DNA of 64,000 nucleotides from Roseateles sp. (lineage in GTDB: Bacteria; Pseudomonadota; Gammaproteobacteria; Burkholderiales; Burkholderiaceae_C): positions 5,805-69,804 of the forward strand of contig NZ_JAFAGT010000014.1 in the NCBI RefSeq assembly GCF_019237615.1. The letters run 5' to 3'. Made by a program: the position numbers and the translations under genes. The stretch's first letter is position 1. Each line of letters starts with the position of its first letter. Positions 1 to 64,000 of this stretch are shown one piece after another. The notes beneath the pieces are model-generated. The model did not search any database. It was not told where the DNA came from and saw nothing but the letters and a program-made list of their open reading frames with translations.

Positions 1-518
1 GCCAGGGCGATCTCGTTGTTGCCCTCGATGTAGGTGTTCTCCGGCCCCCAGACCCGGTAGCTGCCGCCGGTCAACACCGTGAAGATGCCACCCTTCACGC
101 CGAAGAAACCGATAGATATGACATTGACCCAGACAAAGAGCATCAGGTGCCGCTTCGAATGCAGCAGCACCAATGTCACAAGCACCATCAGGTCGATCTT
201 CATGACCCGCTTGTAGAGTTCGAAGCTGTCGTCCCAGATCATCGAGAACGGCAGCGTGATGCAGATCCACGCCATGAAGATCATCAGCGTGATGTTCTCG
301 CGGTTGAGCGAGTAGTCGCGCCGGTCCTTCGTGATCAGCAGGCCCAGCAGCGTCGAGCCTGCGATGGCCGCCGCGAAGGGCATGTCGCGAAGCATCCAGG
401 ACAGCTGGTGCGGGTTCATGATGCTGAGCCAAGTCCAACACATGATGCCTATCCAGGGGCGCCTGAAGGATTGCAGGAAGCACCAGCCAATGATGACCAG
501 GAGGGTGATGTCACGCAT
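1..518 (-). CDS. O-antigen-ligase-like membrane protein (putative O-glycosylation ligase of exosortase A loci); 5' part only, continues beyond window start
   Basis: Absent from the ORF track because it has no stop in the window. My own translation from ATG 518 reads MRDITLLVIIGWCFLQSFRRPWIGIMCWTWLSIMNPHQLSWMLRDMPFAAAIAGSTLLGLLITKDRR... and stays open to position 1. The start overlaps the stop of 511..1719 (ATGCGTGA). It is hydrophobic and multi-TM, with a Wzy/O-antigen-ligase-like N-terminus. Confidence 0.6.
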   Translation of the reverse strand, partial: MRDITLLVIIGWCFLQSFRRPWIGIMCWTWLSIMNPHQLSWMLRDMPFAAAIAGSTLLGLLITKDRRDYSLNRENITLMIFMAWICITLPFSMIWDDSFELYKRVMKIDLMVLVTLVLLHSKRHLMLFVWVNVISIGFFGVKGGIFTVLTGGSYRVWGPENTYIEGNNEIAL

Positions 519-1719
519 GGCTGCAGGGGCTCACAATGGTCTGAAAAAGGTTCAGCTGGCCTTGCGTGGTCTCCTGCCAGCCGAAGCGACGGGCATGGCT
601 GCACACCGCCTCGCGCGGCGGCAGAGCCCGCCAGAGGTCATGGGCCGCGGCGGCCAGGTCCTGCGCCGTGCGCTGCGGCACGATGCGCCCCGTGAGCGGC
701 GGCTCGACGATCTCCGGGATGCCGCCCACCGCCGTCGCGACGACGGGCGTGCCGCAGGCCATGCTCTCCAGCAGCACGTTGGGCCAGCCCTCGCGCTCGG
801 AGGCCAGCACCAGCATGTCGGCCGCGCCGTACCAGGAGGCTAGCTCGTCCTGCGGCATGGCCCCGAGGAAACGAACCTGACCGGCCAGGCCCAAGCGTTC
901 GGCCAGTGCCTCCAGTTCGGCCCGCAGCGGCCCGGCGCCGATGATGCACAGCCGGGCGTCCAGCCCCTGCCGGCGCAACAGGTACAGCGCTTCCAGGACG
1001 AGGTCATGGCCCTTGAGCGGCACCAGGTTGCCCACCGACAGCAGCAGCGGGTTGCCGTCGACGCCCAACCGGGCACGCAGCGCCGTGGAGTCGGCGTCGG
1101 CATGGAAGCGCGCCAGATCCACGCCGTTGCGCAGCGCGACCTGCAGCGGGCTGCTCAGGCCCAGTTCGCGCATGCGCTCGACCAACGACTGGCTGACACC
1201 GATGGACGCACTCGCGACGCGCGACGCCCAGCGCATGAAACGCCGCGGCAGCGCATGGCGCCCGATCAGGTTGACGTCGCTACCCCGCGCCGTGACCACC
1301 AGCGGTTTGCCGAACCAGCGCGCCAGCAGCGCTGCGGCAACACCGTCCGGGTAGTAGTAGTGTGCGTCGATGACGTCGCAGTCGAAGCCCTCGTCGAGGA
1401 GCTGTTGCATGGCGGTGCGAGCCCCCAGGGCCAGCGTCAGCGGCGCGCTCGTCATGCCGACCTTGGGCAGCAGCAGATAGCGCGGGTGCAGCACGTCCAG
1501 CCCGTTGCGCTGCTCGCGCGTGGGCGTGGCGGCGAACCTGGCGTAGTCGCCCCAGCGCGGGTTCGTCGACGGAAACCAGGGCACGGGCGCAATCACCCGC
1601 GACTCGACCTCGCCGCTCTTCATCAACTCACGCAGTCGTGTCTCGACAAAGATGCCATGACCAGGCCTGACGCTGCTCGGAAACAGCGTCGAGAAGGTCA
1701 GCACCTTCAGCTTCCTCAC
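511..1719 (-). CDS. glycosyltransferase family 4 (GT-B, group 1)
   Basis: 402 aa with a GTG start in a GTGA overlap with the upstream stop. N-terminus is MRKLKVLTFSTLFPSSVRPGHGIFVE. The C-terminal half has the typical GT4 E-x7-E region (ASEREGWPNVLLESMACGTPVVAT). Confidence 0.8.
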   Translation of the reverse strand: MRKLKVLTFSTLFPSSVRPGHGIFVETRLRELMKSGEVESRVIAPVPWFPSTNPRWGDYARFAATPTREQRNGLDVLHPRYLLLPKVGMTSAPLTLALGARTAMQQLLDEGFDCDVIDAHYYYPDGVAAALLARWFGKPLVVTARGSDVNLIGRHALPRRFMRWASRVASASIGVSQSLVERMRELGLSSPLQVALRNGVDLARFHADADSTALRARLGVDGNPLLLSVGNLVPLKGHDLVLEALYLLRRQGLDARLCIIGAGPLRAELEALAERLGLAGQVRFLGAMPQDELASWYGAADMLVLASEREGWPNVLLESMACGTPVVATAVGGIPEIVEPPLTGRIVPQRTAQDLAAAAHDLWRALPPREAVCSHARRFGWQETTQGQLNLFQTIVSPCSHA

Positions 1720-2918
1720 GCTGCGGCCTCCACGGCTTCCACCAGGATGCCACCGAACACCTCGGCCGCCACGCGGTGGCCGAAGCGGTCCTCCATGAGC
1801 GCGCGCGCGGCACGCGACAGCTTGAGGCGCAGTGCGTCGTCGGCAATGAGCTTGAGAGTCGCGTCGGCGAGCGCCTCGGCACCGTCCGCCCGCAGGAAGT
1901 GGGTGCCATGATCGACGTCCAGGCCCTCGATGCCTATGGTGGTCGACACGACCGGCAGACCCATGGCCATGGCCTCGAAGGCCTTGATGCGGGTGCCGCC
2001 GCCCACGCGCAGCGGGATGACGAAGGCCTGGGCGTCGCGCACATGGTCACGCACGTCGTCGACGAAGCCGGTGAAGCTCACGCCCGGCACATGGCGCTGG
2101 GTCAGGGAAGCGGGCGGGTGCCGGCCGACGACGCGCAGTTGCGCATGGGGCACCTTGGCGCGCACGCGCGGCCACACCTCGTCGATGTAGAAGCGAATGC
2201 CGTCGACATTGGCCTCCCAGTCCATGGAGCCCGTGAAGACGACGGTCGGGCTGCCGCTGGCAGGCGCCTGCCAGGAGAAGAAGTCGAGATCGACGCCGGT
2301 CGGGATCGCGCGGGCCGTCGCCAAGCCCCCGGCCGCAAACTGCTTCGCGTCGCGCTCGGACACGGCCACGACGCGCGTGAAACGGGACAGCGCCTCGCGC
2401 TCGAAGCGACGCATCTTGCCAGCCTGCGACGCCCACAGCCAGCGCAGCGGCGCGCTCGCCGCGTTCTTGGCATGGCGCTCGAAGATCTCGGCCTCGACGT
2501 TGTGCGTGAAGCAGACCGTCGCGCCGTTCAGCGCGTCAGGACGCAGCACGGCAGCGTGGACGAAGTCGAAGACGACGACGTCGAAGCGGTCGGCTGCCAG
2601 CGCCTTCTCGACGGCGGCCGCGGCGGCCTCCGTCCGATCGGCGACGACATTGATGGGCAGCCGGGACAGCAAGTCCGGAGCCCGCTGCCAACGGGCGCGC
2701 GGCGCGCCGGGCGGCCAGCCGATGAAGCGCTCGCACAGTCGGCCCAGTTCACCCTGCCATTCGTGCTGCTGCTCGGGCGTGGCCGGTGACAGCAGCGTGA
2801 TGTCGAAGCGGCCGCTCTCCTTGAGCCCGCGCAGGATATTGCCGGTGCGGATCTTGCCGCCGGCATCGGCCGGGAATAGGAAGACCGGCGAAACGAACGC
2901 GACCTTCAGTCGGCTCAC
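1716..2918 (-). CDS. glycosyltransferase family 4
   Basis: 400 aa. N-terminus KVAFVSPVFLFPADAGGKIRT. C-terminal GT4 motif GGGTRIKAFEAMAMGLPVVST. 4-nt overlaps with both neighbours. Confidence 0.8.
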   Translation of the reverse strand: MSRLKVAFVSPVFLFPADAGGKIRTGNILRGLKESGRFDITLLSPATPEQQHEWQGELGRLCERFIGWPPGAPRARWQRAPDLLSRLPINVVADRTEAAAAAVEKALAADRFDVVVFDFVHAAVLRPDALNGATVCFTHNVEAEIFERHAKNAASAPLRWLWASQAGKMRRFEREALSRFTRVVAVSERDAKQFAAGGLATARAIPTGVDLDFFSWQAPASGSPTVVFTGSMDWEANVDGIRFYIDEVWPRVRAKVPHAQLRVVGRHPPASLTQRHVPGVSFTGFVDDVRDHVRDAQAFVIPLRVGGGTRIKAFEAMAMGLPVVSTTIGIEGLDVDHGTHFLRADGAEALADATLKLIADDALRLKLSRAARALMEDRFGHRVAAEVFGGILVEAVEAAA

Positions 2919-4231
2919 CAGCAGATGCCCTCGTACTGAGCAAACCCGGCGTCGCGCAGATCGGCGTAGCCGTTCAGGTCCACCACGCGGGCGCCCTTGC
3001 CCAGCGCGATGATGCGCCGGCGGGTCTCGGCGTCCGCATGTCCCACGACGACGATCTCGGCACGCGCCAGCACGGCGTCGGGCGTCTCGTGCAGCAGCTT
3101 GTCGAGGTGGGGGATCTCGCGGTCGATGTACTCCTTGTTCTTGCCCAGCAGGCGCGCGATCTTGACGAACTTGTCGTAGATCGCGAGATCGAAGCCCTTG
3201 CCCAGCAGGCGCTCGGCCAACACCACCAGCGGGGAGTCGCGCAGGTCGTCGGTGCCGGGCTTGAAGGCCAGGCCGAACAGCGCCACGGGCTTGCGACCGT
3301 TAGCGGCGATCATCTCGTAGGCCCGGCCGATATGGGCGTCGTTGCTGTCCAGCAGCGAGCCCAGCACGGGGATGTCAACGCCACGCTCGCGGGCGATGGT
3401 CAGGAAGCCCTTGACCTCCTTGGGCAGGCAGGAGCCGCCGAAGGCGAAGCCAGGGCGCAGATAGGCCTTGGAGATATTGAGCTGCTTGTCCTCGCAGAAC
3501 AGCGCCAGCACGTCGCGCGAGTCCAGGCCGGACTCCTTCAGCACGGCGCCGGCCTCGTTGGCGAAGACGATCTTCAACGCGTGGAAGACGTTGCACAGGT
3601 ACTTGACCGACTCGGCCACACCCACGTCGGCGGCGACGAAGCTGCCCGGCACACCGCTGTAGAGGCGACGCATGACGTCGACGCCGGACTCGTCCAGGCT
3701 GCCGACGATGGTTTGTGGCGGGTTGTGGAAGTCCGCCACCGAGGAGCCTTCGCGCAGAAACTCGGGATTGAAGACCAGCGACAGCCGGTCGCCGATCTTG
3801 CGGCCGGCAGCCTTTTCCAGCAGCGGCGCAATGCGCGCGCGCGTGGTGCCGGGCGCCACGGTGCTGCGGATGACCAGCGTGTGGGGGCCGTCCTTCTTCG
3901 CAATCTCGGCACCGATCTGGCCCACGACCGCGTCCAGCGCGGTCAGGTCGGGCATGTAGTTGGGCAGTGAGGGCGTGGCCACCGAGATCAGCGACACCTC
4001 GGTGTCCCGCACCGCGGCACCGACGTCACGCGTGGCGGTGAGCTTGCCGGCCTTGACGGCGGCGGAGATCAATTCCTCGATGCCCTCCTCGACCACGGGC
4101 GACTGGCCGGAGGCGATTAGCTCGACCTTGAGCGGGTTGATGTCCACGCCCACCACGTCGTGGCCAAGCTCGGGCAGGCAGGCACAGGACACCGCGCCGA
4201 CATAGCCAAGACCGAAAACGGAAACCTTCAT
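2915..4231 (-). CDS. nucleotide-sugar 6-dehydrogenase, GDP-mannose 6-dehydrogenase (AlgD)-like
   Basis: Rossmann N-terminus MKVSVFGLGYVGAVSCACL, plus NPEFLREGS and the GGSCLPKE catalytic-Cys motif. I chose ATG 4231, preceded by AAAGGA. The track start at 4249 is a TTG six codons upstream. Confidence 0.85.
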   Translation of the reverse strand: MKVSVFGLGYVGAVSCACLPELGHDVVGVDINPLKVELIASGQSPVVEEGIEELISAAVKAGKLTATRDVGAAVRDTEVSLISVATPSLPNYMPDLTALDAVVGQIGAEIAKKDGPHTLVIRSTVAPGTTRARIAPLLEKAAGRKIGDRLSLVFNPEFLREGSSVADFHNPPQTIVGSLDESGVDVMRRLYSGVPGSFVAADVGVAESVKYLCNVFHALKIVFANEAGAVLKESGLDSRDVLALFCEDKQLNISKAYLRPGFAFGGSCLPKEVKGFLTIARERGVDIPVLGSLLDSNDAHIGRAYEMIAANGRKPVALFGLAFKPGTDDLRDSPLVVLAERLLGKGFDLAIYDKFVKIARLLGKNKEYIDREIPHLDKLLHETPDAVLARAEIVVVGHADAETRRRIIALGKGARVVDLNGYADLRDAGFAQYEGICW

Positions 4232-4249
4232 CCTTGTAGTCCTTTGCAA

Positions 4250-6169
4250 TCAGGCCGCGGCGCGTGCCGTGGCGGTGCCCAGGCCCGCGTTGCGCAGGAA
4301 GGCATCAAACATCAGCAGCGCCCACAGGGGCTGGGCATGGTCCAGCACGCCGCGCTCATGCTGGTCAAGCAGCCGGGCAATGGTCGCCGGATTGAACCAG
4401 CCCGTCTGCGCCAGCGCGCCTTGCTGCAAGGCCCGGCGCGTCTGCTCGCGCAGCGGACCGCGCAGCCAGCGCGCCAGCGGCACGGCGAAGCCCATCTTTG
4501 GCCGGTACAGCACGTCGTGCGGCAGCATGGGTTCCAGCGCCTTCTTGAAGAGGTACTTGCCCTCCTGGCCGCGCAGCTTCAGATGCGAGGGCAAGGTGGC
4601 GATCCACTCCACCAGCGGGTGATCCATCAGCGGCTCGCGCACTTCGAGGCTGTGGGCCATGCTGGCACGGTCGACCTTGGTGTTGATGTCGCCCGGCAGA
4701 TAGGTGTGGATGTCGAGATACTGGACCAGCGCCAGCGGGTCGTCCGTCTCGGCACGGCGAGCGTGGTGATGGAAGACCTCACTGGCATGCCAGCCCTGCA
4801 GCTCGCGCTTGAAGCCATCGCTGAACAGCTGCTGGCGCAGCGGATCGCGCACCAGGCCCATGGTGTTGAAGTAGGCGTCGACCGAGGTGCGGGCGATGGC
4901 CTGGAAGGTGGTCTTGGCGCGGAAGACGCGCGGCGCCCAGTCGGCCTTCGGGTAGAGCCGGGCCAGCGGGCCGAAGACGCCTCGGCGCAGGGCCAGCGGG
5001 AAGGCGCTGCGCATGCGCTCCTCCATCATGTGCATCTTGTAGCGGCGGTAGCCACCCAGGCTCTCGTCGCCGCCGTCGCCGGACAGCGCCACGGTCACAT
5101 GCTTGCGGGCCAGCTCGCAGACGCGATACGTGGGGATGGCGGACGAGTCGGCATAGGGCTCGTCGTAGAGGTGGGCCAGCAGGTCCACGAGGCCGAAGTC
5201 GTCGCTGTTGACGGTCTCGACGCGATGGTTGGTGCGGTACCGGTCCGCCACCATCTGTGCGAACTCTGTCTCGTTGAACTTGGGGTCGTCGAAGCCGATG
5301 GAGCAGGTGTTGACGGGCTGGTCGTCCAGTTGCGCCATCGCTGCGACAACGGCGCTGGAGTCCACGCCACCCGACAGGAAGGCGCCCAGCGGCACCTCCG
5401 CCTTCAAGCGCAGCTTGACGGACTCGGACAGGCGGCGGCGCAATTCCTCGGCGGCCTCTTGCTCGCCGATCTTCGCGTCCAGTGTGAAGCGAACATCCCA
5501 GTAACGCTGCGGCTCGCCCAGAGGCTGGCCACGCTTGACGAGCAGGCGGTGGCCGGGCGCCAGCTTCTGCGCGTGGCGGTAGATGGTCCAGGGGTCGGGC
5601 ACATAGCCCAGCGCGAAATAAGCCTCGACGGCGCGCGGGTCGATCTGCTGGCGCAGGCCGCCATGGGCCATCAGGCTCTTCAGCTCGGAGCCGAACAGCA
5701 GCCAGCCGTCCTCGGTCAGCGCGTAGTGCAGCGGTTTCACGCCCAGGCGGTCGCGCGCCATGAAGAGGCAGTCGCGGCGGCGGTCGTGGATCATGAAGGC
5801 GAACATGCCGCGCAGGTGGTGCACGCAGTCCTCGCCCCAATGCTCCCAGGCCCGCACGATGGCCTCTGAATCGCTCTTGGTGCGGAACACATAGCCGTGG
5901 CCGCGCAGCTCGTCCATCAGCTCCAGGTAGTTGTAGACCTCGCCGTTGAAGACCAGGGCCACCGACTTGTCGTCATTGAAGATGGGCTGCTGGCCGGTCG
6001 CGATGTCGATGACCGACAGGCGGCGGTGGCCGAAACCGACACCGGGCTCGATGTGCAGGTCACCCTCGTCCGGCCCGCGATGATGCTGGGACTCGTTCAT
6101 GCGGTGCAGGCGCTCGCGCTCGGGAAGGCGCTGGCCGCGGGTGTCGAACAGACCGGTGATGCCGCACAT
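4250..6169 (-). CDS. asparagine synthase (glutamine-hydrolysing)-like amidotransferase, XrtA/PEP-CTERM-associated type
   Basis: Class-II amidotransferases need an N-terminal Met-Cys: MCGITGLFD begins at 6169, so the 56-codon track extension was rejected. Also shows HRGPDE and the SGGVDSS PP-loop. Confidence 0.9.
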   Translation of the reverse strand: MCGITGLFDTRGQRLPERERLHRMNESQHHRGPDEGDLHIEPGVGFGHRRLSVIDIATGQQPIFNDDKSVALVFNGEVYNYLELMDELRGHGYVFRTKSDSEAIVRAWEHWGEDCVHHLRGMFAFMIHDRRRDCLFMARDRLGVKPLHYALTEDGWLLFGSELKSLMAHGGLRQQIDPRAVEAYFALGYVPDPWTIYRHAQKLAPGHRLLVKRGQPLGEPQRYWDVRFTLDAKIGEQEAAEELRRRLSESVKLRLKAEVPLGAFLSGGVDSSAVVAAMAQLDDQPVNTCSIGFDDPKFNETEFAQMVADRYRTNHRVETVNSDDFGLVDLLAHLYDEPYADSSAIPTYRVCELARKHVTVALSGDGGDESLGGYRRYKMHMMEERMRSAFPLALRRGVFGPLARLYPKADWAPRVFRAKTTFQAIARTSVDAYFNTMGLVRDPLRQQLFSDGFKRELQGWHASEVFHHHARRAETDDPLALVQYLDIHTYLPGDINTKVDRASMAHSLEVREPLMDHPLVEWIATLPSHLKLRGQEGKYLFKKALEPMLPHDVLYRPKMGFAVPLARWLRGPLREQTRRALQQGALAQTGWFNPATIARLLDQHERGVLDHAQPLWALLMFDAFLRNAGLGTATARAAA

Positions 6170-6357
6170 GGGTTGGACCTGGTTCAGCCAATCATTGGGG
6201 ACTACCGCGCCTGCCGAAGCCGAATGACACGGGGAAAGACGGATTCTTACCGAGCTTGGCGACGCCGATCGCCATTCGCCTCGCCGGGCGTGATGTCGGC
6301 CACGGGTTACCCCCTGTCCGAGGGATGCCCGGCCCACAAACAGCAGCCTGCTCGCGC

Positions 6358-7505
6358 CTAACGGCCCTGCCCTCGTGGCGCCGACGCATACAGGGCGCCA
6401 TAGGCAGCGACCATGCCGTCTAGGCTGAACTGGGCTCGAGCCCGAGCCAGGGAAGCCATGGCAAAGCGCCGGCGCAGCGCCGGCTCGTTGACGAGTCGGG
6501 CCAGCGCGGCAGCCAGCGCGGCGCTATCCTGGGCCGGCACGAGCAAGCCGTTCGTATCGTTCTCCACCAGCTCGGGGTTGCCGCCCACGTTGGTCGCCAC
6601 CGGGGCGCAGCCGCAGGCCATGGCTTCCAGCAGCGTGTTGCTGATGCCCTCGGCCTGGGAGGGCAACGCAAAGAGGTCGAAATGCGGCAGCAGCGCCGCG
6701 ACGTCGCTGCGATCACCAGGCAGCCAGGCCTGACCCGCCGCACCGGCGTAGTGAAGTCGCTCCCGCGCAGCGGCCAGCAACGGACCGCCGCCCAGCATGG
6801 CCAGGCGCAATCTCGGCCAGTCGGCCGGGCAAAGCTCGCGCAAGCGCAGGAAGGCATCAACGAGACTGAGCGGATCCTTCACCGCCTGCATGCGCCCCAC
6901 CGCACCGATGACGAGATGCTCGGTGCGGCGGTAGGGCCAGACTTCGGGGACCTGGGTGTCCGGCGCGAAGCGCTGCGTATCCACGCCATTGCAGATGCGC
7001 AGCACACGATCCCGAGAGAATCCGACCGGGCCGGTCAGATAGCTCTCGATGGCCATGGACAAGGCCACGAAGCGATGCGTTCCGACGCCGTAGATCCGAC
7101 GCAGGCGCTGGTTGGTGCGGCTGACGCCCCCGAGATCGTTGACATCCCAGCCATGCTCGCTGTGCACGCGCAGCGGCACGCGCGCAGCCCAGGCCGGCAG
7201 CTGGAACTCCATCGCACCGAGATTGCGCGTGTGCACAACGGCCGGGCGCAGTTCGCGCAGCAGGCGGTAGACGCGCGGGTAGAGCCAGAACCCCTGTCCC
7301 GGCGGTTTGTTCAGCGCGATGAACTGGGTGCCGGGCGCCGTCACCCGTTCCTTGAAGGCGGTGATCTCGGTCACCGCAACCACCGCATGGCGGAAGTCCG
7401 GCAGGTGGTTGATGAGGCTGACGACGCCATTCTCCAGCCCGCCGGTATCGAAGCGATGCACCAGATGCACGACCAGCGGCCGCGCACCGGCACTCACCGC
7501 AGGAA

Positions 7506-7509
<4 letters not shown>
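6358..7509 (-). CDS. glycosyltransferase family 4, PEP-CTERM/XrtA-associated type
   Basis: 383 aa. PLVVHLVHRFDTGGLENGVVSLINHLP is the characteristic N-terminus of the XrtA-locus sugar-transferase family. C-terminal motif PSQAEGISNTLLEAMACGCAPVATNVGG. Confidence 0.8.
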
Positions 7510-8786
<1,277 letters not shown>

Positions 8787-8829
8787 GGATCGTTTCTCGT
8801 GACTGTGAATTCTCGGAGAGCGCAGATTG

Positions 8830-10386
8830 TCACCGCTGGCGCGCCAGATCGCGGTCGCGGACGTCCCGCAAAGCAGTGTCCAGCCGGGCCCAATGCTGGT
8901 GCAGGAATTCACGCAACAGCGCATCGTCGGGTCCCGCGGCGGACTTGTCCGCGTAGACGACGACCACGGCCGCGTCGTCGCCATGGCCCAGCAGGCTCTG
9001 CCAGGCACCATAGAGCTTGGCCTGCCAGTCGCTGATGAAGGGACGGCCGTTGATCCAGTAGATCTGCCATGCGCGCAGCCGCGGGGCTTGTTCGCCCGCG
9101 CCGACGATCTGGTGCAAGGCCTGGCCGCGCAATTCGGCGGTACGCCAGGCTTGCGCGCCCACCGAGTCAAGGCCCGAGGCCGAGCGCGACCATTCCTTGG
9201 CATCCTCATCACTGACGAGGGCGTTCACGGACGTGACCAACTGGCGGCCATAGCGCTGGTCACGGTAGTAGCCGATATAGACGCCCACCGGCGCACCGCC
9301 CGCTGCGGGCTCCATGCGGCCGTGCAGGGACGCGGCCGGATGCATGAAATGGGGCTGCCAGGTGCTCAGGGGCTCGGCCGCCCAGGTCCAGCCCGGCAGC
9401 GCGGGGGCCGCGAGCTGTGGCTCGCCATGGGCGCCGGCGCGCTCGGCCTGGGCGCGCATGGCGATGGGCAGCGCCAGGAGCAGCCAGGCCAGGGCCAGCG
9501 TCGTTGCCAGGTGCCCGGGCGTCACCCCCCTGCCCTCACCGTCCGCCGCCGGCACAGGCTCGGGATCCGGGTCAGCCCAGCGCGCGCCGATCATGAACAT
9601 CGCCAGCATGATGAGGCCGAAGAAGACCCAGCCGTAGATGATGTGGTCGACGCCGACGGCCAGCTTGTTGCCGGACAGATGGCCCAGCATGACGATCATG
9701 TAGGCCCGCAGCCAGTTGGCAACCAGCGGCGTGACGATGGCCACGCCGACGAAGGCCCAGCGCTTGCGATTGCTGCGGTAGTTCAGGTAGGCGAACAGCG
9801 TGCCCACCATGACCGAGGCCATCAGGTAGCGGATGCCGCTGCAGGCCTGCACGACGGACCAGGAGCCCGACGGGATGACGAACTGCAAGGCCTCGCGGAA
9901 CACCGGGATGCCAGTGGCGCGCAGCGCGACGACGGTGAAGTCGGCCGTGCGATCCATCAGCCAGGGCGTCAGGAAGTCGCCGAAGGGCACAGCGAAGAAC
10001 AGGAAGCCCAGCGGGAAGGCCATGCGGCTGGCAACGGCCGTGCCCAGCAGCGCCGGCACCAGCGCGACACCCATGCCCATCAGCGCGAACTGGGTCGCGG
10101 AATTGGCGGCCGCCAAGTCGCCGGCCAGCCACAGCATACCCAGCGGCAGCAGGGTCAGCAGCCACCACGGCGCGGGCCGCGGCGTCATCGAGGCGAGGTC
10201 CGCCCGCATGCGCCAGACCAGCCAGGCCGAGATGGGCGGCACCACCCAGGCATGGGCGAAGGTCTCGGAGCGGTTCCAGATCTCGACCATGGCCGCGCCG
10301 GTCGCGAAATAGAGGGCCGCCAGCAGGCCCCAGGCCAGGGCCAGGCCGAGCAGGGGCAGCCGCCAGGGCTTGGGCAGATGGATCAT
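8830..10386 (-). CDS. xrtA: exosortase A (XrtA/EpsH) with fused C-terminal EpsI-family domain
   Basis: 518 aa polytopic N-terminal half carrying the exosortase signature residues: Cys in VVQACSGIRY, Arg in ANWLRAY, His in GHLSGNKLAVGVDHIIYGW. The soluble C-terminal ~220 aa is EpsI-like. Confidence 0.9.
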   Translation of the reverse strand: MIHLPKPWRLPLLGLALAWGLLAALYFATGAAMVEIWNRSETFAHAWVVPPISAWLVWRMRADLASMTPRPAPWWLLTLLPLGMLWLAGDLAAANSATQFALMGMGVALVPALLGTAVASRMAFPLGFLFFAVPFGDFLTPWLMDRTADFTVVALRATGIPVFREALQFVIPSGSWSVVQACSGIRYLMASVMVGTLFAYLNYRSNRKRWAFVGVAIVTPLVANWLRAYMIVMLGHLSGNKLAVGVDHIIYGWVFFGLIMLAMFMIGARWADPDPEPVPAADGEGRGVTPGHLATTLALAWLLLALPIAMRAQAERAGAHGEPQLAAPALPGWTWAAEPLSTWQPHFMHPAASLHGRMEPAAGGAPVGVYIGYYRDQRYGRQLVTSVNALVSDEDAKEWSRSASGLDSVGAQAWRTAELRGQALHQIVGAGEQAPRLRAWQIYWINGRPFISDWQAKLYGAWQSLLGHGDDAAVVVVYADKSAAGPDDALLREFLHQHWARLDTALRDVRDRDLARQR

Positions 10387-11576
10387 GCAGCCTCCAGATG
10401 TCGATCCAGGTCGGCCAGGTGAGCCTCCCAGCTATAGGCGCCCAGCACGAAGTCGCGCGCGCCGCGGCCGGCGCCCCGGGCGGCTTCCGGGTCGGCCAGC
10501 AAGGCACTCACGCGCTCGACGTAGTCGCTCTCGGTATCGGCGGGCTGCAAGCCCGGCTGCGCAGCGCCCGTGATCGCGCGCACACAGCTGGCAGCCGCGA
10601 CGACGGGCCGCGCCATGGCCATGGCCTCCAGCACCTTGTTCTGGATGCCGCGCGCCAGCCGCAGCGGCGCGACGACGGCCGCCGCGTGCTGCAGGAAGGG
10701 ACGCACGTCAGGCACCGTGCCCGTCACGTTGACGGCATCGCCCGCCAGCGCCTGCACGGCCGGCGCCGGGCTGCGGCCGACGATGTGAAAGCGCAGCGCC
10801 GGGAAGCGCTCGCGCAGTGCGGGCAGGATGCTGCCCGCGAACCAGGTCACCGCGTCGACGTTGGGCCAGTAGTCCATGGCACCCGTGAACACCAACGGCA
10901 GCTCGTCCGCCGCGAAGGGGCTTGTGCGAGACGCGTCCGGCGTGAAGAAGTCGGCGTCGACGCCGTTGCCCAGGGCCGCCAGGCGCAGCTCGCGACCGGG
11001 GCTCAGCTCTCGGAACAGCGCGACCTCGTTGTCGGTGACGAAGAAGCTGCAGGCGGCCTCGGCGGCCACGCGCTGCTCGAAGCCCAGCAGCTTGGCGAAC
11101 TCGCGCCGATACAGCCAGGACATGGGCCAGGCATGCTCGGGCGCGTAGTCGCGCCACTTGGCGGAGTCGACGTCGACGAAGTCCACCAGCGTCTTCACGC
11201 CCTTCAGGCCTCGGGTGTACTGGGCCATCACGCCGCTGAAGACGACGACCGCGTCGAAGCCCTCGCGGGCGGCCGTCTCGTCCACCCAAGCCTGCAGGCC
11301 GGCGTCGCGGTAGTAGGGCAGGCTCAGCGCCTCGCCGCTCAGCAGGCCGCGCAGGCTCAGCAGCTTGGCCGCGCGCGGGTTCAGCCGCGCGACATGCAGG
11401 CTCTTGCACAGCGCGCGCACGCGCGGCAGGTGCTGCTCGTCGTCCGGGTCGTCGAGGAAGCTGCCGAGGTGGACTTCGTGCCGTGCCGCCAGATGCTTGA
11501 GCAGATGGTAGGAGCGCACCTTGTCGCCCTTGTTGGGCGGGTAAGGCAGGCGGTGGACGAGGTAGAGGACCTTCAC
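10383..11576 (-). CDS. glycosyltransferase, PEP-CTERM/EpsH1-system-associated type
   Basis: MKVLYLVHRLPYPPNKGDKVRSYHLLKHL is the hallmark N-terminus of this XrtA-locus sugar-transferase family. GTG start. Confidence 0.85.
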   Translation of the reverse strand: MKVLYLVHRLPYPPNKGDKVRSYHLLKHLAARHEVHLGSFLDDPDDEQHLPRVRALCKSLHVARLNPRAAKLLSLRGLLSGEALSLPYYRDAGLQAWVDETAAREGFDAVVVFSGVMAQYTRGLKGVKTLVDFVDVDSAKWRDYAPEHAWPMSWLYRREFAKLLGFEQRVAAEAACSFFVTDNEVALFRELSPGRELRLAALGNGVDADFFTPDASRTSPFAADELPLVFTGAMDYWPNVDAVTWFAGSILPALRERFPALRFHIVGRSPAPAVQALAGDAVNVTGTVPDVRPFLQHAAAVVAPLRLARGIQNKVLEAMAMARPVVAAASCVRAITGAAQPGLQPADTESDYVERVSALLADPEAARGAGRGARDFVLGAYSWEAHLADLDRHLEAA

Positions 11577-11586
11577 GCGATCAGCC

Positions 11587-12636
11587 TCAACCCAGGTTCT
11601 TCACGATGAACGGCCCCAGCCAATTCGCCACGCCGATGGGCAGCTTGCGCCAGGCCTTGATCATCAGCTGGTACTTGGGGTTGTTCGGGTTGTTCTGGGG
11701 GATGGCGTCGCGCTTGAACAGCCGGTACTCGTAGGACAGCGGCTGCGGCTCGAAACCCCAGTTCTTCTTGAAGGCGTAGGGGCCGGTGCCCTGCTTGCTG
11801 CGGCCGTAGTCGAAGAGCTTGAGGCCGCGGGCGCAGGCGCGGCGCATCAGCTCCCAGTACTTGAAGTCGTTGGCGGCGAGGTCGCGCGCCGCCTCGTCGT
11901 CGCCCGCGTAGTAGGGCAGCACCTCGTCGCGGAAGTAGAAGCTCAGCACGCTGGACAGCGGCTTGCCGTCCGGCGCGGTGACGGTCAGCACCTCGGCATC
12001 CGCGCCGAATTCGTCCAGCAGCGCCTGGAAGTAAGCCCTGGGCATGGCCGGCGTGCCGTGGCGGTGCACGTTGTCGGCGTAGAGGTCGAAGAAGCGGTCG
12101 ACGTTGGCGTCGATCTCGGCGCGCAGCTCGTTCTTGATGCCCTTGCGCACCATGGCCCTCTGCTTGCGCGGGATGGCCAGCATGTTGGCCTCCTCGTCGG
12201 GGAGGATGGCCTTGCGAAAGGTCACGTAGAGGTCTTGCCGCGGCCAGTCGGCGTGGCGGGTGGGGCCCAGGTAGCGGTACTCCAGGTGCTCGGCGCCCTG
12301 CGCGCGCGCGATCCTCTCGGCCTCGGCCTCCAGCGCCGCCGCGGCCTCGTCGTTCAGCGCCGCGACACCGCCGTAGACGGCGAACGGCAGGCTGGCGACC
12401 GCATGGCCGAAAAGGCGGCTCTTGACCTCGGCCAGCGGCAGCACCCCCTCGATGGCGCCGTCACGCTCGGCATAGAGGAAGAAGCACTGGTGGCCGAACA
12501 CCGACTCGATGACGCGCAGCCAGCCGCTGCGATGGAAGAAGGTGGCCTGCGGGTGCGCAAGGACGAACTCGTCCCAGCGCGCGGACAAGGGCTTGTCTTG
12601 CGCGGCCAGGCGCGCAATGCGGAGGGGGGATGTCAT
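11587..12636 (-). CDS. FemAB-family protein, XrtA/PEP-CTERM-locus type
   Basis: 349 aa. WDEFVLAHPQATFFHRSGWLRVIESVFGH...YGG and a C-terminal KKNWGFEPQPL match the FemAB-like proteins of these loci. Confidence 0.85.
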   Translation of the reverse strand: MTSPLRIARLAAQDKPLSARWDEFVLAHPQATFFHRSGWLRVIESVFGHQCFFLYAERDGAIEGVLPLAEVKSRLFGHAVASLPFAVYGGVAALNDEAAAALEAEAERIARAQGAEHLEYRYLGPTRHADWPRQDLYVTFRKAILPDEEANMLAIPRKQRAMVRKGIKNELRAEIDANVDRFFDLYADNVHRHGTPAMPRAYFQALLDEFGADAEVLTVTAPDGKPLSSVLSFYFRDEVLPYYAGDDEAARDLAANDFKYWELMRRACARGLKLFDYGRSKQGTGPYAFKKNWGFEPQPLSYEYRLFKRDAIPQNNPNNPKYQLMIKAWRKLPIGVANWLGPFIVKNLG

Positions 12637-13530
12637 TCAGGCGGGGCTCAGCGTGGGCGCCGGAGCGCGCGGGCTGGCCTCGCGGCCGAGGAAGATCTCG
12701 TCCATTCGCCCCCAGCGGAAGTCTTCCAGCAGCCGCCCGATACGGCCGTGGGTGCGGGGGATGTTGACGTAGTGGCGGAAGCGCGTCTTCGCGTCGATGC
12801 CCGGCACGCGGGGCTGCTCGGCATCGATCTCCCAGGGGTGGAAGTAGAAGACCGCGGGCTCGCCGTCGGTCTCGTTGACGCGGCGGATCAGCCAGCGCGA
12901 CAGCGCATAGGGCAGCAGGCGGAAGTAGCCCCCGCCGCTGCTGGGCAGGTTGCGCGCCCCCATGCGCACGGTGGTCACCGGGACCTCCAGCAAGCCCTCG
13001 CGCACCGGGTAGGCGAAGCGTGGCGAATCGGGCATGCCGTAGTGGTCATGGGCGATGGGGTAGACGCTGCTGGAGTAGCGGTAGCCGGCGTCGCGCAGCA
13101 CGTCGAAGGCCCAGAGGTTGTCCTTGCCGATGGAGAAGCTGGGGGCGCGATAGCCGACGACGGGCACGCCGCCCAGATCCTCCAGCAAGGCCTTGGCGCG
13201 CGTGACGTCGTCCAGGAAGGCCGCAGGGCTGAGGTCGCTGGCGCGTTCATGGCCATAGCCGTGGCTGGCCAGCTCATGGCCGCCGGCCACGATGGCCTTG
13301 ACGACCTGCGGATAGCGCTCGGCGATCCACCCCAGCGTGAAGAAGGTGGCCTTGACCTGCCTCTCGGCCAGCAGCGCAAGGATGCGCGCCATGTTGCGCT
13401 CGACGCGGCATTCCATCCCGTTCCAGTCCTCGCGGCGGATGTAGGGCGCGAAGGCGGAGACCTGGAAGTAGTCTTCCACGTCAATGCTCATCGCATTGCG
13501 CAGGGCCGGGGTCTTGGTCGGCATCAGCAT
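12637..13530 (-). CDS. polysaccharide deacetylase (NodB-fold), XrtA-locus type
   Basis: MSIDVEDYFQV, HGYGHE and YRAPSFS motifs. The start may be 13530, 13524 or the Met just before SIDVEDYF. Confidence 0.9.
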   Translation of the reverse strand: MLMPTKTPALRNAMSIDVEDYFQVSAFAPYIRREDWNGMECRVERNMARILALLAERQVKATFFTLGWIAERYPQVVKAIVAGGHELASHGYGHERASDLSPAAFLDDVTRAKALLEDLGGVPVVGYRAPSFSIGKDNLWAFDVLRDAGYRYSSSVYPIAHDHYGMPDSPRFAYPVREGLLEVPVTTVRMGARNLPSSGGGYFRLLPYALSRWLIRRVNETDGEPAVFYFHPWEIDAEQPRVPGIDAKTRFRHYVNIPRTHGRIGRLLEDFRWGRMDEIFLGREASPRAPAPTLSPA

Positions 13531-13614
13531 GGCCGCGCCGCCCGGCCGCCCGAAGGCGCTGCAGCCCCCTCGGGGGACAGTGAACGAAGTGCGCGTGGGG
13601 GCATCATCCGTACC

Positions 13615-14712
13615 TTAGTGCTGCTTGACGGCGTCCACCAGCTTCTGCAGCAGCGCCAGCGTCTGCAGGTTGATGCGCTCCAGGCGCATCATGCTGCGCT
13701 CCAGGCGCTGCAGTCGATCGGTGTGGTGATCGGCATTCAGCGCCGCGATCTCGGAGGACAGCCCCTCGACCTCGGCGACGCTCATCTTGAGCTTGGTCAC
13801 GTCCAGGGCGCCTGGCACGCTGTCCAGCGCGCCGGGGCGGCTGTCGGGCAGCCTGGCGGGCATGCTGTCCAGCGAGCTGGCGTCGCCATGCCGCGGCGAC
13901 TCGCTCTCCTGGGCGATGTCGCGCAGCACCTCCTTCACGTCGGCCAGCGTCAGGTGCGTGCGGCCCTGCATGAAGCCCAGCAGCAGCAGGCGGTCGCACA
14001 GGCGGTTGATGCGGCGCGGGATGCCGTTGCTGGCCTTGTGGATGGCGGGGAAGGCGTCGTGGTCGAAGGTGGGCTTGCCGGTGGAGCCCGCGCATTTCAG
14101 GCGGTGCTCCATGTAACGCTGGGTCTCGTCCTCGTCCAGCGGGCCGATGTGGCAGGTCGCCGCGACACGCTGGCGGAACTGCTCCATCTCGGGCTTCTGC
14201 AGGATGCCGCGGAACTCGGGCTGGCCGACCAGGAAGGTCTGCAGCAGCGACTGGTTGCTGAACTGGAAGTTGGACAGCATGCGCAACTCCTCGACCGCGC
14301 GGGCGGTGAGGTTCTGCGCCTCGTCGACGATGAGCAGGCAGCGCTTGCCCTGGGTGACCTGGTTGACGAAGAAGGCCTCCAGCGTCATCAGCAGCTCGGA
14401 CTTGGGCGCGTCCTTCACGCGCACGCCGAAGGCGGCTCCAACCATGCGCAGCGTGTCCTCGGCGTCTAGCTGGGTCGTGACGACGTTGCCGATGATGACG
14501 TTGCTGCGGTTCAGGCTGTCCAGCAGGCCGCGCAGCAGCGTGGTCTTGCCCGCACCGATCTCGCCGGTGATGACGATGAAGCCGTCGTTGCGCAGCACGC
14601 CGTAGTCCAGATAGGCCTTGGCCCGGCGGTGCTGCTTGCTGCCGTAGTAGAAGTTCGGGTCCGGGCTGAGCTGGAAGGGCTTGCTGCTCAGGCCGTAGAA
14701 GGCTTCGTACAT
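13615..14712 (-). CDS. AAA ATPase (ExeA/GspA-like), XrtA/PEP-CTERM-system-associated
   Basis: MYEAFYGLSSKPFQLSPDP followed by Walker A GEIGAGKTT and LIVDEAQNL. Start taken at ATG 14712. Confidence 0.85.
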   Translation of the reverse strand: MYEAFYGLSSKPFQLSPDPNFYYGSKQHRRAKAYLDYGVLRNDGFIVITGEIGAGKTTLLRGLLDSLNRSNVIIGNVVTTQLDAEDTLRMVGAAFGVRVKDAPKSELLMTLEAFFVNQVTQGKRCLLIVDEAQNLTARAVEELRMLSNFQFSNQSLLQTFLVGQPEFRGILQKPEMEQFRQRVAATCHIGPLDEDETQRYMEHRLKCAGSTGKPTFDHDAFPAIHKASNGIPRRINRLCDRLLLLGFMQGRTHLTLADVKEVLRDIAQESESPRHGDASSLDSMPARLPDSRPGALDSVPGALDVTKLKMSVAEVEGLSSEIAALNADHHTDRLQRLERSMMRLERINLQTLALLQKLVDAVKQH

Positions 14713-14795
14713 ATCAGTGGCGCCCGTCCGCCCCATGCCACGCCCGCGGCGCCTCGGCGGCGCACGTGCTGCGTGGGCAAGGCGGTCGTTTCATG

Positions 14796-16340
14796 TCAGA
14801 ACTGTTGGGTCAGGGTGGCATAGGCCGCATTCTCGGAATACGGCGTGACGCCTACGAAGCGGCTGTGGCGGGCGCCGAGCAGCAGGCTGAGGCGCGAACC
14901 GAGGCGGCTGTTCAAGCTGCAGATCAAGCTGGTGAGCTGCGCGCGTCGACTGGCGTCGCCCACGCTCTCCTGGCGCGAGGCCGTCAGCGACAGCCCGGTC
15001 ACGGGCGTGAGCTGGTAGCTGCCCGTCAGCGCATAGGAGCGCTGCTCGATGCTGGCGTTGTTGGCCAGGTCGCCCTGGTTCAGGTTGTCGCCGAGGCGGC
15101 TCGTGATGGAGCGGCTGACGGTGGCCGTCACGTTGCTGCGCACGCCCTGCAGCGTGAAGCTGAGCATCTGGGTGCGCAGCTGGCTCGGCCCCGTGGACAG
15201 GAAGCCCGTCGCGGCCGGTGCGTCCGGCGACAGGCCCAGCGCCTGCAGGTCGGCGCGCACCAGGGCGTCGCGCTTGACCGGGTCCGGCTCCAGCGACGCG
15301 TACAGCTGGAAAAACAGGTCGTAGTTGGTCCGCACGCCGCCGGTCGCACCGGTATTGCCCAGCATGACGCTGCGCGAGTCCGAGACCCGCCAGACCGAAT
15401 TCCGCATGCGGTGCTCGAAACTCAGGCCGTAGCTGTTGCCATAGTTGTGGCTTTGCCAGTTGCCGTTCACCCGCGTGCGCGGCGTGGGCGTCCACTCGGC
15501 CGTCACGCCGCCCGTGAAGCCGCTTTGCGCGCTGCCGCCGCCGCTGAGGTAGTCGTTGCGCTCCTGGCCCCCATTGGCGCTGAACACCCAGTCGAGATTG
15601 GGTCGGTAGTTCAGGCCCGCCACCGCGGAGCTGTTGCGGTTGGAGGCCGCACCCACGGAGCTCACCTGCTGCGTGCTCGCCAGGAGATACCAACCCAGCA
15701 CACCGGCATTGAGCTGGGCAATGCGAAGTGAGCCGCCGCGCCCCCTGCTGTCCCCCAGGCTGCTGCCGCGCACTTCCGTGATCGAGAAATTGCCGCGCAG
15801 GTCCATGCTCGCCAGGCCGCCCAGTTGGCCGTGCAGCAGCGGCGACACCGTCAGCGTGCCGGTCTCGCGCCGGTTCGGGTTGTCCAGCGCGGCCACCGAC
15901 CCCTGCGAACCCAGCGTGGGCGCCGCCTGCAAGCCGAAGGCCGAGGCGTTCTGCTGTCCGATGCTGGCCTGGGCTTCGACGAAGAAGGTGCGAGGAATGA
16001 TCTCGGCCTGACCGTTCGCGGTCAGCGAGTTCTGCAGCTGCGAGCCGTAGTTCGTCTTCAGGTAGGCGATGCCGTTGAGCGAGTAGTCCAGGCTGCCACG
16101 CAACGCGCCGGTGTTGCGCACGATGCTGATACCCGGCGACACCGTCGTGATCAGTGCCGCATCCCTGTTGGTCTCGCTGAGGCGAAGGTTGTCGGTCCAG
16201 CCCTGCGAGATGGCGATGCGTGGCCGGATGGAGCCGCCGCTCGGAGCCGCGCCCTCGCCCTGCTGAGCCTGGGCCGCCATCGCGAAGACGGCGAGTGCCA
16301 GGGGCAGGCGGCGCCGCGACTCAGGTCGGCGCCGAGTCAT
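14796..16340 (-). CDS. PEP-CTERM-system-associated outer-membrane beta-barrel protein
   Basis: Signal peptide MTRRRPESRRRLPLALAVFAMAAQAQ starts at ATG 16340. The body is alternating and Gly/Ser/Asn/Tyr-rich, with a C-terminal ...YATLTQQF (terminal Phe). The 24-codon upstream extension in the track is an out-of-frame reading of the GY repeat. Confidence 0.7.
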   Translation of the reverse strand: MTRRRPESRRRLPLALAVFAMAAQAQQGEGAAPSGGSIRPRIAISQGWTDNLRLSETNRDAALITTVSPGISIVRNTGALRGSLDYSLNGIAYLKTNYGSQLQNSLTANGQAEIIPRTFFVEAQASIGQQNASAFGLQAAPTLGSQGSVAALDNPNRRETGTLTVSPLLHGQLGGLASMDLRGNFSITEVRGSSLGDSRGRGGSLRIAQLNAGVLGWYLLASTQQVSSVGAASNRNSSAVAGLNYRPNLDWVFSANGGQERNDYLSGGGSAQSGFTGGVTAEWTPTPRTRVNGNWQSHNYGNSYGLSFEHRMRNSVWRVSDSRSVMLGNTGATGGVRTNYDLFFQLYASLEPDPVKRDALVRADLQALGLSPDAPAATGFLSTGPSQLRTQMLSFTLQGVRSNVTATVSRSITSRLGDNLNQGDLANNASIEQRSYALTGSYQLTPVTGLSLTASRQESVGDASRRAQLTSLICSLNSRLGSRLSLLLGARHSRFVGVTPYSENAAYATLTQQF

Positions 16341-17289
16341 TGCTGCTATAGCCATACCCGTATCCGTAGCCATACCCGTAGCCATACCCGTAGCCATAGC
16401 CACCGGCGGCACTGGGGCTGGCCTGGTTGAGCAGCATCATCTTGACCGGGCAGGTCTCGATCGCGGCGAGGGCTTGCTGGACGGCGCTCTGCGCCGTCTT
16501 CTCGGCATGGACGACGACGATGATCTGCCCCATGTGCGAAGCCAGCACGCGGGACTCCGTCGTCAGCAGCAGCGGCGGCGAGTCGAAGATGATGATGCGG
16601 TCCGGATAGCGCTTGGCCATGGTGTCGAGCAGGTGGCTCATCGCATCGCTGGCCAGCAACTCGGTGGCGCGCGGATGCGGCGTGCCGCTGGGCAGGATGG
16701 TCAGCTTCTCGACGTTGGTGCGCAGCAGCACATCTGACATCTCGACGCGATCCTCCAGCACGTCGAGCAGGCCGGGCCCCTGGGGCAGCCCCAGCATGCG
16801 CAGCACGGAAGGCCGTGCCACGTCGGCATCGACCAGCATGACGGTGTTGTCTAGTTCGGCCGCGATGCTCAGCGCCAGGTTGATGGACGTGAAGCTCTTG
16901 CCCTCGCCGGCCAGGGCGCTGGTCACCATCAGCAGATTGGCGTGGTTGATCGTCGCCGCCCCCTTGCCCATCGCGTTCTTGATCAGCGGGCGCTTGATGA
17001 CGCGGTACTGGTCGCCGGTCTGCGAGCGCGGCGTGTGCGGCATCAGGAAGCCCTGGGCCGCCAAGGCGACGACGTCCAGCTCGACGCGCTTGGACGAGAC
17101 GTGGAGCCCGTCATCCTGGACCGAAATGCCCACGGAACCGCGCCGCGTGTCGGCGACCGGCGCGGCCGCGGCGGGCGTGGCCACAGCCGGCTCGACCACG
17201 GGCTGCACCTGCTCGTCTCCAGGCAGCACGACGCCGGCCTGGCGCAGTTGCTCGAGCCGCTGGGCGGCTTGTTCAATCAGGCTCGTCAT
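16321..17289 (-). CDS. exopolysaccharide tyrosine autokinase (BY-kinase catalytic subunit, EpsG-like)
   Basis: Walker A SALAGEGKS, VDADVARPS, and a C-terminal tyrosine cluster G(GY)9SSNDSAPT. The 3' end overlaps the OMP gene start by 20 nt. Confidence 0.85.
   Translation of the reverse strand: MTSLIEQAAQRLEQLRQAGVVLPGDEQVQPVVEPAVATPAAAAPVADTRRGSVGISVQDDGLHVSSKRVELDVVALAAQGFLMPHTPRSQTGDQYRVIKRPLIKNAMGKGAATINHANLLMVTSALAGEGKSFTSINLALSIAAELDNTVMLVDADVARPSVLRMLGLPQGPGLLDVLEDRVEMSDVLLRTNVEKLTILPSGTPHPRATELLASDAMSHLLDTMAKRYPDRIIIFDSPPLLLTTESRVLASHMGQIIVVVHAEKTAQSAVQQALAAIETCPVKMMLLNQASPSAAGGYGYGYGYGYGYGYGYGYSSNDSAPT
16348..16401 (-). repeat. in-frame tandem repeat encoding (Gly-Tyr)x9 at the BY-kinase C-terminus
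   Basis: Minus-strand reading is GGC TAT GGC TAC GGG TAT GGC TAC GGG TAT GGC TAC GGA TAC GGG TAT GGC TAT. A 12-nt unit TACGGGTATGGC recurs. Confidence 0.9.
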
Positions 17290-17290
17290 G

Positions 17291-18880
17291 TCAAACCACC
17301 TGCCGGCTCAGTTGCACAGCCAAGACCGTCAAGGCGACGGCGAACATCACCAGCAGCCCGCCGGCTCCTGCAGAAAACCGGATCAGCTCGACGCGCTGAC
17401 GCGCGCGGTCCGCGTCCGTCACCAACCGGGTCACGACACCCAGGATGGGCAGTTCCACCCGCGCACGCAAGTCGTTCGCGTCGTGGAAGACCGGGCGCAG
17501 CTGGCTGGCCGCAAAGGTCGTGAACAGGCCGACGCCCAGGGCCGCCGCCATCGCGCCGGCCAGCAGCAGCAGCCGGTTGGGAGCCACGGGCTTGGGGTTG
17601 GCGCGGGGCGGATCGATGACGCGGAAGTCCGCCACGCCCGAAGCCACGTCGAGCTCGCCGGAGATCGAGGCCTGCTCGCGACGCTGAACGAGGTCTTCGT
17701 AGTTCCGCTTGTGGATCGCATAGTCCCGATTCAGCTGGGCTGCCTCGGCCTCGACCTGCGGGGCCGTCTTCATGGCCGCGAGCGCCTGCGAATAGCGGCC
17801 GGAGTATTCATCGACCCGCGCACGCAGCGACGCCACCTGAACCTCGGTCGTCGCAAGGATGCGCACCATCTCCTGCATCGCGATGCTGCCGCCGGCCTGG
17901 CCCACGGAGGCCGTCGGCACGTTCATTGCGGCCTTGCGCAATTCGGCGAGCTCCTTCTTCCTCTGCTCCTCCAGATCCTTGATGAGCTTGCGCGTGGCAA
18001 TGATGTCGGGATGCTGGTCGGTGTAGCGCTGCAGCAGCGCGTCGAGGTTGCGGCGATATTCGGCCAGTCGCGCATCCAGCTCGGGCGTGCTGACATTGGC
18101 GTTGGACTCCTGCATCAGACTCTGGGTCGTGGTCTGCGCACCGCCCCGCGTCCTTTCGGCCTCCAGCTGGGCCTTGGCCGCATCACGGGCGTTGACGGCC
18201 TCGCGATACTCCAGCCGCGCCCGCTCCAACTGGGTGCCGAGCTCAGCGAGACGTGCCGCGGAATCCTTGCCGTCGTTCGCCGCGTTGGACAGGTTCTTCA
18301 GGCGGAATTCCTTCAGTCGCGCCTCGGCCTCTTCCAGCTTGGCCTCGTAGGCCTTGATCTGCTCGTTGATGAAGGTCGTCGCCGTCGACGTGCCCTGCCG
18401 CGTCTGGCCCAGGCTGGACTCGACGAAGATCGACACCAGCGCCTGCACCACGCGCTTGGCGGTCTCCGGATCGCTGTCGCGATAGCCGAGGATGTAGAGG
18501 TTGTCGCGACCGCTACTCTGGATGGACAGGTTGCTCGTCACCGTCTCGATGGTGGCTTCCTGCTGGGCCTTGGACTGGTTCTTCAGGTCCAGGTCGGCCA
18601 TGCGGACGAGCTTCTCGACATTGGGCCGGCTGATCAGCGTGCGGCTGAGCATCGTCACCTGCTGCTCGACGTTGGGCTGGACGGCCAGACCCGACATCAG
18701 CGGTTTCAGGATGGACTGCGTGTCCACGTAGATGCGGGCGCTGGCCTCATAACGATCCGGCAGCGCGAAGACCACGACAGAGCCCACCACGCCGGTCACC
18801 CAAGCCACGACCAGGCCGATCCAGCGGTACTTCCACATCCGCCGAACGACGATCAGCAGCTGACCCATCAGCAATTCCAT
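17291..18880 (-). CDS. polysaccharide chain-length determinant (Wzz-family), XrtA-locus type
   Basis: 529 aa. N-terminal TM followed by PDRYEASARIYVD, a long coiled-coil periplasmic region and a C-terminal TM. Confidence 0.85.
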   Translation of the reverse strand: MELLMGQLLIVVRRMWKYRWIGLVVAWVTGVVGSVVVFALPDRYEASARIYVDTQSILKPLMSGLAVQPNVEQQVTMLSRTLISRPNVEKLVRMADLDLKNQSKAQQEATIETVTSNLSIQSSGRDNLYILGYRDSDPETAKRVVQALVSIFVESSLGQTRQGTSTATTFINEQIKAYEAKLEEAEARLKEFRLKNLSNAANDGKDSAARLAELGTQLERARLEYREAVNARDAAKAQLEAERTRGGAQTTTQSLMQESNANVSTPELDARLAEYRRNLDALLQRYTDQHPDIIATRKLIKDLEEQRKKELAELRKAAMNVPTASVGQAGGSIAMQEMVRILATTEVQVASLRARVDEYSGRYSQALAAMKTAPQVEAEAAQLNRDYAIHKRNYEDLVQRREQASISGELDVASGVADFRVIDPPRANPKPVAPNRLLLLAGAMAAALGVGLFTTFAASQLRPVFHDANDLRARVELPILGVVTRLVTDADRARQRVELIRFSAGAGGLLVMFAVALTVLAVQLSRQVV

Positions 18881-18947
18881 CGGAAACAGTCTCGGTTAGA
18901 GCAATCGAGTGGCGGGCGAGCGTTCGAAACGCGCTCCCGCCGACATT

Positions 18948-19598
18948 TCAGAACAGGCTCTGCGGAATGATCAGGATGTCGCCGGGGCGCATCTCCACGT
19001 TGGCCGACACGTCACCGCGCTTGATCAGATCCTTCAAGCGCACCGAATACTGCTTGTTGCCCTCGGCCGTGCGAAGGATGGTGGCACTGTTGCCGGAGGC
19101 GAAGTCGGTCAACCCACCCACGGCGATCATCACGTCCAGCAGCGTCATCTTCTGCTTGTAGGGCAGGAACTGCGGCTTGGCCGCTTCGCCAACGACGCGG
19201 ATCTGTTCGCTGTAGGGGCCGACGAAGTTCGTCACGATCACCGTCACGACCGGATCCCTAACGTACTTGCCCAGCTGCTGCTCGACATCGCGCGCCACCT
19301 GCACCGAGGTCTTGCCCTGGACCACCATCTCATCCACCAGCGGCGCGGCGATCTTGCCGTCCGGCCGCACGGGCACGGACATGGACAGCTCCGGGTTGCG
19401 CCAGACCTGGATGTTCAGGTTGTCACCGGCACCGATGATGTAGCTGTAGTCGTCGCTCGTCACCTGGGCCGGGGCGGCCGGATGCTGGACCGACGCGCAA
19501 CCCGTCAACCCGGCCAACGTCGATGCTGCCAACAAGGCCAGCGCCCCCGAAGCCCAGGCCCGCAAACCTCGCCGCACCTGGACATCACCGGCCGACAT
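18948..19598 (-). CDS. polysaccharide export outer-membrane lipoprotein (Wza-like, Poly_export + SLBB)
   Basis: Start chosen at ATG 19598, giving the lipoprotein signal MSAGDVQVRRGLRAWASGALALLAASTLAGLTG|C. Motifs YIIGAGDNLNIQVW, VRPDGKIAAPLV and VQGKT. The track start at 20024 would place more than 170 residues ahead of the lipobox Cys. Confidence 0.85.
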   Translation of the reverse strand: MSAGDVQVRRGLRAWASGALALLAASTLAGLTGCASVQHPAAPAQVTSDDYSYIIGAGDNLNIQVWRNPELSMSVPVRPDGKIAAPLVDEMVVQGKTSVQVARDVEQQLGKYVRDPVVTVIVTNFVGPYSEQIRVVGEAAKPQFLPYKQKMTLLDVMIAVGGLTDFASGNSATILRTAEGNKQYSVRLKDLIKRGDVSANVEMRPGDILIIPQSLF

Positions 19599-19819
19599 CA
19601 GTTGCACATCGCTGCGATTCGAAGCATGAATGGTGTCCAAGGCAAATCCTCTGTGGGTCTGGTCGTAAAAAGAGACCGAGGCGCGGGCTGGAAGCACGCC
19701 CGATAGGGAGCGTTGCATGATGCCATAGGCGCACCCGCGCCCTGGTAGCCAAATCGGGGGGTAGGCACCGCCAATGGCGTGCAATTTCACACCCGCCGCC
19801 CATTTGCCGACAAGCGCAC

Positions 19820-20701
19820 TCAGCGCGGCTTGGCACGCCCTTCCAGCAATGGCCGGATCAACATCAACATCAGTTGCTGAATCGGATTGGCGTTGCCGAA
19901 CGGACGCCAGGTGAACTTGATTTTCTGGTGGTAGGCATCGAACTGCATGGCCCAGGGCGCCGCTCGCAGATCGCCGCGCCCCAGCAACACCTTCAGCACC
20001 GAAACACCCATGACGCCGGCACACAGGTCGCAGGACATCATGGTCGACGGGCCGCGCCTCTCCTGGAAGTTCACCGCATGCGGCGCCACGAGGTAGTCGC
20101 GCTGCAGCATTGCGGGAGACAAGCCCGCGATGAAGCGGGCATATTGCTCGTTCTCGCTGCGCCCCTCCACCCGGAAATACTCCTCGAAACTCATGGCGCC
20201 GGGCTTGAAATACATGAAAGAAACGCCCATGCCGAGCGGCGCCGCCGTCAGCGCCGGAATGCCCTTCTCATAACAAGCCCGGAACAGCATGCGCCGCGCC
20301 GGCAACGCAAAGAAATCGATCCCATCGACATACACGTCGACGTCGCGCAGGAACTCATCGACATTCGCCTCGGTGACCCCTTCGGGGAATATCCGGACAT
20401 CGGCCTCCGGATTGATGTCGCGCACCATTTCGGCCAGCACCTGCGCCTTCGGGCGATCAAGCGTCGACATGAAGGCGCCGACCTGCCGATTCATGTTGTG
20501 CACACCGAATTCATCGAAGTCGGCGATATTGAAACGGCTCATCCCCAGCCGCCCCAGCGTCAGCAGGTGGGCCCCGCCGACACCGCCGAGCCCGGCGATC
20601 GCCACGCGTGCCGAGCGAAGTTTTTCCTGCTCAGCCTCGGTCACCCAGCCGATGTTCCTGGAAAATGCCCGCCCATAGTCAAAAGTCGAAGCCTGGTTCA
20701 A
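19820..20701 (-). CDS. ThiF/MoeB/HesA-family E1-like adenylyltransferase
   Basis: Rossmann motif RVAIAGLGGVGGAHLLTLGRLGMSRFNIADFDEFGVHNMNRQ, DGIDFF, and a single CDLC motif. The start is uncertain: TTG 20701 lies 5 nt after AAGGGG, and GTG 20707 is the alternative. The track start at 20767 is unlikely. Confidence 0.75.
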   Translation of the reverse strand: MNQASTFDYGRAFSRNIGWVTEAEQEKLRSARVAIAGLGGVGGAHLLTLGRLGMSRFNIADFDEFGVHNMNRQVGAFMSTLDRPKAQVLAEMVRDINPEADVRIFPEGVTEANVDEFLRDVDVYVDGIDFFALPARRMLFRACYEKGIPALTAAPLGMGVSFMYFKPGAMSFEEYFRVEGRSENEQYARFIAGLSPAMLQRDYLVAPHAVNFQERRGPSTMMSCDLCAGVMGVSVLKVLLGRGDLRAAPWAMQFDAYHQKIKFTWRPFGNANPIQQLMLMLIRPLLEGRAKPR

Positions 20702-20778
20702 GTTCACCCCTTTGCGGCCGGGCGGAGTCGTCGTCAAGGGCAAGCCGAAGCCCGAGACACCCAGCACCTGCCATCAGG

Positions 20779-20795
20779 TTGCCGCCGCGCGGCAA
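20779..20795. promoter_or_regulatory. inverted repeat TTGCCG-N5-CGGCAA in the divergent ThiF-like/nitroreductase-like intergenic region
   Basis: ttgccgccgcgcggcaa lies 28 nt upstream of ATG 20823. Candidate operator or small stem-loop. Confidence 0.3.
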
Positions 20796-20822
20796 TCTTC
20801 AATACAAGAAAGGTCGCAAACC

Positions 20823-21917
20823 ATGGATTCGCAAGCCACCGTCCTGCAGATCCTCGATTTTGCACGATGGGCCCCCAGCGGGGACAACACCCAGCCCTGG
20901 CGATTCGAGATCATCGGCCCCAACCATGTGGCCGTCCATGGGTTCGACACGCGCGAGCATTGCGTCTATGACCTGGACGGCCACCCGAGCCAGATTTCCA
21001 TCGGCGCCTTGATTGAAACCGCCGCCATCGCCGCCAGCCACCACCAGCTTCGCACCGTGGCAAGGCGGCGGGTGGCCTCGCCGGAAACCCGCCCGGTGTT
21101 CGATCTCGAATTCGTTGCCGACCCCAGCGTCATCGCCGACCCTCTTCTGGCCAGCGTCAAGGTCCGCAGCGTGCAGCGCCGGCCGCTGAAGACGCAGCCG
21201 CTGACCACCCAGCAGAAGCAGGCCTTTGCAGCCGCCATCGGCCCCGACTACACGGCACTATGGCTGGAGAGCGGCGGCGAGCGGCTGAAGGTCGCCAAGA
21301 TGCTGTTCCATTCGGCCAAGATCCGGCTGGTCACGCCCGAGGCCTACCGCGTCCACAAGGACATCATCGAATGGCAGGCACGGTTCAGCGAAGAGCGCGT
21401 GCCGGATCAAGCACTCGGCACCGACCCGATGACGACCCGACTGATGCGCTTCGTGATGCAGAACTGGGGCCGGGTGGAGATGTTCAATCGCTTCTTCGCA
21501 GGCACCTGGGCGCCACGCATCCAGCTGGACTTCGTGCCCGGTCTGGCCTGCGCGGCCCATTTCCTGCTGCTTGCCAAGGCCCCTGCACGCACGATTGATG
21601 ACTACGTCGCGGCCGGCCGCGCGACGCAGCGCTTCTGGCTGACAGCCGCGCAGCAAGGCCTGCTGCTGCAGCCCGAGGTCACGCCGCTGGTCTTCACCCG
21701 CTATGCCCGCGAAGGCATCGACTTCTCAAGCAAGCCCGGCGCGCAAGAGATGGCACGACGGCTCGGCGAACGTTTCGTCGGCACGGTCGGCGAGCATGCG
21801 GCGGCCCATGCAGTTTTCATGGGGCGCGTCGGCCGCGGCCAGCAGCCGGTCTCGCGCTCGCTGCGGCGGCCGCTGGAGAGCCTGCTGATCACGGAGCAGC
21901 ATGATGACAAGGCTTGA
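20823..21917 (+). CDS. nitroreductase-fold protein, two-lobed (Acg / McbC-SagB-like)
   Basis: Start ATG 20823 with AAAGG 9 nt upstream. ILDFARWAPSGDNTQPWRFEI is the nitroreductase N-terminal signature, and RFWLTAAQQGLLLQP occurs late in the protein. At ~364 aa it is too long for a single nitroreductase domain. Confidence 0.7.
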   Translation: MDSQATVLQILDFARWAPSGDNTQPWRFEIIGPNHVAVHGFDTREHCVYDLDGHPSQISIGALIETAAIAASHHQLRTVARRRVASPETRPVFDLEFVADPSVIADPLLASVKVRSVQRRPLKTQPLTTQQKQAFAAAIGPDYTALWLESGGERLKVAKMLFHSAKIRLVTPEAYRVHKDIIEWQARFSEERVPDQALGTDPMTTRLMRFVMQNWGRVEMFNRFFAGTWAPRIQLDFVPGLACAAHFLLLAKAPARTIDDYVAAGRATQRFWLTAAQQGLLLQPEVTPLVFTRYAREGIDFSSKPGAQEMARRLGERFVGTVGEHAAAHAVFMGRVGRGQQPVSRSLRRPLESLLITEQHDDKA

Positions 21918-23148
21918 GCGCCCACTGCGGATTGCCCTCTTTGCCGAGGCCGTGACGCTGGCTCATGTCGCCAGGCCTATCGCGCTTGCGCGCGCCATCG
22001 CCCCGGCAGGACACCAACTGCTGCTGGCCTGTGATCCGCGGTATTCCAGCTTTGCCGCCGATGGCCCCTGGCAGTCCCAGCCATTGCGCAGCATCCCCAG
22101 CGCCGAGTTCAACGAGGCCCTGGCCAAGGGCAAACCGGTCTACAGCCATGAGACCTTGAGCAGCTATGTGAACGACGATCTGAAATTGATCGAGTCGTTC
22201 AAGCCCGACCTGGTGATTGGCGACTTCCGGCTGTCACTCTCCGTCAGCGCAAGGCTGGCGCGCGTGCCCTACATGGCGATCGCCAACGCCTACTGGTCAC
22301 CTGGCTATCTGGGCGGCTACGCGCTGCCGGTGATTCCGTTGAGCAGAGTACTGCCCATCCCGCTCGCGGCAACGCTGTTCCACACCTTCAGGCCGCTGGC
22401 TTTCATTCCCCATTGCCAGCCGATGAACCGCCTGCGCCGGCAGCACAACCTTCCCTCGCTTGGCAACAACTTGCGACGCGTCTACACGGACGCGGACCAC
22501 ATACTGATGCCCGACATCCCCGACCTCTACCCGGTGGCGTCAGGCTCACACGGCAGCAGCTACATCGGGCCGCTCATGTGGGCCCCCTCCACACCACCAC
22601 CCGCCTGGTGGGAGGAGCCCGACCCCACCGAGCAGGCGATCGTTTACGTCACGCTTGGCAGCTCAGGCCCAGGAGCCACACTTGCGCTGGTCCTGCAGGC
22701 GCTGGCCGACCTCCCCGTGAAGGTGTTCGCCTCCACCGCCGGCGCCCAGGCCCCCTCAAGCGTACCGGCCAATGCACGGCTGGCCAGCTATCTGCCCGGC
22801 GACGCTGCTGCCGAGCGCGCGAAACTGATGATCTGCAACGGTGGCAGCCTGAGCACCCAGCAAGCCATTGCCGCAGGCATTCCCATACTCGGCCTGGCCA
22901 GCAACATGGACCAGTTCCTGAATATGGCGCCGATCGAGCGGCACAACGCCGGCATCTGCTTGCGGACCGATCGGCTGAGCCCCGAAAGAATCCGCCAGGC
23001 CGCCATCACGCTGCTGCAGTCAGCCGTCGCCACGACAGCTGCACGGCAACTTCGACAGTTGCTGCCGAAGCCAGAGGCCGGGACCCGCGAGACCTTCCAC
23101 GCCATCGCCAAGCAATTGCTGCAGGACAGCCGATCAAACAGCCACTGA
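21901..23148 (+). CDS. GT1-family (MGT/UDP-glycosyltransferase-like, GT-B) glycosyltransferase
   Basis: 415 aa. The C-terminal nucleotide-sugar motif ICNGGSLSTQQAIAAGIPILGLASNMDQFLNMAPIERHNAG parallels the GT1 HGG...G-P...P...DQ signature. Overlaps the preceding gene by 17 nt. Confidence 0.75.
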   Translation: MMTRLERPLRIALFAEAVTLAHVARPIALARAIAPAGHQLLLACDPRYSSFAADGPWQSQPLRSIPSAEFNEALAKGKPVYSHETLSSYVNDDLKLIESFKPDLVIGDFRLSLSVSARLARVPYMAIANAYWSPGYLGGYALPVIPLSRVLPIPLAATLFHTFRPLAFIPHCQPMNRLRRQHNLPSLGNNLRRVYTDADHILMPDIPDLYPVASGSHGSSYIGPLMWAPSTPPPAWWEEPDPTEQAIVYVTLGSSGPGATLALVLQALADLPVKVFASTAGAQAPSSVPANARLASYLPGDAAAERAKLMICNGGSLSTQQAIAAGIPILGLASNMDQFLNMAPIERHNAGICLRTDRLSPERIRQAAITLLQSAVATTAARQLRQLLPKPEAGTRETFHAIAKQLLQDSRSNSH

Positions 23149-23191
23149 TTGAACGCAAACCTTGTCGGCTGGCAGCAATTGCGCCGAATAT

Positions 23192-23220
23192 AAAAAATGG
23201 GCCCCGAGGGGCCCATTTTC
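23192..23220. terminator. bidirectional rho-independent terminator between the convergent GT1 and PEP-CTERM genes
   Basis: AAAAAATGGGCCCCgaGGGGCCCATTTTCC: a 9-bp GC stem flanked by an A-run and a T-run. Confidence 0.85.
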
Positions 23221-23236
23221 CTAGTGCAGTGCAGTA

Positions 23237-24292
23237 TTACTGCTTGCGGCTGCGACGCTTGCCTGCGACGCCCAGGCCAGCCAAGGCCAGACCCACCAGA
23301 GCCAGCGAAGCAGGCTCAGGGATGTGGAGGCGGTCGACATTCGTCGTGGTCGTCGCCTGCAGCGACAGGGAGTACGTACCCGCAGCCAGATCGGAAATCA
23401 TCAAACCGAAGTTCTTGAAATCGAGGAACGAGTCGTTGTAGGAATCCGGATTGCCCGACCGCGAGTCGGTGACATTCAGGTTTCCCTCGTTCTTGGTCAC
23501 CGAGCAGACGCTGCCCGCGATGCCGCCACCGGTGAACTGGCAAGGCTGGGCGCTGCCGGTACCGTCCGGGCTCCAGGTCCAGCTTTGGTTCGTGCCATTC
23601 TTGGACAGGCTGATGGAGACGTTCGAGCCCGCCGAAGAGGTATACAGGCCACCAAGCACATCCGAGATCGCACCGCTGAGCTTCAGCAGCGCTTGGAAGC
23701 TCAGGACGAAGTCAGTGGTCGTCCCCGTGACGAACGAAGTCAGCAGCGTCGTGGTCGACTTGACCTCGGTATTGGCGCTGGCTTGACCATTGACATTCAG
23801 CAGCGACTCAGCAATCTGAATCGTGTTGGTGGTACCACCCTGCACGAGCTTCGCCGAGGTGATTTGCGAATCCGCGTTGCTGAAGCTCTGGGTGGCGTTG
23901 GCACCGATGATGGCGAAATTGTTGTCAGCCCGCGCAGACAGCAAACCGGGTGCATTGGCCACGTTGGCATTCAGGGTCACCGGGTTGCCGCAAGTGGTGT
24001 AGACGGGCCCCGCAGCAGGATTGACATTGCCGTTGCAAGCGCCCGAACCCGCGCTGTTCACCGTCGCGCCACCGGTCGGGGTGTAGTCGGCCAGATTCTT
24101 CAGGTTGAAAGAATAGTTCGAGGCAGCGCCCACGTCATTGGTCGTTCCGTGCGCAAAGACGTTGATGTCCAGGCCCTGGATCTGCAGCTGCGACACCGAA
24201 TACACATAGGCGTTGGCGGGCACGGCGGCAAACAGCGCAGCACATGCGCCAGCGGCTGCGGCCACCGCCTTGAACTTGGAAAGCTTGGTCAT
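23237..24292 (-). CDS. PEP-CTERM sorting-domain protein (exosortase substrate)
   Basis: Signal peptide MTKLSKFKAVAAAAGACAALFAAVPANA. The body is rich in Asn/Ser/Thr/Gly. The C-terminus HIPEPASLALVGLALAGLGVAGKRRSRKQ has the PEP motif, a TM helix and a basic tail. Confidence 0.9.
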   Translation of the reverse strand: MTKLSKFKAVAAAAGACAALFAAVPANAYVYSVSQLQIQGLDINVFAHGTTNDVGAASNYSFNLKNLADYTPTGGATVNSAGSGACNGNVNPAAGPVYTTCGNPVTLNANVANAPGLLSARADNNFAIIGANATQSFSNADSQITSAKLVQGGTTNTIQIAESLLNVNGQASANTEVKSTTTLLTSFVTGTTTDFVLSFQALLKLSGAISDVLGGLYTSSAGSNVSISLSKNGTNQSWTWSPDGTGSAQPCQFTGGGIAGSVCSVTKNEGNLNVTDSRSGNPDSYNDSFLDFKNFGLMISDLAAGTYSLSLQATTTTNVDRLHIPEPASLALVGLALAGLGVAGKRRSRKQ

Positions 24293-24346
24293 GGTCGTGA
24301 TCCTTGGCTAAGCCGAGGCGGACTCGCCCCAGGCACATCATCAATA

Positions 24347-24364
24347 AAGCACACAGCGTGCCAA
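24347..24364 (-). promoter_or_regulatory. sigma-54 (-24/-12) promoter of the PEP-CTERM gene
   Basis: The minus strand reads TTGGCACGCTGTGTGCTT (TGGCACG-N4-GTGCT) with correct GG/GC spacing. It lies ~55-70 nt upstream of ATG 24292. PrsR, encoded nearby, is a sigma-54 activator. Confidence 0.7.
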
Positions 24365-24448
24365 CTCACGCAAGACATTGATTTAGAAAGAAAACCTGGG
24401 AAACGAAGGGCAGACCAAGCGATGAGTGGCAAGAAATCCGACACTGCC

Positions 24449-27220
24449 TTACAAGGACTTCAGCAGGCGCGTCACCTCTGCCTGTGCCGGAAAGCGTTCT
24501 CCGGCCTTCTCCAAGGTCTTCAGTTCCGCCTGGGCCGCGGGCTTGTCGCCTGCCTGGATGTAGAGCCTCGCAAGGTTCAGGCGCAGCACCAGATTCTCGG
24601 GATCCAAGGCCAGGGCCCGTCGCTGCAACTCCAAGGCCTTGGGCAGTTGGCTTTCCGCCGCCAGCGTTGACGCCAGGGTATCCAGCACACCCGGCGAATC
24701 GGGGCTGAGCTTCAGCGCCTGTTCAGCATAGGCCGCCGCTCCCGGCTTGTTCTGCTTGAGCATGGAAAACGCAATGTTGTTCAGTGCGCCCGCATTATTG
24801 GGCTGCAGGGCAACAACCCTGCGGAACTGCTTTTCCGCCATGTCGAACTGCCCTTGCACCAAGGCCAGGTCACCCAGGTATGCAGGAAAACCAGCGTCCT
24901 TGGGATGTGCAGCCATCCATTCGCCGGCCATGCTCTCCGCATCGGCAGTTTTCCTGGCGCCACGCAAGGCCGTGTGCAGTTTCACCGCCATGATGGTCAC
25001 AGGATAATTCTTGAGTGCCCGGCGGTAGACCTCCACGGCAGCTTCGGCATTGCCGCGCGACAGCTGAATTTCTGCTTCCATGTCCTGCCCGGTGGTTTCA
25101 TTCGGGCGCTGCGCCTGCACGGTCCGGGCGATAGCGATCGCAGCGTCGGGCCGTTTGCCAGCCAGCGCAATCTTGACCAGCGCCTGCTGGGCCGGCAAAT
25201 AGTTGGGCACAAGGGCAAGCGCGCGATGCAGGCTCTGCTCGGCAGCTACCGACTTGCCCGCCCGCAGTTGCACGGCCGCCAGCCGGATGAATGGGCGAGT
25301 CGATTTCGACTCCAGAGTCGCCAGCTTGTTGAATGCAGCAATGGCCAGCTCGGTTTCACCCGACGCCATCTCGGCTCGGCCCAATGCATCGATCAAGTCG
25401 GCTTGATCCGGCAGCGCACTATTGGCGTCTCGTGCCGCCGCCTGAGCGGCCCTGTAGTTTCCTTCAGCCAGCTGCAAATCGATCAGCTGCAGTCGTGGCG
25501 CAGGCTCGGCTGGGTTGAGGCGAATCGCCTGCGACAGCATCTCGGCAATCTCGGACTTGGGCGCGCCCTCCGCGGCTCGCAACTTGACCATCGACAGCAG
25601 GGCATCCAAGTTTCTTGAATCGACTTTCAGTACCGCCTCAAAACGCTTCTTCGCAGCATCGATATTTTTGTCAAGCAGATCCAGAGCTGCCAGTCCCGCG
25701 ACGGCCGGCACGAATACAGGATCGATCGCCAAGGCTTTTTCAAAGCTGGCGCGCGCCGCGTGCGCATCATTGCGCATCAAATAGATCTTGGCGCGCAGGT
25801 TATGCGGCAAGGGGTTCTTGGGCAATTTGGCTTCAACCGCATCAACTGACTTGAGCGCGCCATCCAGGTCCTTGTTCTGCAGCAACACGCTGATCAGCGC
25901 AAGGTCGGCGTTCGTCCCCTTGTCCGCCGCGGCGATCTTCTGAAGTGAGGCGACCGTCGCCTGATACCCGGAGGCGTTCTGCTTTGCGAGTGCCAGCTTG
26001 ACCAGATTCGCGCTGTTCGATGGATCAAGCTTGACCGCGGTTTCGAAGCTGGCTCGCGATTGATCAAGGTTACCCATCGCCAATTGAGCCTCGCCCGCGA
26101 GCGAATAGGTCTGCGCGTTGGTCTCACCGCCCGCGATCAGCGGCTGCAAGGTCATCAAGGCCTTGGCGGGCTGCCCCATGCGCAACTGCGTCTGAGCCAG
26201 CAGCCTGCGCACAGCAACATTGTCCGGCCTGATGGACAACGCCTTGCTCAATGAGCGCTCAGCCTGCAGGAGCGCCCCATTGACCAGCTGGATGGTTCCT
26301 GCAAGCTGCAGGACCTTGACCTCGTCGGGGGCGGCCTTCTGTGCCAACTCGATCGATGCTACGGCCTTGGTCATGTCGCCGTTGGCAAATGCCAGCTGGG
26401 CGTCGAAATATTTGACCAGCAGGTTATTCCGCGAGTCCTTGCGCAGCTCCGCGAGCTGCTCCGATGCCGCCTTGAAATCCTGCTGTGCGATCAGGATTTC
26501 GATCAGGGCCGCGCGCGCGCCCGCATGGGATGGCTGGATCGTCAGCGCCGTGCGGAATGCCTGCATCGCGTCCGGTATGTTCCTCCGGAGCAGGATCAGC
26601 AACTCCCCCTTCTGAAACCAGGCCTGCGGATCCTTGGGAGTCAGGGCCAGCACCTTGTCCACCATGGCCATGGCGTCGTCGTCCCGGTGCTCGAAGCCCG
26701 CCATGCGCGCTTCGAGCAGCAGCGCGGGGGGGAAGTCGGGAACCTTTGCCAGCGCCGCCTGAATTTCACGACGCGCAGCGGCAGCCTTGTTCAAGGATGC
26801 ATAGGCCACGGCCACCGTGGTCTTCAGGTCAGCAAAGGCCGCAGCATCCTTCAGGTCCGATGTGCCCAACTCATCAACGATGGTCTGGTATTGCTTGACG
26901 GCGAGCAATGCTCGCGCCAGCAGCGGCTGCACCTCATCGATCGCCTGCCCCTGCTGCGGAATCTTTCTCAACTCGAGGATCGCGGAGGCCGGGTCGCCGG
27001 TCTCAAGCAAGACCTTGCCCAACAGGAGTCGGGCCTTCACGTGACCCGGATCCTGGCTCAGCGCCTGCTTCAGCTGAATCACGGCCGACTTGGGATCCCC
27101 CTTGCGCAGGTAGGAATTCGCCGAGTCCAGCAACTCATCGGCCCCCATCTGGCCGCAGGCGGCCAGGACCGCCACGGCAAGCACCATGGGCAAGAAGAAT
27201 GAACGATGTTTAGCCTGCAT
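24449..27220 (-). CDS. prsT: PEP-CTERM-system TPR-repeat lipoprotein
   Basis: Start ATG 27220 gives MQAKHRSFFLPMVLAVAVLAA|CG (lipobox). About 920 aa of TPR repeats, located next to the PEP-CTERM gene. Confidence 0.85.
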   Translation of the reverse strand: MQAKHRSFFLPMVLAVAVLAACGQMGADELLDSANSYLRKGDPKSAVIQLKQALSQDPGHVKARLLLGKVLLETGDPASAILELRKIPQQGQAIDEVQPLLARALLAVKQYQTIVDELGTSDLKDAAAFADLKTTVAVAYASLNKAAAARREIQAALAKVPDFPPALLLEARMAGFEHRDDDAMAMVDKVLALTPKDPQAWFQKGELLILLRRNIPDAMQAFRTALTIQPSHAGARAALIEILIAQQDFKAASEQLAELRKDSRNNLLVKYFDAQLAFANGDMTKAVASIELAQKAAPDEVKVLQLAGTIQLVNGALLQAERSLSKALSIRPDNVAVRRLLAQTQLRMGQPAKALMTLQPLIAGGETNAQTYSLAGEAQLAMGNLDQSRASFETAVKLDPSNSANLVKLALAKQNASGYQATVASLQKIAAADKGTNADLALISVLLQNKDLDGALKSVDAVEAKLPKNPLPHNLRAKIYLMRNDAHAARASFEKALAIDPVFVPAVAGLAALDLLDKNIDAAKKRFEAVLKVDSRNLDALLSMVKLRAAEGAPKSEIAEMLSQAIRLNPAEPAPRLQLIDLQLAEGNYRAAQAAARDANSALPDQADLIDALGRAEMASGETELAIAAFNKLATLESKSTRPFIRLAAVQLRAGKSVAAEQSLHRALALVPNYLPAQQALVKIALAGKRPDAAIAIARTVQAQRPNETTGQDMEAEIQLSRGNAEAAVEVYRRALKNYPVTIMAVKLHTALRGARKTADAESMAGEWMAAHPKDAGFPAYLGDLALVQGQFDMAEKQFRRVVALQPNNAGALNNIAFSMLKQNKPGAAAYAEQALKLSPDSPGVLDTLASTLAAESQLPKALELQRRALALDPENLVLRLNLARLYIQAGDKPAAQAELKTLEKAGERFPAQAEVTRLLKSL

Positions 27221-27322
27221 CACTGCACCCAAGATAGTCCCCTATAAGCATCAATGGCGAGGCGATCTCGCCAGGCATCCGAATGGCTCGCGCCGCAGAG
27301 AAATGGCCAGGTGGAGGCAATC

Positions 27323-28108
27323 TCAGTGCGAGTTGGGGCGGAGCCTTCCCAGCGCATCCGGGTGAGCCTCGAATGAAAGGTTCACCAACCGGTCGATCAC
27401 TGCATACAGCGGCTGGATCAGCGGACGCAGATTGCCGACGACCTTGCTGGAGCTGAGCACGGAAGGCACGCGAATGCCGCGGTGCTCGATCTCGCCGCCG
27501 ATCGGATGGATGTCAAAACCCAGGCGCAGGAAATGACTCGCCAGGCGTGGTTCCGTCAGCACGAACACGTTCTCGACGCTGAGCCGCCGCGCGGCCGCCG
27601 CAGCGCCGAGATACAGGCTCATCGGAATGAACGGGAAGCGCGGCTGGCCGCCCCTGGCTTCGAAGTCTTGCTCGCCGACGGAGACAGGCTTGTCGGCTTC
27701 ACCCTGGCGCTGGCGAAACTCACTCATGACCGCCAACCGTGAGACTTCGCCGACGTCATCCCGCGGCAGCCGCGCGGGATCCAGTTGGTCGCGCCGGATC
27801 ACCTCGCGGCAGCTGAGCTCGAACGGCAGCGGGAACGAGGGCTGCTCCGGCCGGGCCAGCACGAGGCGCGAGCAACCCACCAGGTCACCGGTGTCACGTT
27901 TGCGGAGGAGGCAGTGGACCGAATGGCGGTCATAGTCGTCCATCTCCAGGCCGTCCTTGCGGACCGCCTCCCAGCCAAGCTCACGGCAATACACATCGTG
28001 CCGGATCCGATACACCATCTCGACACTGGGAGCATCCAAGGCCAGCGAGAACTCGAACAGTTCCTCGAATCGATGCCCCAGGTTCCCGCTTGAAGTCGAT
28101 GGGTTCAC
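27323..28108 (-). CDS. PEP-CTERM/exosortase-system-associated acyltransferase (autoinducer-synthase / N-acyl amino acid synthase-like GNAT)
   Basis: 261 aa, GTG start with GAGG 8 nt upstream. YRIRHDVYCRELGWE and GEVSRLAV motifs, followed by a large insert. Confidence 0.8.
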   Translation of the reverse strand: MNPSTSSGNLGHRFEELFEFSLALDAPSVEMVYRIRHDVYCRELGWEAVRKDGLEMDDYDRHSVHCLLRKRDTGDLVGCSRLVLARPEQPSFPLPFELSCREVIRRDQLDPARLPRDDVGEVSRLAVMSEFRQRQGEADKPVSVGEQDFEARGGQPRFPFIPMSLYLGAAAAARRLSVENVFVLTEPRLASHFLRLGFDIHPIGGEIEHRGIRVPSVLSSSKVVGNLRPLIQPLYAVIDRLVNLSFEAHPDALGRLRPNSH

Positions 28109-28170
28109 AGAATTACCTCGAAGTGCATGGATCGTATCAAGGTGTTGATTTAGCCCCTAGGGACTCGCTG

Positions 28171-28971
28171 TTATCGGCCCGCGCCGCCTGCCGCGTCGGA
28201 CAGGAAGCTGCGCACGCTGCCCACCGGGATGGCATAGCTGATGCCGCTGGGCGCCGTCAAGGCCGACTCGTGCGCCGCCTTGACCGCCACCATGCTGACA
28301 ACGCCGACCACCGCGCCCGTGGCAATGTTGATGACCGGCCCGCCGCTGTTGCCGGGGTAGGCGGTCGCATCCAGCTGCAGCACCTCGAAGCTGCCTTGGC
28401 GCAGCTGCCTCACCGCCCGCTCGCTCAAGCCTTGCGGGCCGGATGCCGGTGGCACGATGGCGGTACGCGCCGACACGATGCCTCGATGCGTCACATGGGA
28501 AAAGCCCAGCGCCCCCCCAATCGGGAAACCGATCAACGCGATCATCTCGCCCTCGACCGCCTCCTGCTCGGCCAGCGGCAAGGTCGGGAGCGGCTTGCCG
28601 TCGTCTATGCGCAGCAATGCCAGGTCCTGGGATGCATCCACCTTCGCAATGCGCGCGCCGCGCAACAGCCAGCCGCTTTCGGGCGTCCACGCCTGTATCG
28701 CCACGCTGCGATCGATGCGTCCCTGCTCCAGCGGCGGCAGCACATGGGCGTTGGTGACGATCTGCATGCCATCACCGACCGCAAAGCCGGTGCCGCGAAA
28801 TCCGAAGCGCGGCGCGTCCAGCAACCCGTAGCTGCCCACCAGGACGACCGCCGGCTTCGCCCGGGCGATCAGGCCGGGCAGGTTGGCGTCACCCCAGGCC
28901 GGCGGGAGGCCGAGGATGCCCAAAGCCACCACGGCCGCTTGTACTACAGCCTTCCAAAGGCTCATGAGCAT
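28171..28971 (-). CDS. secreted trypsin-like (S1C, DegP-like, no PDZ) serine protease
   Basis: Signal peptide M(LM)SLWKAVVQAAVVALGILG. Catalytic triad motifs TNAHV, DLALLRI and GNSGGPV. Start is 28971 or 28965. Confidence 0.8.
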   Translation of the reverse strand: MLMSLWKAVVQAAVVALGILGLPPAWGDANLPGLIARAKPAVVLVGSYGLLDAPRFGFRGTGFAVGDGMQIVTNAHVLPPLEQGRIDRSVAIQAWTPESGWLLRGARIAKVDASQDLALLRIDDGKPLPTLPLAEQEAVEGEMIALIGFPIGGALGFSHVTHRGIVSARTAIVPPASGPQGLSERAVRQLRQGSFEVLQLDATAYPGNSGGPVINIATGAVVGVVSMVAVKAAHESALTAPSGISYAIPVGSVRSFLSDAAGGAGR

Positions 28972-29213
28972 TCCCTCTCGGCTTCCTTGCCACATGTTGG
29001 GCTTCTTCGGGTGCACTTCCAGCCGACCGGCACGCAGCCGAGCCAGGGCTGCACCCTGCGCATGCCCCGACGCCCGCTCTCGCGAAGACCTGATTGCTGA
29101 ATCTGCATGGGGCTGACGCCTTGTTGCGTGGACCCTACCCTAAGGCGAGGCCGCCGAGGCGAAAACCCCTGGCAAGGCATCGACCAGGCGCGCGGGCATC
29201 AAGCGCTCGGCCT

Positions 29214-30575
29214 TCATTTGATCTGCAACCGGCTCATCAGGTCGTAGAGCGTTGGGCGGCTGACGCCGAGCAACTCGGCGGCCCGGACGATGTTGCCGTC
29301 GGTGCGCGCCAGCGCCGTGATGACCGCCTGGCGCTCGGCGCTCTCGCGCACGGTGCGCAAATCCAGCATCGAGTTGCCCTCGGCCGGCACGGACGTCGCA
29401 CGCAAGCCCAGATCGGGTGCGGCGATGCGGTCATCCTCACACATGATGACGGCGCGCTTGAGCATGTTCTGCAACTCCCGCACATTGCCCGGCCAGGGGT
29501 GCGCCTCCAGCGCGCGCACGGCATCGTCGGTCAGCGTCGGCACGGGCCGGTGCATCTCGGTCGCGAAGCGGCGCGCGAAGGCGTGCGACAGCAGCACGGG
29601 GTCGCCCACGCGCTCACGCAGTGGCGGGATCTCGACGACGATCTCGGCCAGGCGGTAGTACAGGTCTTCGCGGAAGCGCCCGTCGGCAATGCGCGCCTTC
29701 AGGTCCTGGTGGGTTGCGCCGACGACGCGCACGTCCATCGGAATCTCCTGGCGGCCGCCCACGCGCTCGATGACGCGCTCCTGCAGGAAGCGCAGCAGCT
29801 TGGCCTGCAAGGGCATGGGCAGGTCGCCGATCTCGTCCAGCATCAGGGTGCCGCCGTTGGCGGTCTCGATCTTGCCGATGGTGGACTTGGTCGCCCCCGT
29901 GAAGGCGCCTTTCTCGTAGCCGAAGAGCTCGCTCTCCAGCAGCGTCTCGGGAATGGCCGCGCAGTTGATGGCGACGAAGCGGCCCTTGCGCTTGGAGGCA
30001 TCGTGCAGCCCCTGGGCCAGCACTTCCTTGCCGGTACCGCTTTCGCCCAGCAGCAGCACGGTGGCGTCGCTGGGCGCGACCTTCTCGATCATGCGGCACA
30101 CGCGCTGCATGCCGGGGTCGCGCGTGACGAGGCCCGAGAACACGTCGCTGCTCTGCTGCATCTGCAGCCGCCGGTTCTCCTGCTGCAGCTCGTACAGCCT
30201 GTAGGCGCGCTCGACGGTGAGGGCCAGCACGTCGGGGTCAACGGGCTTGGCGAGGAAGTCGTAGGCTCCCATGCGGATGGCCCGCAGCGCGTTCTCCTGG
30301 TCGTTCTGACCGGTGAGCACGATGATCTTGGCCGCGGGATCGAGCTCCAGCAGCTTCTCGAGGCACTTGAAACCCTCGGAGACCGAATCCCGGTCCGGCG
30401 GCAGGCCGAGGTCCATCGTGACGACGGCCGGGCTGCTGCGGCGGAACTGCAGCACGGCACTGGCGACGTCGTCGGCCGTCACCGATTCGAAGCGGTCCAG
30501 CGACCACTTGAGCTGTTTTTGCAGCGCGAGATCGTCTTCGACGATCAGCAAAGGCGCGTGGCGAGGCGCGCTCAT
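29214..30575 (-). CDS. prsR: PEP-CTERM-box response regulator, sigma-54-dependent (NtrC/AtoC-like)
   Basis: Receiver domain LLIVEDD...[11 protein letters not shown]+ domain GESGTGKE and GAFTGA, and a C-terminal Fis-type HTH. 4-nt overlap with prsK. Confidence 0.9.
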
Positions 30576-32737
30576 TGGACGTCGAGCGCGGCCAACGGTG
30601 CATCGGCCTGTGCATGGAACAGGGGCAGCAGCAGGGTCACGATGGTCCCTCGGTTCAATTCGCTCTGCACGCTGATCTTGCCTCCCAGTTCATGCACGTA
30701 TTGGTAGCTTTCGTGGGCGCCAATGCCCATGCCGCTGGCCTTGGTGGTCTGGAACGGCTTGAAGAGTCGATTCTGTATGAAATCCTCGCTCATGCCACAG
30801 CCGTTGTCCTCCACGCGAACGCGGGCCTGGCTGCCTTCGGCATCCAGCGTCAGCCGGACCTGACCGTTGGCGGGCGTCGCATCGAACGCGTTCTGCACCA
30901 CATGGCCCAGCACGCGCTCCACACGCTCGGCATGCCCTCGCGTGCTGACACCGGCCTGCAGCTCCAGCTCCAGCACCCTGCCCTTGCTGGCGGCCGCGGC
31001 CGCGAGCCGCCGGGCGATCTGCTCCAGGTCGACGCCGCTGGTCACGCCATGGGGCTTCTCCCCCTCCCGCAGCTGCAGCATCAGCTGGCGCATCTTCTCG
31101 AGCGAGTTCTCGACGGTATCCAGCATGTCCTGCTGGAACTCGGGGTTGTCGCGCAGGCGCTTGGCGTTCTTCATCATCAACGACAGCTGCGTCACTATGT
31201 TCTTCAAGTCGTGCACGACGAAAGCCGACATGCGGTTGAACGCATCGAACTTGCGCGCCTCCAGCAGCGCCTCCGTCGCCTGGACCTGATCCAGATAGCC
31301 CGAGGCCTGGCTGGCCGCGGTGCGCAACAGGTCGCGCACCTCCCAGTTCAGCTCGACGACGGCGCGCGGCCGGCCCAGCACGACGAAGCCGGTCAGCGAA
31401 TCGCGCACAAGCAGCGGCACCAGCAGCCAGCACCGAGGCTCGTCGATCAGCCAGGCGGGCAGTTCGAGTCCCGGGTAGGCATCGCGCCTTGCGCGCCACT
31501 CGTCCAGATCGACGATCCAGGCCCGTTCCTGCCAGAAGCGGGCCAACGCCCCATCGCGGGCTTCGCTGCCCGCCTGCGCCGGCAGATTCCAGCGTGCGGC
31601 CTGCAGGAAATCGCCACCCGCGGCGCGCTGCATCCACAGCATGCCGCTCGGGCTCTCGACCAGATTGGCCAGGGCTTGCACGACGGTCTCCGCCGTATGT
31701 TGTGGCTCGGCGCTGCCGGACAACAGCTGCGTGAAGCGCAGCCACTCTTCGCGGTAGTCGTAGCGATAGCTGAAGAAGTTCTTGCTGATGTAGACGCGCA
31801 GCCGGGAACGCATCGAGCCCGATGCGACCAGCAGGGCCAGCGCCAGCAACGCGACGAAGACCAGCGCCACGGACAGAGCCCTGCCCCAATGCCCGCCGGT
31901 GTAACGCACGTAGTAGCCGACGCCGGCCACCATCAGCAGGTAGCCACCGACGAGCAGCAGCGTCGCCGAATGGAAGACCGCCGCACGCGACACATGCAGC
32001 TTGTCCAGCCAGTCCGCCTGCCGGCGCGACGCCACATAGAGCAGCGGAACCGCCGCCGCATGCACGAGAGAACGCACGCTGATGGCGGCGTCGTCGAAGT
32101 GCTGGAACAACGCTGCCTGGGAGCTGATGAAGAGGTCGAACAGGAAGATGGCCCCCAGGCCCAGGCAGACCGGCTTGGCGTTCCAGCGTGCATCGCCAGC
32201 CGTATTGCGCAGCATCTGCTCGACAAGCACCAGGCCCAGCACCGAGATGCCCAGCGCCGCAAGCGCCTGCGAGCGGACAAGCGTGTCCGCAGGCTGGTTC
32301 TCGGCCGACCAGATCAGCCACAGCTGGACCAGGACCGTGAAGCCGGCCAGGGGACGCAACCAGCCCAGGCCACCACCACGCCGCGGCGGCAGCAGCAGCA
32401 GCATGAAGGCAAACCAGAGGCCGAACCGAAGCAGGTCCAGCGTGGGGGTGATCCAGGTCGGCAAGTGGTCGGACCAGTGACGCAGGCCATCCGCCAAGGC
32501 GACACCGGCCCAGATCGAGCTGGCGGCCAGGGCGGCAAGGAAAACAAGGGCGAGTGAGGACACCGGCAAGCCGCCGCGCCGCAGCTGCTGCGCGAAATGG
32601 AGCGCGAACAGCCCATAGGCCAGCGCGCAGATCAGATCGCCGAGGTTGCTCAGCGAGAGCAACGGCGTGAGCCCGTCAATCATGGCGTCCGAGGTGGAGT
32701 CCAATGGGGCAGCAGCAGACATGCGGGATTCAAGCAT
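30572..32737 (-). CDS. prsK: PEP-CTERM-system sensor histidine kinase
   Basis: 721 aa: polytopic N-terminal half, a GAF-like middle, HisKA (FVVHDLKN) and HATPase (GMGIG) domains. An alternative start is ATG 32722. Confidence 0.85.
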   Translation of the reverse strand: MLESRMSAAAPLDSTSDAMIDGLTPLLSLSNLGDLICALAYGLFALHFAQQLRRGGLPVSSLALVFLAALAASSIWAGVALADGLRHWSDHLPTWITPTLDLLRFGLWFAFMLLLLPPRRGGGLGWLRPLAGFTVLVQLWLIWSAENQPADTLVRSQALAALGISVLGLVLVEQMLRNTAGDARWNAKPVCLGLGAIFLFDLFISSQAALFQHFDDAAISVRSLVHAAAVPLLYVASRRQADWLDKLHVSRAAVFHSATLLLVGGYLLMVAGVGYYVRYTGGHWGRALSVALVFVALLALALLVASGSMRSRLRVYISKNFFSYRYDYREEWLRFTQLLSGSAEPQHTAETVVQALANLVESPSGMLWMQRAAGGDFLQAARWNLPAQAGSEARDGALARFWQERAWIVDLDEWRARRDAYPGLELPAWLIDEPRCWLLVPLLVRDSLTGFVVLGRPRAVVELNWEVRDLLRTAASQASGYLDQVQATEALLEARKFDAFNRMSAFVVHDLKNIVTQLSLMMKNAKRLRDNPEFQQDMLDTVENSLEKMRQLMLQLREGEKPHGVTSGVDLEQIARRLAAAAASKGRVLELELQAGVSTRGHAERVERVLGHVVQNAFDATPANGQVRLTLDAEGSQARVRVEDNGCGMSEDFIQNRLFKPFQTTKASGMGIGAHESYQYVHELGGKISVQSELNRGTIVTLLLPLFHAQADAPLAALDVQ

Positions 32738-32784
32738 GCCTCATCGGCCTTGGACACCGGCACCGACGCCGAAGCATCCAGGGC

Positions 32785-34167
32785 TCAGCGCGCGCCCTTG
32801 CCCGTCAGCACGACGGCCACCGTCTCCAGCATGATCAGCAGATCAAGGAAGAGCGAGTGGTTCTTGACGTAGTAGAGGTCGTACTGCAGCTTCTCGACCG
32901 AATCCTCGATCGTCGAGCCGTACTCGTAGCGCACCTGGGCCCAGCCGGTGACGCCCGGCTTCACGCTGTGGCGCACCGCGTAGTAGGGAATCTTGCTGAC
33001 CAGTTCGTCGACGAAGAACTGCCGCTCCGGGCGCGGACCGACCATGCTCATCTCGCCGACCAGCACGTTGAACAGCTGGGGCAGCTCGTCGATGCGCACC
33101 TTGCGGATGAAGCGGCCGATGCGGGTCACGCGGTCGTCGTTCTTGGTCGCCCAGCGCGGCTTGCCATCCTTCTCGGCATCGGTGCGCATGCTGCGGAACT
33201 TGACGACGTTGAAGGGCACGCCGTTCAAGCCCACCCGTTCCTGGCGATAGAGCACCGGGCCGCGCGACTCGAAGCGGATGGCCAGAGCCGTGAGCAGCAT
33301 GATGGGCCAGGTCAGCGCCAGGATCAGCGTCGCGAAGATGACGTCGCAGACACGCTTGATGGCCGCGCGCAGCATGCCCTGGCTGAAGCCATCGCCGAAC
33401 ACCAGCCAGCCGGCGTTCACATGCTTGATGTTGATCTGGGCCAGCGTCTTCTCGAAGTGCGTGGCGATGTCGACGACGCGCACGCCGGACAGCTTGCAGT
33501 CCAGCAACTGGCGCAGCGGCATGCTGCCGCCGCGGCGCTCGGTCAGCGCAACGACGATCTCGTCGACGTTGTGCTTCAGCGCAGCCTCCGTCAGATTGGC
33601 CCCGTCGTTGATGATCTCGTCGCGCGGCACCTCGTGCTGCTCCTCGTTCGGTCCGGCGTAGAAGCCGACGATCAGCGCATGCGGGTCGGAGGCCCGCAGC
33701 GTGTTGCCCACCGTCCGGGCGGCAACGCCGGTGCCGAAGATCAGGATGCGGCTGCGCAGGCGCGCCTGGCCGCCGGAATGTGCGGCGTAGACGCGGTGCA
33801 CCATCACGGCGGCGACCGCAGCCATGGCCACCAGGGTCAGCAGATCGCGATGGCTGGTGTTCGACGGCACCAGGCTGAAGATGACATAGGCGAGCGGCAG
33901 GCCGAACAGCAGGCCGAACAGCGCACGCGCGCAGGACTCGGTGATGGAGCGGTTATGCACATGCTGATAGAAGCCCGTGGCCGAATTGATCACGAACATG
34001 CAGCCGGCCAGGGACAGGCCGTGTGAGGCCGCAAAAGGCAGCACCGTCTGCGCAGCTTCACCCTGGCTGAGGACGAAGGCAATGACGGCGAACACGATCA
34101 GGCCGAGATCAAAGAAGACCTGGAGCAAGGTCTGCTTGTGCAGGTAATGGTTGAATATTCGAATCAT
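32785..34167 (-). CDS. polyprenyl-phosphate sugar-phosphotransferase (priming bacterial sugar transferase, PEP-CTERM-locus type)
   Basis: MIRIFNHYLHKQTLLQV plus TM helices. C-terminal motifs RVGLNG..F...KFRSM, DELPQL.NVL.G.MS.VGPRP and KPG.TGWAQV. RBS GGGGGA. Confidence 0.9.
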   Translation of the reverse strand: MIRIFNHYLHKQTLLQVFFDLGLIVFAVIAFVLSQGEAAQTVLPFAASHGLSLAGCMFVINSATGFYQHVHNRSITESCARALFGLLFGLPLAYVIFSLVPSNTSHRDLLTLVAMAAVAAVMVHRVYAAHSGGQARLRSRILIFGTGVAARTVGNTLRASDPHALIVGFYAGPNEEQHEVPRDEIINDGANLTEAALKHNVDEIVVALTERRGGSMPLRQLLDCKLSGVRVVDIATHFEKTLAQINIKHVNAGWLVFGDGFSQGMLRAAIKRVCDVIFATLILALTWPIMLLTALAIRFESRGPVLYRQERVGLNGVPFNVVKFRSMRTDAEKDGKPRWATKNDDRVTRIGRFIRKVRIDELPQLFNVLVGEMSMVGPRPERQFFVDELVSKIPYYAVRHSVKPGVTGWAQVRYEYGSTIEDSVEKLQYDLYYVKNHSLFLDLLIMLETVAVVLTGKGAR

Positions 34168-34210
34168 TGACGTCCCCCGATCATTACTGCCCGCGTTCTC
34201 CGCATCTGCA

Positions 34211-34232
34211 ATCCGATTAGCATCCGATTAGC
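34211..34232. repeat. two perfect tandem 11-bp direct repeats (ATCCGATTAGC)x2 upstream of the priming transferase gene
   Basis: atccgattagc at 34211-34221 and again at 34222-34232, 44-65 nt upstream of ATG 34167. An 11-bp period is one helical turn, as seen for winged-helix response-regulator sites. Confidence 0.6.
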
Positions 34233-34800
34233 GAAATTCGAGCTCGTATCGATATTCCATTTCACTTCGCACGGAGGCCGCCCGTCGCATCACGCACCTT
34301 GCGGCAGCCAGCGGTCGCAGAGCACCTTGGAGATCGCCCGGTTGGCTATGGAAGTCCCTGACTTGACGTCGCGACGGACATGCCCGACCAACCCCTGATC
34401 GCGTCGGCATCATGCCTCCGCCCCCCAGGCTTGAAAGCCCCCCGTTTAGAGGGTGCTTGCCCCTTGAATCCGCGTCGTGATGCAGTGCTTGCGCGCCCCT
34501 GCAAGAACGGTCTTTTTCACAACGTGCGGCAGTAGAACCGAAAGCGGACGCCGGCGCCATGCCGGCCCGGCAGCGAGCCCCGCAAAGCGTGTGAAACGCA
34601 CAAGCATTCCTTTGGAACCCTAGAAAACCGGGTTTATGGAGGATTTCTCACGCCCGGCGCGCCGGGGTTATTCGGCGCCTCAGATACTGAAGCCTCCCGT
34701 GCCGGCTGGGTAGTATTCACGATTCAAGCGCCGGCACCGGTGCTCGGCGCATGGGTTTGCCGCCTATATGAGGCGAGCTCCGATTGCATCCGCGCGCCAT

Positions 34801-34833
34801 AGACAAAGGCCTGCACGTGGCAGGCCTTTGTCT
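34801..34833. other. perfect 14-bp stem / 5-nt loop palindromic hairpin
   Basis: AGACAAAGGCCTGC-acgtg-GCAGGCCTTTGTCT, immediately distal to the terminator of the LivK-like gene. Confidence 0.6.
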
Positions 34834-34860
34834 ATAAAAAACGCCCGCCTAAGCGGGCGC
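34834..34860 (-). terminator. rho-independent terminator of the LivK-like gene
   Basis: The minus strand reads CGCCCGC-TTAG-GCGGGCG-TTTTTTAT, 20 nt after the stop at 34881. Confidence 0.85.
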
Positions 34861-34880
34861 TCCGGATCGGTGAGCCGAGA

Positions 34881-36023
34881 TCAGCGCACGACCTCGATCT
34901 GCTCGCGATTGCCACCCTTGTAGGTGTACAGGGTCAGGGCACCGTTCTTGATGTCACCCTTCTCGTCGAAGGAGATGATGCCGGTCACACCCCTGTAGCC
35001 GGTCGTCTTGGCCAGTGCAGGCAGGTACTTGGCAGGATCGGCGGAGTTGGCGCGCTTCATGGCGTCGACCATCACATTGACGGCGTCATACACATACGGC
35101 GCGTAGATCTGCACGTCGACGTTGAACTTGGCCTTGAACTTGGCCTTGAAGTCGTCCATGGACTTCTTGGCCTCGCCTTCGACGCCACCGGCCTCGGCGC
35201 AGACAACCTGCCCGTCACCCATGGTGCCGGCAGCCAGCTTGGGCAGCTCACCCGTGCAGATGCCGTCGCCGCCCATGAACTTGGCGTCGATGCCCAGCTG
35301 CTTCATCTGGCGCAGCATCGGGCCGGCCACGGCGTCCATGCCGCCGAAGAACACCACGTCGGGCTTCTTGCTCTTCAGGGAGGTCAGGATGGCGGTGAAG
35401 TCCGTGGCCTTGTCGTTCGTGAACTCGCGGCCGATGACCTTGCCGCCCGCACCCTTGACGCCCTTCTCGAACTCGTCGGCGACACCCTGGCCGTAGGCCG
35501 TGCGGTCGTCGATCACGGCAATGGACTTGCCCTTCAGCTGCCGGACGGAGTACTTGCCCAGCGTACCGCCCAGATGCACGTCGTCAGCGACGACGCGGAA
35601 GGTGGTCTTGTAGCCGCTGCGGGTGTACTTGGGATTGGTGGCCGACGGCGAGATCTGCGGGATACCGGCGTCGCTGTAGACCTTGGCGGCCGGGATGGAC
35701 GTGCCGGAGTTCAGGTGCCCCACGACGCCGTTGACCTTGGAGTCGACCAGTTTCTGGGCCGCCGCCGTGCCCTGCTTCGGGTCGCCGGCATCGTCTTCGG
35801 CCAGCAGCTCGAACTTGGCCTTCTTGCCACCGATCATGACGCCCTTGGCGTTCAGTTCCTCGATGGCGAGGCGCGCGCCCAGCTCATTGTCCTTGCCGAG
35901 GTGCGCGATCGCGCCGCTGGTCGGAGCGACGTGGCCGATCTTGACGATCAGGTCCTGCGACATGGCGGCGCCGCTGACCAGTGCGGCCACGGCACCCACC
36001 ACGATATTCAGCTTGATTTGCAT
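34881..36023 (-). CDS. branched-chain amino acid ABC transporter substrate-binding protein (LivK/LivJ family)
   Basis: Signal peptide MQIKLNIVVGAVAALVSGAAMSQ, IGHVAPTSGAIAHLGKD, GVVGHLNSG. 380 aa. Confidence 0.9.
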   Translation of the reverse strand: MQIKLNIVVGAVAALVSGAAMSQDLIVKIGHVAPTSGAIAHLGKDNELGARLAIEELNAKGVMIGGKKAKFELLAEDDAGDPKQGTAAAQKLVDSKVNGVVGHLNSGTSIPAAKVYSDAGIPQISPSATNPKYTRSGYKTTFRVVADDVHLGGTLGKYSVRQLKGKSIAVIDDRTAYGQGVADEFEKGVKGAGGKVIGREFTNDKATDFTAILTSLKSKKPDVVFFGGMDAVAGPMLRQMKQLGIDAKFMGGDGICTGELPKLAAGTMGDGQVVCAEAGGVEGEAKKSMDDFKAKFKAKFNVDVQIYAPYVYDAVNVMVDAMKRANSADPAKYLPALAKTTGYRGVTGIISFDEKGDIKNGALTLYTYKGGNREQIEVVR

Positions 36024-36139
36024 GGATCAACTCCAGTCTGGAAAAGAGAGGAACACACGGAGAACGTTGAGTTTTCAACCAAATAAACATACCCCAAATC
36101 CGGGGTGTACTCATTCGGGAAAGCGTGGACGCAACGTTC

Positions 36140-36562
36140 TCAACCTGCCGCTGAAAAATGGTCCAGCCTGGCTCCTGACTGCTGGTAGAAGCGGTAGCGC
36201 GCACGCCCAGCTTGAACGCGCTCGGGCTCCTGGCCGATGACTTCCAGTACGCGCTCGAAGCCCAGCGCGTCGCCGGGCATCTCGTCACACAGGTTCAACA
36301 GCAGGCCGCGGTGCGGCAGCCGCGCCGCGTCGTCGACCAGCAGCACCTCGCCCGGCACGGGCGGCGTCGCGCCGTCCCAACGCCGATGCGGGATGAACTC
36401 GGTCGCCTCGAAGCTCCAGAGCAATGCGTCCAGGCGCGCCGCACTCGCTGCGGGCACGCAGACCCCCACCGGCTTGCCCGACGCGAGGGCGCGACGGACC
36501 AGCCGGCAGGCGTAATGCAGCGGGTCCGCCGCGTCGCTGTAGAAGCTGACCTGGACGGCCAC
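36140..36562 (-). CDS. holC: DNA polymerase III subunit chi
   Basis: 140 aa. VSFYSDAADPLHYACRLVRRAL and LWSFEATEFIPH, in the classic position directly downstream of pepA. GTG start. Confidence 0.8.
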   Translation of the reverse strand: MAVQVSFYSDAADPLHYACRLVRRALASGKPVGVCVPAASAARLDALLWSFEATEFIPHRRWDGATPPVPGEVLLVDDAARLPHRGLLLNLCDEMPGDALGFERVLEVIGQEPERVQAGRARYRFYQQSGARLDHFSAAG

Positions 36563-36565
36563 GGC

Positions 36566-38029
36566 TTACTTGGCGTGGCTGAGCACGAAATGCGTCAGCA
36601 GGCCCACAGGCCGGCCGGTCGCGCCCTTCGCCGCGCCACCCTTCCAGGCCGTGCCGGCGATGTCGAGGTGGCCCCAGCGGTACTTGCTGGCAAAGCGCTG
36701 CAGGAACTTGGCCGCCGTGATGGAGCCGCCCGCGCGGCCGGCGATGTTGGCGACGTCGGCGAAGTTGCTCTTCAGGCCTTCGGCGTAGTCGTCGTCCAGC
36801 GGCATGCGCCAGCAGGGGTCCAGCGCCGCATCGCCGGCCGCGGTCAGCGAGGCGGCGAGTTCGTCGTCGCTGGCATACATGCCGCTGCGCACGCCGCCCA
36901 GCGCGATGACGCAGGCGCCGGTCAGCGTCGCCACGTCGACGACGACGGCGGGCTTGAAGCGCTCGGCGTAGGTCAGCGCGTCGCACAGGATGAGGCGCCC
37001 CTCGGCGTCGGTGTTCAGGATCTCGATGGTCTGGCCCGACATGGACGTGACCACGTCGCCCGGCTTGACCGCGCGGCCACTGGGCATGTTCTCGCAGGCG
37101 GCGACGATCATGACGAGGTTGAGCTTGGGGCGGAGCTCAGCCACCGCGCGCAGCGTGCCGATGACGCTGGCCGCGCCGCCCATGTCGAACTTCATCTCGT
37201 CCATCTCGGCACCCGGCTTCAGCGAGATGCCGCCGGTGTCGAAGGTGATGCCCTTGCCGACCAGCACCACCGGCGCCACCGTCCTGGCCGCGCCTTCGTA
37301 GCGGGCGACGATGAAGCGCAGCGGCTCGTCCGAGCCCTGGGCCACGGCCAGGAAGCTGCCCATGCCGAGCTTCTCGACGGCCTTGCGGTCCAGCACTTCG
37401 ACCTTGAGGCCGTGCGTCTTGCCCAGACCCTGGACGACCTGGCCCAGATGGGTCGGCGTCGCATGGTTGGCGGGGCGGTTGGCGCATTCGCGGGCCAGCT
37501 CGATGCCGGCGGCGATGGCCTCGCCGCGCGCGAGACCCGCCTTTGCGGCCTTCAGCTCCGCCTTGCCCACCAGCAGGGCCAGCTTGGCCAGCTTGGGCGC
37601 GGCCGGCGCGCTGGGCTTGGTGTGGCGGTAGAGGTAGACGGCATCCGAGCCGGCCAGCGCGGTCTGCTCGGCCAGCGACTCGGCGGCACCGGCCTCGAAG
37701 CCGGCGAAGGCCACGGCCGCGCTGACGGCGCCGCGCGACTTGATCTGGGCCAAACCGGCGGCCAGCGCCGCCCGAGCGGCCGCCAGCGTGGTCTTGCCGC
37801 TGGCCGCCAGCACCAGGCGCGGTGCCTTGATGCCCTCGGCCTGCGTCAGCGTCAGCGCCTGGCCGCCCTTGAGCGCGAAATCACCGAGCTTGATCGCTGC
37901 CTGCACCTGCTTGGCAACGGCGGCATCCAGCCCCTTGGGCAAGGCCTCACCACCGAGCACGACGATCAGCGCGTCGGCGCCGACTCCCGCGAGCGAATCC
38001 AGCTCAGCGGTTTGAATCTTGAAGTCCAT
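36566..38029 (-). CDS. pepA: leucyl aminopeptidase
   Basis: M17 motifs VGKGITFDTGGISLKP and NTDAEGRLILCDALTYA. 487 aa. Confidence 0.95.
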   Translation of the reverse strand: MDFKIQTAELDSLAGVGADALIVVLGGEALPKGLDAAVAKQVQAAIKLGDFALKGGQALTLTQAEGIKAPRLVLAASGKTTLAAARAALAAGLAQIKSRGAVSAAVAFAGFEAGAAESLAEQTALAGSDAVYLYRHTKPSAPAAPKLAKLALLVGKAELKAAKAGLARGEAIAAGIELARECANRPANHATPTHLGQVVQGLGKTHGLKVEVLDRKAVEKLGMGSFLAVAQGSDEPLRFIVARYEGAARTVAPVVLVGKGITFDTGGISLKPGAEMDEMKFDMGGAASVIGTLRAVAELRPKLNLVMIVAACENMPSGRAVKPGDVVTSMSGQTIEILNTDAEGRLILCDALTYAERFKPAVVVDVATLTGACVIALGGVRSGMYASDDELAASLTAAGDAALDPCWRMPLDDDYAEGLKSNFADVANIAGRAGGSITAAKFLQRFASKYRWGHLDIAGTAWKGGAAKGATGRPVGLLTHFVLSHAK

Positions 38030-38059
38030 AATGACTAGAAGTAGATAGAAGTGTTTTTG

Positions 38060-39157
38060 ATGTTATTCGATTCATCAACGCGATCCGAACTGGCCAGGAG
38101 CTTCGGCGTCACGCTGGTGGTCATCCTGACCATCGTGCTCACGACGACGCTGATCCGCACACTGGGCCAGGCCGCGGGCGGCAACGTCGCGCCGCAGGAT
38201 GTCGTGCTGCTGATGGGCTACGCCACCATCGCGCATCTGGCGACCATGCTCATCCTGTCGCTGTTCATCGCCATCGTCATCACGCTGGGTCGCGTCTACC
38301 GCGAGTCCGAGATGACGATCTGGTTCGCCAGCGGCATCCCTCTGTCGCGCTTCATGCGACCGGTGCTGCGCATGGCCTGGCCCGTGCTGCTGGCGGTCAT
38401 CGTGCTGGAGTTGCTCGTCTGGCCCTGGAGCAACCGGAACAGCGCCGAGCTGCGCGACCACTACCAGAAGCGTGGTAACCTGTCGCGCGTCACGCCCGGC
38501 CAGTTCCAGACCTCGCGCGACGGCAGCCGCGTCTTCTTCATCGAGCGCGAGGGCGACGATGCGGCGACCGGCCGCAACGTCTTCATCCTGTCCAACCAGC
38601 ATGAGCGCGAATCGGTGACGACCTCGGCGCGCGGCCGCCTCGAGATGGAGGGCGACGACCGCCTCCTCGTGCTGGACCATGGCCAGCGCAACGAGACCCA
38701 GCTGAAGACCGGCGAGAAGAGCCTGGCCCGCTTCCAGCAGTACAAGGTGATGACCGACACCCAGGTGCTGGCCAATGCCAGCCAGCTCCCGCCCAAGGCC
38801 ATGCCCACGCTGGACCTGGTGCGCGCGCCGACGCCCAAGAACCAGGGCGAGCTGACCTGGCGCATGGGCATGATCCTGGGCGGCATCAACATGACCCTGC
38901 TGGGCATCGGCCTGTCGGCCAGCAACCCGCGCCGCGCCAGCAACTGGAACCTGTTGTTCGCGCTGCTGGCCTTCATCGTCTACTTCAACCTCATCAACCT
39001 GTCGCAGTCCTGGGTCGGCAACGGCCGCATGACCATGCCGCGGGCGCTGATCGCCGTGCATGGCAGTGCGCTGTTCCTGGCCCTGGCCGTCATCTGGCTG
39101 CGCGACAACGCCAACCGCTTCTGCCTGCGTCGCCACCTGAAGGGAGCCCCCGCATGA
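38060..39157 (+). CDS. lptF: LPS export ABC transporter permease LptF
   Basis: MLFDSSTRSELARSFGVTLVVILTIVL, six-TM YjgP/YjgQ architecture, divergent from pepA. ATG 38060 is preferred over GTG 38051. Confidence 0.85.
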   Translation: MLFDSSTRSELARSFGVTLVVILTIVLTTTLIRTLGQAAGGNVAPQDVVLLMGYATIAHLATMLILSLFIAIVITLGRVYRESEMTIWFASGIPLSRFMRPVLRMAWPVLLAVIVLELLVWPWSNRNSAELRDHYQKRGNLSRVTPGQFQTSRDGSRVFFIEREGDDAATGRNVFILSNQHERESVTTSARGRLEMEGDDRLLVLDHGQRNETQLKTGEKSLARFQQYKVMTDTQVLANASQLPPKAMPTLDLVRAPTPKNQGELTWRMGMILGGINMTLLGIGLSASNPRRASNWNLLFALLAFIVYFNLINLSQSWVGNGRMTMPRALIAVHGSALFLALAVIWLRDNANRFCLRRHLKGAPA

Positions 39158-40281
39158 AGACCGTGCGGCACCTGCTCTACAAGGACATCGTCGGCTCGGT
39201 CGTGCTCGTCGCGCTGGCCTTCATGGCGCTGTTCTTCTTCTTCGACTTCGTCGACGAACTGGACCGCATGGCCCGCATCGGCGTCGGCGGGGCCAAGGCC
39301 GCGCTGCTCGCCGCGATGGAGCTGCCCGGCCATTTCTACGAGCTCTTCCCCATCGCCGTGCTGATCGGCGCCATCATCGCGCTGGCGCGTCTGGCGCAGA
39401 GCAGCGAGTTCACCATCCTGCGCACCGGCGGCCTGGGGCCTGCGCGGGCGCTGGCGCTGCTGGCCGGCCTGGCCACGCTGTTCGCGGTGCTGACCTTCGT
39501 TATCGGCGACTACGTGGCACCGCAGTTCGAGCGCAAGGGCGACGACATGCGCGCCCTCTTCAGCCACGATGCCAACCCCGACAAGCGCGGCGCCTGGCTG
39601 AAGGACCACCTGAAGGTGGATGGCCAGGAGCGCAGCTACTCGGTCAAGGTCGGCCGCGTCGGCGGCAGCGGCGCGCTGGAGGACGTGCGCATCTTCGAGT
39701 TCGATGCCGAAGGCCGGCTGATGTCGCGCACCGAGGCCGAGAACGCCGACGTCGATGCCCGCGGGCTCTGGCATCTGCAGAAGGTCAAGCGCACGGTATG
39801 GAACCCTGGCGCAGCCGCGGACGCCAGCCCCGTGGGCGAGGTCGTCGTCAGCGAGCAGCAGCTCGACAAACTCGATTGGCAAAGCTCGCTGCACGCCGGC
39901 GTCATCGCCGCGGCCGTGCTGCCCGCCATGTCGATGTCGACAATGGAGCTCTACCGCTACACCAAGCATCTGTCGGCCCAGGAGCAGTCGGCCCAGGCCC
40001 ACAACATCCAGTTCTGGCGCAAGGCCTTCTATCCCTTCGCCTGCTTCGTCATGGTGGCGCTGGCCCTGCCCTTCGCCTACCTGCACGGCCGCTCGGGCGG
40101 CATCAGCATCAAGGTCTTCGGCGGCATCATGCTCGGCATCAGCTTCATGCTGCTGAACAACGTGGCCGGCCACCTCGGGCTGCTGAGGAACTGGACCCCC
40201 TGGATCGTGGCGGCCGCGCCCAGCCTGCTCTATTTCGGCCTGTCGATGGCGGCCTTCACCTGGCTCGTACGCTACCGCTGA
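39154..40281 (+). CDS. lptG: LPS export ABC transporter permease LptG
   Basis: MKTVRHLLYKDIVGSVVLVALAFMALFFFFDFVDEL. ATGA overlap with lptF. Confidence 0.9.
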   Translation: MKTVRHLLYKDIVGSVVLVALAFMALFFFFDFVDELDRMARIGVGGAKAALLAAMELPGHFYELFPIAVLIGAIIALARLAQSSEFTILRTGGLGPARALALLAGLATLFAVLTFVIGDYVAPQFERKGDDMRALFSHDANPDKRGAWLKDHLKVDGQERSYSVKVGRVGGSGALEDVRIFEFDAEGRLMSRTEAENADVDARGLWHLQKVKRTVWNPGAAADASPVGEVVVSEQQLDKLDWQSSLHAGVIAAAVLPAMSMSTMELYRYTKHLSAQEQSAQAHNIQFWRKAFYPFACFVMVALALPFAYLHGRSGGISIKVFGGIMLGISFMLLNNVAGHLGLLRNWTPWIVAAAPSLLYFGLSMAAFTWLVRYR

Positions 40282-40649
40282 TGGACGGCCTGCTGCTCTT
40301 CGCCCACGGCGCGCGCGACCCGGCATGGGCCGGGCCCTTCGAGCGGGTCGCAGAACGCTTGCGCACCGCGCGGCCGCAGACGCCGCTGGCGCTGGCCTAT
40401 CTGGAGTTCATGTCGCCCGGCATCGAGGAGGCCGCCGAAGCGCTGGCCGCGACCGGCTGCACGCGCGTGCATGTGCTGCCGCTGTTCCTCGGCACCGGCG
40501 GCCACGTGCGCCGCGACGTGCCGCCCCTGCTCGACAGCCTGCGCCAGCGCCATGGCGATGCCGTCGAATGGCTGCTGCACCCCCCCGTTGGCGAGCACGA
40601 GGCCGTGCTCCAGGCCATGTGCGACGCCTGCCTGCTCACACTGACATGA
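40281..40649 (+). CDS. CbiX/SirB-like (sirohydrochlorin chelatase-type) protein
   Basis: Internal start MDGLLLFAHGARDP... (TGATG overlap with lptG). Contains VHVLPLFLGTGGHV. 122 aa. Confidence 0.7.
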   Translation: MDGLLLFAHGARDPAWAGPFERVAERLRTARPQTPLALAYLEFMSPGIEEAAEALAATGCTRVHVLPLFLGTGGHVRRDVPPLLDSLRQRHGDAVEWLLHPPVGEHEAVLQAMCDACLLTLT

Positions 40650-41590
40650 ACCTCCACCAATTCCGCTTCGTCCAGGAAGCCGCCCGCCGCAACCTCAACC
40701 TCACCGAGACGGCCAAGGCGCTGTTCACGTCCCAGCCGGGCGTGTCCAAGGCCATCCTCGAGCTGGAGGAGGAGCTGGGCGTGGACATCTTCTCGCGCCA
40801 CGGCAAGCGGCTGCGCCGCATCACCGAGCCGGGCCAGCAGGTGCTGGCCTGCATCGAGATCATCCTGCGCGAGGTCGGCAATCTGAAGCGCATCGGCGAG
40901 GAGTATTCGCGCCAGGACAGCGGCACCTTCTCCATCGCGACCACCCACACGCAGGCGCGCTATGTGCTGCCCGCACCGGTCGCGCAGCTGCGCAAGAACC
41001 TGCCGCAGTTGCGCATCAGTCTGCACCAGGGCAGCCCCGACCAGGTCGTCAAGATGCTGCTGGACGAGACGGCCGACCTCGGCCTCGCGACCGAGTCGCT
41101 GGCGCAATACCCCGAGCTCGTCACCCTGCCCTGCTACGAATGGCAGCATGTGATGGTGGTGCCGCGCGACCACCCGCTGGCCACGACCGAACGCATCAGC
41201 CTGGAGCAGCTGGCCGGCGAACCGCTGGTCTCCTACCACCCCAGCTTCACGGGCCGCACCCGCATCGACAAGGCCTTCGCTGCGCGCCACCTCACGCCCA
41301 ACGTCGTGCTGGAGGCCATCGACTCCGACGTCATCAAGACCTATGTGCGGCTGGGCATGGGCGTGGGCATCGTGGCCGAGATGGCAATGCGCGAGGAGCC
41401 CGCGGGCAGCGACCTCGTCGCGCGGCCGCTGGGCACGCTGCTGGGCAGCAACGTGACTCGCATCGCCTTCAAGCGCGGCGCCTATCTGCGCAACTACGTG
41501 TACAGCTTCGCCGAGCTGCTGTCCGAGCGGCTGAGCCGCAAGCTCATCGAGAAGGCCATGAACGGCGACTCGACCGATTTCGGCCTCTGA
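40646..41590 (+). CDS. cysB: LysR-family transcriptional regulator, CysB/Cbl type
   Basis: MNLHQFRFVQEAARRNLNLTETAKALFTSQPGVSK, ATTHTQARYVLP, LPCYEWQH and DSDVIKTYVRLGMGVGI are near-colinear with E. coli CysB as I recall it. ATGA overlap with the previous gene. Confidence 0.9.
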   Translation: MNLHQFRFVQEAARRNLNLTETAKALFTSQPGVSKAILELEEELGVDIFSRHGKRLRRITEPGQQVLACIEIILREVGNLKRIGEEYSRQDSGTFSIATTHTQARYVLPAPVAQLRKNLPQLRISLHQGSPDQVVKMLLDETADLGLATESLAQYPELVTLPCYEWQHVMVVPRDHPLATTERISLEQLAGEPLVSYHPSFTGRTRIDKAFAARHLTPNVVLEAIDSDVIKTYVRLGMGVGIVAEMAMREEPAGSDLVARPLGTLLGSNVTRIAFKRGAYLRNYVYSFAELLSERLSRKLIEKAMNGDSTDFGL

Positions 41591-41650
41591 GCTGGGGCCG
41601 GGAACCGGCCCGGCGCATGCTGCCGACACGCGGTCGGCGGGCGTGAACTC

Positions 41651-43336
41651 TCAGCCGCCGGGGGCGGCATCCATCGGCAGCATCAGGTCTACCTCGTCAC
41701 TGCGCAAGCCGGCTTCGAAGAGGTCGCGCGCCACGCCGTAGAGCATCAGCAGGTCGCGGTAGGCCGGCAGATCGAAGCGGGGCACGCCGGGGCCGCCGCC
41801 CTGGGCCAGCAGCTCCTGCAACAACTTCATCGCGGCCGCGGGATCGGCCCAGGCCATCTGCAGACGGGCGATGACGCTCGGACAGCCATCCAGGCTGCGG
41901 CCGTGCGACAGGCTCTGCGCCCATTGCGGCGCCGGCCTGCCGAAGCGCTGCTCGAACTGCCTGGCCTGCTCGGCAAACACCTCGGCGTCGCCGCGCTGCT
42001 GCCCAAGCTCCAGCAGCAGCAGATAGGGCATGGCGCCCCCCTGGCCGCGCGCCAGCCGCCCCGCAAGCAGGTCGGCCGCAGCCTCGTGCTGGCCCAGCAG
42101 ATGCAGGAAATCGACCTGCTGCTGCAGATCCAGCAACTCGTCGGCGATGCTCAGCTCGCTGGACAACAGCGGCGCGGTGGCGGCCTGGATCGGCGACGGC
42201 TGGGCGGCCCCCGTGTCCGGCGCGGCAGCTGCCGGCGGCCAGGGCATGGGCCGTGGCTGGGGCTGCGTGATCTGGTGCTGGCTCTCGTCCGCGAAGGCCG
42301 GGGCCAGGCCGACGGCAGATGGCGTCGCACCGGGCACAGGCGTGGTGGAAGCCCCCCCCGCCCCCTCGGCCGCATGCAGTGCGCGCCAGTAGGCGAGTTC
42401 GCCGCGGGCGCGCTGGTCGCGCCAGCGGCTCAGGTAGAAGGCCGCCGAACCCGCGAGCAGGCTCATCGCCAGCGTCAGCAGCCAGGTCATGGGCTCACGG
42501 TAGGGCGGGGTCCGCGCGCCATGCACGACGGCGGCGGACTCGGGCGCGGGCGCGGGCGCGACAGCCGACGCGGCGGGCTGCGCCTGGCTTGCCGCGGAGG
42601 CGGCCTGCGCCTCGGCCTGCTGACGCGCCAGCAGCTCGGTGCGCAACTGGGCCACGGTCTGCTCGAGCTGGCTGATCTGGGCCTCGATCTCCGGCGTCAG
42701 CTCCATCTCCGGCGCGCGGGTGGCCGGCTTCGCAGGCCGGAGCACTTCGGCGACCAACACCTCGGGCCGGTCCAGCGTGAGGCGGGGGCCGGCCGGCCGC
42801 GGCCTGGCGGGCAGGCGCGGCCTGGGCGGCGCGACAGGCAGGTCGGCCTGTGGACGCGGCGCCGCTTCCACGGCCGTCGGGGGCACGAACAAGGGCACCG
42901 GCGGCGGCGGCAGGGACGGCGACGGCGCGACGGCGAGTTGGGTCGGCGGGTCCACGAAGACGTTGAACTCGCGCGTCAGTCGCAGCGGGCAGCCCAGGGC
43001 CAGCGTGATGCGCAGCGTCGGCTCGTCGATGCGGGCCTGGCTCTGCAGGCGCAGGTACTGCTGGCCCGGCTCGCCCTCCAGGCGCAGTTGCAGCAGCCCC
43101 GCCGGCACCCGCGCATCGCCTGCAACGACCTCCGCGCGCATGCAGGAGTCGGTGAGCCGCTCGCCATCCGCCAACGTCAGCGGGACGCTGACGTCCAGCG
43201 GCTTGCCCAGCGGCGAATGGACCTGCGGCCGACCCAACCCCAGGGCCGGGGCCTCCTGCGAAGGCAGGCCGAGCAGCAATGCCAAGGCGGGTGTGAGGGC
43301 ACCCAACAACGTCGGGCGCGGGGCCGTGGTGGGCAT
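41651..43336 (-). CDS. FimV N-terminal-domain protein (FimV/HubP-like)
   Basis: Signal peptide, then ALGLGRPQVHSPLGKPLDVSVPL...EPTLRITLALGCPLRLTREFNVFVDPP (FimV N-domain pattern). This is followed by a Pro/Ala-rich linker, a coiled coil, a TM segment and a TPR-like C-terminus. Confidence 0.65.
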   Translation of the reverse strand: MPTTAPRPTLLGALTPALALLLGLPSQEAPALGLGRPQVHSPLGKPLDVSVPLTLADGERLTDSCMRAEVVAGDARVPAGLLQLRLEGEPGQQYLRLQSQARIDEPTLRITLALGCPLRLTREFNVFVDPPTQLAVAPSPSLPPPPVPLFVPPTAVEAAPRPQADLPVAPPRPRLPARPRPAGPRLTLDRPEVLVAEVLRPAKPATRAPEMELTPEIEAQISQLEQTVAQLRTELLARQQAEAQAASAASQAQPAASAVAPAPAPESAAVVHGARTPPYREPMTWLLTLAMSLLAGSAAFYLSRWRDQRARGELAYWRALHAAEGAGGASTTPVPGATPSAVGLAPAFADESQHQITQPQPRPMPWPPAAAAPDTGAAQPSPIQAATAPLLSSELSIADELLDLQQQVDFLHLLGQHEAAADLLAGRLARGQGGAMPYLLLLELGQQRGDAEVFAEQARQFEQRFGRPAPQWAQSLSHGRSLDGCPSVIARLQMAWADPAAAMKLLQELLAQGGGPGVPRFDLPAYRDLLMLYGVARDLFEAGLRSDEVDLMLPMDAAPGG

Positions 43337-43450
43337 TGACTACAGGCGGCTGGGGATGCGGTTGAACGAGGGGGTGGAGACAGCGCGGATCACTCTAGCA
43401 TGTGGGCATACGCCGCCGCCCCCGCTAGCAGGGGGGCCCCGGGCGGCACA

Positions 43451-44167
43451 ATGCCCCGAGCCATGAACGCACTCAGCCTCACTCCCGCCGAACGCCAGCA
43501 GATCGACCAGGGCGCCTGGTTCTCCAAGTTGTCCGAGCCGCTGCGCAACGACATCCTGCAGCGCGCCTTCGTGCGCCGCCTGGCCGACGAGACCATGCTC
43601 TCCCACCGCGGCGAGCCCGCCGAGGAATGGTGTGGGGTCGCCAAGGGAGCGGTACGCGTCAGCTCCGTGTCGCTGGCGGGCAAGCAGATCTCGCTGACCT
43701 ATGTCGAGCCCGGCACCTGGTTCGGCGACATCGCCCTCTTCGATGGCCTGCCCCGCACCCATGATGCCTACGCCCACGGGGACACGACGCTGCTGTGCGT
43801 GCGCAAGTCCGACTTCCGCGCGCTGCTGCAGGCCCACTCCGAGCTCTACGACGCGCTGCTGCGCCTGAACTGCCGCCGCCTGCGCCTGATGTTCGACATG
43901 ATCGAGGACCTCAACACCCGGCCCCTCGCGGCCCGCCTGGCCAAGCAGGTGCTGCTGCTGGCGCGCTCCTACGGGGTTCTGGAGGGCGACGAGATCCGCA
44001 TCGGCCTGCAGCTCGCCCAGGAAGACCTGGCTCAGTTGCTGGGCGCTTCGCGGCAGCGCGTCAACCAGGAGCTCAAGGCCTTCGAGCGCGAGGGCGCCGT
44101 GCGCGTGGAGCCGACGCGCCTGGTCGTGCTGAGCCGCGACAAGCTGCTCGCGGCGGCCGCCCGCTGA
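43451..44167 (+). CDS. Crp/Fnr-family transcriptional regulator
   Basis: cNMP-binding fold (GTWFGDIALFDG) and C-terminal HTH (QEDLAQLLGASRQRVNQELKAFEREG). Start is 43451 or 43463. Confidence 0.85.
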   Translation: MPRAMNALSLTPAERQQIDQGAWFSKLSEPLRNDILQRAFVRRLADETMLSHRGEPAEEWCGVAKGAVRVSSVSLAGKQISLTYVEPGTWFGDIALFDGLPRTHDAYAHGDTTLLCVRKSDFRALLQAHSELYDALLRLNCRRLRLMFDMIEDLNTRPLAARLAKQVLLLARSYGVLEGDEIRIGLQLAQEDLAQLLGASRQRVNQELKAFEREGAVRVEPTRLVVLSRDKLLAAAAR

Positions 44168-44246
44168 GGCTGGCGCGCAGGAGACAGTCCCGCCGCCCCC
44201 CGCCTCCCACAATGGAAAGTTCGCGCCCCTCAAAACGACGACCTCC

Positions 44247-45320
44247 ATGGAAGCATTCACCGGCACCCGTCCCCTCGCCCAACCGCTGGACAGCGAGCGC
44301 CTCGCGGCCTGGCTGTCCGCCCATGTCGACGGCTTCGCCGGCCCGCTGAGCCTCGAGCAGTTCAAGGGCGGCCAGTCCAACCCCACCTATCTGCTGACGA
44401 CGCCGGGCGCCCGCTATGTGATGCGCAGCAAGCCCGCCCCTGTGGCGAAGCTGCTGCCGTCGGCCCATGCCATCGAGCGGGAGTTCCAGGTCATGGGTGC
44501 CCTAGCCGGCACCGACGTGCCCGTGCCGGCCATGCTCGCGCTGTGCGAGGACGAGGGCGTCATCGGCCGCGCCTTCTACGTCATGGAGTTCATGCCCGGC
44601 CGCGTGCTGTGGGACCAGAGCCTGCCCGGCATGGACAACGCCGAGCGCGCCGCCCTGTACGACGAGATGAACCGCGTCATCGCGGCGCTGCACCAGGTGG
44701 ACTTCAAGGCCCGCGGCCTGGCGTCCTACGGCAAGCCGGGCAACTACTTCGAGCGCCAGATCGGTCGATGGAGCAAGCAGTACCTGGCCTCCATCACCGA
44801 TCCCAACCCGGCCATGGACGCGCTGCTGGCCTGGCTGCCGGCCCACATCCCGGCGTCGGCCCGCGATGAGAGCGAGATCAGCATCGTCCATGGCGACTAC
44901 CGCATGGACAACGTCGTCTTCCACCCCACCGAGCCACGCATCATCGCAGTGCTGGACTGGGAGCTGTCCACGCTGGGCCATCCGCTGGCGGACTTCAGCT
45001 ACCACTGCATGAGCTGGCACATCCAGACCTCGGGCGCCGCGCGCGGCCTGGGCGGCAAGAACCTCGCAGAGCTGGGCATCCCGAGCGAACGCGACTACGT
45101 GCAGCGCTACTGCGAGCGCACCGGCCGCGCCGACGCGGGCGCCGTCATGGCCGACTGGAACTTCTACATGGCCTACAACATGTTCCGCATCGCGGCCATC
45201 GTGCAGGGCATCGCCAAGCGCGTGGTGGACGGCACCGCCTCCAGCGCCCAGGCCCGGGAGACGGCCGCCAGCGCCAGGCCGCTGGCCGAGTTGGCCTGGC
45301 GCTTCGCGCAAAAGGCCTGA
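44247..45320 (+). CDS. phosphotransferase-family (APH-like kinase fold) protein
   Basis: FKGGQSNPTYLL, IVHGDYRMDNVVF and AVLDWELSTLGHP motifs. Confidence 0.8.
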   Translation: MEAFTGTRPLAQPLDSERLAAWLSAHVDGFAGPLSLEQFKGGQSNPTYLLTTPGARYVMRSKPAPVAKLLPSAHAIEREFQVMGALAGTDVPVPAMLALCEDEGVIGRAFYVMEFMPGRVLWDQSLPGMDNAERAALYDEMNRVIAALHQVDFKARGLASYGKPGNYFERQIGRWSKQYLASITDPNPAMDALLAWLPAHIPASARDESEISIVHGDYRMDNVVFHPTEPRIIAVLDWELSTLGHPLADFSYHCMSWHIQTSGAARGLGGKNLAELGIPSERDYVQRYCERTGRADAGAVMADWNFYMAYNMFRIAAIVQGIAKRVVDGTASSAQARETAASARPLAELAWRFAQKA

Positions 45321-45860
45321 ACGGGCGCATCCGCCTTGCGGGCCGAGCGCCGGCCCGCTACCAGGCCGGCCCGCCTTGGGCGAGGTGCCTGCCGATCGAG
45401 CCGGCAGGCATCCCCGTCCCCGCGGGCGTTGGGGTCGGGCGCATTGCGCCCAGTGGGCACCATGCGCCTGTCAAAGGGCAGCGGCGTAAGACGTGGCGCG
45501 GCCTGCAAAACCGACCGGACTGACCCAGTTCAGCGGGGCGAGGCAGGGCGAGGGGCTGTCAGCTCACCATGACGATCAGATCCGGCACCACTTCGACGGG
45601 CTCGATCGGCACCACCTCATCGGGTCGGACTTCGACCTTCCAACCAACGATCCACCGTTCTGACGCACCTGCCGCGTCGACGAAAACAGCGCCAGTTCAC
45701 CCCCGGCGGCATTGTTCTTCGCGCCCGCGCCACCCGCCCCTGGCCTCCCCAAGGCGCGCGGCCTTCCCGATTCGTCATGGGACACCGAGCTCTGTTCGCC
45801 CTCGAATAGCTTGGGGTCCTGAGTCGAAATCTACGCGGGACGTAACAAGTCCCATCGTCG

Positions 45861-46259
45861 TCAAAGCCAGTTTTCCACTGTCAAGCCACTTACGCGGCTG
45901 AACTCCCGCGTGTTGTCCGTCACAAGCGTCAAGCCCAGCGCACAGGCTTGCGCTGCGATCAGCAGGTCGCTTGAACCGATGGGCTGGCCGGCCGCCTCCA
46001 ATTTCGCGCGAATGCCACCATATTCAGCGTCGGACGGTACGTCCAGCGGCAATACGGGAATCGTCGCCAGTACCCCTTCTACCTTGGCGAGCAGCTTGGG
46101 AGAACCTTTCTTCGCGCAACCGTAGCGCAGTTCTCCTGCAACGATGATGCTGGTGAAAATCCCTTTGGCTCCGACCCGCTCAACGCGCCGCGCTGCGGCC
46201 CCATCCGGGTTGCGGATCAAGTCGCTGATGATGTTGGTGTCCAGCAGGTAGCCGCTCAA
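45861..46259 (-). CDS. vapC: PIN-domain toxin VapC
   Basis: MSGYLLDTNIISDL..., SIIVAGELRYG and DLLIAAQA motifs. 4-nt overlap with the upstream antitoxin. Confidence 0.85.
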   Translation of the reverse strand: MSGYLLDTNIISDLIRNPDGAAARRVERVGAKGIFTSIIVAGELRYGCAKKGSPKLLAKVEGVLATIPVLPLDVPSDAEYGGIRAKLEAAGQPIGSSDLLIAAQACALGLTLVTDNTREFSRVSGLTVENWL

Positions 46260-46528
46260 AAGATGTCCTCCGGCTGGGCGGGCGTATCGTCGATGGCTGG
46301 GAACAGGTCTTCAGGTGAGAGCGGTGGTTCCTTCCGCCACTCGGCCAGCAATTCGACGATGTTGGTGGGCTTGGCAATTGGTTCAATGATGAGCCTGCCG
46401 CCTTCGCGGTGAATCAGCACGCGATCCCCCTGCAGTTCGAACTCTGCAGGAATGCGCACCGCTTGACTGCGGTTGTTTCGGAACAGCTTGGCCTCGCGGG
46501 GACGAGAGGTGACGGTTGGGGTGGGCAT
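46256..46528 (-). CDS. vapB: antitoxin VapB (AbrB/SpoVT-like)
   Basis: Start ATG 46528 with GGAGG 6 nt upstream. AKLFRNNRSQAVRIPAEFEL matches the swapped-hairpin antitoxin pattern. 90 aa. Confidence 0.8.
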   Translation of the reverse strand: MPTPTVTSRPREAKLFRNNRSQAVRIPAEFELQGDRVLIHREGGRLIIEPIAKPTNIVELLAEWRKEPPLSPEDLFPAIDDTPAQPEDIF

Positions 46529-46754
46529 GGCAACCTCCACTGGCATATGCCGAATTGTATATGCCAAGCCCGTGCCAATGCGCCAGCGTTTGGCCACCGG
46601 TCAAACACGAGTCAGACGGCCGTCATGACCAGATCAATCGCCGTTCTTGTTTCGGCCCACCGCTTCGCGGCGCGCCAGCGTCGGCTCAAGTTGACCTTGG
46701 TCAGACTGAACACACGGCCGCCAGTCCCCGCGGGATCAAGCGGGGCCGAACTTC

Positions 46755-47492
46755 CTAGTAGACGTCGCCCGGGCGCGTCGAAGGCGTGAAGGCGATGGAC
46801 GTCGTGGTCGGCCACGCGCCGGCGTCGGCCACCCGGCTGTTCAGGCGCATCGCCGCGCGAGCCGCAACTTCGAGCAGCCGCACCAGACCCTGCAGCTTGG
46901 GCAGATCGGCCTCGCTCATCTCGGTGCGCAGATAGAGGTTGCCCCGCATGCACATCAGCACGAAGGGATGGCCCTCGGGCAGCAAGTCCTGGCTGGCCTG
47001 TACGAAGGCCTCGCCCAGTTCGCCCTCGATCCACGCGCTGGTCAGTTCCTTGGTCACGCCGACGATGCCGTAGCGCTGACGCAGGATCTGCGAGGAGGCG
47101 TTGTTGAACTTGGGGAACATCACCAGCCAGCGCATTTCCTCCGGCGTGTCGGTATCGACCCGGGTCTTGAGCGTGTCAGTGTAGGCCTCGAAGACGGCGC
47201 GCTCCAGGTTCTCCATCAGCATGCGGCACAGCACCATGAACTGCAGGTCCGGGTGCAGGCCCACCTCGCAGCGCATGCGCAGCTCGGTGCCGAGCAGGTA
47301 GCTGCGCTGGGACGGCCCCCATTCGATGCGCAGCGGGCCCGGGACGACCTGCCTGGCCTCGATGAGAAAGCCCAGGCCGTCGCGGGCCTGAGTGAACTCG
47401 GCGTTGCGCGTCTCGGCCCAGTCCTGTATCGGACGCCAGCGCGCGGCGTTGGCGCGCGTCACGAGCCAATGCTTGACTTGCTTTACCACCAT
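46755..47492 (-). CDS. hypothetical protein, no domain recognised
   Basis: 245-aa ORF from ATG 47492, with balanced amino-acid composition unlike the GC artefact ORFs. Divergent from the GST gene. No motif I can name. Confidence 0.5.
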   Translation of the reverse strand: MVVKQVKHWLVTRANAARWRPIQDWAETRNAEFTQARDGLGFLIEARQVVPGPLRIEWGPSQRSYLLGTELRMRCEVGLHPDLQFMVLCRMLMENLERAVFEAYTDTLKTRVDTDTPEEMRWLVMFPKFNNASSQILRQRYGIVGVTKELTSAWIEGELGEAFVQASQDLLPEGHPFVLMCMRGNLYLRTEMSEADLPKLQGLVRLLEVAARAAMRLNSRVADAGAWPTTTSIAFTPSTRPGDVY

Positions 47493-47532
47493 GAGTCGTG
47501 AGAATTGGCCTGGTTGCTGATGGAGTCGACGA

Positions 47533-48225
47533 ATGATCGAAGTGTATTCATGGCCCACGCCCAACGGCCACAAGGTGCACATCATGCTGGAGGAGTGCGG
47601 CCTCGCCTACCGGGTCCATCCCGTGGACATCGGCGCCGGCGAGCAGTTCGCGCCGGCCTTCCTCGCCATCAGTCCCAACAACAAGATCCCCGCTATCACC
47701 GATCCCGACGGCCCGGACGGACAAGCCCTGTCGCTGTTCGAGAGCGGCGCCATCCTGCTCTACCTGGCCGGCAAGACGGGCCGGTTCCTGCCGGCCGACG
47801 TGCGCGGCAAATACGAGGTGCTGCAGTGGCTGATGTTCCAGACCGGCGGCATAGGGCCCATGCTGGGCCAGGCCCACCACTTCCGCATCTACGCGCCGCA
47901 GACCCTGCCCTATGCCGTCGAGCGCTACACCAACGAGGCCAGGCGGCTCTACGGCGTCCTCAACAAGCGGCTGGCCCACTCGACCTACATCGGCGGGCGC
48001 GACTACTCCATCGCCGACATGGCCGTCTTCCCCTGGCTGCGCTCCTGGAGGAACCAGGGCGTGGAGATGGCCGACTATCCGCACCTGAAGGGCTGGTTCG
48101 ACGAGGTCGCCAAGCGTCCGGCGGTGCAGCGCGGCGTCGCGGTGCTCGCCGGGGCGCGCAAGCCGCTGACGGACGACAAGGCGCGCGAGGTGCTGTTCGG
48201 CCAGCGCCAGCTCGAACAGCGCTAG
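47533..48225 (+). CDS. glutathione S-transferase, Nu class (YfcG/YghU-like)
   Basis: MIEVYSWPTPNGHKVHIMLEE, NPNNKIPAI and ESGAILLYLA motifs. Confidence 0.9.
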   Translation: MIEVYSWPTPNGHKVHIMLEECGLAYRVHPVDIGAGEQFAPAFLAISPNNKIPAITDPDGPDGQALSLFESGAILLYLAGKTGRFLPADVRGKYEVLQWLMFQTGGIGPMLGQAHHFRIYAPQTLPYAVERYTNEARRLYGVLNKRLAHSTYIGGRDYSIADMAVFPWLRSWRNQGVEMADYPHLKGWFDEVAKRPAVQRGVAVLAGARKPLTDDKAREVLFGQRQLEQR

Positions 48226-48953
48226 GGGCGCACGCCCGGCGGCTGCATAACCATGCCGGCCGAGCGGCGAGAGAGATACACCTCCAACGCCAGCAGCTCG
48301 GCGCTGTCCCAGTCCCGGACGCCGGCTCGCACGCCGCTCAGGCAGCCACGCAGACGGCGCTGCAGGCTGCCCAGGTCCTGCCATTCGAGGCGGTAGACCG
48401 GGTAGTCGTCCACATGGCCCTGGGGGATGAGGCTGCCGCCCAGGCGCAGGCCCGCGCGCTCGTCGTGGCATTGCGCGCAGGACAGGTTGAGGGCGCCGAT
48501 GCGCGTCGTGTAGAGGTGCCGGCCGCGGGCGGCGGCCTCGTCCAGCGCGGCGCCACGGGGCGGCTGCAGCGGCAGTCCGCGTGACTGCTGCGCCACCAGC
48601 GCCGCGAGCGCGAGCAGCGGCTCGGCCTCGGGAGCCCAGGCGGGCTGCTGCTGGTGGCGCACACGGCAGCGCTGGATGCGACCGGGCAGATCGAGCAGGC
48701 CCTGGTCCCAGGCCGGGTAGCGCGTCGCCGCGCCGCGCAACGCCTCGGGCTCGCCATGGCAGCCGGCGCAGGACCTGGCGCCTGCGCCCCACAGCTCGCG
48801 GCCCAGGGCCAGCGCGAGCTGGGCCGGATGCTGGGCATCGTCGGCCTGCAGCGTGCGCAGGGCCGGGCTCATGGTGTCGCGGCCGGAGCGGCGCGGATCG
48901 GGCTCGGCGGCGCTCGCGGCCAACGCGAGCAGGAGCAGCGGCCAGGCCCTCAT
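48222..48953 (-). CDS. soxA: dihaem c-type cytochrome SoxA-like
   Basis: Start ATG 48953 gives signal peptide MRAWPLLLLALAASAA. Two haem motifs CAGCH and CAQCH, and the conserved C-terminal RRLRGCLSGVR Cys. ATGA overlap with soxZ. Confidence 0.8.
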   Translation of the reverse strand: MRAWPLLLLALAASAAEPDPRRSGRDTMSPALRTLQADDAQHPAQLALALGRELWGAGARSCAGCHGEPEALRGAATRYPAWDQGLLDLPGRIQRCRVRHQQQPAWAPEAEPLLALAALVAQQSRGLPLQPPRGAALDEAAARGRHLYTTRIGALNLSCAQCHDERAGLRLGGSLIPQGHVDDYPVYRLEWQDLGSLQRRLRGCLSGVRAGVRDWDSAELLALEVYLSRRSAGMVMQPPGVRP

Positions 48954-49273
48954 GCGACGCTCAGTGCACGCGTCTCGCGATGCTCGAAGCCGTTGTCGCC
49001 GCGCCAGGCAAAGCTCAGCTCGCCGGAGGCGGCGGCCCGCAGCCAGAAGGCCAGGTAAGGGTTGGCCGAGACGGCGGCAAACAGGTCGGCGGCGAAGACG
49101 AGTTCGCCGTCCAGCCGGCACTCGAAGCGGCGCACGAGGTCGCGCTGCAGCCGGGTGCCGGCATCGCTGCTGCGGTAGCCGGTCTCCATCGCATGGGCCA
49201 CGGTGGCGCGCACCTCGAAGGCTTCGCCGGCCTTGACGCCGGCCGGCAGGGTGATGACGGCGCGGGTGGCCAT
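48950..49273 (-). CDS. soxZ: SoxZ-like sulfur-carrier complex subunit
   Basis: Start ATG 49273. AGEAFEVRATVAHAMETGYR, RFECRLDGELVFAADLFAAVSANPYLAF. 107 aa. Confidence 0.8.
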   Translation of the reverse strand: MATRAVITLPAGVKAGEAFEVRATVAHAMETGYRSSDAGTRLQRDLVRRFECRLDGELVFAADLFAAVSANPYLAFWLRAAASGELSFAWRGDNGFEHRETRALSVA

Positions 49274-49421
49274 CAGCGCCTGCCAGGACGCCCGAGCGGC
49301 GCTGGAGCCCCCGCGGTGGGCCGAGCCCGCGCACGCAGCGGACAGTGGTCGCCGCGCGGCTGGCGAATGGCCTGGCACGGCCTGCGAGGCAATGCGTGAA
49401 GCGAGCGCGGGGACGTCATCT

Positions 49422-49832
49422 TCAGGGCTCGACGCAGGCCGCGAGCGTCACGATGACGTCCACGCCCGCCTGCCAGCAGCGCCCGTCCGCTGCGCGGGCA
49501 ACAGCGACGATGCGCTGGCTGCGTGCCAGGCGCATGCGGGTGCTGAACTCGGGCCTGGCGCTGCCGGCGCCGAAGGCGACGTGCACGACCTCGGGCTCGG
49601 GATTGAGCGGCGTGAACAAGGCCAGGCCCGCGACCGGCTCGTTCGCGGCGACGCGCACCGGCACCGCGTTGCCGTTCTCCACCAGCTCGGCGATGGCGAT
49701 ATCCAGCGCGCCGGCCTCGGGCTCGCGGCCGGCCCAGGCGCGGATGGCGACGCGCATGGCCTCGTCCGTCGCCCGCGCCTCGGGCAACAACGCGAGCGCG
49801 GACGCCGCCATGACGAACTCGCGCCGCCTCAT
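49422..49832 (-). CDS. SoxY-related carrier protein with variant C-terminal arm (AACVEP instead of GGCGG)
   Basis: Start ATG 49832. Tat signal MRRREFVMAASALALLPEARA, IAELVENGNAVPVRV, and C-terminus DVIVTLAACVEP. Confidence 0.75.
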   Translation of the reverse strand: MRRREFVMAASALALLPEARATDEAMRVAIRAWAGREPEAGALDIAIAELVENGNAVPVRVAANEPVAGLALFTPLNPEPEVVHVAFGAGSARPEFSTRMRLARSQRIVAVARAADGRCWQAGVDVIVTLAACVEP

Positions 49833-50197
49833 GGCGCCGCCAGCGTGCCGAGGTAGGCCACGAGGTCGTCGAGCTGCTGCTCGGTCAGTGCCGCCCGGCC
49901 GGCCCAGGCCGGCGCCACGTCGCGCAGGCCCTCGGTCGAGCGGAAGGGCGGCATGACGGTGGCGGGGTTGAAGCGGCGCATGTCGGCGATTCGCTCGCGC
50001 AAGTCGCGGGACGACAGCCGTGCCGCGGCCACCGCCAGCGGCGGCGCGAGATTGCCCTGGTTGGCATCGCCCGCTGCCGTCAGCGCATGGCACAGCAGGC
50101 ACAGGCTCTGCGTGCGGTCGGCCACCAGCGCGCGGCCGCGCTCGATGTCGCCGGCCTGAGCACCGGCCGCCAGCACGAGCGCCAGCCACGCACGCAT
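49829..50197 (-). CDS. soxX: monohaem c-type cytochrome SoxX-like
   Basis: [15 protein letters not shown] signal peptide, single CLLCH, MPPF. The start overlaps the IorB-like stop (TGATG) and the stop overlaps the SoxY-like start (ATGA). Confidence 0.75.
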   Translation of the reverse strand: MRAWLALVLAAGAQAGDIERGRALVADRTQSLCLLCHALTAAGDANQGNLAPPLAVAAARLSSRDLRERIADMRRFNPATVMPPFRSTEGLRDVAPAWAGRAALTEQQLDDLVAYLGTLAAP

Positions 50198-52346
50198 CAC
50201 GCCAGCGAATGCTTGCTCAGCGGCAGGTCGCGAATGCGCTTGCCGGTGGCCATGAAGATCGCGTTCAGCACCGCCGGCGCGGCGACGGCGATGGTCGGCT
50301 CGCCCACGCCGCCCCAGAAGCCGCCCGAGGGCATGCAGATGGTCTCGACGGCCGGCATGTGCTCCATCCTGACGACGGGGTAGCTGTCGAAGTTCCGCTG
50401 CTCCACGCGGCCGTCCTTGATCGTGATCTCGCCGAACAGCGCCGCCGACAGGCCGTAGACGAAGCTGCCCTCAACCTGGGCCGCGATCTGCTGAGGGTTG
50501 ACGGCATGGCCGGGGTCGGTCGCGGCGACGATGCGGTGGATCTTCAGCTCGCCCTTCTTGGACACCGACACCTCGGCGCAGGCCGCCACATAGCTGCCAA
50601 AGCCCATGATCTGCGCCAGCCCCAGGTGACGCCCCTGGGCGCGCGGCCTGCCCCAGCCGGCCTTGGCGGCCACCGCGTTCAGCACGGCCAGGTGCTTGGG
50701 CGAGTTGGCCAGCAGCTCGCGGCGCAGCTCCAGCGGGTCGCGCTTGGCGGCATGGGCCACCTCGTCGATGAAGCACTCCAGGTAGATCGCGTTCTGGTTC
50801 AGGTTCACGCCGCGCCAGAAACCGGGCGGCACCGGCGGGTTGCGCATCGCGTGGTCGATGAGCAGATGGGGCAGCGCATAGCCCAGCGCGCCTTCCGCGC
50901 CGCCGGCGTTCAGGCCCTGGAACACGGCCGGGTCCTTGCCGTCGCGGATGTTCTGCGGGAACAGGCCCGCGACGATGCTCTGGCCCGAGATGCGCATGTG
51001 CAGGGCCGTCATCTTGCCGGCCGCGTCCAGGCCCGCCGTCAGCTTGCACTGCGTGACCGGGTGGTAGCGACCATGGGTCATGTCCTCCTCGCGGCTCCAG
51101 ATCAGCTTGACCGGCGTGCCGGGCAGCTCCCTGGCGATGGCCACGGCCTGGCGCACCCAGTCGTGCACGGCGCCGCGCCGGCCGAAGCCGCCCCCCAGAT
51201 GCAGCTTGTAGACCTCGCAGGCCGAGGGCGGCAGGCCGGCAGCCTCGGCCGCCGCAGCCAGTGCGGCCTCGCCGTTCTGCGTGGGTGTCCAGACCTCGCA
51301 ACGCTCCGGCGTCCACTTGGCCGTCGCGTTCATGACCTCCATCGTCGCGTGGTTCTGGTGCGGCGTGCTGTAGACGGCCTCGACCTTCCTCGCCGCGCCG
51401 GCCAGCGCGGCCGCGACATCACCCTGGCTGCTGCCGACGGCGGCCTCGGGGGCATCGAGGCCGGCCTTCAGCATCGCGGCAACGTCCGCGCTGCTCAGCT
51501 TGGCGTGCGGGCCCTCGTCCCAGACGATGGGCAGGGCCTCCAGCGCTGTCTTGGCCCGCCACCAGGTGTCGGCCACGACGGCCACGGCCGTGTCGCCGAC
51601 CCGGACGACCTTCTTCACACCGGGGCGCTTCTCGACCTCCGTCGCGTCGAAGCTCTTGAGCCTGCCGCCGAAGACCGGGCAGTCCTTGATGGCTGCGTTC
51701 AGCAGGCCGGGCAACTGCATGTCCATGCCATAGACCTGCGAGCCGTCGAGCTTGGCGCGGGTGTCCAGCCGCTTCAGCGGCCGGCCGGCCAGCGTCCAGT
51801 CCTTCACCGGCTTGAGCTCGATGTCGGCCGGCGCGGCCAGACCAGCGGCCTCGGCGGCAAGCGAGCCATAGCTCAGCTTCCTGCCCCCGTGCAACACCCA
51901 GCCCGAGGCGGTCGCGCACTCCACGACCGACACGTTCCACCGGTTGGCGGCCGCCTGGATCAGCAGTGCCCGCGCCAGCGCTCCACCCTTGCGCACATAC
52001 TCATGCGACTCGCGCACGCCACGGCTGCCGCCCGTGCTCATGCTGCCCCAGGCGCGGTTGCGCGCCAGGTTCTGGCCCGGCGTGGGGTACTCGGTCTTCA
52101 CCTTGGCCCAGTCGCATTCCAGCTCCTCGGCGACGAGCTGGGCCAGGCCGGTCAGTGTGCCCTGCCCCATCTCCGAGCGCGCGATGCGGATGACGACGCT
52201 CTCGTCGGGCAGCACCTGCACCCAGGCGTTCAGCTCGGGCGCGGCACCGGCCGCGGCCAGGCCCGGCACATGGAAGCCCACCATCAGGCCGCCCGCCGCG
52301 GCGCCGGTGGTGTGCAGGAAGGACCGGCGCGACAGGACCGCGGCGC

Positions 52347-52350
<4 letters not shown>
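50197..52350 (-). CDS. xanthine-oxidase-family molybdopterin subunit (IorB/aldehyde oxidoreductase large subunit-like), Tat-exported
   Basis: Start ATG 52350: [21 protein letters not shown] (twin-arginine), then [22 protein letters not shown] and GGGFGRR. 717 aa. The 142 upstream codons in the track were rejected. Confidence 0.9.
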
Positions 52351-52841
<491 letters not shown>

Positions 52842-52941
52842 GCCAGCCCCCCGTTCCGCCACCCTTGGCGGGCGCGGGCAGCCTAGCAGGATCGGCGCTC
52901 GCCTGCCTAGAAAAACACAGCGGCGCCGGGATGCCCGGCCT

Positions 52942-53235
52942 TCAGCCGTTCCCCTCGCGCCAGCCCCGCCCGGCCATGCAGCGCTTTTGCGCGCTGACGG
53001 CCTCGGCGGCGGCCTGGATGCGCTGGTTCTCCGCGAGGCTCGTGCACGCCGAGCCGTCCATGCAATTGCGGGAGAGCGCCTGGCCGCCAAGCTGGTTGAG
53101 CCGGCCTATGCGCTCCGCGTCCTTGGAGCAGGCGGCCTGGTCCGCCTCCAGATCGGCGCCCGGATGTTGCGGATTGACCCAACGGGGCGAGGCACAGGCG
53201 CTCAACGCGAGGCAGACCAGCAGCAGGACTCTCAT
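52942..53235 (-). CDS. small Cys-containing lipoprotein, function unknown
   Basis: Start ATG 53235: [13 protein letters not shown]|C lipobox. 97 aa with four further Cys. About 100 nt upstream of the iorA-like gene on the same strand. Confidence 0.5.
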
Positions 53236-53441
53236 GGACGGGCGAAAAAATCTTGGAACGGCCATGCTAGCGCCGCCGCACGGGCCGCGAATCGAGTGGG
53301 GTGAGGAATTGCTCCCTCAGCTCTCGCACCACCGAACGCACAGGCCGGCTCCCGACAGTTCAAGTGGGGCGCCGGGGCTGCTGGTGGGCAACCAATCCCT
53401 TGCCGGGCTGGTAGAGGACGTTCTCCGCCAGGCAGGCGCAC

Positions 53442-53472
53442 CCTGCCGGACGTACTCGAAAGAAACCCCGGC
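53442..53472 (-). repeat. degenerate copy of the 3' part (T-arm/acceptor) of tRNA-Arg(UCU); putative distal att site of the islet
   Basis: Minus strand GCCGGGGtttcTTTCGAGTaCgTCCGG-CAGG versus tRNA 3' part GTCGGGGG----TTCGAGTCCCTCCGGGCAGG. Same orientation as the tRNA at 57552-57628. Confidence 0.4.
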
Positions 53473-53727
53473 ACGGAGGCCGGGGCTGAAAAACCGCCCG
53501 CCGCTCACGCGGCAGGCGCCTGCTCAGGGAGGAACAGCAGGGGGCGTTGTGCCCACCCTCAATCTACTCCCCCTGGACGGCCTTGGCATGTAGGACAGCA
53601 GGACGATTTGCCGTTGTATCGGGCATGAGACTCATGCACCAAATCCTTCGGATGTATCCGTCTGTGAGAGTCCGGCCCGGCGGGGCCCGGCATCCCTAGA
53701 CTGTCGGCCGCGCAATGGGCGCTCAGG

Positions 53728-54426
53728 ATGCAGTACATGGTCCCTATCGTTGAAGTGCGGCGCAATGCAGCGCCGCCGGGTGATTTCGCCAGCCTGCCGC
53801 TGGATCTGGACAGCGGCTTCGGCGGCCTGGCGGGCGACGCCCTCGAGCTCGTCGAGCGCCGCTACGGCGACCGCGGCCTGGCCGTGACGCGTGAGCGCTA
53901 CAACAGCCGCGACCAGGATGGCGACATCGTCTGCACGGCGCGCGATGGGGACGAGGTCGTCGGCACGCTGTCCGTGCGCTTCGACGGCATGGGCGGGCTG
54001 CACGCCGACCAGCTGTTCAAGGCCGAGCTCGACGCGTGGCGGGCCGACGGCATCAAGCTCTGCGAGTTCGGCGGCCTGGCCATGGGCGCACATCCCCACG
54101 ACCCCAAGCGCGTGCTGGCCCATATCTTTCACCTCGGCTACCTGCACGCCCACCGGCGGGCGCGCTGCGAGCGCCTGATCGTCGAGGTCAATCCGCGCCA
54201 CGTCGCGTTCTACCGGCGTTGCCTGGGACTTATCCCGCTGACCACGGCGCGCCACAACCCGCGCGTGCAGGCACCGGCCGTGCTCATGAGCATCGCCTTC
54301 GCCACCGTGCGCGAGCAGATCGCGCTCTGGGGCGGCCGCCACGACCGCACGGCCTCCACGCGCAGCCTCTACCCGCTGTTCTGGGACGCCGCAACCGAAG
54401 CCACCATGCTGGCCAGGCTGCCCTAA
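53728..54426 (+). CDS. FeeM-like long-chain N-acyl amino acid synthase (GNAT-fold)
   Basis: 232 aa. VGTLSVRFDG..GLHADQLF, KLCEFGGLAM, ERLIVEVNPRHVAFYRRCLG. The alternative start ATG 53737 has better AGGA spacing. Confidence 0.7.
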   Translation: MQYMVPIVEVRRNAAPPGDFASLPLDLDSGFGGLAGDALELVERRYGDRGLAVTRERYNSRDQDGDIVCTARDGDEVVGTLSVRFDGMGGLHADQLFKAELDAWRADGIKLCEFGGLAMGAHPHDPKRVLAHIFHLGYLHAHRRARCERLIVEVNPRHVAFYRRCLGLIPLTTARHNPRVQAPAVLMSIAFATVREQIALWGGRHDRTASTRSLYPLFWDAATEATMLARLP

Positions 54427-54648
54427 AACCGGGCGCAAGTCATCTGCCCCACGCGCCGGAACCCGATGCCGACGGCGGGCGAGCCGAACACGGCCGCCAT
54501 CCCCCTCGCCTCCCGCCAAAGGGGGTGACGCGAAATGAAAGCAGCCAAGGCTGGTGAGGCCCCGGGCGTCTGATGAACTCGCCAGCTTGGCCAGGCCAGA
54601 CATCAACTTCGGCCTCAAGTTCCGAGGCGGCCTGCCGATAGACGCGAT

Positions 54649-54852
54649 ATGGACATTGCCAACTCCACCAGCGTCAACGTCGCCTCCAGGTATGCCCAGG
54701 CAGACACGGCCGATGCGGTAAACCTCCTGGTGTTGCGCAAGGCGATCGACGTCCAGGCCGCTGGCGCCCTGGCCCTGCTCAGCGCGCTGCCGCAACAGCC
54801 GGCGCTGGCGACCGAGGGCTCGCTGGGACGCCATGTGAACACCTACGCCTGA
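54649..54852 (+). CDS. YjfB-like small protein (putative motility protein family)
   Basis: 67 aa. MDI-x-S...Q...VNLLVLRKAIDVQAAGALALLSALP...SLGRHVNTYA follows the YjfB-family pattern. No obvious SD. Confidence 0.55.
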   Translation: MDIANSTSVNVASRYAQADTADAVNLLVLRKAIDVQAAGALALLSALPQQPALATEGSLGRHVNTYA

Positions 54853-54981
54853 GCGCATCCGGCTGCTCGGTTTTGAACAGGTCGCAGGCGCCTGAGCGGC
54901 CGTGAGTTGTCGAGCAACGCTGGCCCGGAACGGGTCGAACTTCCACCCGCTTGGCCGCATGAACGCCAACCACGAGCAAGG

Positions 54982-55254
54982 TCAGCTTTGCCACCAGGTG
55001 ACAGCGCGTAGTTCATCTGCTGAGAACTCGTCCCAGCCACCGTCCGCTGTCCGATAAAAGCGAAAGATTGGATGATCTTCATTCCCACCAAAGTTGACAG
55101 AGCACCCCGAGTAGGACGCCGCCCGCTGAGCGTCAGTGATCGCAGCAGCCTCCGCTGCGGCGCGATAGCTGGCTCGGTCTGAGCGCGCGAAGGTCGGCGC
55201 CGTCGGGCAGCGCGAAGTCCTCGCCAAGTCGTTAGATACAGTCTGGGTAGCCAT
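54982..55254 (-). CDS. hypothetical small protein
   Basis: 90 aa, good RBS (AGGAG 9 nt upstream of ATG 55254), non-artefactual composition. No recognisable motif. Confidence 0.45.
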   Translation of the reverse strand: MATQTVSNDLARTSRCPTAPTFARSDRASYRAAAEAAAITDAQRAASYSGCSVNFGGNEDHPIFRFYRTADGGWDEFSADELRAVTWWQS

Positions 55255-55357
55255 GATGTGCTTCTCCTACAGTCGCACGTTGTGGTTAGGCCGGCCCAGA
55301 AATCTCACCTTCTGGGCTCGGCCGCTTTGCCTCAGGCCCGCTGAGGCGCCGGGTTCA

Positions 55358-55792
55358 TCAGGCCGAGCTGCGCAGCGCAACCGGCTTGATCTTCAACCGC
55401 TGGGCATTGCGCCCCAGAACATCATCGAGCGTGGCCATGTGCTTCGCTCCTGCAGCTTCGGCGCACGCCAGGTGAAGCGCGTCGCCGGCACGAAGCGCGC
55501 TCGCGGCATCCAGCACCAGTTCTGCAGCGCGATGGAAGTGGGCTGGCTCGACCGGCAGCAACCGGAGGTCCGCGGCCACCATGCGCTCGAAGCGCGCCCA
55601 GGCACCTTGGGCCTGCTGAGCATCGATGGCGCCGGTGCGCTGCTTGATGCCGAGAGCGCTCGCAAACTCCGGAACACACCAAGCCGCGGCGACAAGCTCG
55701 CCCTTCTCCCGCGAGTACCAGTCGGCGGCTGCCGCGCTGTGCGGCTCGTTCAAGAACAGCGGCACGAGCACGCTGGTGTCGACATAGACCAT
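55358..55792 (-). CDS. vapC: PIN-domain toxin VapC
   Basis: Start ATG 55792: MVYVDTSVLVPLFLNE..., GDALHLACA. Located 1 nt after the antitoxin stop. Confidence 0.85.
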   Translation of the reverse strand: MVYVDTSVLVPLFLNEPHSAAAADWYSREKGELVAAAWCVPEFASALGIKQRTGAIDAQQAQGAWARFERMVAADLRLLPVEPAHFHRAAELVLDAASALRAGDALHLACAEAAGAKHMATLDDVLGRNAQRLKIKPVALRSSA

Positions 55793-55793
55793 G

Positions 55794-56039
55794 TCAGTAC
55801 CGGGCGCTGCTACGCATTTCATCGATCACCGGGGCGCTCATCGGCATGGTGCCACGCGCCTCGGTCAGTTCGACGGCAAAGGCCTTGCGATCCCACTGAG
55901 CCGGCCGAATAGACAGGGCGCCATCGACAGTGAGCTGCGCTTCCACGGTCGCACCTTCGCGCAGGCCAAGCCGGCGCACGACCTCGGACGGAATCCGCAG
56001 GGCCAAGCTGTTGCCCCATTTCGCTACTTGCAGGTCCAT
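55794..56039 (-). CDS. vapB: AbrB/MazE/SpoVT-family antitoxin VapB
   Basis: MDLQVAKWGNSLALRIPSEVVRRLGLREG. An upstream inverted repeat CATGTagaaACATG is a likely operator. Confidence 0.85.
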   Translation of the reverse strand: MDLQVAKWGNSLALRIPSEVVRRLGLREGATVEAQLTVDGALSIRPAQWDRKAFAVELTEARGTMPMSAPVIDEMRSSARY

Positions 56040-56120
56040 GATGTATATCCTTTCATGTTTCTACATGCTACGCAACGACGGTGAGATGTCAAGCGACACC
56101 GGCGCGGGTCGCCGCGACGC

Positions 56121-57362
56121 TCACCCCTTCTTGAACTGGAGCACCTGGGCGCCGACCCGGAGCTGGTCGAGGTAATCCGCCCAGGCCTGCATGAGGGTCT
56201 TGCGCTGCGCCATGAACTCGGCGCGGTCATAGGCCATGCCCAACGGCCCAGACTTGCCGTGCGCGAGCTGGGCCTCGATGACGTCAGGCGACACGCCGGG
56301 CAGACGCTCGACGATCAGCGTGCGGGCCATCGCGCGGAAGCCGTGCGGGGTCATCTCGCCGTTGCTGTAGCCCAGCCGGCGCAGCGCGACGCGAACGGTG
56401 TTCTCGCTCATGCACTTCTCGCCGGTCAGCAGCGACGGGAACACGTAGCGGCCGTGGCCCGTGAGCGGCTGCAGTTCCTTCAGGACCGCCACAGCTTGCG
56501 GCGCCAGCGGCACCAGGTGCGGGCGGCCGTTCTCCTTGCCGTGCAGGGTGCGCTTCATCTTGGCGGCCGGGATCGTCCACAGGCCGGCGTCGATGTCGAC
56601 CTCGGCCCACTCCATCGCCCGGATGTTGCCCGGGCGTTGGAACAGCAGGGCCGACAGCAGCAGCGCAGCGCGGGTCGCTGGCTGGCCAGAGTAGGCGTCG
56701 ATGGCGCGCATCAGGTCACCAGCGCCGGCCGGCTCCAGCAGCGCCGCCATGTGCTTCACCTTCACCGGCTGCAGCGCGCCGTTGAGGTCGGGAGCCGGGT
56801 CACGCTCGCAGCGACCGGTCTGGACGCCGTAGCGAAACACCTGGCCGGCGGTCTGGCGCAGCGTGTGCGCGGTCTCGATGGCCCCACGCTTCTCCACCCG
56901 GCGCAGCGCGTCCAGCAGCAACGGGGCGGTGATGTTCCCCATGGGCATGGCGCCGATGTGGGGGAACAGATCCTTCTCCATGCGCTCGATCCAGCGGGCG
57001 GCGTACTTCGGGCTCCAGCCGACCTTCTTCGTCTCGAAGCACTCGCGGGCCACGGCCTCGAAGGTCTGGGCGCCGGCAGCCTTGCTGATGACCTTGGCGA
57101 CGCGACGGGCCTGGACAGGGTCTTCACCCTCGCTCCGCGCCTTGCGGGCCTTGTCGCGCCCTTCCCTGGCGTCCTTGAGGCTGACCAGCGGGTAGTTGCC
57201 CAGCGCCAGGCGCTTCTCCTTGCCGCCGAACCGGTACTTCACAAACCAGCGCTTGGAGCCGGTCGCCGCCACTTCGAGGTACAGGCCCCCAGCATCAGCG
57301 AACCGGGCGCGAGGCTTGTCAGCGGGGCAACTGGCGTTGCGGCAGGCGGCGTCTGTGAGCAT
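56121..57362 (-). CDS. int: tyrosine-type site-specific integrase (P4-like, DUF4102 N-terminal domain)
   Basis: FADAGGLYLEVAATGSKRWFVKYRFGGKEKRLALGNYP (arm-binding domain), plus catalytic HGFRAMART and LAHG...AYDR. Confidence 0.9.
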   Translation of the reverse strand: MLTDAACRNASCPADKPRARFADAGGLYLEVAATGSKRWFVKYRFGGKEKRLALGNYPLVSLKDAREGRDKARKARSEGEDPVQARRVAKVISKAAGAQTFEAVARECFETKKVGWSPKYAARWIERMEKDLFPHIGAMPMGNITAPLLLDALRRVEKRGAIETAHTLRQTAGQVFRYGVQTGRCERDPAPDLNGALQPVKVKHMAALLEPAGAGDLMRAIDAYSGQPATRAALLLSALLFQRPGNIRAMEWAEVDIDAGLWTIPAAKMKRTLHGKENGRPHLVPLAPQAVAVLKELQPLTGHGRYVFPSLLTGEKCMSENTVRVALRRLGYSNGEMTPHGFRAMARTLIVERLPGVSPDVIEAQLAHGKSGPLGMAYDRAEFMAQRKTLMQAWADYLDQLRVGAQVLQFKKG

Positions 57363-57446
57363 GGGGAACGGCCTCTTGGGGGAACGTATTCCCCCACTGC
57401 GGGGGAATCGCCGATTTGTTCCCCTGGATGTTCCCCCTGTCCCCCC
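57363..57446. repeat. cluster of GGGGAAY / RTTCCCC heptamers between int and the tRNA
   Basis: GGGGAAC 57363-57369; GGGGGAAC 57378-57385; TTCCCCC 57389-57395; GGGGGAAT 57401-57408; GTTCCCC 57418-57424; GTTCCCCC 57429-57436; GTCCCCCC 57439-57446. Candidate arm-type recombinase-binding sites. Confidence 0.5.
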
Positions 57447-57551
57447 TGGCTGTAAAGGGCCATCCTCGGACGTCCACGAACAATAAAGGCGCCTAAACCG
57501 TTGAAACGGCTAGGCGCCTTGGACGTTGGCGGATGTTGTCGGCGCTAAATT

Positions 57552-57628
57552 TGGCCTGCCCGGAGGGACTCGAACCCCCGACCTGCTGCTTAGAAGGCAG
57601 CTGCTCTATCCAGTTGAGCTACGGGCAG
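57552..57628 (-). tRNA. tRNA-Arg (anticodon UCU)
   Basis: Minus strand CTGCCCG-TA-GCTC-AACTGGATA-GAGC-A-GCTGC-CTTCTAA-GCAGC-AGGTC-GGGGG-TTCGAGT-CCCTC-CGGGCAG-G-CCA. Cloverleaf folded by hand. Colinear with E. coli argU as I recall it. Confidence 0.9.
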
Positions 57629-57643
57629 ACGAAAACCTGATTA

Positions 57644-59623
57644 TCAAATCAGCACGTTGATGATGGCGTTGCCGATGCCCATCAGCGCGGCGCCGGAGAT
57701 GAGACCGGCGCAGATCGGCTCCATGCCGTCGACCCAGACGCGCCAGCCCTTCGTGCCGGGCGTCTTGTGCTTGCGGCCCATGATGAAGAAGACCAGCGCG
57801 CCGACGAACATGGCCAGCACGGACTCCGGCGGCAGCACGACGCCCAGGCCCGTGGCAACGGCCGATATCGGGAAACGGCCCTTGGTCTTGATGCGGGCGA
57901 TCTCCATGGCCACGGCGGCCAGGGCGGCGACGCCCATCGAGATCAGCGCCGACGTCGGCAGGCCCTTCAGACCCTTGGCAATGATGTCGGCCACGCCCTT
58001 CCACTGCAGGGCTGCGGGCATTGCGAACTGGTCGGACACCAGCGTCGACACGCTGCGCACGCCATGGGCATCAGGCGTCAGGAACAGCAGGTAGAACAGC
58101 GGCACGCAGACCAGCACGCCGGCCAGGTTGCCGATGACGTGGCCTATGGCCTGGTGGCGCGGCTTGCCGCCCAGCATGTAGCCGGGCTTGATGTCGGACA
58201 GCAGGTTGGCCGCGTTGGACGCGATCTCGCTGGTCATGCCGGCCGGCAGCAGGTTGGAGCCGGGGTTGCTGCGGTCGATGGCACCCATCGTGAACTGCGT
58301 GATCTTGGACAGCGAGCCCGTGGGCGTCCAGGAGGTCAGCGCCATGGAGTTGGTGCAGATGATGGTCAGCACGAAGATCAGCGGCAGCGACACCAGCGCC
58401 AGCCAGAACGGCACGCCAAAGAAGACATGGGTCACGTAGCTGCCCAGCACGCTGAACACCGGCACGCCGATGTAGCTGATCCACAGCGGCACCTCGATGT
58501 CCTTCAGCAGGTCGTTGCCGCCGCCCTTGGCGGCCGCGGGCTTGCGCTTGAAGGCGCTCTTGAAGATCTCGGGCTTGGCCAGCAGGCCGACCAGGGCGCC
58601 GACGACCATCATCGTCACGCCCCACCACAGCGACCACTGGTTGACGATCTCGGCGCGGTTCAGCGGCACCAGCACGCCATCGGCGCCCAGGCGCGGCGCG
58701 ATGTCGCCGGCCTGGATCATCAGCGGCGCCAGCACGGCGAAATTGATGAAGCCACCCAGGAAGCAGCTCGTCGCGACGGCCATGCCCATCAGGCCGCCGA
58801 CGCCCAGCATGGCGGCGTCCAGCGTGACGCGCAGGCCCAGCTGGCGGATGTCCGTGCCCAGGATGGTGGGGATGAGCGCCGTCGTCTTGCCGGCCCAGGC
58901 GTAGTAGTACTGGTCCAGGCGCTCGTGCAGATGCCAGGGCTCCTTCACGCCGGCCCACTTGTCCAGCATCAGGATCTTGAACTGCACCAGCTTCATCCAG
59001 CCATCGCTGACCAAGGCCTGGTAGAGCGCCGTGAAGCCGCCAACGACGCCCAGCAGCTTGGCCTTGAAGATGCCTTCGTCACCGGCGCCGTGGTAGAGCG
59101 AGTCCAGCACCACGCCGCAGGCGCGGCCTTCGGGGAACGGCGCCTGGTCCTCGTTGATGAAGCGGCGCTTCAGCGGGAAGGCCAGCAGCACGCCGATCAG
59201 CGCGACGACGAAGATCCAGATCATCAGCTGCCACCAGGGCGGGATGATGCCGGTCACCAGCATGTAGGCCGCGAGGCTGGAGAACAGCGGCGTGGCCACA
59301 TAGCCCGCCGCGGTGGCGATGGACTGGGTGCAGTTGTTCTCCAGGATGGTGTAGTCCTGGGCGAAACCGCTGGCGTGCAGCGCACGGAACAGCGCGAAGG
59401 CCAGGATCACCGAGGTCAGGCCCACGCCGATGGCGATGCCGGTCTTGGCGCCGATGTACAGCCCCGTGGCAGAGAGGATGCCGCCGAGCAGGAAGCCGGT
59501 GAAGCCCGAGCGCAGCGTCAGCTGCGCCATGTCGCCGCGAAAGACGTTCTTGAACCACCACTCGTCCTTTTGGGCGCGTGTCCAGGTGGCGATCTGCTCG
59601 TCGGTCAGGTGTTGGAGTGCCAT
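57644..59623 (-). CDS. OPT-family oligopeptide transporter
   Basis: 659 aa polytopic protein. N-terminus EWWFKNVFRGDMAQLTLRSGFTGFLLGGILSATGLYIGAKTG is typical of the OPT superfamily. Confidence 0.9.
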   Translation of the reverse strand: MALQHLTDEQIATWTRAQKDEWWFKNVFRGDMAQLTLRSGFTGFLLGGILSATGLYIGAKTGIAIGVGLTSVILAFALFRALHASGFAQDYTILENNCTQSIATAAGYVATPLFSSLAAYMLVTGIIPPWWQLMIWIFVVALIGVLLAFPLKRRFINEDQAPFPEGRACGVVLDSLYHGAGDEGIFKAKLLGVVGGFTALYQALVSDGWMKLVQFKILMLDKWAGVKEPWHLHERLDQYYYAWAGKTTALIPTILGTDIRQLGLRVTLDAAMLGVGGLMGMAVATSCFLGGFINFAVLAPLMIQAGDIAPRLGADGVLVPLNRAEIVNQWSLWWGVTMMVVGALVGLLAKPEIFKSAFKRKPAAAKGGGNDLLKDIEVPLWISYIGVPVFSVLGSYVTHVFFGVPFWLALVSLPLIFVLTIICTNSMALTSWTPTGSLSKITQFTMGAIDRSNPGSNLLPAGMTSEIASNAANLLSDIKPGYMLGGKPRHQAIGHVIGNLAGVLVCVPLFYLLFLTPDAHGVRSVSTLVSDQFAMPAALQWKGVADIIAKGLKGLPTSALISMGVAALAAVAMEIARIKTKGRFPISAVATGLGVVLPPESVLAMFVGALVFFIMGRKHKTPGTKGWRVWVDGMEPICAGLISGAALMGIGNAIINVLI

Positions 59624-59742
59624 GGGATCTCGGGCGGCGCTTGTGGCCCCGCCTGGGTTGAAGCAAAAACTGCGGATTGTCCCGGTCGACCGATCGGTCG
59701 GGCTTCGGGGGATGCCCTCGGATCAAAATCCCGGGCGGCTTC

Positions 59743-59784
59743 AAAAAAAAAGAAACCCGCCGTGGCGCGGAGCCAGGGCGGGTT
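59743..59784 (-). terminator. rho-independent terminator downstream of tRNA-Pro
   Basis: Minus strand AACCCGCC-(15 nt)-GGCGGGTT-TCTTTTTTTTT. Confidence 0.7.
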
Positions 59785-59796
59785 GCCGGAAAGGTT

Positions 59797-59873
59797 TGGT
59801 CGGGGCGGCGGGATTCGAACTCGCGACCCTCTGCTCCCAAAGCAGATGCGCTACCAGGCTGCGCTACGCCCCG
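59797..59873 (-). tRNA. tRNA-Pro (anticodon UGG)
   Basis: Minus strand CGGGGCG-TA-GCGC-AGCCTGGTA-GCGC-A-TCTGC-TTTGGGA-GCAGA-GGGTC-GCGAG-TTCGAAT-CCCGC-CGCCCCG-A-CCA. Confidence 0.9.
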
Positions 59874-59888
59874 ATCAAGCCCGCCATT

Positions 59889-62800
59889 CTAGTCGACAAG
59901 AATGAAGCGTCCGGTGCCACTGATCAACGCGGCCCGCACGGGCTCGTCCGGCTGCAGCGCCTGCACCGCCGCGACATAGCCGCGCATCTGCGCCAGATAG
60001 GCCGTCTCGCGCTCCGGCGTGGCGCCCAGCTTGTAGTCCAGCACCCACCACGAGCCATCGCGGCGCTGCACGAGGCGGTCGATGCGCTGGTCTTCGCCGC
60101 CCTGCCCCACCGCCACCTCGTTGCCGGCCCAGAGCAGCTCGGCGGGGTCGAAGAAGGGCCGGCAGTCGGGGCTGGCGAGGATGGCCTTGGCGGCAACGGC
60201 CAGCTGTTCGCGCGACCTGGCGTCGAGGCCAAAGGCCTGGGCCGACGCGGCCATCAGCACGTCCAGTGGCTGTGCCTGGTCGGGCGCCGAGACCCATTCC
60301 AGCACGCGATGCAAGGCCTCGCCGACCTTGGCCTGGCGGGCGTCGCGGGCGGAGGCGTCCCGCTGGGGCGCGACCGGCGGCGCCTGCCAGCGCGGCAGCG
60401 ACTGGAGCCGCGGCGCGGCGCCGTCGGTGCTCACGCCGCCGTCCAGCGCCAGGGGCCAGGAGCGCGCCAGCGGCTGCAGCCGGTCCCACCAACTCGTCGC
60501 CTGGCTGCGACTGGGCGTATGGCTCAGCACCAGCGCGCGACGCGCCCGCGTCAGCGCGACATAGAGGCCGTTGAGCTCCTCGCGCTCGCGCTCGCGGCGC
60601 TCCTCGTCGACCAGCGCCTGCAGCGACGGCGGCGGCCTGGCCTCCGAGGCCAGGAAGGCCGCGCGGCGCGGCGCCGGATGGCCCACCGGCCAGTCCAGCA
60701 GCAGGCCCAGCGTCTCGGCCTTGGGCGGCGCGGCATCGGTGTCGAGCAGGAAGACCACCTCGGCTTCGAGGCCCTTGGCGCCATGGATGGTCAGCAGCTG
60801 CACCGCGTCCGGCGCCGCGGCGGGCACGAACTTGACGGGCCGGCTCTTCAGCGCCCGCACGAAGCCGTAGAGCTGGGCATAACGGCCACCGTCCAGCTCA
60901 AGCGCCGCCTGCAGCAGCGCCTGCACGCTCTGCAGTCGCACGGCCGCATCGGCCGCGGGCACGGCCGCCGCGATGCGCGCCAGCAGTTCGCCCTCGTCGA
61001 CGATGCGGTCCAGCAGCTCGTGCGGCGTGCGCAGCCGGGCCTGCCCGGCCCAGTCGCGCAGCAGTCCTTGCGCCCGCGCCAGCGCCGGGCTGGGCGCTTC
61101 CAGGCCTTGCAGCGCGTCCCACCAGCGGCGCCGCTCGGCAGGCGGGCGCCCCAGCCACTCGGCCGTACCGGCGGCCTCGGCCAGCGTCAGCAGATCGGCC
61201 TCGGTCGCGCCGAACAGCGGGCTGCGCAGCGCATGCGCCAGCGACAGGTCGTGGCCCGGCGAGGCCAGCGCATCCAGCAGCGCCAGCAGGTCGGCCACGT
61301 CGGGCAGCTCGGCCAGCGGCTGCTCCTCGGGCGCGGCATGGGGCACGCCGGCCGCCGTCAGCGCGGCGCTGAGCTGGCGCAGCGGGTCGCGCTTGCGGGC
61401 CAGCACGAAAAGGTCGCCGGGCTTCAGCTCGGGCCGCGCCCTCAGCAGGCCCACGATGGCCGCGCAGACGCGCTCGCACTCCGGCGCGCGCCGGCTGACC
61501 TCGGCCTCGTGGCGGGCCTCGGTCAGGCTGGGGCGCCAGCGCAGCGGGTCGATCTCGTCCTGCACGGCCGGGGCCGTGACCTCGGCGTCCAGCGCCCACA
61601 GCCCGGCCAGGCCGTCCACCTCCGCCACCTCGGTGGTGTGGAGGCGAAAGCCCTCATAGGCACCGGCGCGCTGCGCGCCGTCGAAGGCCGCGTTGACAGC
61701 GGCCAGCACCTCGGGCGCGTTGCGCCGGGTGTGGTCGCAGGCGAGGCGCACGCCGGCCAGGCCCGCGCAGACGAAGTCCTGCGCGGCAGCGAAGACGCGC
61801 GGGTCGGCGCGGCGGAAGCGGTAGATGCTCTGCTTGGGGTCGCCGACGATGAAGACCGACAGCGGCGAGCCCGCACCCGCGCCGGCATAGGCCTGCAGCC
61901 AGCCGTGCAAGGCCTGCCACTGCAGCGGGCTGGTGTCCTGGAACTCGTCGATGAGCAGGTGGCGCACCTGGGCGTCCAGGCGCTGCTGCACCCAGCCGGC
62001 GGTCTGCGCGTCGCCCAGCAGCGCGAGCGCGCCGCGCTCCAGGTCGTTCATGTCGACCAGGCCGCGTTCGCGCTTCAAGGCCTCGAAGTGGCCCACCAGC
62101 ACCAGGGCAAGGCGGCGCATCGCGGCATGTTCGTCGGCGGCACGCTGCTGCGCGATGGCCGCCTGCAGTCGCTGCAGCTCCTCGCACAACTCGTCCAGGT
62201 CCGGGCTGGTTACGCCCAGCTTGCGCGGCTCGCCCTTCTGAGTGAACAGCGCGGCGAAGCAGGCCTCGAAGTCCTCGGCCTGCTCCAGCGCCGTGGCGGC
62301 ATCCTGCGCCTTCTTGCCCTTGGCCTGACCGAGCTGGCGGGCCAGCGCGAGCAAAGGTTCGCGCAGGTGCGCGAAGAACTGCTCGGGCGTCGTGCCCAGC
62401 AGCTGCGCCGCGCCCGGCAGGCTGTTCTCCAGCACGCCGGCGGCCTCGGCCAGCCGCAGCTCCACACGCTTGGCGAAGGCGCCCAGCAGCCACTCGCGCA
62501 GGCTGAAGCGGCCGCGCGACTGCGTCAGCGCCTGGAAGTCGGCTCGCAGCGCCTCGTCCGCCAGCACGGCGACGTGGAAGCGCCGCCACAGCGTGGGCAT
62601 CAGCTCTTCCTCGTCCTCGACGAGCTGCAGCTCCGGCGCGATGCCCTGCTCCTGCAGGAAGGCCAGCGGCGCCGCTCGCAGCAGTTGCGAGAACCAGCCA
62701 TGGAAGGTGCGCACCTCGACCGCCCGGCCGCCGCGCAGCAGCTCGGCCTGCAGCGTGGCCAGGCGCGGCCGCAGCACGACGGCCTCGTCGGCCGCGATGC

Positions 62801-63104
62801 CGCGCTGGTTCAGCGCCGCGAGCTGCTCGGCCTCCGGCGCCCGCGCGAACTCGGCCAGCCATTCGGCCAGGCGCTCGCGCATCTCGCCGGCGGCCTTGCG
62901 CGTGAAGGTGATGGCGACGATCTGCTGCGGCTCGGCGCCGGCCAGCAGTGCTCGCAGGATGCGCGACACCAGCATCCAGGTCTTGCCCGCGCCGGCGCAG
63001 GCCTCGACGACGATGCTGCGCGCCGGGTCGCAGGCGAGCGCATAGAAATGCTCGCGCGGAATGCGTTGGCCATCGGCCCAATAGGCGAGTTCGGCGCCGC
63101 TCAT
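59889..63104 (-). CDS. addA: UvrD/Rep-family helicase with C-terminal PD-(D/E)XK nuclease (AddA-like)
   Basis: Walker [42 protein letters not shown], and C-terminal [21 protein letters not shown]. Confidence 0.85.
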
Positions 63105-64000
63105 GTCCAGTCTCCGTCCGTCGGGCCGCTCCCAAGGGCGCCGGCGCCCCCTGGGGGCGCAGTCTGCGTATTCGCAGGCATGGGGCCCCAGTCATCCTTG
63201 CGGCACAAGCCGCGCGCTTCACAGAAATCGCAGACCTTGCCTTCGCCCAGCGCCGGCAACGGGGCTCCGTCACGGATGGCCAGGAGATCGGCCTGCAGGC
63301 CGTCGCGCAACGCCCGCGCCGTGTCGCCGACGTCCTCGTGCGGCAGCAGCACGATGCCCTTGCCGTCGTCCAGCACGAGGTAGGCCGCCTGCAGCCCCGG
63401 CCCGGCTCCGCTGAGCAGCGCATAGGTGGCGAGCTGGGTGTCCTCCAGCCTGGCGGCGACCTTGTCCTTGAGCCCCTTGGCGTCGCCGGTCTTGTAGTCC
63501 AGCAGCCAGGTGCCCGCGGGCGAGTCGTCGATGCGGTCGATACGCCCCCTGACCACCAGAGCGTCCAGCGGCGCCGCAAAGGGCGTGCATTGGCGGTCCA
63601 CCTCGCCAGCGGCGAAGCGCTGTCCACCTGCCTCGGTCTCGGCCAGCCACGCCAGGTAGAGCGGGCGCAGGCGTTCGAAGGCAGCCGAGAAGGGCAGGAA
63701 GTCGGCCGCATCCAGCAGCGCCAGCTCGGCCTCGGCCGCCGCGCGCAGGGCGGCATCGTCGTCCCCGGCGCGCGACTCGTGGAAGCGCTTCAGCACCGCA
63801 TGCAGCCAGGTGCCGTAGTCGCGCTTGGTGGTCTCCTGCTCCAGTTCGTCGGCCTCGCGCAGGCCCAGCACGACGCGGCTGAAGAACTGGTAGGGGCAGT
63901 TGCGCAATGCGTCGATGGCGCTGGCGCTCAAGGCGGCCGGCAGGCGGCCGCCGGCATCGGCGGCGGCGCGGGCCCGCGGCTGCGACGGCGCGGCGCCGGA
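63101..64000 (-). CDS. addB: PD-(D/E)XK nuclease-family protein (AddB-like); 3' part only, gene continues past window end
   Basis: RIDRIDDSPAGTWLLDYKTG nuclease motif and C-terminal Cys cluster CDFCEARGLC. The frame stays open to 64000. ATGA overlap with addA. Confidence 0.75.
   Translation of the reverse strand, partial: SGAAPSQPRARAAADAGGRLPAALSASAIDALRNCPYQFFSRVVLGLREADELEQETTKRDYGTWLHAVLKRFHESRAGDDDAALRAAAEAELALLDAADFLPFSAAFERLRPLYLAWLAETEAGGQRFAAGEVDRQCTPFAAPLDALVVRGRIDRIDDSPAGTWLLDYKTGDAKGLKDKVAARLEDTQLATYALLSGAGPGLQAAYLVLDDGKGIVLLPHEDVGDTARALRDGLQADLLAIRDGAPLPALGEGKVCDFCEARGLCRKDDWGPMPANTQTAPPGGAGALGSGPTDGDWT

Follow-up and report, generated by a model that had tools for sequence, protein, structure and literature searches.

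The ThiF-like and nitroreductase-like proteins encoded between the eps export operon and the PEP-CTERM gene of this Roseateles sp. locus probably represent, on the basis of family assignment, a split form of the acyl-oxazolone/N-acyl-dehydro-amino-acid synthetases OxzB, TyzB plus TyzC, and TrzS. The N-acylation, cyclisation and desaturation steps expected of such a system have the same good probability as this assignment. OxzAB (bioRxiv 10.1101/2020.06.11.147165), TyzACB (PMC10404671) and TrzAS (PMC12856293) have been reconstituted biochemically, so that the pair was already a characterised one, a point absent from the original prediction for this DNA. That prediction was made for a 64,000-nucleotide stretch, hereafter the window. 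The trio that it described, the pair plus a GT1 glycosyltransferase gene, is real and lies at the given place; profile searches bore out all three domain assignments, and two gene starts were refined (Table 1).

Table 1. Features of the locus and of the remote synthase gene in the window.
Feature	Position	Strand	Basis or remark
ThiF-like protein, putative ATP-dependent cyclase half of split oxazolone synthetase (TyzB-like)	19820-20701	-	NF006077, Pfam ThiF
Divergent intergenic region, 121 nt	20702-20822	.	Sequence
Putative flavin-dependent oxidase, nitroreductase superfamily (TyzC-like), desaturase half of split oxazolone synthetase	20823-21917	+	
Cytoplasmic GT1-family (GT-B) glycosyltransferase	21901-23148	+	Pfam EryCIII-like_C, UDPGT
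Bidirectional intrinsic-terminator hairpin, common to GT1 and PEP-CTERM gene	23194-23219	.	Folding
EDSAP-1 family PEP-CTERM protein	23237-24292	-	NF041538, 226 bits
Sigma-54-like -24/-12 element TGGCACGCTGTGTGC	24349-24363	-	~57 nt upstream of PEP-CTERM gene start
PrsT, XrtA/PEP-CTERM TPR lipoprotein	24449-27232	-	TIGR02917, 680 bits
PEP-CTERM/exosortase-associated N-acyl amino acid synthase	27323-28108	-	TIGR03694, 232 bits (cutoff 112)
Second, FeeM-type N-acyl amino acid synthase	53728-54426	+	PF21926, 139 bits

The longest open reading frame of the ThiF-like gene spans 19820-20767 (minus strand), and its start was placed at the TTG at 20701 because homologues are typically 293 aa long. The gene lies upstream of the eps export operon in the same direction, and the gap to the Wza-like TIGR03027 gene, which has a lipoprotein-type start near 19598, measures ~221 nt, in agreement with the ~220 nt predicted. 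In profile searches, the protein matched NCBIfam NF006077 with 440 bits (cutoff 266) and Pfam ThiF with 145 bits, and it gave partial matches to the N-terminal halves of the fusion models PRK14851, PRK14852 and Rv1355c family. The P-loop GLGGVG, the DFD and NMNRQ motifs and Asp129 (E. coli ThiF D127) are conserved; judged by these positions, the adenylation residues are intact. The invariant Arg168 is a candidate, and probably the equivalent, of TrzS Arg540. The nearest solved relative is TcdA, another ATP-dependent cyclodehydratase (PMC12596934).

The adenylation core is common to ThiF and MoeB, and database names suggest a MoeB/ThiF-type E1 whose adenylation target would be a sulfur-carrier protein of the molybdopterin or thiamin pathway: JGI calls ThiF homologues "molybdopterin/thiamine biosynthesis adenylyltransferase" and some NCBI records call nitroreductase homologues "molybdopterin biosynthesis protein MoeY". 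The scores against ThiF/MoeB equivalogs are, however, far below their cutoffs (e.g., 92 versus 275 bits), and the protein has one CxxC motif only, as opposed to the four conserved Zn-binding cysteines of E. coli MoeB and ThiF. No open reading frame with a Gly-Gly terminus and a length of 50 aa or more was found between 10 and 35 kb of the window. Moreover, MoeW (TyzB), which lay outside the initial Moco pathway annotation, makes tyrazolone (Grigg et al. 2023, PMC10404671). This makes a sulfur-carrier role extremely improbable.

The nitroreductase-like gene starts with ATG at 20823 and encodes 364 aa. An Acg-family FMN oxidoreductase model aligned with the protein over its full length (110 bits), and positions 373-718 of the Rv1355c-family model matched it with 111 bits; like the Rv1355c family, PRK14851 and PRK14852 were matched in their C-terminal halves. 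The AlphaFold model (pLDDT 82) found its best structural match in the two-lobed M. smegmatis Acg homologue 2YMV (MsAcg), over the whole length (E 2.5e-12). As modelled, the protein has the two-lobed Acg fold.

The fusion proteins mentioned in the original prediction do exist, and they are the closest relatives of the pair. The 150 nearest relatives of the ThiF-like protein, taken as 50%-identity representatives, include 78 with a fused nitroreductase domain: 70 in the order ThiF-nitroreductase, 7 in the order nitroreductase-ThiF, and 1 with ThiF followed by two nitroreductase matches. Synthase-domain fusions occur in 2 of the 150. By Pfam, protein P0365 is a FeeM-ThiF-nitroreductase fusion, and in P0269 a TIGR03694-like synthase is fused to the ThiF clade of the window. 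With the C-terminal half of P0242, a ThiF-nitroreductase fusion, the nitroreductase-like protein shares 40% identity (E 8e-76), and in close relatives such as Nitrosospira multiformis (L008) both domains lie in one open reading frame. It is on NCBIfam models and these fusion relatives that the placement in the TyzB/TyzC/OxzB/TrzS clade rests.

The same matches bear on the analogy first drawn with azole-peptide maturation, in which a TOMM/azole-type pair of an E1-like docking protein and a SagB-type dehydrogenase would act on a ribosomal peptide. The reaction logic is superficially alike, as both involve heterocycle formation and FMN-dependent dehydrogenation, and ThiF-like enzymes act in several RiPP pathways (PMC12596934). 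The analogy did not hold at the level of protein families: the pair matched oxazolone-type fusion families and the Acg family, and no TOMM docking, cyclodehydratase or SagB match was obtained. The reported absence of YcaO was confirmed among the window ORFs scanned, and clustering of ORFs of at least 80 aa in 80 genome loci (the best 80 of at least 574) returned no conserved short precursor ORF. Maturation of a ribosomal peptide is thus very hard to reconcile with the data.

The original prediction contained no first enzyme for the pathway. The synthase at 27323-28108 is, by its sequence, a candidate for this OxzA/TyzA/TrzA role; it also matches Pfam Acetyltransf_5, FeeM and Autoind_synth, and its nearest solved relatives are AHL synthases. 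Synthases of the TIGR03694 family adjoin ThiF in three related loci (L018, L011 and L044), but the one in the window does not adjoin the pair, being 5.4 kb away on the other strand. The second synthase is possibly an alternative or additional substrate source; it has 37% identity with a FeeM-type enzyme whose gene immediately precedes ThiF in L028. As in the exosortase-associated synthase family, the window member sits among prsT, prsR and prsK. Prior work on this family reportedly drew links to PEP-CTERM systems for the synthase alone. What is new here, as far as could be established, is the set of tailoring genes (ThiF, oxidase and GT1) and its syntenic link with PepA/EDSAP-1.

The closest known arrangement is that of Mycobacterium tuberculosis TyzA, TyzB and TyzC (Rv2336, Rv2338c "MoeW" and Rv2337c), which make C12:0-tyrazolone (Grigg et al. 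2023, PMC10404671); TyzB and TyzC were likened to the window proteins through family models. In both systems, the cyclase (ThiF-like) and the flavin oxidase (Acg-like, one chain) are separate proteins, and the opposite strand nearby encodes an acyltransferase with the AHL-synthase/FeeM fold. The chemistry predicted here is likewise N-acylation, ATP-dependent cyclisation and O2-dependent desaturation. In contrast with the operon of M. tuberculosis, ThiF and oxidase genes are divergent here, the more distant synthase is of an exosortase-associated family, translation of a GT1 gene is coupled to that of the oxidase gene, and the set lies inside an XrtA/PEP-CTERM EPS locus, beside a PEP-CTERM protein gene.

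OxzA/OxzB, the oxazolone synthetase of Pseudoalteromonas rubra (de Rond et al., bioRxiv 10.1101/2020.06.11.147165), and TrzA/TrzS (Rv1356c/Rv1355c; PMC12856293) also combine an N-acyltransferase partner with ThiF and nitroreductase domains of the same families, as seen in the matches of the window proteins to halves of the PRK14851 and Rv1355c-family models. OxzB and TrzS are single fused polypeptides, whereas here the proteins are separate and encoded on opposite strands. For neither published system is a connection to exosortase or PEP-CTERM genes described, and some oxzB genes cluster with glycosyltransferases (bioRxiv 10.1101/2020.06.11.147165).

Clusters of the same three genes, N-acyl amino acid synthase, ThiF and nitroreductase, were proposed for N-acyl-2,3-dehydrotyrosines, namely, the kyonggic acids of Massilia, thalassotalic acids and stieleriacines (PMC12479983). 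The Oxalobacteraceae, to which Massilia belongs, account for many of the loci in the present survey, and Massilia sp. HP4 (L072) has the order PrsT, FeeM-type synthase, ThiF, nitroreductase. The likeness suggests that the stable end product may be a ring-opened dehydro-amino acid lipid. In contrast with the present locus, that report makes no mention of exosortase, PEP-CTERM or glycosyltransferase and describes no glycosylated congener.

The GT1 gene overlaps the nitroreductase-like gene by exactly 17 nt, as predicted. Its C-terminal NDP-sugar domain alone matches EryCIII/UDPGT/MGT models, the MGT match being below the subfamily cutoff, and the nearest solved relatives (CalG1, OleD, UGT2B and YjiC) are all small-molecule glycosyltransferases. 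The predicted bidirectional terminator between GT1 and the convergent PEP-CTERM gene was recovered as a strong hairpin between an A-run and a T-run, folding at -23 kcal/mol as plus-strand RNA and -27.6 kcal/mol as minus-strand RNA (z-scores, -3.6 and -5.2); no shuffled sequence folded as well. The PEP-CTERM protein has a Sec signal peptide in addition to its PEP-CTERM tail, and its gene is the sole match of a tail-motif regex in the window, as had been claimed. The sigma-54-like element upstream of it has one mismatch to TGGCAC-N5-TTGC, and such elements are not above chance in number across the window. Its position fits the RpoN dependence of pepA in Aquincola (PMC9850573).

The divergent region between the pair was given as ~120 nt with an inverted repeat, and both are present: a palindrome at 20776-20798 (-15.2 kcal/mol) has the core TTGCCG-N5-CGGCAA at 20779-20795. 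The significance attached to the repeat did not stand. Inverted repeats of 6 bp with 3- to 8-nt spacers occur at 4.3 per kb in the G+C-rich window, and the closest relative (L001) lacks this one, while L002-L005 have degenerate versions of it; a function for it is doubtful.

Gene neighborhoods were surveyed in 160 related loci, in which a block of PrsT, synthase, ThiF, nitroreductase and GT1, followed by a PepA/EDSAP-1 PEP-CTERM gene, is recurrent. Among the 80 nitroreductase-anchored loci, which are the best-scoring 80 of at least 574, so that the strength of the association is limited to the betaproteobacterial subfamily, 68 have an XrtA-system marker within 10 kb, and ThiF adjoins the nitroreductase in about 71. 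Of the same best 80, 45 have a GT1 homologue, 25 a PrsT homologue and 30 a synthase (FeeM-type in 25) no more than 10 kb from the pair, the synthase mostly directly upstream of ThiF. Orthologues of the trio, whose neighborhoods had been set as a refutation test, are therefore found mostly beside XrtA/PEP-CTERM genes. The statement that the trio is outside the canonical XrtA/PEP-CTERM set is valid for the named TIGRFAM set, but the trio recurs at such loci as an accessory block.

An ordinary specialised-metabolite cluster, making, e.g., an N-acyl amino acid derivative with antibiotic or surfactant activity and having no functional tie to sorting or EPS, would fit the reported antimicrobial activity of N-acyl tyrosines, the P. 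rubra and Mycobacterium systems not described with an exosortase link, and two fully flanked loci (L044 and L067) with no XrtA marker within 10 kb. This is nevertheless quite unlikely. The XrtA association spans Sphaerotilaceae, Oxalobacteraceae, Nitrosomonadales, Gallionellaceae, Thiobacillaceae and Accumulibacter, thus several orders, and survives rearranged gene orders. An XrtA marker is also present at 34 of the 35 well-flanked loci of an independent sample, drawn from metagenomes and anchored on GT1. Six loci carry the full co-directional string of synthase, ThiF, nitroreductase, GT1 and PEP-CTERM genes. Furthermore, knockout of the exosortase-associated synthase in Methylomonas LW13 abolished a polysaccharide band (PMC11072679).

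The same neighborhoods raise the question of what GT1 modifies. In 61 of the 87 loci with both genes, the 3' end of GT1 is followed within 500 nt by a PepA/EDSAP-1-type PEP-CTERM gene (36 co-directional, 25 convergent, never upstream); 60 of these 61 proteins were recovered by iterative search from the window's protein, and many match PepA or EDSAP-1 models. This adjacency is more consistent than that of GT1 behind the nitroreductase, so GT1 may serve the protein rather than a lipid. Alone or with the pair, it would then glycosylate the Ser/Thr/Asn-rich region of the adjacent protein in the cytoplasm before export, and the locus would be a protein-modification cassette and not a glycolipid pathway. 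The protein in the window is ~30% Ser+Thr+Asn, and HMW1C and the autotransporter heptosyltransferases are precedents for cytoplasmic glycosylation of exported adhesins. Against this, the closest solved GT1 relatives all glycosylate small lipophilic acceptors, the PEP-CTERM protein is exported unfolded through its Sec signal, GT1 is translationally coupled to the nitroreductase here and lies directly 3' of it on the same strand in 39 loci, and the small-molecule substrates of ThiF plus nitroreductase are biochemically defined in three systems. The ThiF/nitroreductase pair is near GT1 in 32 of the 35 well-flanked GT1-anchored loci. Synteny does not discriminate between lipid and protein, since such loci keep the pair but lack the PEP-CTERM gene just as seldom (2 loci) as they keep the PEP-CTERM gene but lack the pair (2 loci). 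A protein target for GT1 is on balance improbable, if less so than the metabolite cluster. The cytoplasmic ThiF/nitroreductase pair is unlikely to act directly on the PEP-CTERM protein, and of the two targets proposed for the modification module, a small molecule or lipid tied to EPS is the better supported.

In the oxazolone-lipid pathway favored here, the TIGR03694 synthase, and possibly the FeeM-type enzyme, would supply an N-acyl amino acid, as expected from their families. By homology, and with its catalytic motif in place, the ThiF-like enzyme would adenylate the free carboxylate with ATP, and the amide oxygen would close the 5(4H)-oxazolone ring. The Acg-like flavin oxidase, with FMN and O2, would introduce the 2,3 double bond, as homology and fold suggest. 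The resulting tyrazolone-like oxazolone could open by hydrolysis into an N-acyl-dehydro-amino acid resembling the kyonggic acids. GT1 may then add a sugar from an NDP-sugar to the lipid, e.g., at a phenolic hydroxyl, a step about as probable as its opposite. Given the observed association, the product may act together with the XrtA system and, more specifically, with the PepA/EDSAP-1 protein encoded next to the trio, either as a signal that PrsK/PrsR would read or as an envelope lipid on which the function of the PEP-CTERM protein would depend. Oxazolone lipids would in this way be linked to exosortase biology, giving such lipids a testable role in an exosortase biofilm system.

The trio of ThiF-like, nitroreductase-like and GT1 glycosyltransferase genes lies in what NCBIfam scans identify as a textbook XrtA/PEP-CTERM exopolysaccharide locus, with a G+C content of 63 to 70% throughout. 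The scans named XrtA with its EpsI domain, the TIGR03087 glycosyltransferase, a FemAB-family protein, a deacetylase, the TIGR03015 ATPase, the TIGR03016 outer-membrane protein, a tyrosine kinase, a chain-length determinant, the TIGR03027 export protein, PrsT, PrsR, PrsK, the TIGR03013 priming transferase and the XrtA amidotransferase. The nearest relatives are Roseateles, Pelomonas and Paucibacter (Burkholderiales). A Roseateles metagenome-assembled genome (L001 among the related loci surveyed) has an identical gene order and protein identities of 69 to 97%.

All three genes are present as originally predicted, as are the 17-nt overlap of the GT1 and nitroreductase-like genes and the gap of about 221 nt between the ThiF-like gene and the lipoprotein-type start of the export gene. 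The length of the homologues (293 aa) sets the ThiF-like start at a TTG codon, leaving a divergent spacer of 121 nt before the nitroreductase-like ATG. The ThiF-like gene shares its reading direction with the eps genes that run from the export gene to xrtA. In the 221-nt gap, pattern scanning gave no terminator match. Given the shared direction, the position of the ThiF-like gene directly upstream and the lack of a terminator match in the gap, this gene may be co-transcribed with the eps export operon in this lineage.

Coordinates of the features discussed, in the window and in related loci (L numbers)
Feature	Locus	Coordinates	Strand	Remark
Gap between export gene and ThiF-like gene	window	19599-19819
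ThiF-like gene	window	19820-20701	-	TTG start at 20701
Inverted repeat	window	20779-20795
Nitroreductase-like gene	window	20823-21917	+	ATG at 20823
GT1 glycosyltransferase gene	window	21901-23148	+
A/T-flanked hairpin	window	23194-23219
PEP-CTERM gene	window	23237-24292	-	tyrosine-rich motif A-Y-V-Y-S-V-S
Sigma-54-like element TGGCACGCTGTGTGC	window	24349-24363	-	∼57 nt upstream of PEP-CTERM gene
TIGR03694 PEP-CTERM/exosortase-associated acyltransferase gene	window	27323-28108		between prsT and trypsin-like protease gene
Second, orphan FeeM-type synthase gene	window	53728-54426	+	PF21926, 139 bits; 31 kb from trio; noted together with 56121-57509 (-)
PEP-CTERM gene	L013	14094-15248		tyrosine-rich motif A-Y-V-Y-G-V-S
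PEP-CTERM gene	L033	12200-13288		tyrosine-rich motif G-A-Y-G-Y-S-Y
ThiF-nitroreductase single ORF	L008	9023-11074
ThiF-nitroreductase single ORF	L014	9059-11119
Conserved flanking set	L008	13.5-20.9 kb
Conserved flanking set	L014	16.4-21.1 kb
Conserved flanking set	L059	11.1-17.1 kb
Conserved flanking set	L079	10.7-17.2 kb
Conserved flanking set	L028	16.1-20.4 kb

The ThiF-like protein scored 440 bits against NF006077, above the cutoff, and matches the N-terminal halves of PRK14851 (679 aa; 285 bits), PRK14852 (989 aa) and the Rv1355c family model (722 aa). The nitroreductase-like protein matches the C-terminal halves of the same three models (111 bits for the Rv1355c family) and the Acg family model from end to end. 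An exhaustive search among 1.8 billion cluster representatives showed that the nearest relatives of the ThiF-like protein, with 40 to 59% identity, are mostly proteins of 640 to 690 aa. By domain scan, 78 of the best 150 carry a fused nitroreductase domain (70 as ThiF-nitroreductase, 7 in the reverse order and 1 with two nitroreductase matches), 67 are ThiF alone and 2 are fused to a synthase domain. Pfam confirmed the ThiF-nitroreductase fusion in the representatives P0242, P0244 and P0287, and gave FeeM-ThiF-nitroreductase for P0365 and methyltransferase-ThiF-FeeM for P0319. Between the nitroreductase-like protein of the window and the C-terminal half of P0242, identity is 40% (E value of 8e-76).

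Rv1355c is TrzS, a fused cyclase-oxidase that makes N-acyl tryptazolones. C12:0-tyrazolone is made by the ThiF-like TyzB together with TyzC, an oxidase of the nitroreductase superfamily, and the first oxazolone synthetase was OxzB of Pseudoalteromonas rubra. In all three systems, the substrate comes from an N-acyl amino acid transferase whose gene lies alongside. The matches to both halves of the fusion models, the fused relatives and the identity of Rv1355c with TrzS indicate, by homology, that the pair is a split member of the acyl-oxazolone synthetases. Three features of OxzAB, TyzACB and TrzAS recur in the window: a cyclase-clade ThiF adjacent to a nitroreductase-superfamily oxidase, a partner of the FDO-type, monomeric, two-lobed Acg-like kind, and a transferase of the AHL-synthase/FeeM fold, here located 5.4 kb away instead of adjacent. 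Fusion and fission of the pair have happened repeatedly within the subfamily, since close relatives (L008, L014, L023, L048 and L077) carry it in a single ORF. These single-ORF relatives, which include Nitrosospira multiformis, have 56 to 57% identity to the nitroreductase-like protein of the window.

Alignment to Escherichia coli ThiF showed that the ThiF-like protein keeps the GLGGVG P-loop, the DFD (DxD) and NMNRQ (NxxRQ) motifs and the Lys. Its Asp129 corresponds to D127 of the E. coli protein; in TrzS, the Asp of the adenylation motif is D217. Arg168 of the nitroreductase-like protein is invariant in our alignment A1 and is a candidate counterpart of TrzS R540, lying at about the expected offset in the Rv1355c model. 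Among solved structures, the nearest relative of the ThiF-like protein is TcdA, whose ATP-dependent cyclodehydration is described as yielding an oxazolone form of t6A (PMC12596934). Sequence searches of the PDB with the nitroreductase-like protein gave only marginal N-terminal matches. Its AlphaFold model (pLDDT of 82, pTM of 0.83) found its best Foldseek match in 2YMV, the Acg homologue of Mycobacterium smegmatis, over the whole length (TM-score of 0.70). Ordinary nitroreductases cover only part of the model, with query-normalised TM-scores below 0.4. The modelled fold thus bears out the description of this protein as two-lobed, and agrees with that reported for TyzC by Grigg et al.

Two other readings of the pair were considered. 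A sulfur-carrier adenylyltransferase of the MoeB/ThiF type was rejected, given that the ThiF-like protein scored 92 bits against a cutoff of 275 with the ThiF model and 60 to 76 against 377 to 449 with MoeB models, and has only one CxxC, not the four-cysteine Zn motif. Between positions 10 and 35 kb of the window, none of the ORFs of 50 aa or more ends in GG, as would be expected of a ThiS/MoaD-like partner. The analogy with the docking/dehydrogenase pairs of azole-peptide (TOMM) maturation, raised in the original prediction, was abandoned: no TOMM-family model is among the matches for the pair, and no YcaO match occurred among the window ORFs scanned, which comprised all but a few smaller ones. 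Some database records name homologues of the nitroreductase-like protein "molybdopterin biosynthesis protein MoeY," and homologues of the ThiF-like protein bear no more than generic names (ThiF or molybdopterin/thiamine adenylyltransferase). The present results make these labels misleading or uninformative.

The split oxazolone-synthetase assignment directs attention to the acyltransferase of the TIGR03694 family, a candidate for the first enzyme of the pathway that had been overlooked in the original prediction. Its product also matches the Pfam families FeeM and Autoind_synth, and its nearest structures are AHL synthases, the same fold as reported for TyzA. In related loci, the synthase gene usually lies immediately 5′ of the ThiF gene. 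Plain tblastn with the TIGR03694 synthase found a neighboring copy in five loci, and iterative searching in seven, with TIGR03694-like genes adjoining ThiF in L018, L011 and L044; the ThiF relative P0269 is a TIGR03694-like synthase fused to the same ThiF clade. Clustering of the ORFs recovered what tblastn had overlooked, a FeeM-type synthase (cluster c8) immediately 5′ of ThiF. This cluster matches PF21926 at 187 bits and also the N terminus of the PRK14852 model, which suggests that this model describes a synthase-ThiF-nitroreductase triple fusion. The two synthase types seem interchangeable in the locus.

Four loci of the Paucibacter/Roseateles/Pelomonas group (L010, L017, L020 and L061) have a FeeM-type synthase gene between the trypsin-like protease gene and prsT, a region where the window and L001 have the TIGR03694 type in a different gene order. 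The orphan FeeM-type synthase of the window lies between genes for a molybdopterin-binding oxidoreductase and a phage-type integrase; its product is 37% identical to the FeeM-type synthase encoded directly upstream of ThiF in L028.

The neighborhoods of the trio were surveyed from two anchors, using 10-kb flanks, heuristic ORF calling and regular-expression detection of PEP-CTERM genes. Scanning of GTDB species genomes found a relative of the nitroreductase-like gene in at least 574. The 80 best loci (53 to 87% identity) were taken, and as a best-scoring subset they describe one subfamily. They span Sphaerotilaceae, Oxalobacteraceae, Nitrosomonadales, Gallionellaceae, Thiobacillaceae, Accumulibacter, Nitrotoga and a few gammaproteobacterial metagenome-assembled genomes. 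ThiF adjoins the nitroreductase gene in about 71 of the 80, normally co-directionally and in that order; among surveyed loci only the Roseateles group has the two genes divergent, and the two genes share one ORF in 13 loci across both surveys. Within 10 kb of the nitroreductase gene were found a synthase (30/80), a GT1 homologue (45/80) and a PEP-CTERM gene (55/80).

The GT1-anchored survey used metagenome contigs. The 35 loci flanked by 5 kb or more on each side contained the pair in 32 cases, a PEP-CTERM gene in 32, both in 30, a synthase in 19 and an XrtA marker in 34. The GT1 gene directly follows the nitroreductase gene in 39 loci. The full co-directional string of synthase, ThiF, nitroreductase, GT1 and PEP-CTERM genes occurs in six, and in some loci the co-directional genes look like a single operon.

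The trio had been described as lying outside the canonical XrtA gene set. This holds in that none of its products matches an XrtA-named model, whereas 15 other genes of the window do; yet the nitroreductase-anchored survey found an XrtA marker within 10 kb in 68 of the 80 loci, the other 12 being mostly on short contigs. The three genes thus form an accessory block that recurs at XrtA loci and is linked to PEP-CTERM proteins of the PepA/EDSAP-1 kind.

A conserved gene set flanks the module in some loci, among them those of the Nitrosomonadales type. It encodes a DUF1302 outer-membrane protein, a LolA_like protein, an ABC ATPase and two LolCE/MacB-like permeases, a combination suggestive of an exporter for envelope lipids. 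Genes for a GMC oxidoreductase and a membrane-anchored hexapeptide acyltransferase are further recurrent neighbors. No homologues of these LolCDE-like, LolA-like, DUF1302, hexapeptide-transferase or GMC-oxidoreductase neighbors were found in the window.

The C-terminal NDP-sugar-binding domain of the GT1 protein matches PF06722 (51 bits) and PF00201 (33.5 bits), both above the Pfam cutoffs. Its scores against the MGT (50 versus a cutoff of 260) and activator-dependent (64 versus 440) subfamily models are far too low, and it is therefore placed by profile in the GT1 superfamily but outside these two subfamilies. Profile searches gave no informative match for the N-terminal acceptor domain. Since the protein most resembles small-molecule glycosyltransferases and its gene is translationally coupled to that of the oxidase, glycosylation of a lipid is favored. 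The rival substrate, the PEP-CTERM protein, stays in contention given that the GT1 gene is linked to the PEP-CTERM gene as tightly as to the oxidase gene. Where both are present, the PEP-CTERM gene lies within 500 nt of the GT1 3′ end in 61 of 87 loci, 36 being co-directional, 25 convergent as in the window and none upstream.

The PEP-CTERM proteins encoded next to GT1 are of the PepA/EDSAP-1 kind, and the three inspected all have a tyrosine-rich motif just after the predicted signal peptide. A literature search on "EDSAP" returned only unrelated medical papers. If the name of NF041538 ("EDSAP-1 family PEP-CTERM protein") encodes a link to these enzymes, its curators may already have noticed the synteny.

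The predicted bidirectional terminator was recovered as a strong hairpin between the convergent GT1 and PEP-CTERM genes. Its loop is short and one of its sides has no more than four Ts; a rule-based terminator scan missed it, but it is clear by folding (−23 and −27.6 kcal/mol on the two strands). The inverted repeat between the divergent genes is likewise present but statistically unremarkable, comparable repeats occurring 4.3 times per kb. It was dropped as a regulatory site because such repeats are common in this G+C-rich DNA and the element is absent or degenerate in the nearest relatives, being missing from the closest, L001. No sigma-54 promoter was found in this intergenic region; the sole well-placed match is upstream of the PEP-CTERM gene, among 11 matches window-wide versus 7.6 expected, which is not above chance. 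This element fits the RpoN dependence of pepA in Aquincola (PMC9850573).

Homology supports well a route in which the synthase would N-acylate an amino acid, the ThiF-like enzyme would cyclize the product in an ATP-dependent step and the nitroreductase-like oxidase would desaturate it with FMN and O2. Ring opening may leave an N-acyl-dehydro-amino acid as the stable product; kyonggic acids are made by Massilia, a genus of the Oxalobacteraceae that also has the synthase, ThiF and nitroreductase genes (PMC12479983). In Massilia sp. HP4 (L072), these genes come after prsT. From conserved synteny we infer that the product works within the XrtA system, and one support for this comes from Methylomonas LW13, in which formation of a polysaccharide band requires the exosortase-associated synthase (PMC11072679).

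A more speculative reading, which we consider improbable even with its two versions counted together, is that exosortase A has a small-molecule partner, so far missing, and that this partner is the product. In the first version, a glycosylated N-acyl-dehydro-amino-acid lipid or the oxazolone, itself electrophilic and an activated acyl donor, would be covalently joined to the adjacent PepA/EDSAP-1 protein during or after XrtA cleavage, anchoring the protein in the envelope or to the exopolysaccharide. In the milder version, PrsK/PrsR would sense the lipid as their cognate signal and turn on flocculation as well as the PEP-CTERM gene, which is sigma-54-dependent in this version. If either were true, oxazolone lipids would have a role in physiology, and a defined lipid would be known as partner or ligand of the exosortase pathway.

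The enzymology of the pair is already known, and according to citing papers N-acyl amino acid synthases were first linked to PEP-CTERM systems in 2011. For Rubrivivax gelatinosus, two "UBA/THIF-type" genes beside wza were tabulated without comment in 2013 (PMC3684757), and the genomics paper on N-acyl-dehydrotyrosine makes no mention of exosortase (PMC12479983). Full-text literature searches combining oxazolone or ThiF with PEP-CTERM found no paper making the connection. The novelty lies in recognizing the tailoring pair, together with a GT1, as an accessory block that recurs at XrtA loci and is tied to PepA/EDSAP-1.

The physiological role of oxazolone lipids has been called "a major unresolved question" by the groups that characterized them (PMC12856293). 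PEP-CTERM proteins of the PepA/EDSAP-1 kind are needed for floc formation in Aquincola and, as cited in the same paper, in Zoogloea (PMC9850573). A second puzzle concerns the tendency of N-acyl amino acid synthases to accompany PEP-CTERM systems. To our knowledge, the fate of XrtA substrates after cleavage is not known to the exosortase field. In many Betaproteobacteria, the synthase, the oxazolone-forming pair and the glycosyltransferase are consistently linked to prsT and PepA/EDSAP-1, and this conserved link makes both puzzles testable in tractable sludge and biofilm bacteria. It predicts a new class of glycosylated acyl-dehydro-amino-acid lipids, and the roles of oxazolone lipids and of exosortase-linked synthases become experimentally approachable.
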